From IMG/VR virus record IMGVR_UViG_3300037493_001250: 20,000 bases of DNA. One strand, 5' to 3'. This DNA comes from an uncultured virus (IMG/VR IMGVR_UViG_3300037493_001250). Taxonomy: Duplodnaviria; Heunggongvirae; Uroviricota; Caudoviricetes. The position numbers were made by a program, and so were the translations under genes. Position 1 is the stretch's first letter. Every line of letters begins with the position of its first letter. Below the pieces are notes generated by a model. That model saw only the letters and a program-made list of their open reading frames with translations, did not search any database and was not told where the DNA came from. Shown here one piece after another: positions 1 to 20,000 of this stretch.

Positions 1-153
1 CGTTGATATACGTATTTTGTCAACACTTGTGTTGTCATGTTCTTTTAAGAACTCTAAAAATACTTTTGGCTCGACATCATTACTGCGAGCAAGAGAGATA
101 ATCTCACGTAGTACGGGAATGCTATAGGTTAGCATTGTTGTTGTTGATTCCAT
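1..153 (-). CDS. hypothetical early protein, 3' truncated by window edge (MESTTTMLTYSIPVLREIISLARSNDVEPKVFLEFLKEHD...)
   Basis: ATG at 153 with A-rich leader; frame open to position 1; manually translated. Confidence 0.7.
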   Translation of the reverse strand, partial: MESTTTMLTYSIPVLREIISLARSNDVEPKVFLEFLKEHDNTSVDKIRIST

Positions 154-157
154 AATT

Positions 158-298
158 TTAGTTGTTTAATTTTTTAGTTAATACTTTAGTTTTGTTGTAT
201 TGACTAGCAATACCTTTAGCCTGTTGTTGGCTAGTTGTTGTGTAAATTAATGCCCAAAGATTGAATCGCCCTTGTGCATAGACATAGTACGTTTTCAT
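158..298 (-). CDS. 46 aa hypothetical protein (MKTYYVYAQGRFNLWALIY...)
   Basis: Manual translation; A-rich leader; stop 4 nt before next ATG. Confidence 0.65.
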   Translation of the reverse strand: MKTYYVYAQGRFNLWALIYTTTSQQQAKGIASQYNKTKVLTKKLNN

Positions 299-317
299 TT
301 TTTTAAGTTGTTAATAA

Positions 318-401
318 TTATTTTACGATATGTTCAGCGAAATAAGCCAGCGCATACACAATGATGGCAGCACATAGCAGTTCTTTTTTAGTTAGTTTCA
401 T
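318..401 (-). CDS. 27 aa single-TM peptide (MKLTKKELLCAAIIVYALAYFAEHIVK)
   Basis: Manual translation; basic N-terminus plus hydrophobic core; A-rich leader. Confidence 0.55.
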   Translation of the reverse strand: MKLTKKELLCAAIIVYALAYFAEHIVK

Positions 402-1096
402 AATTGTATTGGTTGTTTAGTGGATGTGGATATTGTCGGTTAATCCATTGCACGCATTTAACGACATTGCGCACCCATTACCCTTCGTATTTCAACTTGC
501 ACACTAGATTGGGTCACTTAAGCAAGTTATAACATATATACACACGCTCACATTTAAGCGTGTATAGTTGAATAGATAAAAGTTGTATTGATTTTTAAAC
601 GCATAATTGCGTTAGCATTATTAGTCCATCCCGTTAATCGTACCGATACTCTCGCATTGCGCCTATTAACCCTGCTTTATGGACACACTACATAACTAAT
701 AGCAGTGGGGAAACCGTAAGTTTGCCAAATTGCGAAAATAACAAGACACATATTGCTTGTATTAATACGGCTTATTGTGTTTCACGTATATGAATACTAC
801 ACACACAATATTTTTAGTAATATACATAAATTGCATATTACATAGCATTGCTATAAAAATAGATATAATTGCATAGCATAGCTACATACAAAAATACTAA
901 TTTATAAACTTGTCAAAGTACGAAACAAAATAATAAGCACGGCTTAATTATATTTTGCCCTAAAATACATACAGTTTGCACGGCATTGACTGTATATAAG
1001 TTTGAAAACTGCAAATATTCGATATTTGCGCACCTCTATTTGCAAGGCACTAAGCAGTTTTATATGTGTCTAATAAATTGGACACATTCCTGGTTT

Positions 1097-1474
1097 TTAC
1101 TTGCTTATGCTATAAAGATATTGCAAAAGGTAAAAAGGTGAGTAATTACCTTTTTTAGACTTACGGCAGTTATTAACGGCAAGTTTGTATGCTTCGCTAT
1201 CTTTGTTGATAGCTTGCAAGTTTTTAACCATAAGAGGCGAAAGTTTAAGTATGTTGGTATTGTTTATTAATACCTTAATACAATAACCCAAAGTTTTACT
1301 CTCTTGCTTTAAAATTGCGTTACTATCTAATACTTGTAACTTGTAGTTACTTTCTTTCTTAGTAACTTCAATTTTACTGCTTACTTGCTTTAAGTTGTTA
1401 GCAGTTGCTTTGGTTGGTTTGTTGTTTGCAATGTTAGCACCTTGTGCCTTAGTTGCTTTCTTGTTGTTTTTCAT
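1097..1474 (-). CDS. Lys/Asn-rich hypothetical protein, first gene after the leftward promoter
   Basis: 125 aa ORF directly downstream of the promoter at 1515-1545. Confidence 0.8.
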   Translation of the reverse strand: MKNNKKATKAQGANIANNKPTKATANNLKQVSSKIEVTKKESNYKLQVLDSNAILKQESKTLGYCIKVLINNTNILKLSPLMVKNLQAINKDSEAYKLAVNNCRKSKKGNYSPFYLLQYLYSISK

Positions 1475-1514
1475 GTTATGTATATATGTATGTGTTGTGT
1501 CTTATTGACGGGGA

Positions 1515-1545
1515 CAAAATTAGTATATAATGTATTGCAGTCAAG
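1515..1545 (-). promoter_or_regulatory. Bacteroidota sigma-A type promoter (CTTG-N19-TAATTTTG)
   Basis: Matches the -33/-7 consensus TTG...TAnnTTTG. Confidence 0.75.
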
Positions 1546-1555
1546 AAATATTTTT

Positions 1556-1591
1556 ATGATTAAAATCATGTTTTTTTATGATGTAGATCAG
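1556..1591. promoter_or_regulatory. two CRP/FNR-like boxes (ATGAT-TAAA-ATCAT; ATGAT-GTAG-ATCAG), 22 bp apart
   Basis: TGAT-N4-ATCA palindromic core, twice, in helical phase. Confidence 0.5.
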
Positions 1592-1604
1592 CTTTTTAAA
1601 TACT

Positions 1605-1726
1605 ATTAAGAAACAAACTAAATAAGCGGAAATTGCAAAGTGCATGTAATTTAGAATCATTCTGGATAAGGTATGTACTATCAAAGCTTTAAACTTTACT
1701 TATTCTTATTTAGACTAAATACAGAT
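1605..1726. promoter_or_regulatory. three Fur-box-like 19-mers (1605-1623, 1649-1667, 1708-1726)
   Basis: 14/19, 16/19 and 13/19 identity to palindrome ATTTAGAATTATTCTAAAT (flavobacterial Fur box as recalled); each followed by AAG. Confidence 0.5.
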
Positions 1727-1748
1727 AAGAGTATGTTATTCCCTCCTC

Positions 1749-1764
1749 TGTTCCACGTGAAACA
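1749..1764. promoter_or_regulatory. parS: parS centromere site TGTTCCACGTGAAACA
   Basis: Exact match to the chromosomal parS consensus TGTTNCACGTGAAACA. Confidence 0.8.
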
Positions 1765-1822
1765 ATACCAAAAATATAGCAAGTTTTATTTTTAAACTTT
1801 TGATATATAGCAAGATACAAAA

Positions 1823-1840
1823 CTAACTAACGTTTGTTAG
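1823..1840. promoter_or_regulatory. 18 bp near-perfect palindrome CTAACTAAC/GTTTGTTAG (TetR-operator-like)
   Basis: Inverted repeat with 1 mismatch. Confidence 0.4.
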
Positions 1841-2048
1841 GTTAAGGTAGTGGGTGGGAGTAGAAGGCGGGGTGTCTATTTTATTGGACAGTTTTAGTGC
1901 TGATCGGTAGGGGTTACCACTAACTTAGACACTAAATAAGATAAATTTTGGTTTAGGTATTACCCCAGGGAGGGGGTTAAAAGGGGGTATATTCTGTGTA
2001 ATACGCATATAATACCGTAAATATGGGTATATATGGTAAATATATGAA

Positions 2049-2274
2049 ATGTTCCACGGTTGATAATGAGGTAGTTAGTAAAAATAGCCCCGACAAAACA
2101 CTTTTGGGGTGTGGTAATATGTTCCACGGTAATATATATTAGATACAGGCACTACTGCGGGCGGAATGCCGACTGAGGTTGTAAAGCTATAGGTTTACTA
2201 ATAGAAAACTTTTGTAAAGCTATGTCTTTACGTTTGTACCTTATAGGGTGTAGCAGGCACTTTGTGGGGTGTGG
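2049..2274 (+). repeat. cluster of short direct repeats
   Basis: ATGTTCCACGGT (2049, 2119), TGGGGTGTGG (2105, 2265), CAGGCACT (2146, 2254), TTGTAAAGCTAT (2179, 2212). Confidence 0.7.
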
Positions 2275-2278
2275 GCAT

Positions 2279-2302
2279 AAAAAAACCACCCGTAGGTGGC
2301 TT
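2279..2302 (-). terminator. intrinsic terminator of the minus-strand operon
   Basis: AAGCCACC-TACG-GGTGG followed by T7 on the minus strand, just after the stop at 2306. Confidence 0.85.
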
Positions 2303-2305
2303 GAT

Positions 2306-2518
2306 TTAATCTTTTTCTCCGTATACCTCTTCGTAGTACTCCTCTGCTGTCATGTCTTGTCCATCATCAAGGTAGTCACTTACGAACTGGCATACTTCTT
2401 CTTTGTGCATTGCTTTGGCTTGTTCAATAGTTTCTTTGAATATCTCATTAATGTAACTATATGATTCTTCAAATTGCTCTGCTAACCATTCTACGCTACT
2501 TTGATTTTTGTTGCTCAT
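2306..2518 (-). CDS. 70 aa phage protein (MSNKNQSSVEWLAEQ...EQAKAMHKEE)
   Basis: Start moved to ATG 2518, which overlaps the upstream stop (ATGA); motif type common in Bacteroidota phages. Confidence 0.8.
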   Translation of the reverse strand: MSNKNQSSVEWLAEQFEESYSYINEIFKETIEQAKAMHKEEVCQFVSDYLDDGQDMTAEEYYEEVYGEKD

Positions 2519-2823
2519 ATTGTTTTTGTTGTTTCGTATTGGTGTAAGAATCCTCCTATTATTTCTATTAGTGGCTCGTTTAGCCATTCTGGGTTGCCGC
2601 CATGGTAAAGTATGCAATGCCCTAACTCATGGTAGAATGTAGCCTCTATTATTGTTTGCTTGTACTTTCTCCAACCCTTCTCTGTCTTGTACCTTGTTGC
2701 TAGTATAATCGTATTATCCCAAGATATAAACCTGCCAAAACATTCGTTCTCATTGCAGTACTTGTTATCGTACTTTACGGTTATCGTCTGCCCTAGCATT
2801 TTGAAAGATGATGGTATAATCAT
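2515..2823 (-). CDS. small HExxH zincin-like metallopeptidase
   Basis: TFYHELGHCIL motif with downstream NE. Confidence 0.75.
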   Translation of the reverse strand: MIIPSSFKMLGQTITVKYDNKYCNENECFGRFISWDNTIILATRYKTEKGWRKYKQTIIEATFYHELGHCILYHGGNPEWLNEPLIEIIGGFLHQYETTKTI

Positions 2824-2824
2824 A

Positions 2825-2914
2825 TTACTGCATTTTATTTAAAAAATAATACCATAATGATACAACTTTTGGTCTAATAAGCTCGTAAATTAACCAAATT
2901 AATACGTATTTCAT
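2825..2914 (-). CDS. 29 aa hydrophobic peptide (MKYVLIWLIYELIRPKVVSLWYYFLNKMQ)
   Basis: Fills the gap; ATGA coupling to the upstream gene. Confidence 0.65.
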   Translation of the reverse strand: MKYVLIWLIYELIRPKVVSLWYYFLNKMQ

Positions 2915-3237
2915 AACTTTATTCTGTAGTCTAAATGTATGTTGTCCTCATCCATCATGTTGTTACAGGCATTTATATTGAGCTTGTAAAATGATTCCCT
3001 TGGAATATCCATTAATGAAAACATCTTCTCCACATTGCAGATCGTTGGCCTGTCCTCGTAAACCAAACACTTGTTATCCCTATCTAGCATCTCACACTTG
3101 CCAAGATCATTATAACCATACGGAAAGTGCATCTCATCATCTTCAGGAAGATCATTCAATCCCCATGATTCAACAATGTTACCTATCCTATGACAACACG
3201 CTCCACATCCTGTGCATGGGTAACTTGTTTCTTCCAT
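2911..3237 (-). CDS. YkgJ-family CxxCxxCC zinc/Fe-S cluster protein
   Basis: CTGCGACC and C-x2-L...KCLVYEDRPTIC motifs. Confidence 0.85.
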   Translation of the reverse strand: MEETSYPCTGCGACCHRIGNIVESWGLNDLPEDDEMHFPYGYNDLGKCEMLDRDNKCLVYEDRPTICNVEKMFSLMDIPRESFYKLNINACNNMMDEDNIHLDYRIKL

Positions 3238-3252
3238 ATCTTTAATTCTTTG

Positions 3253-3379
3253 CAGTCAGAATCCGATTCGAACGGATACCTATTATTGGATTTCTCCTAA
3301 GTATGAGGTGTGCTTACGATTATAGTTTCAAATCTTTATCACTCCATCCTATAGCGTCTACCATTTCCGCCACCTGACT
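3253..3379 (-). ncRNA. 127 nt tRNA-Leu-like RNA with an enlarged non-canonical anticodon domain
   Basis: Acceptor AGTCAGG/TCTGACT, D arm TG-GCGGAAATGGTAGACGC, T arm ATCCG-TTCGAAT-CGGAT, GGA-GAAA-TCC variable-arm-like hairpin; no 7 nt anticodon loop. Confidence 0.75.
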
Positions 3380-3382
3380 GTA

Positions 3383-3467
3383 TTTAATTAATAGGCATTA
3401 ATGTACTATGTTGGGACTTAACCTCACTTCTTCCATATATTTACTACTTTATCTCCTATTAATTAAA
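3383..3467. repeat. 13 bp perfect inverted repeat TTTAATTAATAGG / CCTATTAATTAAA
   Basis: Arms at 3383-3395 and 3455-3467. Confidence 0.7.
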
Positions 3468-3472
3468 ATGTT

Positions 3473-3643
3473 TTATTCTCTTGAAAAAATTGATTTTATT
3501 GTATCATGATGCCATCCTGCCGCATATAACATACTTTCTATCATTTCAGTCATGTCATTTATATTTACATCTGATGTCTCGCAAGATATTGTTATCGTCT
3601 TGCCGTGCTGTGTTAGCGATAATATTGTTGGTTGTGGATTCAT
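3473..3643 (-). CDS. 56 aa hypothetical protein (MNPQPTILSLTQHGKTITISCETSDV...)
   Basis: Manual translation; ATG 5 nt after the TACATTTG box at 3649-3656. Confidence 0.75.
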   Translation of the reverse strand: MNPQPTILSLTQHGKTITISCETSDVNINDMTEMIESMLYAAGWHHDTIKSIFSRE

Positions 3644-3648
3644 AGATG

Positions 3649-3710
3649 CAAATGTATTACAATTTATTTATTATACAAGTCTTTTTATTAATTTATTTTT
3701 TTTATATTTG
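3649..3710. promoter_or_regulatory. divergent promoter pair (TACATTTG minus 3649-3656; TATATTTG plus 3703-3710)
   Basis: TAnnTTTG boxes facing divergent ORFs; GTATTAC at 3654-3660. Confidence 0.65.
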
Positions 3711-3713
3711 AAT

Positions 3714-3827
3714 ATGACTGATGAACAAATTAAAGAAATCGAAGATAGACTAGAACAGCTTGAGAAAGAACAAGCTAACTTGGAACTAGATATCGACACA
3801 ATTCTTAAAAGATTATCTTGCAATTAA
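3714..3827 (+). CDS. 37 aa coiled-coil peptide (MTDEQIKEIEDRLEQLEKEQ...)
   Basis: Internal ATG of the listed 3552..3827 ORF, right after the promoter; heptad pattern. Confidence 0.65.
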   Translation: MTDEQIKEIEDRLEQLEKEQANLELDIDTILKRLSCN

Positions 3828-3848
3828 TATTATTACGTATTACATTTG
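3817..3848 (+). promoter_or_regulatory. promoter CTTG-N20-TACATTTG with TATTAC-GTATTAC boxes
   Basis: Consensus match. Confidence 0.75.
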
Positions 3849-3852
3849 AATT

Positions 3853-4041
3853 ATGAAACTACCAAACTATACAACAATGTCTATCGTCAACCTAAAAGAC
3901 GTTAAAATATCACTTATTCATTTCCTAGACAGTGATGACTACGGTGTTCTTTCCCAATATAGCTGGGGTGAGCAACTTGCAGTACGCCAAGAGTTTAAAG
4001 CAGCAGAAACATTGTACAATAAATTAATTAAAGAAGCATGA
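3853..4041 (+). CDS. hypothetical protein
   Basis: 62 aa ORF after promoter; ATGA-coupled to the next gene. Confidence 0.75.
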   Translation: MKLPNYTTMSIVNLKDVKISLIHFLDSDDYGVLSQYSWGEQLAVRQEFKAAETLYNKLIKEA

Positions 4042-4241
4042 TAATAAATGATGTAATATCAGAACTTCGTGATATGGATGGTGATGCAGAACTATATGTT
4101 ATGCTCCCTAATAATACTGGTATATTCCACTTTACGAGTGTCGAGATGACTGATGTGCTTGAAACTGATGAAGGGAAAACAATCTATTGTATTATTCCTT
4201 TTGAGCCTGAACAGAAACCGTTCATAGTTAACTACAACTAG
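4038..4241 (+). CDS. acidic hypothetical protein
   Basis: 67 aa ORF, ATGA overlap. Confidence 0.75.
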   Translation: MIINDVISELRDMDGDAELYVMLPNNTGIFHFTSVEMTDVLETDEGKTIYCIIPFEPEQKPFIVNYN

Positions 4242-4585
4242 TAGTCTTCTTTAAACAAGCACACCTCTAGTATCGGATTGCCTACTAAATGGTCATCTAG
4301 TTCACTGATGTCTGTTATGTCTATACACCTGTACTCTATTCCACAAACTCTTACGTACTCACCTATCTTTGGTGCATGAAACTTATCTGTCTTAAATATG
4401 ATCGTGTACTTGCTCAGTGCAATGTCTCCTAATAACGGAAACCTGCGTTCTATTGCCTCAGTAAAACAAGCCTTCTTCTTTGCCTTAATAGAAAATACAA
4501 ATTCGTAATAGTCTATCGCATAGTTTAGACCCTTTACCATAAAATAAGCCGCAAAAAATAGCAGCAGTAATAATAATAAATTCAT
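4238..4585 (-). CDS. hypothetical protein with N-terminal membrane anchor
   Basis: 115 aa; MNLLLLLLLFFAAYFMV hydrophobic N-terminus. Confidence 0.7.
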   Translation of the reverse strand: MNLLLLLLLFFAAYFMVKGLNYAIDYYEFVFSIKAKKKACFTEAIERRFPLLGDIALSKYTIIFKTDKFHAPKIGEYVRVCGIEYRCIDITDISELDDHLVGNPILEVCLFKEDY

Positions 4586-4599
4586 GTAACCTGTTTTTA

Positions 4600-4672
4600 G
4601 TCGGGGGCAGGAAGTCGAATCCCATCTTTACCACCTAATGCGGTATGTGCTGCCGTTAACACTACTACCCGA
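4600..4672 (-). tRNA. degenerate tRNA with UUA at the anticodon position
   Basis: D arm GTGT-TAACGGCA-GCAC; anticodon arm TACCG-CATTAGG-TGGTA; T loop TTCGACT; acceptor stem only 5 bp (TCGGG/CCCGA); A at position 33. Confidence 0.6.
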
Positions 4673-4681
4673 TATTTTATG

Positions 4682-4713
4682 CAAATGTAATACTTGTAAT
4701 ACTATTTTACAAG
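4682..4713 (-). promoter_or_regulatory. promoter CTTG-N20-TACATTTG with tandem GTATTAC boxes, upstream of the degenerate tRNA
   Basis: Consensus match; GTAATAC at 4687-4693 and 4696-4702. Confidence 0.75.
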
Positions 4714-4905
4714 TTTATTAATGCCAAATGTTTTATTTTCACAAATATTTATTTGGTCAGTCAAGAAGTGTCTAACTATACCACCCTCGCATAGTATTAC
4801 CGTAAACACATCATTCTCTAATGTGCCTGAACTTTCCACATACCATACGTATCCATCCCCTAAAGGAGTTACACAAGGTACTGGCTTATTAAATTCGTGT
4901 ATCAA
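4702..4905 (-). CDS. small phage protein (TTG start)
   Basis: 67 aa; TTGA overlap with the upstream stop; VTPLGDGY...ENDVFTV. Confidence 0.7.
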   Translation of the reverse strand: MIHEFNKPVPCVTPLGDGYVWYVESSGTLENDVFTVILCEGGIVRHFLTDQINICENKTFGINKLVK

Positions 4906-5168
4906 CTACACCCCCATCGCTTCAAGGCTGCACCTTTTCTAGTTAACTCACCATTCTTACTAGTTGGCCCTTGCATACCTCCCATTCGGGCACAAAAAGA
5001 TTTCTTTCTGCCTTTGTCAGCTGCTGTCTTAGGATTAGGTGCTGGAGCTTTTAAATTAGAGCCAGTTTCACGGTTGTACTTTGCACGACCCTTAGCTGTC
5101 AAGCCTGCTCCCTTACTTATAGGTAGCTTTTCTCCTCGACCAACACTTAGGTTTACACTTTTTGCCAT
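4902..5168 (-). CDS. small basic phage protein, DUF6321-like
   Basis: GLTAKGRAKYN...GSNLKAP...RKKSFCARM...LKRWGC motif recognised from memory. Confidence 0.75.
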   Translation of the reverse strand: MAKSVNLSVGRGEKLPISKGAGLTAKGRAKYNRETGSNLKAPAPNPKTAADKGRKKSFCARMGGMQGPTSKNGELTRKGAALKRWGCS

Positions 5169-5335
5169 TACTTCTTAGACTTAGCTTGAATCTTCTTGTC
5201 TTGCATTAACATAGCCTTTGTAGGCTTCTTAGGAGTAGCTCCTGTCTTTTTGTTCTTTGCAGCCTTCTCCCTGATATTGTCGTAAAGTCCTTTAGGTGAG
5301 GTAGAACCGTCTTTGCGTTTCATCATTTGTGCCAT
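5168..5335 (-). CDS. 55 aa Lys-rich protein (MAQMMKRKDGSTSPKGLYDNIREKAAK...)
   Basis: Manual translation; TAATG coupling to the downstream gene. Confidence 0.8.
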   Translation of the reverse strand: MAQMMKRKDGSTSPKGLYDNIREKAAKNKKTGATPKKPTKAMLMQDKKIQAKSKK

Positions 5336-5340
5336 AATAT

Positions 5341-5823
5341 TTATCTTCTTTTAATTGGTATTTTTTTGCTTATTGCTTCTTGGACTTGAGAATCAGAATA
5401 GTATCCTGGCCTTAACCCCGTTTCCTTCATAAACTCTCTGCCTTGTTTAAGCTTTGTTTCACCAGATGGTTTTTTTGCTTCAGTTTTTTGAGGCACAGGC
5501 TTAACTTGTTCTTTTTTTACAGGTCTATAAATTGGTGTTTCAACTGGTTTTGGAAAATTACCAAAATATTCGAAAGTACCCTTATATTGTACAGTAGTTG
5601 GAGCAATTCCTGTTTTTTCATCTTTCCATTCTTTTTTTTCTTTCTTTGTAGTTAGCCTTGTTTTAGAATTAGGGATTTTTGTATCCCATTTATTATGTAA
5701 ACTTAAGCTATCACCATACGATTTTTTTGCCTGCGAATATTCAGCGGAGTCAGTATATTCACGAGTTTTAACTTTATCTACAGGAGTATTACTAGGTTTA
5801 TTATTTTTGATTACTTTTTTCAT
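5341..5823 (-). CDS. Lys-rich hypothetical protein
   Basis: 160 aa ORF in operon. Confidence 0.75.
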   Translation of the reverse strand: MKKVIKNNKPSNTPVDKVKTREYTDSAEYSQAKKSYGDSLSLHNKWDTKIPNSKTRLTTKKEKKEWKDEKTGIAPTTVQYKGTFEYFGNFPKPVETPIYRPVKKEQVKPVPQKTEAKKPSGETKLKQGREFMKETGLRPGYYSDSQVQEAISKKIPIKRR

Positions 5824-6008
5824 TTCTTTTTTGCTTTTGAATAACTGATTGCTACTGCCTGCTTTACTTTTGCTTGCTTAGGAGTAATTCCCTCCTTCTT
5901 TGCAATAGTCTTTATTGCCTTTGCACGGGCAGCACTTGGCTTTGACATAGATAATTCACGCACATTAGCGGATATTACTTTCGAACTTGAACCTTTCTTT
6001 AGTGGCAT
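5820..6008 (-). CDS. small basic phage protein (MPLKKG...VISAN...KQAVAISYS family)
   Basis: Motif pair common in environmental phages. Confidence 0.8.
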   Translation of the reverse strand: MPLKKGSSSKVISANVRELSMSKPSAARAKAIKTIAKKEGITPKQAKVKQAVAISYSKAKKK

Positions 6009-6022
6009 AAAATACTGTTTAT

Positions 6023-6361
6023 TTACAAATTTAACGATTTTTTTCTATTTTCTTTAGCCCATTCTGCACAAAATGCGTATATGTCAAATATATCTTCTCC
6101 GAAAGACATTGCAAACATATTAAAATGCCCTAGGTTAACAGTCCTATGGTGCAGGCTTACCTCTAAGTTCCGTACAAAACATCTGCTAAACCTTACATCA
6201 TACTCATCGTTTATCTTTTTTATCCACCCTGATATAGACATACCATTAGTGTGTATCCTGTCTCTAAGGTACGCAGCAAGGGCAGGATAGGCATAGTCTT
6301 CACCAAGAATAAAGCTTTTACGGGCCTCAATAGTCTTCTTATTAAATTGTAACCTACTCAT
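6023..6361 (-). CDS. hypothetical protein, possibly HTH
   Basis: 112 aa ORF in operon; weak HTH-like pattern. Confidence 0.65.
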   Translation of the reverse strand: MSRLQFNKKTIEARKSFILGEDYAYPALAAYLRDRIHTNGMSISGWIKKINDEYDVRFSRCFVRNLEVSLHHRTVNLGHFNMFAMSFGEDIFDIYAFCAEWAKENRKKSLNL

Positions 6362-6854
6362 ACATAACGCTAAATTCTGTCTTTATAGCTTCATAAAGTA
6401 TATGGTAAGTATCCTTCATGTTCTTATCAACATCAATTAAGTCGTTAATCTTGTTGATTCCAGAGATAACTGTTGAATGGTCTCTACTAAAATATTTGCC
6501 TATCCTAAGCTTTGTATGCTTGAACTCCTTGTTTGCTATCTTGTAAATTAATGCACGCTTCTCAGGCAATCTGTTAGCCCTTGATTTTGACATTAATAAC
6601 TCCTTAGAGGTTTGTAAAACTTCACAAGCCTTGTTTGTTACATCATCTATTGATACAAGATAGTCATTAGTAATTAATTGTTGCTTATATTTTAAGCTAG
6701 TGCCTGAAATGTCAATAACCATCTTACCATGAACTCCCTTAACGTAGCTCTTCAATAGCATGATGTCACTCTCAGAAAGATTAAAAAATACTTCTATGTT
6801 CTTAATGTGGTAGTTTAATGGCTTCGTCTGCGATATTATCTCCGTTTGATTCAT
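6354..6854 (-). CDS. protein with DnaA domain IV (C-terminal HTH) only
   Basis: LMSKSR...RIGKYFSRDHSTVISGINKI resembles the DnaA_C signature RDHTTV; no Walker motifs; start uncertain (6854 or 6890). Confidence 0.8.
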   Translation of the reverse strand: MNQTEIISQTKPLNYHIKNIEVFFNLSESDIMLLKSYVKGVHGKMVIDISGTSLKYKQQLITNDYLVSIDDVTNKACEVLQTSKELLMSKSRANRLPEKRALIYKIANKEFKHTKLRIGKYFSRDHSTVISGINKINDLIDVDKNMKDTYHILYEAIKTEFSVMYE

Positions 6855-7065
6855 CTGTTGTTGTCTCCTCTGTTTTAAATTTAATAGCATCCTGCAATGC
6901 TAACTTATCTGTGTTACTGAACTTTTCGTTCTTCATAGCCTCTAAATCTTCAAGAGGTAGTTGCTTGAACTCTTCTAGCCTAGTGGTATACCTAAGTCTT
7001 ATTTTTGGGTTAACCTGGCCCTTGATAAACATCTTAGCCATGTTTCTTCTTTGTGTTCTGTTCAT
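6802..7065 (-). CDS. hypothetical protein (MNRTQRR N-terminus)
   Basis: 87 aa; ATGA-coupled. Confidence 0.7.
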   Translation of the reverse strand: MNRTQRRNMAKMFIKGQVNPKIRLRYTTRLEEFKQLPLEDLEAMKNEKFSNTDKLALQDAIKFKTEETTTDESNGDNIADEAIKLPH

Positions 7066-7370
7066 ATTACTAATTCGTTCATTTTTTCTTCTGTCAATTC
7101 CATTATCTGATAAATAAGTTCTTGTTGTTCTTCAAGGGTCATCTTGTTTACTCTTGCATCTAAGAACGCCTTGTCTATTATATTGATAAAGTGGTTAGCT
7201 TTGGGAGCTACCTCTTTGATAGCCCCCACTATTTCGTCATTGTCTATTTCTTGCAATGCACCTGACTTCTTTAGCCATAGCACATTCTCAGATATAACCT
7301 TTGCATGCCAGTATGTAGCAAGTAAAGTTTTAGAAATTGTATCTTGATTAGGTTTACCTAAGTTGTTCAT
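7062..7370 (-). CDS. hypothetical helical protein
   Basis: 102 aa ORF in operon. Confidence 0.75.
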   Translation of the reverse strand: MNNLGKPNQDTISKTLLATYWHAKVISENVLWLKKSGALQEIDNDEIVGAIKEVAPKANHFINIIDKAFLDARVNKMTLEEQQELIYQIMELTEEKMNELVI

Positions 7371-7383
7371 TATCAGCTATTTA

Positions 7384-7662
7384 CTAGAAGGGTAAATCTC
7401 CATAGTCCTCTTGCACATCATTGTACTTGGCTTCTATTTTTTTCTTTAACGGGTCTTGAATCTGTGGCTTTTCTTGCTTTACAAAAGGCTCAGATATTTT
7501 GCCAGAGAAGAATGTTTTACCATTGTTTTCTTTAGGCCATACCGCAAACTCTTTGTCTACTCCGTTAATAGTTAATTTACCTTTGTACTTTGGTGACTTG
7601 CCACCTTCTGTGTAATATTCATTCTCGAACATTACAATTACATTGTCGAATTTGTTTTCCAT
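7384..7662 (-). CDS. DUF736-like putative ssDNA-binding protein
   Basis: PKYKGKLTING...AVW...FFSGKISEP core; acidic tail ending DLPF. Confidence 0.65.
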   Translation of the reverse strand: MENKFDNVIVMFENEYYTEGGKSPKYKGKLTINGVDKEFAVWPKENNGKTFFSGKISEPFVKQEKPQIQDPLKKKIEAKYNDVQEDYGDLPF

Positions 7663-7669
7663 TGTTTTT

Positions 7670-7876
7670 TTATTTTAAGTGTTCTTCTTTTTGTATTAAT
7701 ACTTCTAGATAATTTGCTAAGTCCATGGCTTCTTCTTGTGCGTGTCTTAGAAAATCTAATTGTGATTGTTTGCTATCTTGCAAGGTAGTGTTGTACTTTG
7801 TGATGCCCATTTCACTTCTAGTCTTTAGCTTCCACATTACTGCTTCTACTATCTTGTCTGTTGTGTTAATATCCAT
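7670..7876 (-). CDS. small all-alpha protein, MazG/NTP-pyrophosphatase-like
   Basis: RSEMGITKYNTTL...HAQEEAMDLANYL (EExxD). Confidence 0.55.
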   Translation of the reverse strand: MDINTTDKIVEAVMWKLKTRSEMGITKYNTTLQDSKQSQLDFLRHAQEEAMDLANYLEVLIQKEEHLK

Positions 7877-8045
7877 ATACGTTTATATCTAGTTTCTCTT
7901 TGTAATTAATATCCGCTATTTTCTTGTATATTGAAACGTCTTCTTTGGTATTAATTGCAAGTCTTTTCCCGTACATCATTGCCTCTTCCTCTGTGTGGAA
8001 CTCCATTATCGTATGTCCCTGATTGTCTATTAGTGCGTAATTCAT
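7866..8045 (-). CDS. hypothetical protein (MNYALIDNQG...)
   Basis: Start moved to ATG 8045, 4 nt after the promoter box. Confidence 0.7.
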   Translation of the reverse strand: MNYALIDNQGHTIMEFHTEEEAMMYGKRLAINTKEDVSIYKKIADINYKEKLDINVYGY

Positions 8046-8049
8046 AGTA

Positions 8050-8080
8050 CAAATGTAATACAATTATTTATAAACACAAG
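8050..8080 (-). promoter_or_regulatory. promoter CTTG-N19-TACATTTG with GTATTAC box
   Basis: Consensus match. Confidence 0.75.
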
Positions 8081-8082
8081 TT

Positions 8083-8277
8083 TTATCTGTAAATTAATTT
8101 TAATTTCTCTTCTTCTACCGCTAATTCAAATGCATCGGCCTCATACTCAAATATCTTTCCTGTGTCCATATTCTTTAGTTCTACCCTCTTTGCTTTTGTG
8201 CCACGCCACCAGATGCCATCAATTATGAACTTAAACTTCCCGTTTGTGTACATATCTCCTTTTCTGTATACTCTCAT
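8083..8277 (-). CDS. hypothetical small beta-rich protein
   Basis: 64 aa ORF directly after the primase-helicase. Confidence 0.7.
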   Translation of the reverse strand: MRVYRKGDMYTNGKFKFIIDGIWWRGTKAKRVELKNMDTGKIFEYEADAFELAVEEEKLKLIYR

Positions 8278-8279
8278 AA

Positions 8280-10157
8280 CTAGAATGGTGCATCTCCATC
8301 ATCATCCTTGTGAACCTCGTAAAAGCTTTGGTATGGTTTCTTGTCTGTATGAGTTTCAGTTGGCATGAACCTGTTGTTCTCTAATGGGTCTATCCCGTTA
8401 AAGATAAAACGTCTTTTCCAATAATCAAAGGTTGCATCTATCTTACCCTTTTTAAATAACCGCTGCTTCTTTACTTTTTTAGTTTCTATTTCACAGGCAT
8501 TACTTGTTGGGTCTGTCAAGTTTAATGGCCTGTGGTAAACCATAATGTTATCCATCTTGTTGGCCCACATTGCTCCACCTGCTAAATCAAAAACATCAGG
8601 CATAGGGTAGTTACCATCTGCGTTCTTCTGCATCTTTGTTGGATGTGCAATAACATTAAAGAACACGCTATTCTCTTTTGCGAAGCGTGAGAAGTCTCCA
8701 AGGGCAGACTCAAGGTATTTGTCATCCCTACCATTAAACTTACCGTAGTCATTCGTTAACTGATTGAACGGATCTAATATTACACCAGTAACTTTTTTAG
8801 TTATAATAAGCTCCAAAAACTTAGCTTTGATTGTCTGTGGTGTTGGACTAAGTGTTTCAGGGTACACATAAAAGAAATGTTCTGTAACAAAATCGTATGC
8901 CTTCTTAAATACTTCCTTACTTACTCTCGTTTTATTTTCAGGAGTAAGATGCGCCCCTATTAATCTTTCCGCAAATGTAAAGTACCACTCATCTGCTGGG
9001 TAGTTCTCAGGAGAGTATACGGCCCACTTATCACCATTGTAATAACTTTTAACAAGTGCTAGAAACTCAATATACTCTGACTTACCACTATTCGCAAGAC
9101 CTGATGTTAATGTAATCTGTCCTCTTTTCCATTTGAAGATTTGGTCTACAGCAGGTATGTGTGTTGTTTCTGCACTCTCGTAACCATTATCGTACAATGC
9201 TTCTGCGGCATCCCAAACTTGCTCACCATAAATAACATCTTGCAACTTGTACCCTTCTTCTAATATCTTAGGGTTTATCTCAACAAGTGTTTCTCTATTT
9301 AGTATCTTATTGTTTTCAAAGTACTCAGTTCCTTGCTTGTGTACGTTAGCTTTGTATGCACTCTCAATTGCTTTGATTGCTTCGTTACGTGAGAAGTCGC
9401 TATCTCTTCCTAAAAAGTCCGTAGCAATAAATCCTTCTGCAACATACATATCAATACCAAACCTGCAACAAGCTGCTGCTAACTTAAAGATAAAAAGATT
9501 TCTTTGTCCACTAACAAATGCATCGTTTCTGTTTTCAAGCCATGTTAATATACGCTTGTACTTCTCGTAGTCATCCCTTACGGCTTCTGTTATTTCAATC
9601 TTCTCACGCACTAACTCGTACTGCTTCTCTTCAATAAAATCATCCCATACCTTGCAGTGCTCGTTAATGTAGATGTTCTCATCAACACTCTCGTAACACA
9701 CCCTGCTAATATTAATGCCTGTAGGGTCTACGTGTGGGAAACGTACTTGAATAGATTTAAAATGTTCTCTGTGTTTTTCAAGGTTCTTAATTTTGAATAG
9801 TGCTTTTACACCTTTGCCGCTTGGACTAATCCAACACGCATAAGTGTGCTCACTCATTTTAAGTTCCGTCTTCGTCATTTGAGCTGTGACATCGCTGTCC
9901 ATATCAAAGTCAAGGCAGATAAATCCACTATGCCTTACAAGGCCAGTGTCGATTCTAGATGTGAACTCTCCACTAAATAGTACACAAGGTAATTGCTTCT
10001 TTAACTCAGCTATTTCATTTGAGTCTTCACTAGCACGAATCTTGTCTACCAAGTCTTTAGTAGTCTTCTTAGGCTTCTTGATGCGTTCTAATGCAAACGA
10101 TAGAGCCTTGTGATGATAGTTCTTGGTGTCGGTTATTTGTTTGAAAAATGTAATCAT
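8280..10157 (-). CDS. primase-helicase: BT4734/VirE-N primase domain, PriCT-like domain, SF4 (DnaB/Twinkle-like) helicase
   Basis: LKKQLP...HSGFICLDFD...SPSGKGVK; GQRN..F..A; Walker A SGLANSGKS, Walker B ILDPFNQL, IAHPTK. Confidence 0.9.
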   Translation of the reverse strand: MITFFKQITDTKNYHHKALSFALERIKKPKKTTKDLVDKIRASEDSNEIAELKKQLPCVLFSGEFTSRIDTGLVRHSGFICLDFDMDSDVTAQMTKTELKMSEHTYACWISPSGKGVKALFKIKNLEKHREHFKSIQVRFPHVDPTGINISRVCYESVDENIYINEHCKVWDDFIEEKQYELVREKIEITEAVRDDYEKYKRILTWLENRNDAFVSGQRNLFIFKLAAACCRFGIDMYVAEGFIATDFLGRDSDFSRNEAIKAIESAYKANVHKQGTEYFENNKILNRETLVEINPKILEEGYKLQDVIYGEQVWDAAEALYDNGYESAETTHIPAVDQIFKWKRGQITLTSGLANSGKSEYIEFLALVKSYYNGDKWAVYSPENYPADEWYFTFAERLIGAHLTPENKTRVSKEVFKKAYDFVTEHFFYVYPETLSPTPQTIKAKFLELIITKKVTGVILDPFNQLTNDYGKFNGRDDKYLESALGDFSRFAKENSVFFNVIAHPTKMQKNADGNYPMPDVFDLAGGAMWANKMDNIMVYHRPLNLTDPTSNACEIETKKVKKQRLFKKGKIDATFDYWKRRFIFNGIDPLENNRFMPTETHTDKKPYQSFYEVHKDDDGDAPF

Positions 10158-10165
10158 GGTATCAG

Positions 10166-10232
10166 CAAAGATATTTATTGTAATACATATTTCAAAATTT
10201 ATTTTTTAATTTAAATTTTAGTATTACATTTG
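10166..10232. promoter_or_regulatory. divergent promoters (TTTG-N19-TATCTTTG minus; TACATTTG plus at 10225-10232) with GTAWTAC boxes
   Basis: Consensus matches; GTAATAC 10180-10186, GTATTAC 10221-10227. Confidence 0.75.
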
Positions 10233-10284
10233 CCTTATCAATGAACAAGTTAGATAAAAAAAATAACTTAAACCAATAAACAAC

Positions 10285-11487
10285 ATGTTAAAAAACCCCA
10301 TTCACAACCATTGGGATGAAGTATTAGAAATCCTAAAAGAAAACGGAAATGATTATTCTTCTACTGCAAGACAAATTTACGCCAAGTACAATTACGATTT
10401 CACAGTTGATGCAGGAAGAAAAGCTATCCGTGCAAGGCTTGTTACTAAGTCACACACAGGATTAGAAGCAGAGTGTGATGCAGTTGGTATCCCATTGGAG
10501 GATGTAAAGTACTACTGGCACAAAGGAGAGCATTACTCTATCAACGTAAATGCAAAGAAAGAAACTGACTATGCACAAGCATTGCAGGATATACTTTCTG
10601 TATATACTTTTGAAAAGAAAAAACCCACTCCTGCTAAATCAACTACTCACAATCCAAAAGCAATTAAGGCAACATTGTCTGATATGCACGTTGGATTAAA
10701 TCCTAACCCAAACAATAAATCTTTATTTGGATACGAGTACAATGAAGAAATATTTAACGAGCACATTGACAGAGTAATTGAAGCTGTGCTTAAAGAATAC
10801 ACTAGCAATGGTGCATTTGACTTACTACTTATTGATGACTTAGGTGATAGCCTTGATGGTTACAACGGTCTAACAACAAGGGGTGGACATGGCTTAGAGC
10901 AGAACATGACTAACGAGCAAGCATTTTCAACATACATTAAAGGCAAGCTAAGGTTAATCGAAACACTAATTGATGCAGGTGTAGCTAATAGTTACGAAGT
11001 AAGAAACATAACAGACTGCAATCACTCTGGTTCTTTTGGTGCTATTGCTAACATCTCAATTAAGATGATACTTGAGCGTGTATATGAAAAGGATGTTGTT
11101 AAGTTTACGATACTTGAAAGGTTCATGGAGCACTTTGAATATGGCGTACACACCTTTATTCTTACCCACGGCAAGGATAGCAAGTATATGTTTAAAGGAT
11201 TACCTTACACTTTAAATGATAAGACTACAGCTTTTGTTAACGAGTATATTGACCATTACAATATTAATACTAAGTACATCCATCTTGAGAAGGGTGACTT
11301 GCACAGAATAGGTTACGACAGAACAAAGAAGTTTGATTACCGTAACTTCATGGCATTCTCTCCTCCATCAGCCTGGGTGCAAGGAAACTTCGGTGATGGC
11401 TACAGTGGTTTCTCATTGCAAGTTATACCTAAGTATAATGGTGAGATACAACACACGGATTTTTATTTTGACCTAAAAAAGAGATAA
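10285..11487 (+). CDS. calcineurin-like metallophosphoesterase with N-terminal HTH-like region
   Basis: SDMHVG, GDSLDG, CNHS, THG, GDLH motifs. Confidence 0.85.
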   Translation: MLKNPIHNHWDEVLEILKENGNDYSSTARQIYAKYNYDFTVDAGRKAIRARLVTKSHTGLEAECDAVGIPLEDVKYYWHKGEHYSINVNAKKETDYAQALQDILSVYTFEKKKPTPAKSTTHNPKAIKATLSDMHVGLNPNPNNKSLFGYEYNEEIFNEHIDRVIEAVLKEYTSNGAFDLLLIDDLGDSLDGYNGLTTRGGHGLEQNMTNEQAFSTYIKGKLRLIETLIDAGVANSYEVRNITDCNHSGSFGAIANISIKMILERVYEKDVVKFTILERFMEHFEYGVHTFILTHGKDSKYMFKGLPYTLNDKTTAFVNEYIDHYNINTKYIHLEKGDLHRIGYDRTKKFDYRNFMAFSPPSAWVQGNFGDGYSGFSLQVIPKYNGEIQHTDFYFDLKKR

Positions 11488-11489
11488 CT

Positions 11490-11867
11490 TTGACCGAAAA
11501 AATAGATAACATGGTTTGGAAGAAAAGTAAAGGCAGGTACAACATCAAGCCTAAGTGCGAAAGAATTTACAAGGGGATTGTTTACGATAGTGGATTTGAA
11601 ATGGCATACGCACAAAACCTTGATTTGAAATTGAAGGCTGGTGTTGTACTTAAATGGGACAGGCAAGTTAGATACGATATTGTTGTTAACTCTTGCAAGA
11701 TTGGCTTTTACAAGTTAGACTTCCTTGTCACTTACAATGACGGAACAGTTGAACATATAGATTGCAAGTCCACTCCTAAGATGGTGGACTCAACCTATAA
11801 ACTTAAAAAGAAGCTGATTAAAGCACTTTACGATATTGATATTAAAGAGGTGTATCAAAAGCCCTGA
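11490..11867 (+). CDS. DUF1064-like PD-(D/E)xK endonuclease
   Basis: GIVYDSGFE...YKLDFLVTY...HIDCK...YKLKKKL; start TTG 11490 or ATG 11511. Confidence 0.8.
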   Translation: MTEKIDNMVWKKSKGRYNIKPKCERIYKGIVYDSGFEMAYAQNLDLKLKAGVVLKWDRQVRYDIVVNSCKIGFYKLDFLVTYNDGTVEHIDCKSTPKMVDSTYKLKKKLIKALYDIDIKEVYQKP

Positions 11868-12289
11868 TAATATTTCAGGGTTAACTTCTCTTTTCTTTCC
11901 ATAGCTTCTGGGTAGATATTCATTGCTTGCCTATCCTCAAACTCCCACCTATGATGGCAAGGTACGCACAATATAAAGTTATTAAGTGGTTCAAGGTATA
12001 ATGCCTTGTTTGCCCCTGCACTTATAATGTGGGATACGTTCATGCCTTTGGGTTCTTTAATTTCTTTGTTGCACTCCTCACAAATACACTTACCCTTATT
12101 CTTTACCTTGTTAGAATCCAATTGTACCTGGTAGTATATCTTGCTTGCTTTGATACTTTCTTTCGTCTTGCTGCTTACCTTTGACACTTTTTGGTACGAG
12201 TTTTTGGCACATCTCCCACATTTTCCTTGGGAAAAAATGTAATCTTCCTTTTCACACGACTTGCATATCTTCTTTTTACGAGGTATCAT
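11855..12289 (-). CDS. Zn-finger HNH (NinG/Rap-like) nuclease
   Basis: CxxC pairs; SHIIS...NNFILCVPCHHRWE. Confidence 0.75.
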   Translation of the reverse strand: MIPRKKKICKSCEKEDYIFSQGKCGRCAKNSYQKVSKVSSKTKESIKASKIYYQVQLDSNKVKNKGKCICEECNKEIKEPKGMNVSHIISAGANKALYLEPLNNFILCVPCHHRWEFEDRQAMNIYPEAMERKEKLTLKYYQGF

Positions 12290-12462
12290 TATCTTATAAT
12301 AAGATAGACAAACAAATACGCAAGGGCAAAAAATAGGTAAAGATACATCTTGTTTGAGTTGTATTCTTTTTTATTTGCTAAGTCGTAACACAGGCAAATA
12401 AATGCCATGCAGAAACAAAGAATAACTAATACAAATAAAAATGCGGTGTATATGTTCATCAT
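12289..12462 (-). CDS. 57 aa two-TM membrane protein (MMNIYTAFLFVLVILCFCMAFICLCY...)
   Basis: Manual translation; ATGA and TAATG coupling at the two ends. Confidence 0.7.
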   Translation of the reverse strand: MMNIYTAFLFVLVILCFCMAFICLCYDLANKKEYNSNKMYLYLFFALAYLFVYLIIR

Positions 12463-12695
12463 GACCCTAATCCATTTGCGATTTGATGTTCAAGACAGGC
12501 AACAGTTAGTATGACACCATCTTCCTTTTCTAAGCCGTCTAAGGCCCAACTAGCTTCAACCTGCTCAATATATTCATCTACGAACATTTGAGAGTTAATA
12601 GCGTGCAATAAATGGTCTAATCTTGATTCCTTGTAAGTTGCTACCATACCAACTCTTGTGCGGTATCTAGGTCTTTCAAAATCTTTTATCATCAT
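12459..12695 (-). CDS. hypothetical protein
   Basis: 78 aa, coupled in operon. Confidence 0.7.
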   Translation of the reverse strand: MMIKDFERPRYRTRVGMVATYKESRLDHLLHAINSQMFVDEYIEQVEASWALDGLEKEDGVILTVACLEHQIANGLGS

Positions 12696-12916
12696 AGTAT
12701 TTTTTTAAAGTGTTCTGTAATATCTTTAGATGTGTAATTTAATCCTGATGTAATTGGGTCTAATTGATTGTTTTTTAGTTTCGCAATCAACTTTGCAAGT
12801 AGCTCTACATCTTCGCAGTCATCTATCCAGTATTCAATCCTTTCTTGAAGTTCATGGTCTAATGTGCTAGAATATAATAGCTTCCTTGCAAACTCTTGTT
12901 GATTGTAGTTATCCAA
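12692..12916 (-). CDS. hypothetical protein (TTG start)
   Basis: 74 aa, fills the operon gap. Confidence 0.7.
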   Translation of the reverse strand: MDNYNQQEFARKLLYSSTLDHELQERIEYWIDDCEDVELLAKLIAKLKNNQLDPITSGLNYTSKDITEHFKKIL

Positions 12917-12917
12917 T

Positions 12918-13388
12918 TTATTTTAGTGTTACCTTAATACCTTCACTTGCTGTCTTAGTTGGTGGAAACAACTTCACACCATTCTCATCCATTATTGTAG
13001 CGTTTTCAGGTATAGCCTTTAAGAATGTCTCACGCAACTTTATTTTCTCTTGCAACTCTTTTAACTCTAATTGCATCTCATCCCATTCTATATCCCCACA
13101 CACAGTATAGTCATACTTAGGGCTAATGTTCTCTGAGTACTCAATCTTTACACCATGCAAGTCAAATGTCTTACCATACTTCTTTGCTTCAGTAGATACC
13201 ATCTCACGCACCTCTTTGTTTGCCAGTAAATCTTTAATTGTAGTTTCTACTGCTTTAAGTTGTATATAATAAGAAAGAGGATTAGAGTATCCATCCTTTA
13301 ATTCAGTTACCGTTTTGTTAACGAATAATTTGATTTGGTCTTTTGTGCTTGGCATAAGAGCCATTACACCAGTTGTGTTTTCTATCAT
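12918..13388 (-). CDS. phage protein with coiled coil
   Basis: 156 aa; YDYTVCGD followed by coiled coil; has its own promoter. Confidence 0.8.
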   Translation of the reverse strand: MIENTTGVMALMPSTKDQIKLFVNKTVTELKDGYSNPLSYYIQLKAVETTIKDLLANKEVREMVSTEAKKYGKTFDLHGVKIEYSENISPKYDYTVCGDIEWDEMQLELKELQEKIKLRETFLKAIPENATIMDENGVKLFPPTKTASEGIKVTLK

Positions 13389-13410
13389 AGTTTTGTTGTT
13401 ATTTCAATTA

Positions 13411-13486
13411 CAAATGTAATACAAAAATAAATAAATACAAATATTATTTTTTTTACTTGCTATTTATAAAAAAGGTATTACTTTTG
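13411..13486. promoter_or_regulatory. divergent promoters (TTTG-N19-TACATTTG minus 13411-13441; CTTG-N19-TACTTTTG plus 13456-13486), each with GTAWTAC
   Basis: Consensus matches. Confidence 0.8.
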
Positions 13487-13490
13487 TCAT

Positions 13491-13566
13491 CGTGAATTAG
13501 TTGTTGATTCAGTTAAGTTGTTTTCATGGTTTAATACCCCTGCCTAGTGTGGGGGTATTATTTTTT
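13491..13566 (+). ncRNA. predicted ~75 nt antisense sRNA
   Basis: Own promoter, no ORF, U-rich single-stranded body, strong terminator. Confidence 0.7.
13532..13566 (+). terminator. intrinsic terminator
   Basis: TAATACCCCTGC-CTAGT-GTGGGGGTATTA followed by T6. Confidence 0.85.
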
Positions 13567-13575
13567 AAAAATAAA

Positions 13576-13606
13576 TTTGCATAATTAAAAATCCATATTA
13601 TATTTG
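13576..13606 (+). promoter_or_regulatory. promoter TTTG-N19-TATATTTG
   Basis: Full consensus match. Confidence 0.8.
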
Positions 13607-13609
13607 CCT

Positions 13610-13713
13610 CGTTGATACGGTCAAGTGTACAACGGGTATCTAAAGACATTGCTTCTTTACAGAGGCAAAAACCATAAAACAACCCGCAAGCCCTTGACCC
13701 TTGTGGGTTTTTT
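13610..13713 (+). ncRNA. three-hairpin leader/attenuator RNA with loop-loop complementarity, ending in a terminator
   Basis: HP1 loop GGTCAAG (13619-13625) complementary to terminator loop CTTGACC (13693-13699); stem AACCCGCAAG/CTTGTGGGTT plus T-run. Confidence 0.7.
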
Positions 13714-14130
13714 ATGACCTATTAACATAAGGATAGCAACCATCGAGTGTATGTTCCGAGCGGGGACGCATCTTGACAAAAACAAGTAAAAATATTTCTT
13801 TTAAATAAAATGCAAGGCTGTATGACACCTTCCTGCTTTTAGCCATTCGACTGACGAACTCATTGACGAGTACTAGTGGTAAGAGGTAGTCAAACTTCCT
13901 TTAGGGGGTAGGGGGTTTGACACCTTTTTCTTACCTTCTCCTTTCGGAATCTTTTTCGGAGTACTAATCGCTGGCGAAGAGTACATATGCTTGAAGTCCT
14001 TACCATGTAAACAATCGAGGAAGCCGCAGATTGTTGGATTAGAATAAACGTAGGCGTAAGCAATCTCATGGCGAAAGCAAAAAAAAAAAGAAAAAGTAAG
14101 AGGATACCCACTAGCAATGTTTGTTGCCTG
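13714..14130 (+). other. GC-richer structured non-coding region with G5-TA-G5 tract and A11 tract (candidate ncRNA or origin)
   Basis: Several local and long-range complementary segments; no credible ORF. Confidence 0.5.
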
Positions 14131-14138
14131 AAAATAAA

Positions 14139-14170
14139 TTTGCATATTACAATATAACGTATTACATTTG
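14139..14170 (+). promoter_or_regulatory. promoter TTTG-N20-TACATTTG with TATTAC and GTATTAC boxes
   Basis: Consensus match. Confidence 0.8.
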
Positions 14171-14187
14171 TATAAATAATAAATAAC

Positions 14188-14595
14188 ATGAAGACAGCAA
14201 AAGTAGATGTAGTTACATTTAAGAAAGAGTTCACAAGCCAATACGGTACATTGTTCTCGTTTGAAGTTAAGTTTAACAATGGTGATACTGGCCTTTACAA
14301 CTCAAAAACAAAAGAGCAATCTAAGTTCATTGTAGGTGTAGAAGTAGAGTATGAGCTTGAAACTAAAACAAACGACAGAGGAAGTTGGAACGTGATTAAG
14401 CCTGTTATGGCACAGAAGCCATTTGGTGGAGGAGGATTCAAGCCAACACCTAAGAACGAGAATAGTATAATAGCTCAAAGTAGTATCAAAGCATCAGTAG
14501 AATTGATTTGTGCAGGCAAGATTGACATTAAAGACTTGTTGACTACTGCTGAGAAGATAATGATTTGGGTAAAAGAAAAAGGTAAACAAGAATAA
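14188..14595 (+). CDS. putative OB-fold ssDNA-binding/recombination protein
   Basis: Beta-rich N-terminus, Gly linker, IIAQSSIKASVE helix; position before a NinB-like gene. Confidence 0.55.
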   Translation: MKTAKVDVVTFKKEFTSQYGTLFSFEVKFNNGDTGLYNSKTKEQSKFIVGVEVEYELETKTNDRGSWNVIKPVMAQKPFGGGGFKPTPKNENSIIAQSSIKASVELICAGKIDIKDLLTTAEKIMIWVKEKGKQE

Positions 14596-14597
14596 CC

Positions 14598-14873
14598 GTG
14601 TCAAGACAAAGAAGCACTCAGCAGAATAGATACTACCATGGGGTAATAGTTCCCGTGTATAGAAAAGTATTTATTGGCTTGGGGCATACGGTAAGCAATA
14701 AGGAAGTGCATAGTTGGATAAAGCAAAGGTTTCAAATTGAAAGCACAACCAAGCTAACCACAATAGAGTGGGAAGAGTTTATCATCAAGCTACAAGCATA
14801 TGCTAGTAATATACTTGGAGTACAGATACCTGACCCTAATGAAGTGATACTTGAACAATACTTAAACGATTAA
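14598..14873 (+). CDS. NinB/Orf-like recombination protein (GTG start)
   Basis: RSTQQNRYYH...STTKLT...IPDP motifs. Confidence 0.65.
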   Translation: MSRQRSTQQNRYYHGVIVPVYRKVFIGLGHTVSNKEVHSWIKQRFQIESTTKLTTIEWEEFIIKLQAYASNILGVQIPDPNEVILEQYLND

Positions 14874-14877
14874 TAAT

Positions 14878-15096
14878 ATGTTAAATAAACCTATTTATTG
14901 GAAACAACTTAATGGTAAGTTAATATCTGTGGATGACATGGATGAAAATCATCTCCGTAATGTACTTAAAATGATTATTAGAAATAATCAAAAAAATAAA
15001 TTACAGCCTAAATTTACTTTAAATGGTGATATGGCTAATGAATTTCATGAATCTTATTTATCTGATGAAGATGATGATAGATTTGAAACATTTTAA
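14878..15096 (+). CDS. hypothetical protein
   Basis: 72 aa; W...G..ISVDDMDENHLRNV motif. Confidence 0.75.
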   Translation: MLNKPIYWKQLNGKLISVDDMDENHLRNVLKMIIRNNQKNKLQPKFTLNGDMANEFHESYLSDEDDDRFETF

Positions 15097-15107
15097 AAAT
15101 AAATAAC

Positions 15108-15206
15108 ATGGAACAAGCACTAACAACAACAGACTATTTAATAGCAGCACAGATTATCCAAGGAATACAACAAGACATTCAATTAGTTTCACATATACTA
15201 AGATGA
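15108..15206 (+). CDS. 32 aa peptide (MEQALTTTDYLIAAQIIQGIQQDIQLVSHILR)
   Basis: A-rich leader; ATGA-coupled to the next gene. Confidence 0.6.
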   Translation: MEQALTTTDYLIAAQIIQGIQQDIQLVSHILR

Positions 15207-15505
15207 AAGCAGGAGACATTGTACTTTGCGTAAACGATACTAAGAGTCAAACACTTAAGGAATGGATAGATGAGTGTAACTTTCCCGTGATATGGGTAAA
15301 GAAAGACAAGAAGTACACCATACGGGAAGTACTAGAGAACGAAGGCATAGCAACAGGATTATTGCTTGAGGAGATAATTAACTTCCCTTTCTTTATCCCA
15401 TTACTGAATAGAAGCCAGGAGTTAGGATATGCAGTATGGAGGTTTCGCAAAGTGCAAGAAGTAACTGACAAAGTAGAAGTAGAAAAAGAAGAAAACGTAA
15501 TATGA
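15203..15505 (+). CDS. hypothetical SH3-like phage protein
   Basis: MKAGDIVLCVND...YTIREV...WRFRKV. Confidence 0.75.
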   Translation: MKAGDIVLCVNDTKSQTLKEWIDECNFPVIWVKKDKKYTIREVLENEGIATGLLLEEIINFPFFIPLLNRSQELGYAVWRFRKVQEVTDKVEVEKEENVI

Positions 15506-15735
15506 AGACAATAACAAAGTACACAGGCGACCTGAAAGAAGGAGACATGTACGAGTGTAAGACAGATGGCAATAGAGTAAGAGTTGCTAAAGTACATCAA
15601 GAGCCTAAGAACAAGGTATGGACTTGTGATTTGATTTACTCAGATAGCCAAACGAAACTAGGTAGTGAATTAAATATGCCGTGTTACGACTTTGAGATGT
15701 TACTTCGGAAAGGACAATTTAGAAAAGTAAATTAA
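15502..15735 (+). CDS. hypothetical protein
   Basis: 77 aa, ATGA-coupled. Confidence 0.75.
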   Translation: MKTITKYTGDLKEGDMYECKTDGNRVRVAKVHQEPKNKVWTCDLIYSDSQTKLGSELNMPCYDFEMLLRKGQFRKVN

Positions 15736-15775
15736 AAAAGAAAGCCCCTACATAATCAAACGTAAGGGCTTTTTT
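15736..15775. terminator. bidirectional intrinsic terminator between convergent operons
   Basis: AAAGCCC...GGGCTTT stem flanked by A-run and T-run. Confidence 0.75.
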
Positions 15776-15776
15776 G

Positions 15777-15944
15777 TTAAGAGAACCTGTTTACCAAGAT
15801 TTCATTCAAGAAATCGTTTCTTTTCAATCCCGCTTCTTTTGCATCAGTAGCTATTTTTTCTATAAGCCACATGTTGTCTTTATGTATCCTGATGGGTATG
15901 ATATCACCCTTGTATTCTTTTTTAACTTTTAATTTCTTCTCCAT
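15777..15944 (-). CDS. ribbon-helix-helix (Arc/CopG-like) DNA-binding protein
   Basis: IIPIRI strand, helix, AKEAGLKRNDFLNEIL turn-helix pattern; start moved to ATG 15944. Confidence 0.65.
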   Translation of the reverse strand: MEKKLKVKKEYKGDIIPIRIHKDNMWLIEKIATDAKEAGLKRNDFLNEILVNRFS

Positions 15945-16089
15945 TTTCTTTTTTATTTTGATATGCAACATGTAACTCCTTAATACTAGAAAGAACAAAC
16001 TCAGCTTCTTTCAAAGATGCTGCTTCAATCGTAATAACGACTTTCCTTCCTGCGTATCTGTAGTGAAAAGTATACTTCTGAACTTCCAT
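15922..16089 (-). CDS. 55 aa hypothetical protein (MEVQKYTFHYRYAGRKVVITIEAASLKEAE...)
   Basis: Manual translation; ATG 4 nt after the promoter box. Confidence 0.7.
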   Translation of the reverse strand: MEVQKYTFHYRYAGRKVVITIEAASLKEAEFVLSSIKELHVAYQNKKENGEEIKS

Positions 16090-16093
16090 GCAA

Positions 16094-16162
16094 CAAAGGT
16101 AATACTTTTAGTAATACAATCCAAATACAATTTAGATTTATTATAAATTAGTTGTATATTTG
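16094..16162. promoter_or_regulatory. divergent promoters (TTTG-N20-TACCTTTG minus with two GTATTAC boxes; TATATTTG plus 16155-16162)
   Basis: Consensus matches; GTAATAC at 16099-16105 and 16111-16117. Confidence 0.75.
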
Positions 16163-16187
16163 TAAAACTAATATTTAATATAAAGAT

Positions 16188-16925
16188 ATGGCTTTACCAG
16201 TAGCAGCTGTCATGGCGGGAGCAGGACTCCTTACAAAAGGATACGGTATTTATGAAGCAAATAAGCGTGAGAAGGAGGCTAACAAGCAGTTAGCAGAACT
16301 CGCAAAAAAACCATACGACCAATTCAAAGTTAACCCACTTGTGCAAAGATATACACAAATGGGATTGCGTGATATACAAAAACCACAAGGTTTTACAGGT
16401 GCAGAAGCAGCACAATTCCAACAAAGGATTGCAGCAGGCCAAGAAGCAGCGAGAAGAAACGCAATTAGTTTAGGTGGTAGCAGTGTAGCAAGAGCAGTAG
16501 GTGGTGCATTAAATAGTGCTAACTTAGCGGCAGAGAATCAATTTGCGGCACAAGGTGCAGGACTTGCAAGGTCAAATAGAACATTAGGATATAGCAGATT
16601 CATGCAAGGTGCAGGTGTAGCTCAAGGTGTAGACCAAGCAAACACTCAGCAATCACTACAAAGAAGAATGCAGCTAGAACAAGCATACGGAGCAGCTTCA
16701 AGACAAGCAGCTGACCAACAAAGACAATTTGTACAAGGAATAGGTAGTGACTTATTTGGTGCGGGTGTAGGATTAGCAGCAAACGAATTGGCTTATAGCA
16801 AAGACCCATTTGGTATGAATGCAAGCAAAGCAGCAAGAGCAAAAAACCGTTTAAATAGAAGAATATACAATGTAGATGTTACAGCACCATTGAATACATT
16901 AGACTATAATCAAGCAAGCGTATAA
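16188..16925 (+). CDS. putative internal virion/DNA ejection protein (Ala/Gly/Gln-rich)
   Basis: Hydrophobic Gly/Ala N-terminus and Q/A-rich helical body; first of three genes. Confidence 0.65.
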   Translation: MALPVAAVMAGAGLLTKGYGIYEANKREKEANKQLAELAKKPYDQFKVNPLVQRYTQMGLRDIQKPQGFTGAEAAQFQQRIAAGQEAARRNAISLGGSSVARAVGGALNSANLAAENQFAAQGAGLARSNRTLGYSRFMQGAGVAQGVDQANTQQSLQRRMQLEQAYGAASRQAADQQRQFVQGIGSDLFGAGVGLAANELAYSKDPFGMNASKAARAKNRLNRRIYNVDVTAPLNTLDYNQASV

Positions 16926-16927
16926 TA

Positions 16928-18385
16928 ATGGCAGAACCAATATTAGGACAAGCACTAGCACTCCAAAGTGAGTTTAGGCCCGATACAACACAAGTATTAA
17001 CAAAGGCCGTAAATAAGTTAGGTGATGTAACTTTAAAAAAACAGATAGCAGCAACTAAAGCGGCAGAGGCAAAAGCCAAGCGTGAGCAAGATACTATGGC
17101 TGCGATAAAATTAAAATCTGGCAAGCTAGGTGTACATTATGTAGGTGATGCTCAACAACTTCTTACCCAGGGGATAGGTGAAATAACTGAAGCCACACAA
17201 AAAGGCGACTTGGCTAAAAAGGTTTTATTAGAAGGTCAATACCAAACAGCACTAGACAATCTTGTGTTTGAGAACGACCGAATGGATAATTTTAGAAAAA
17301 CAAAACAACAAGGAGGATTAATACCTGCTCCAGTAGAACTTGGCCTTGATATGCCAAGAGCTCAGGCTAACGAGTATTTTAAAAAATTACTTGTAGAGAA
17401 TCCTGAGTATAGATTAATTTTTGACCAAACACCAGAGGGTTATTATACATATAACCCTGTTAAAAAAATTGACGAGGCATCAGAATATGGTAAACTTATA
17501 AGCGAAAATTCAGACCAATACAAAGTAAAAACTGTAACAAGACAAGATGGTAAAGATATTGTTTCTTTTAGTATAGCAGATACAAGAATAAATGATTTAG
17601 CAAACCTATTGGCTAGTGATGACACTTATAGAGCAAATGCTCTTATAAATAACAAGGTAGCTGTTAACAATGAAGTACAAGCTGCATTAAAAGCCAATCC
17701 TGCTTTAAAACAAGAAGAAGCTCAAGAAATAGGACTTAAATCTTACTTCCTAAAGAATTTACAATCCGCTAACCAAAAGTATTCAGTTTCAAATACCCCT
17801 CAAGATTCATCTCCAAGTGGAGACAGGAAAGTAAAAATAATAGCAAAAGACTTTTCTCCAACTACATTGAAGCCTGAACAAATAAAGGCTATCGTTGATT
17901 TAAAGGATGAAACGTCAGGCAGTACAATGCCAAACCTTGGAGGAACTACACCTCCACCTGCTGTTTCTATGAGAACGGGATATTCTTCTGTTAACATGCC
18001 TAACATATCTGATGTGTTTTCATTTACAGATGACCAGGGTAGAGAATTTGCTGCACCCGTAAATAATCTTACAGATTATAACGATAAACTATATCTAACA
18101 GGAACAGCTAAGAACATAGCAGCAGAAGGTGTAAATATTAGCATGAAATATGGCATGCCATCAGCAACAGAGCTTACTCCATCAGCATGGAAAGCATTAG
18201 TTGTTTACTATGCAAAACAAGGAATAGATGGACAAGCCCTTGCAAAATACATGAATAATAATTTAGCAGAAGCAGGTTCTAAATTAAGAATAGACCCTAA
18301 TACTGGCAAAGTATCTACTAAAGTTACAACCCAACCAAGAACAACAAATACTCCTAGAACTGGAGGCGCACCAAGACCTAATTAA
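16928..18385 (+). CDS. putative internal virion/ejection protein
   Basis: 485 aa; helical N-terminal half; no Cys; gene order. Confidence 0.6.
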   Translation: MAEPILGQALALQSEFRPDTTQVLTKAVNKLGDVTLKKQIAATKAAEAKAKREQDTMAAIKLKSGKLGVHYVGDAQQLLTQGIGEITEATQKGDLAKKVLLEGQYQTALDNLVFENDRMDNFRKTKQQGGLIPAPVELGLDMPRAQANEYFKKLLVENPEYRLIFDQTPEGYYTYNPVKKIDEASEYGKLISENSDQYKVKTVTRQDGKDIVSFSIADTRINDLANLLASDDTYRANALINNKVAVNNEVQAALKANPALKQEEAQEIGLKSYFLKNLQSANQKYSVSNTPQDSSPSGDRKVKIIAKDFSPTTLKPEQIKAIVDLKDETSGSTMPNLGGTTPPPAVSMRTGYSSVNMPNISDVFSFTDDQGREFAAPVNNLTDYNDKLYLTGTAKNIAAEGVNISMKYGMPSATELTPSAWKALVVYYAKQGIDGQALAKYMNNNLAEAGSKLRIDPNTGKVSTKVTTQPRTTNTPRTGGAPRPN

Positions 18386-18393
18386 TAAACATT

Positions 18394-20000
18394 ATGCCAG
18401 AAGAAAAAGAATATATAAAACAAATATATGATTATCTAGGTACTTTAGATAATACGTATCAAAAAGATGTTTCATTTGACGGATTTAAAAAGTCAATGGA
18501 AGACAAGAAATATGCAAGTGATATACACAGTTGGATAGGTAAAAAAGACCCATCTTTTGTAAAAGACGTGCCTGTTGATTCTTTTTACAATTCTGTTAAC
18601 GTAAAAAAAAAAGAAGAAGTTTCTGCACTTGGTTACAAGAAGCCTTCAGAAGCTGCACAAATGGGAAGTTTTACCCCAAAACAAAACTTATACCAATCAC
18701 CTTTAAAGACTGCGGGAACTACTATTCCATTCGTATCTACAAAAACAAAAGATTTTCAAAAAAACGTAAATTTAGAAATTTTACCTAAATACGAGCAAAG
18801 CCAACAACAACTAAGAGATGCTGATGTTGAAATAAACTCTTATAATATACTAGGTAATGTAGATAAGATTCCTGACCCTACAATTAGAGCACAAGCACAA
18901 GCACAGAGAGATGCTTTAGCAAATAACAGAAAGATTTTAGCCGCAAAAGCTAAAGCTTCTCAAGTTTTAATCCAGCCAGAAATTGACAAGCTAATAAAGA
19001 ATAGCGTAGAAAGTAAGGGGTTAGATTATTTTTTCAAGCAAAATCTAGATGGTGTAAAAGTTCCTGATGAGTCTAAGATTAATGAATACTCAAAAGATAT
19101 AGCATTAACTGCTGGTTTGCCTGAAGATGGATACGCTAAGAAGTTAATTTATAATAATTTCAAGTCTTCTATTCAATATCAAAAAGATAAACCACAAATT
19201 GAAAAGAAGTTTAATGAACTGTATGAAAAGAAATACGGTACAACGCCTCAAAGTGATATAGAAAAAGATGCCATAAGTGGTTTTACGGCTAAAAAGCAAA
19301 TTGAAAGCAGCCTTCAAAATCAAGGTAAGCTTATTGCTAATGAAGTGACTACGGGCACAAAGACTGAGCTATCAAAAGCTTCTTCAGATTACACTCCTAA
19401 GATAAACGAGCTAAACGAATCATACAAGCTAAACCAAGAGAATTTGAATCAGCAAATGCAAATAAATGCTGATAAATATAAAAACAATTCAATTTCTTTT
19501 GAAGAAGCAAAACAGAATGAAGCAAATTTAAAGGCAGCTTTTCAACAATCCGAAAACGATTACAAGTTAAATTTCCAGGCTATTTCTGATGAATACCTTA
19601 ATGTTCAAAAAGAAGTAATTGGAAGATACGATAAAAGGTATAAAAGACAAACTCAAGAAGCAGTACAGATTGCAGAACAAAGATTGCGTGAAGAAGCTAA
19701 TAAATACAGCAAATCACGTAAGGTTTCTCCAGAGATAGAAAGAAGATATAACGAAACTTGGAAAGAAGCTTCTGGTTCATACTATAAAGCTGATGAAGCT
19801 TTTAGAAAAATAAAAGACGATATTAAAGGTGGAGGTGTAGTATTTGCACAAAGTTTAGTATCTGGACTAGGTGTTGGTTTAAAGACTTTATCATCTTTTG
19901 CGGGTATTGAAGAAGGTGTTGTAATGGGAGACTATCTAAACTCTTTATTCACATTAAGTAGTCCTAAGATAGATAACGTAAAAGACTTATTAGATATAAC
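18394..20000 (+). CDS. large putative ejection/cargo protein, truncated by window edge (MPEEKEYIKQIYDYLG...)
   Basis: Frame open from ATG 18394 to the window end (>535 aa); N-terminal duplicated motif then KKKE; coiled-coil character. Confidence 0.75.
   Translation, partial: MPEEKEYIKQIYDYLGTLDNTYQKDVSFDGFKKSMEDKKYASDIHSWIGKKDPSFVKDVPVDSFYNSVNVKKKEEVSALGYKKPSEAAQMGSFTPKQNLYQSPLKTAGTTIPFVSTKTKDFQKNVNLEILPKYEQSQQQLRDADVEINSYNILGNVDKIPDPTIRAQAQAQRDALANNRKILAAKAKASQVLIQPEIDKLIKNSVESKGLDYFFKQNLDGVKVPDESKINEYSKDIALTAGLPEDGYAKKLIYNNFKSSIQYQKDKPQIEKKFNELYEKKYGTTPQSDIEKDAISGFTAKKQIESSLQNQGKLIANEVTTGTKTELSKASSDYTPKINELNESYKLNQENLNQQMQINADKYKNNSISFEEAKQNEANLKAAFQQSENDYKLNFQAISDEYLNVQKEVIGRYDKRYKRQTQEAVQIAEQRLREEANKYSKSRKVSPEIERRYNETWKEASGSYYKADEAFRKIKDDIKGGGVVFAQSLVSGLGVGLKTLSSFAGIEEGVVMGDYLNSLFTLSSPKIDNVKDLLDI

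Follow-up and report, generated by a model that had tools for sequence, protein, structure and literature searches.

Two small transcription units lie in tandem in a 20,000-nt stretch of DNA from an uncultured virus (IMG/VR record IMGVR_UViG_3300037493_001250), hereafter the window. They fall within a 799-bp stretch (13389-14187) that separates two divergent operons. Does the first unit encode a small regulatory RNA (RNA1), and does that RNA act on the second? A sequence-only reading of this DNA had proposed that such an sRNA pairs with the neighbouring leader (RNA2) at the base of its terminator and thereby sets termination versus readthrough into 13714-14130, or else that the leader sponges the sRNA.

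The window comes from a freshwater phage of Flavobacteriia type, as yet uncultured. The primase/helicase encoded at 8280-10157 (minus strand) matched 202 phage records, of which 177 were from Flavobacterium phages and nine from Cellulophaga phages, all below 60% identity, and the window's stretch is present in freshwater and sediment metagenome runs. Genes nearby encode an exonuclease, a DUF1064 resolvase, an HNH endonuclease and a NinB-like protein.

Promoters, RNA1 and the RNA2 leader

Both proposed units stand. The letters and coordinates of the first (P1, RNA1 of about 75 nt and a strong terminator, T1) are as had been claimed, and the second (P2, a leader of about 100 nt and T2) lies in tandem with it, separately promoted and terminated (Table 1). 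The Bacteroidetes promoter pattern TTTG-N17-21-TAnnTTTG was matched eight times in the window versus 1.24 expected. An extended phage -7 box, GTATTACNTTTG (the GTATTAC box), occurs in eight copies in 20 kb versus 0.03 expected, most of them directly 5' of ORF start codons. The GTATTAC box is a phage-wide promoter motif, and P1 belongs to the main promoter class of the phage. The sequence-only reading had singled out this box as a mark of the sRNA promoter, which holds between the two units, where P1 alone carries it, but not across the phage. The -33 segment of P2, AAAATAAATTTGCATA, is repeated at P3 (14131-14155; repeat family D3).

Table 1. Features of the intergenic region and the adjacent gene start, in window coordinates
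Feature	Coordinates	Strand	Description
P_L, leftward-operon promoter	13411..13441	-	-33 TTTG; phage -7 box GTATTACATTTG at 13411-13422; first gene 13388-12918
P1, RNA1 promoter	13456..13486	+	CTTGC -33-like element; phage-type -7 box GTATTACTTTTG at 13475-13486
RNA1, small RNA of about 75 nt	13491..13566	+	Ends inferred from promoter box and U-run
RNA1 conserved single-stranded core	13515..13532	+	AAGTTGTTTTCATGGTTT; antisense of start-codon region AACCAUGAAAACAAC
T1, intrinsic terminator of RNA1	13532..13566	+	12-bp stem 13532-13560, 5-nt loop, U6 (T6 in DNA)
P2, generic Bacteroidetes-type promoter	13576..13606	+	TTTGCA (TTTG), N19, TATATTTG
Type-A cassette, 524 nt	13607..14130	+	Variable segment from the P2 -7 box to the P3 -33 element
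RNA2, type-A leader of about 100 nt	13610..13716	+	Hairpin 1 13610-13634; hairpin 2 13649-13668; A-rich linker with site 1; T2
Site 1, RNA1-core complement	13669..13683	+	15 bp and a bulged C; last 3 nt form the base of the T2 stem
T2, terminator	13681..13714	+	10-bp stem core 13681-13709, 9-nt loop, U6
Site 2, second RNA1-complementary site	14002..14015	+	ACCATGTAAACAAT; 6+7 bp, one U-U mismatch, one G-U pair; -14.1 kcal/mol
P3, rightward-operon promoter	14139..14170	+	TTTG -33; GTATTACATTTG box at 14159-14170
Start-codon region of ORF 14188-14595	14187..14198	+	CAUGAAGACAGC; 12 bp, 2 G-U, -16.9 kcal/mol

RNA1 has a promoter and a Rho-independent terminator of its own and lies outside coding sequence; no conserved ORF was found in the RNA1 region. 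The T1 hairpin alone is predicted at -15.6 kcal/mol, and the fold of the putative 75-nt RNA has a z-score of -3.45, equalled by one of 200 shuffles. As judged from sequence, this anatomy is of the trans-acting sRNA type, and RNA1 is a true conserved element.

The predicted fold of RNA2 (-36.2 kcal/mol, z-score -4.47) was not reached by any of 200 shuffles. The core hairpin of T2 has -12.5 kcal/mol, and an extended form (13673-13716) that precedes the U-run has -17.3 kcal/mol. The A-tract 13673-13679 can pair with the U-tract of T2, which gives this terminator a bidirectional look. The RNA2 leader is common only to the window, relative L100 and one X15 contig (375 nt, from a run labelled RNA-Seq) that covers 13553-13928 with site 1 unchanged. 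Between the window and L100, hairpin 2 shows one compensatory change, G:C to A:U. The X15 contig includes the promoter and is thus possibly DNA.

Conservation of RNA1 and exchange of the cassette behind P2

Twelve relative loci were fetched with a profile of the 156-aa flanking protein; two of them, L101 and L104, stop before the region, leaving ten. All ten of these metagenomic relatives carry RNA1 with its promoter, core and terminator, and both flanking proteins (135 aa and 156 aa) have close relatives. The P1 -7 box is intact in nine of the ten, L097 having ATATTACCTTTG instead. Conservation within RNA1 is highest in the core, and in L102 and L103 the 5' part has diverged. In alignment A2 (10 rows, with L097 outside it), GAGTTG(T)TTTTCATGGTT is invariant except for an extra T in three rows, and it is unpaired in the consensus structure. 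Among all the relatives, one extra T is found in the cores of L097, L098, L099 and L100, and L097 also has a G to A change. The T1 stem is kept among relatives through one-sided (wobble) changes, with no pair altered on both sides. The covariance model R1 scored 103.6 bits on the window copy, by construction, and 84.6 bits on L097, which lies outside the model. Over 34 sources (485,218 bases), L097 was the sole new member retrieved with R1, next to a weak match in L080 (E 0.71). In IMG/VR, a 16-mer of the core was found at 43 loci, none with RNA1 context; many of these copies are antisense to gene starts, which agrees with the core being an anti-start-codon sequence.

Conservation of this kind does not extend past P2. 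Seven relatives (L095, L096, L098, L099, L102, L103 and L106) align with the window from the 156-aa gene up to 13606/13607, where the P2 box ends, and the L105 match stops at 13566; homology picks up again at 14131, in the P3 -33 segment, where the relatives' contigs extend that far. Five relatives (L095, L096, L098, L103 and L106) instead carry a different leader of about 100 nt (type B), followed by about 1.1 kb with an O-like/DnaD-like initiator and internal iterons. The type-B initiator proteins have PHROG matches with E from 3e-30 to 5e-3, and the type-B leader, which differs from that of the window, is supported by covariation. The contigs of L102 and L105 stop inside or shortly past the type-B leader. 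L099 has the type-B leader, then other sequence and then the right part of the window's cassette. In L097 the whole module is inverted with respect to its flanking genes, a deletion has removed the P2 -7 box, and the leader comes directly after T1. Only L100 among the ten carries the window's leader. A metatranscriptome contig of a type-B relative (X20) spans RNA1; this is part of a 2-kb contig and possibly DNA carry-over.

By these alignments, the segment 13607-14130 is one of two exchangeable cassettes between P2 and P3. The locus shows promoter repeats that would permit the swap of whole control cassettes, a leader with an initiator gene for a cassette without a conserved long ORF. In the window, tblastn found no initiator gene, and the roughly 420 nt of cassette 3' of T2 are without a conserved long ORF. 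Two minus-strand ORFs (13873-14241 and 13890-14279) were rejected as genes, being truncated in L099 and L100. The fold of 13714-14135 is unremarkable (plus-strand z-score -1.27, minus-strand -1.90). Two RNA-library contigs cover parts of this end of the cassette, X16 from 13923 to 14173 and X19 from 13969 to 14158. The sRNA and the leader had been taken as one system, a view that the comparison does not uphold: the leader sits in a swappable cassette, and nine of the ten relatives carry another.

Predicted pairing of the RNA1 core and the fate of T2

The complementarity is exactly as the sequence-only reading had written it. GTTGTTTTCATGGTTT (13517-13532) is complementary to AAACCATAAAACAAC (13669-13683) through 15 Watson-Crick pairs with one bulged C, and the linker holding site 1 does run into the T2 stem, the last three pairs overlapping the stem base. 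This linker separates hairpin 2 from T2; its positions 13669-13672 are single-stranded, and 13673-13679 are engaged only in A-U pairs with the U-tract. Whether the pairing exceeds chance depends on the measure used. Counted as an exact Watson-Crick run that allows one bulge, the 15 pairs recurred in one of 600 and none of 600 shuffles. The 20-nt core and the leader give -15.5 kcal/mol, a value attained by 15, 3 and 14 of 1000 shuffles. The whole 45-nt 5' part, with permissive loop settings in RNAduplex, gives -16.8, which 484 and 564 of 1000 shuffles matched and which amounts to chance; in a permissive Smith-Waterman alignment, 195 and 184 of 1000 attained the observed score.

On both strands of the 20 kb there are four core-complement sites within two edits, namely RNA1 itself, 1463 (-), 13670 and 14002-14015. 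Among dinucleotide shuffles of the 524-nt cassette, at least one such site occurred in 66 of 3000 and at least two in none of 3000, the two-site p-value being post hoc since site 2 was found after the fact. With two sites in the cassette and none of 3000 shuffles matching this, the relation between the RNA1 core and the cassette is non-random. Each site occupies a linker directly 5' to a hairpin, as accessible sites typically do; the 3' half of site 2 forms the 5' arm of a hairpin at 14008-14033.

Our preferred explanation, held tentatively, is a conserved phage sRNA accompanied by a lineage-specific decoy or target cassette. RNA1 would be a conserved, separately transcribed sRNA of a freshwater Flavobacteriia-type phage group. 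It would act by pairing with targets via its unstructured core, (A)AGUUGUUUUCAUGGUU, which is antisense to an A-rich start-codon region. The cassette 13607-14130 would carry two sites that mimic such a target, at 13669-13683 and 14002-14015. In type-A phages RNA1 would most likely pair in vivo with the cassette transcripts, which may serve as decoy or sponge or may be a regulated target, and control of T2 would not be the main effect of the pairing. If the cassette sites are decoys, the locus would hold a phage-internal pair of sRNA and sponge.

Site 1 was found in two of the 11 genomes of the group and site 2 in three, the latter being present in L099 and L100. In the eight type-B relatives tested, the best Watson-Crick run was 5-6, matched by 64-100% of shuffles, and the duplex energies were matched by 34-92%; in L097, a motif search found no site within two edits. 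As the type-B relatives (nine of ten) lack site 1, the conserved role of RNA1 must lie elsewhere. Compensatory changes at homologous loci, which the sequence-only reading had named as a check, were found for none of the RNA1 pairings: the target is missing in nine of the ten relatives, the extra U in L100 RNA1 faces an unchanged target and enlarges the bulge from one to two nt, and the extra-U and G to A variants likewise face unchanged sites, although the relatives sampled hold too few variants for a proper covariation test.

Where else might RNA1 act? Site 1 had been expected to rank top in a search with the sRNA. In a scan of both strands of the window with the 20-nt core, the best non-self match was the start region of ORF 14188, followed by 12952 (-15.9 kcal/mol), and site 1 was tied third. 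The match at the ORF 14188 start has -16.8 to -18.7 kcal/mol in four of the six relatives scored; in the two with the extra U it falls to -10.5 and -13.1 kcal/mol, with no compensation. The two flanking first genes match only modestly at their starts, where coding accounts for the conservation. Translation in the Bacteroidetes host group is reported to start without Shine-Dalgarno pairing, and a seed that looks aimed at A-rich start regions would suit such a host.

These matches also suit a reading in which the resemblance of the cassette to the core is functionless: RNA1 would have its targets elsewhere (the ORF 14188 start, other phage genes or host mRNAs), and sites 1 and 2 would be A-rich look-alikes or recombination relics of start regions. 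The core's complement occurs commonly at gene starts, the cassette is a mosaic flanked by repeated promoter pieces (D3), its segment 14057-14082 resembles the ORF 14188 start region (73%; repeat family D4), and covariation is absent. However, two sites in 524 nt were not reproduced by composition-preserving shuffles, and the sites and the gene starts have just the 14-nt core in common, with no extended similarity. We regard functionless resemblance as possible, though on balance unlikely.

Site 2 and the ORF 14188 start region together show five substitutions, three of them wobble-compatible (U-G or G-U), which is what RNA-level pairing would predict. This bears on another explanation, in which RNA1 is no riboregulator but the terminated, promoter-proximal RNA of a processively antiterminated operon, as in lambda pR'-6S RNA-tR' with Q or in nut/put, and the core binds a protein or polymerase or serves as a DNA operator, with the repeated motif representing DNA sites. 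In the lambda case, a constitutive promoter gives a short terminated transcript, and genes lie past the terminator. The arrangement here has some likeness to this, as T1 and then a leader hairpin stand ahead of a replication-initiator gene in nine of the ten relatives, the motif forms an inverted repeat in DNA and L097 is without P2. Nevertheless, no second copy of RNA1 or its core was found behind the other seven promoters of the class in the window, neither an antiterminator gene among the neighbouring genes nor a Q-like gene or binding site was found, the core is not a dyad, and the wobble-compatible substitutions fit RNA pairing better. An antitermination or DNA-site role is doubtful.

The effect on T2 was assessed with predicted structures. 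In the switch as first proposed, RNA1 would act in trans, pairing with 13669-13683 on nascent RNA2, opening the base of T2 and setting readthrough into 13714-14130 and the P3 operon. Few shuffles match the pairing by Watson-Crick run, and the duplex overlaps the bottom three pairs of T2; when all 15 nt of site 1 are held, the T2 hairpin drops from -12.5 kcal/mol (extended form -17.3) to -6.6 kcal/mol. At equilibrium, however, the RNA1-RNA2 cofold has -60.7 kcal/mol versus -56.4 for the monomers, a net gain of only -4.3 kcal/mol, and T2 keeps nine of its ten pairs. Even with site 1 fully occupied, a G+C-rich stem of 7 bp persists, with G and U6 after it, and known intrinsic-termination kinetics suggest that binding would be needed within about 30 nt, from the site to the U-run. 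The target is missing in nine of ten relatives and uncompensated in L100, there is no conserved long ORF between T2 and P3, and the next operon has the strong P3. We consider the trans switch highly improbable. Most relatives lack the window's cassette, so an RNA-only terminator switch would be at best a lineage-specific add-on. The leader as a sponge of the sRNA is the more likely half of the earlier proposal.

In a version in cis, P1 transcripts that escape T1 would pair the core with site 1 before the 3' arm of T2 is made, so that readthrough at T1 favours readthrough at T2, whereas P2 transcripts would stop at T2. In the minimum-energy structure of 13491-13716, the helix between core and site 1 is present, with probabilities of 0.85-0.9 for its 11 central pairs and 0.17-0.62 at its ends, and all 15 pairs form in folds ended at 13690 or 13699. 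L097, with its leader directly after T1 and the P2 -7 box gone, makes P1 readthrough plausible in this phage group. Against this, T2 still forms with nine pairs in the full-length cis fold, T1 is strong, and type-B leaders have no equivalent complementarity. The cis version, too, is improbable. No alternative antiterminator fold was found in RNA2; T2 forms in RNA2 by itself as well as in the cofold and the cis fold, and the sole effect on it in the predicted folds is the loss of up to three bottom pairs.

A broader and more speculative proposal combines these elements. The type-A cassette would be a mobile, apparently non-coding RNA cassette that replaces the initiator gene and carries two RNA1 mimic sites; pairing in cis, on readthrough transcripts from P1, or in trans would couple RNA1 to T2 and to the fate of the cassette RNA, and RNA1 would be a conserved riboregulator of an early or replication control region. 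We think this combination unlikely, but if true it would be an exchangeable RNA-RNA control module so far undescribed in Bacteroidetes phages.

Relation to known RNAs

Searches placed RNA1 in no described family. At gathering score, Rfam gave no match in the whole 20-kb window. With E up to 10 on 13300-14300 there were five matches, all far under threshold, the best in RNA1 being JA04 at 31.8 versus 81 bits, and four relatives gave a single weak match. ARAGORN found no tRNA or tmRNA. Among named phage records, no DNA match to the intergenic region or the window was found, and none for a 485-aa protein. In IMG/VR, the 135-aa flanking protein was found at no locus and the 156-aa protein at one distant locus, and exact patterns of RNA1 with T1, of the type-B leader and of T2 gave no match. 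In the ESM Atlas, the 135-aa protein matched only unnamed viral clusters. The closest IMG/VR relative has primase and exonuclease 95-96% identical to those of the window; its contig ends just past the exonuclease gene, before the region, and the record shows only a 43-nt promoter-like match. A blastn search of the intergenic region against 94 loci gave motif-level matches only, and three pattern matches in GTDB genomes are unrelated. A CRISPR-repeat mimic, a tracrRNA-like RNA, a retron ncRNA and a small ORF in RNA1 were considered and dropped, as no feature supported them. The Rfam search that had been suggested earlier gave no family match. RNA1 is conserved throughout the relatives; its pairing partner is not.

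The small RNAs of Bacteroidetes phages appear to be undescribed. The main text of a 2025 review of phage-derived sRNAs has no words starting with Bacteroid- or Flavobacter- (PMC12197685), and a literature search on phage-encoded small RNA in Flavobacterium gave no relevant title among the matches listed. By its anatomy and conservation, RNA1 is a candidate for a new family of phage sRNAs of the trans-acting, base-pairing type.

Among the analogues that the sequence-only reading had listed, the P1/P7 c4 and P4 CI RNAs are the closest in logic. They likewise are small phage RNAs that head a transcription unit and have two short complementary sites downstream, in the same direction; in P4, the operon that CI controls is the replication operon. 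However, c4 and CI arise by processing of the operon transcript, whereas RNA1 has a promoter and terminator of its own and matches no Rfam family in sequence or structure, and no repressed antirepressor or replication gene is found behind the sites in the window. The c4 RNA is mentioned in the review of phage-derived sRNAs (PMC12197685).

Along with these, the AgvB-type prophage anti-sRNAs are the closest in logic; they resemble the cassette in being short RNAs on a mobile segment that mimic an sRNA target site and could titrate the sRNA. Here, unlike in that case, both partners are phage-encoded and adjacent, and in hosts of the Bacteroidetes type no Hfq-type chaperones are known. Titration of an sRNA by AgvB-type target mimics is described in two articles (PMC4104026, PMC12197685). 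The second of these also describes lambda OOP as a terminated phage RNA of about 77 nt beside replication genes (PMC12197685); OOP is antisense to its target cII, whereas RNA1 overlaps no gene and is on the same strand as its candidate sites.

The pT181-type system (RF00242) likewise has a small RNA that pairs with a leader beside an intrinsic terminator ahead of a replication gene. Its antisense geometry, however, is not that of the present locus: pT181 countertranscripts come from the opposite strand of the leader, are fully complementary to it and induce the terminator on binding, whereas RNA1 is a separate same-strand gene about 45 nt upstream of P2 with a pairing of 15 bp. The only RF00242 match lies elsewhere, at 14083-14173 (-), with 24.3 bits versus a threshold of 56.

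Cassette exchange and the type-B leader

The window and its relatives are polymorphic for a cassette, with the type-A form at window 13607-14130 compared with L095:1572-2717 and L103:1087-2355. The breakpoints lie at the end of the -7 box of P2, the promoter of the type-A leader RNA2, and in a repeated -33 segment (Table). The cassette of the relatives encodes an O-like initiator, whose gene contains internal iterons (GTGTCAAAA / TTGACACC). The window has no initiator gene, yet TGACACC is present at 13823 and 13918.

Upstream of the initiator gene, the relatives carry the type-B leader, a structured RNA of ~100 nt. Both-sided changes were detected in 6 of its 25 predicted pairs, a count drawn from seven sequences only, and no Rfam match was retrieved for this leader in the relatives' sequences searched. 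The type-B leader is a candidate for a new RNA that regulates phage replication genes in cis.

In L097, the module comprising P1 (the promoter of the small RNA RNA1), RNA1, leader and initiator is inverted relative to the flanking 135-aa and 156-aa genes (L097:640-3060), and the P2 spacer and -7 box have been lost by deletion between TTTGCAT repeats. Reading this locus by eye, we noted a putative GIY-YIG-like remnant between leader and initiator, as well as an additional 211-aa gene upstream of the 156-aa gene, whose product putatively resembles a class II aminoacyl-tRNA-synthetase core.

Features located in the window and in the loci of its relatives
Feature	Sequence	Position	Strand	Remark
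Site-1-like sequence	AAACCAATAAACAAC	window 10270-10284	+	immediately 5' of the exonuclease start codon (ATG at 10285)
Repeated -33 segment	AAAATAAATTTGCATA	window 13568-13592 and 14131-14155		
Extended -7 box	GTATTACNTTTG	window 3837, 4682(-), 8050(-), 10221, 13411(-), 13475, 14159, 16094(-)		phage-specific promoter motif
Sigma-70-type promoter match	TTGACC-16-TATAAT	window 13624-13597	-	11/12 positions, best of region
Type-B leader copies		L095:2603-2720(-), L096:1610-1727(-), L098:2683-2799(-), L099:1080-1197(-), L102:64-181(-), L103:2241-2358(-), L097:928-1045(+)		
Small basic ORF	MAKAKKKRKSKRIPTSN...	window 14068-14157	+	inside block 13965-14130

Loops of RNA2 and the small ORF of the cassette

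A kissing-loop contact inside RNA2 is possible because the loop of hairpin 1, GGUCAAG (13619-13625), is the exact complement of CUUGACC (13693-13699) in the 9-nt loop of its terminator T2; both loop sequences are identical in L100. Type-B leaders also have the TTGACCCT motif, at the base of their long hairpin.

The block containing the small ORF is common to the window, L099 and L100. Across these three, the first 17 residues are conserved except for substitutions and one added residue in a lysine-rich stretch, and the poly-A run varies by 3 nt, in frame. In two RNA libraries, each from a separate study, short unstranded contigs cover 13923-14173 and 13969-14158, spanning just this block.

Promoter motifs, a further RNA1-core match and an AT-rich stretch

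Eight copies of GTATTACNTTTG were observed in the window against 0.03 expected, all with a TTG/TTTG element ~20 nt upstream and most with an ORF start codon shortly downstream. Such boxes probably mark one temporal promoter class. The sigma-70-type match, which overlaps P2 and RNA2 hairpin 1 and is missing in type-B relatives, is probably without relevance in a Bacteroidetes-type host.

The sequence preceding the exonuclease gene differs at two positions from site 1 (AAACCATAAAACAAC), the segment of RNA2 complementary to RNA1, and its predicted duplex with the RNA1 core has an energy of -14.1 kcal/mol. Between P1 and the divergent promoter P_L of the leftward operon, G+C falls to the region's minimum (0.16 at 13400-13499), and the cumulative GC skew turns near the same interval. 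In a phage lacking an O-like initiator, this stretch may act as an unwinding element or as an origin.
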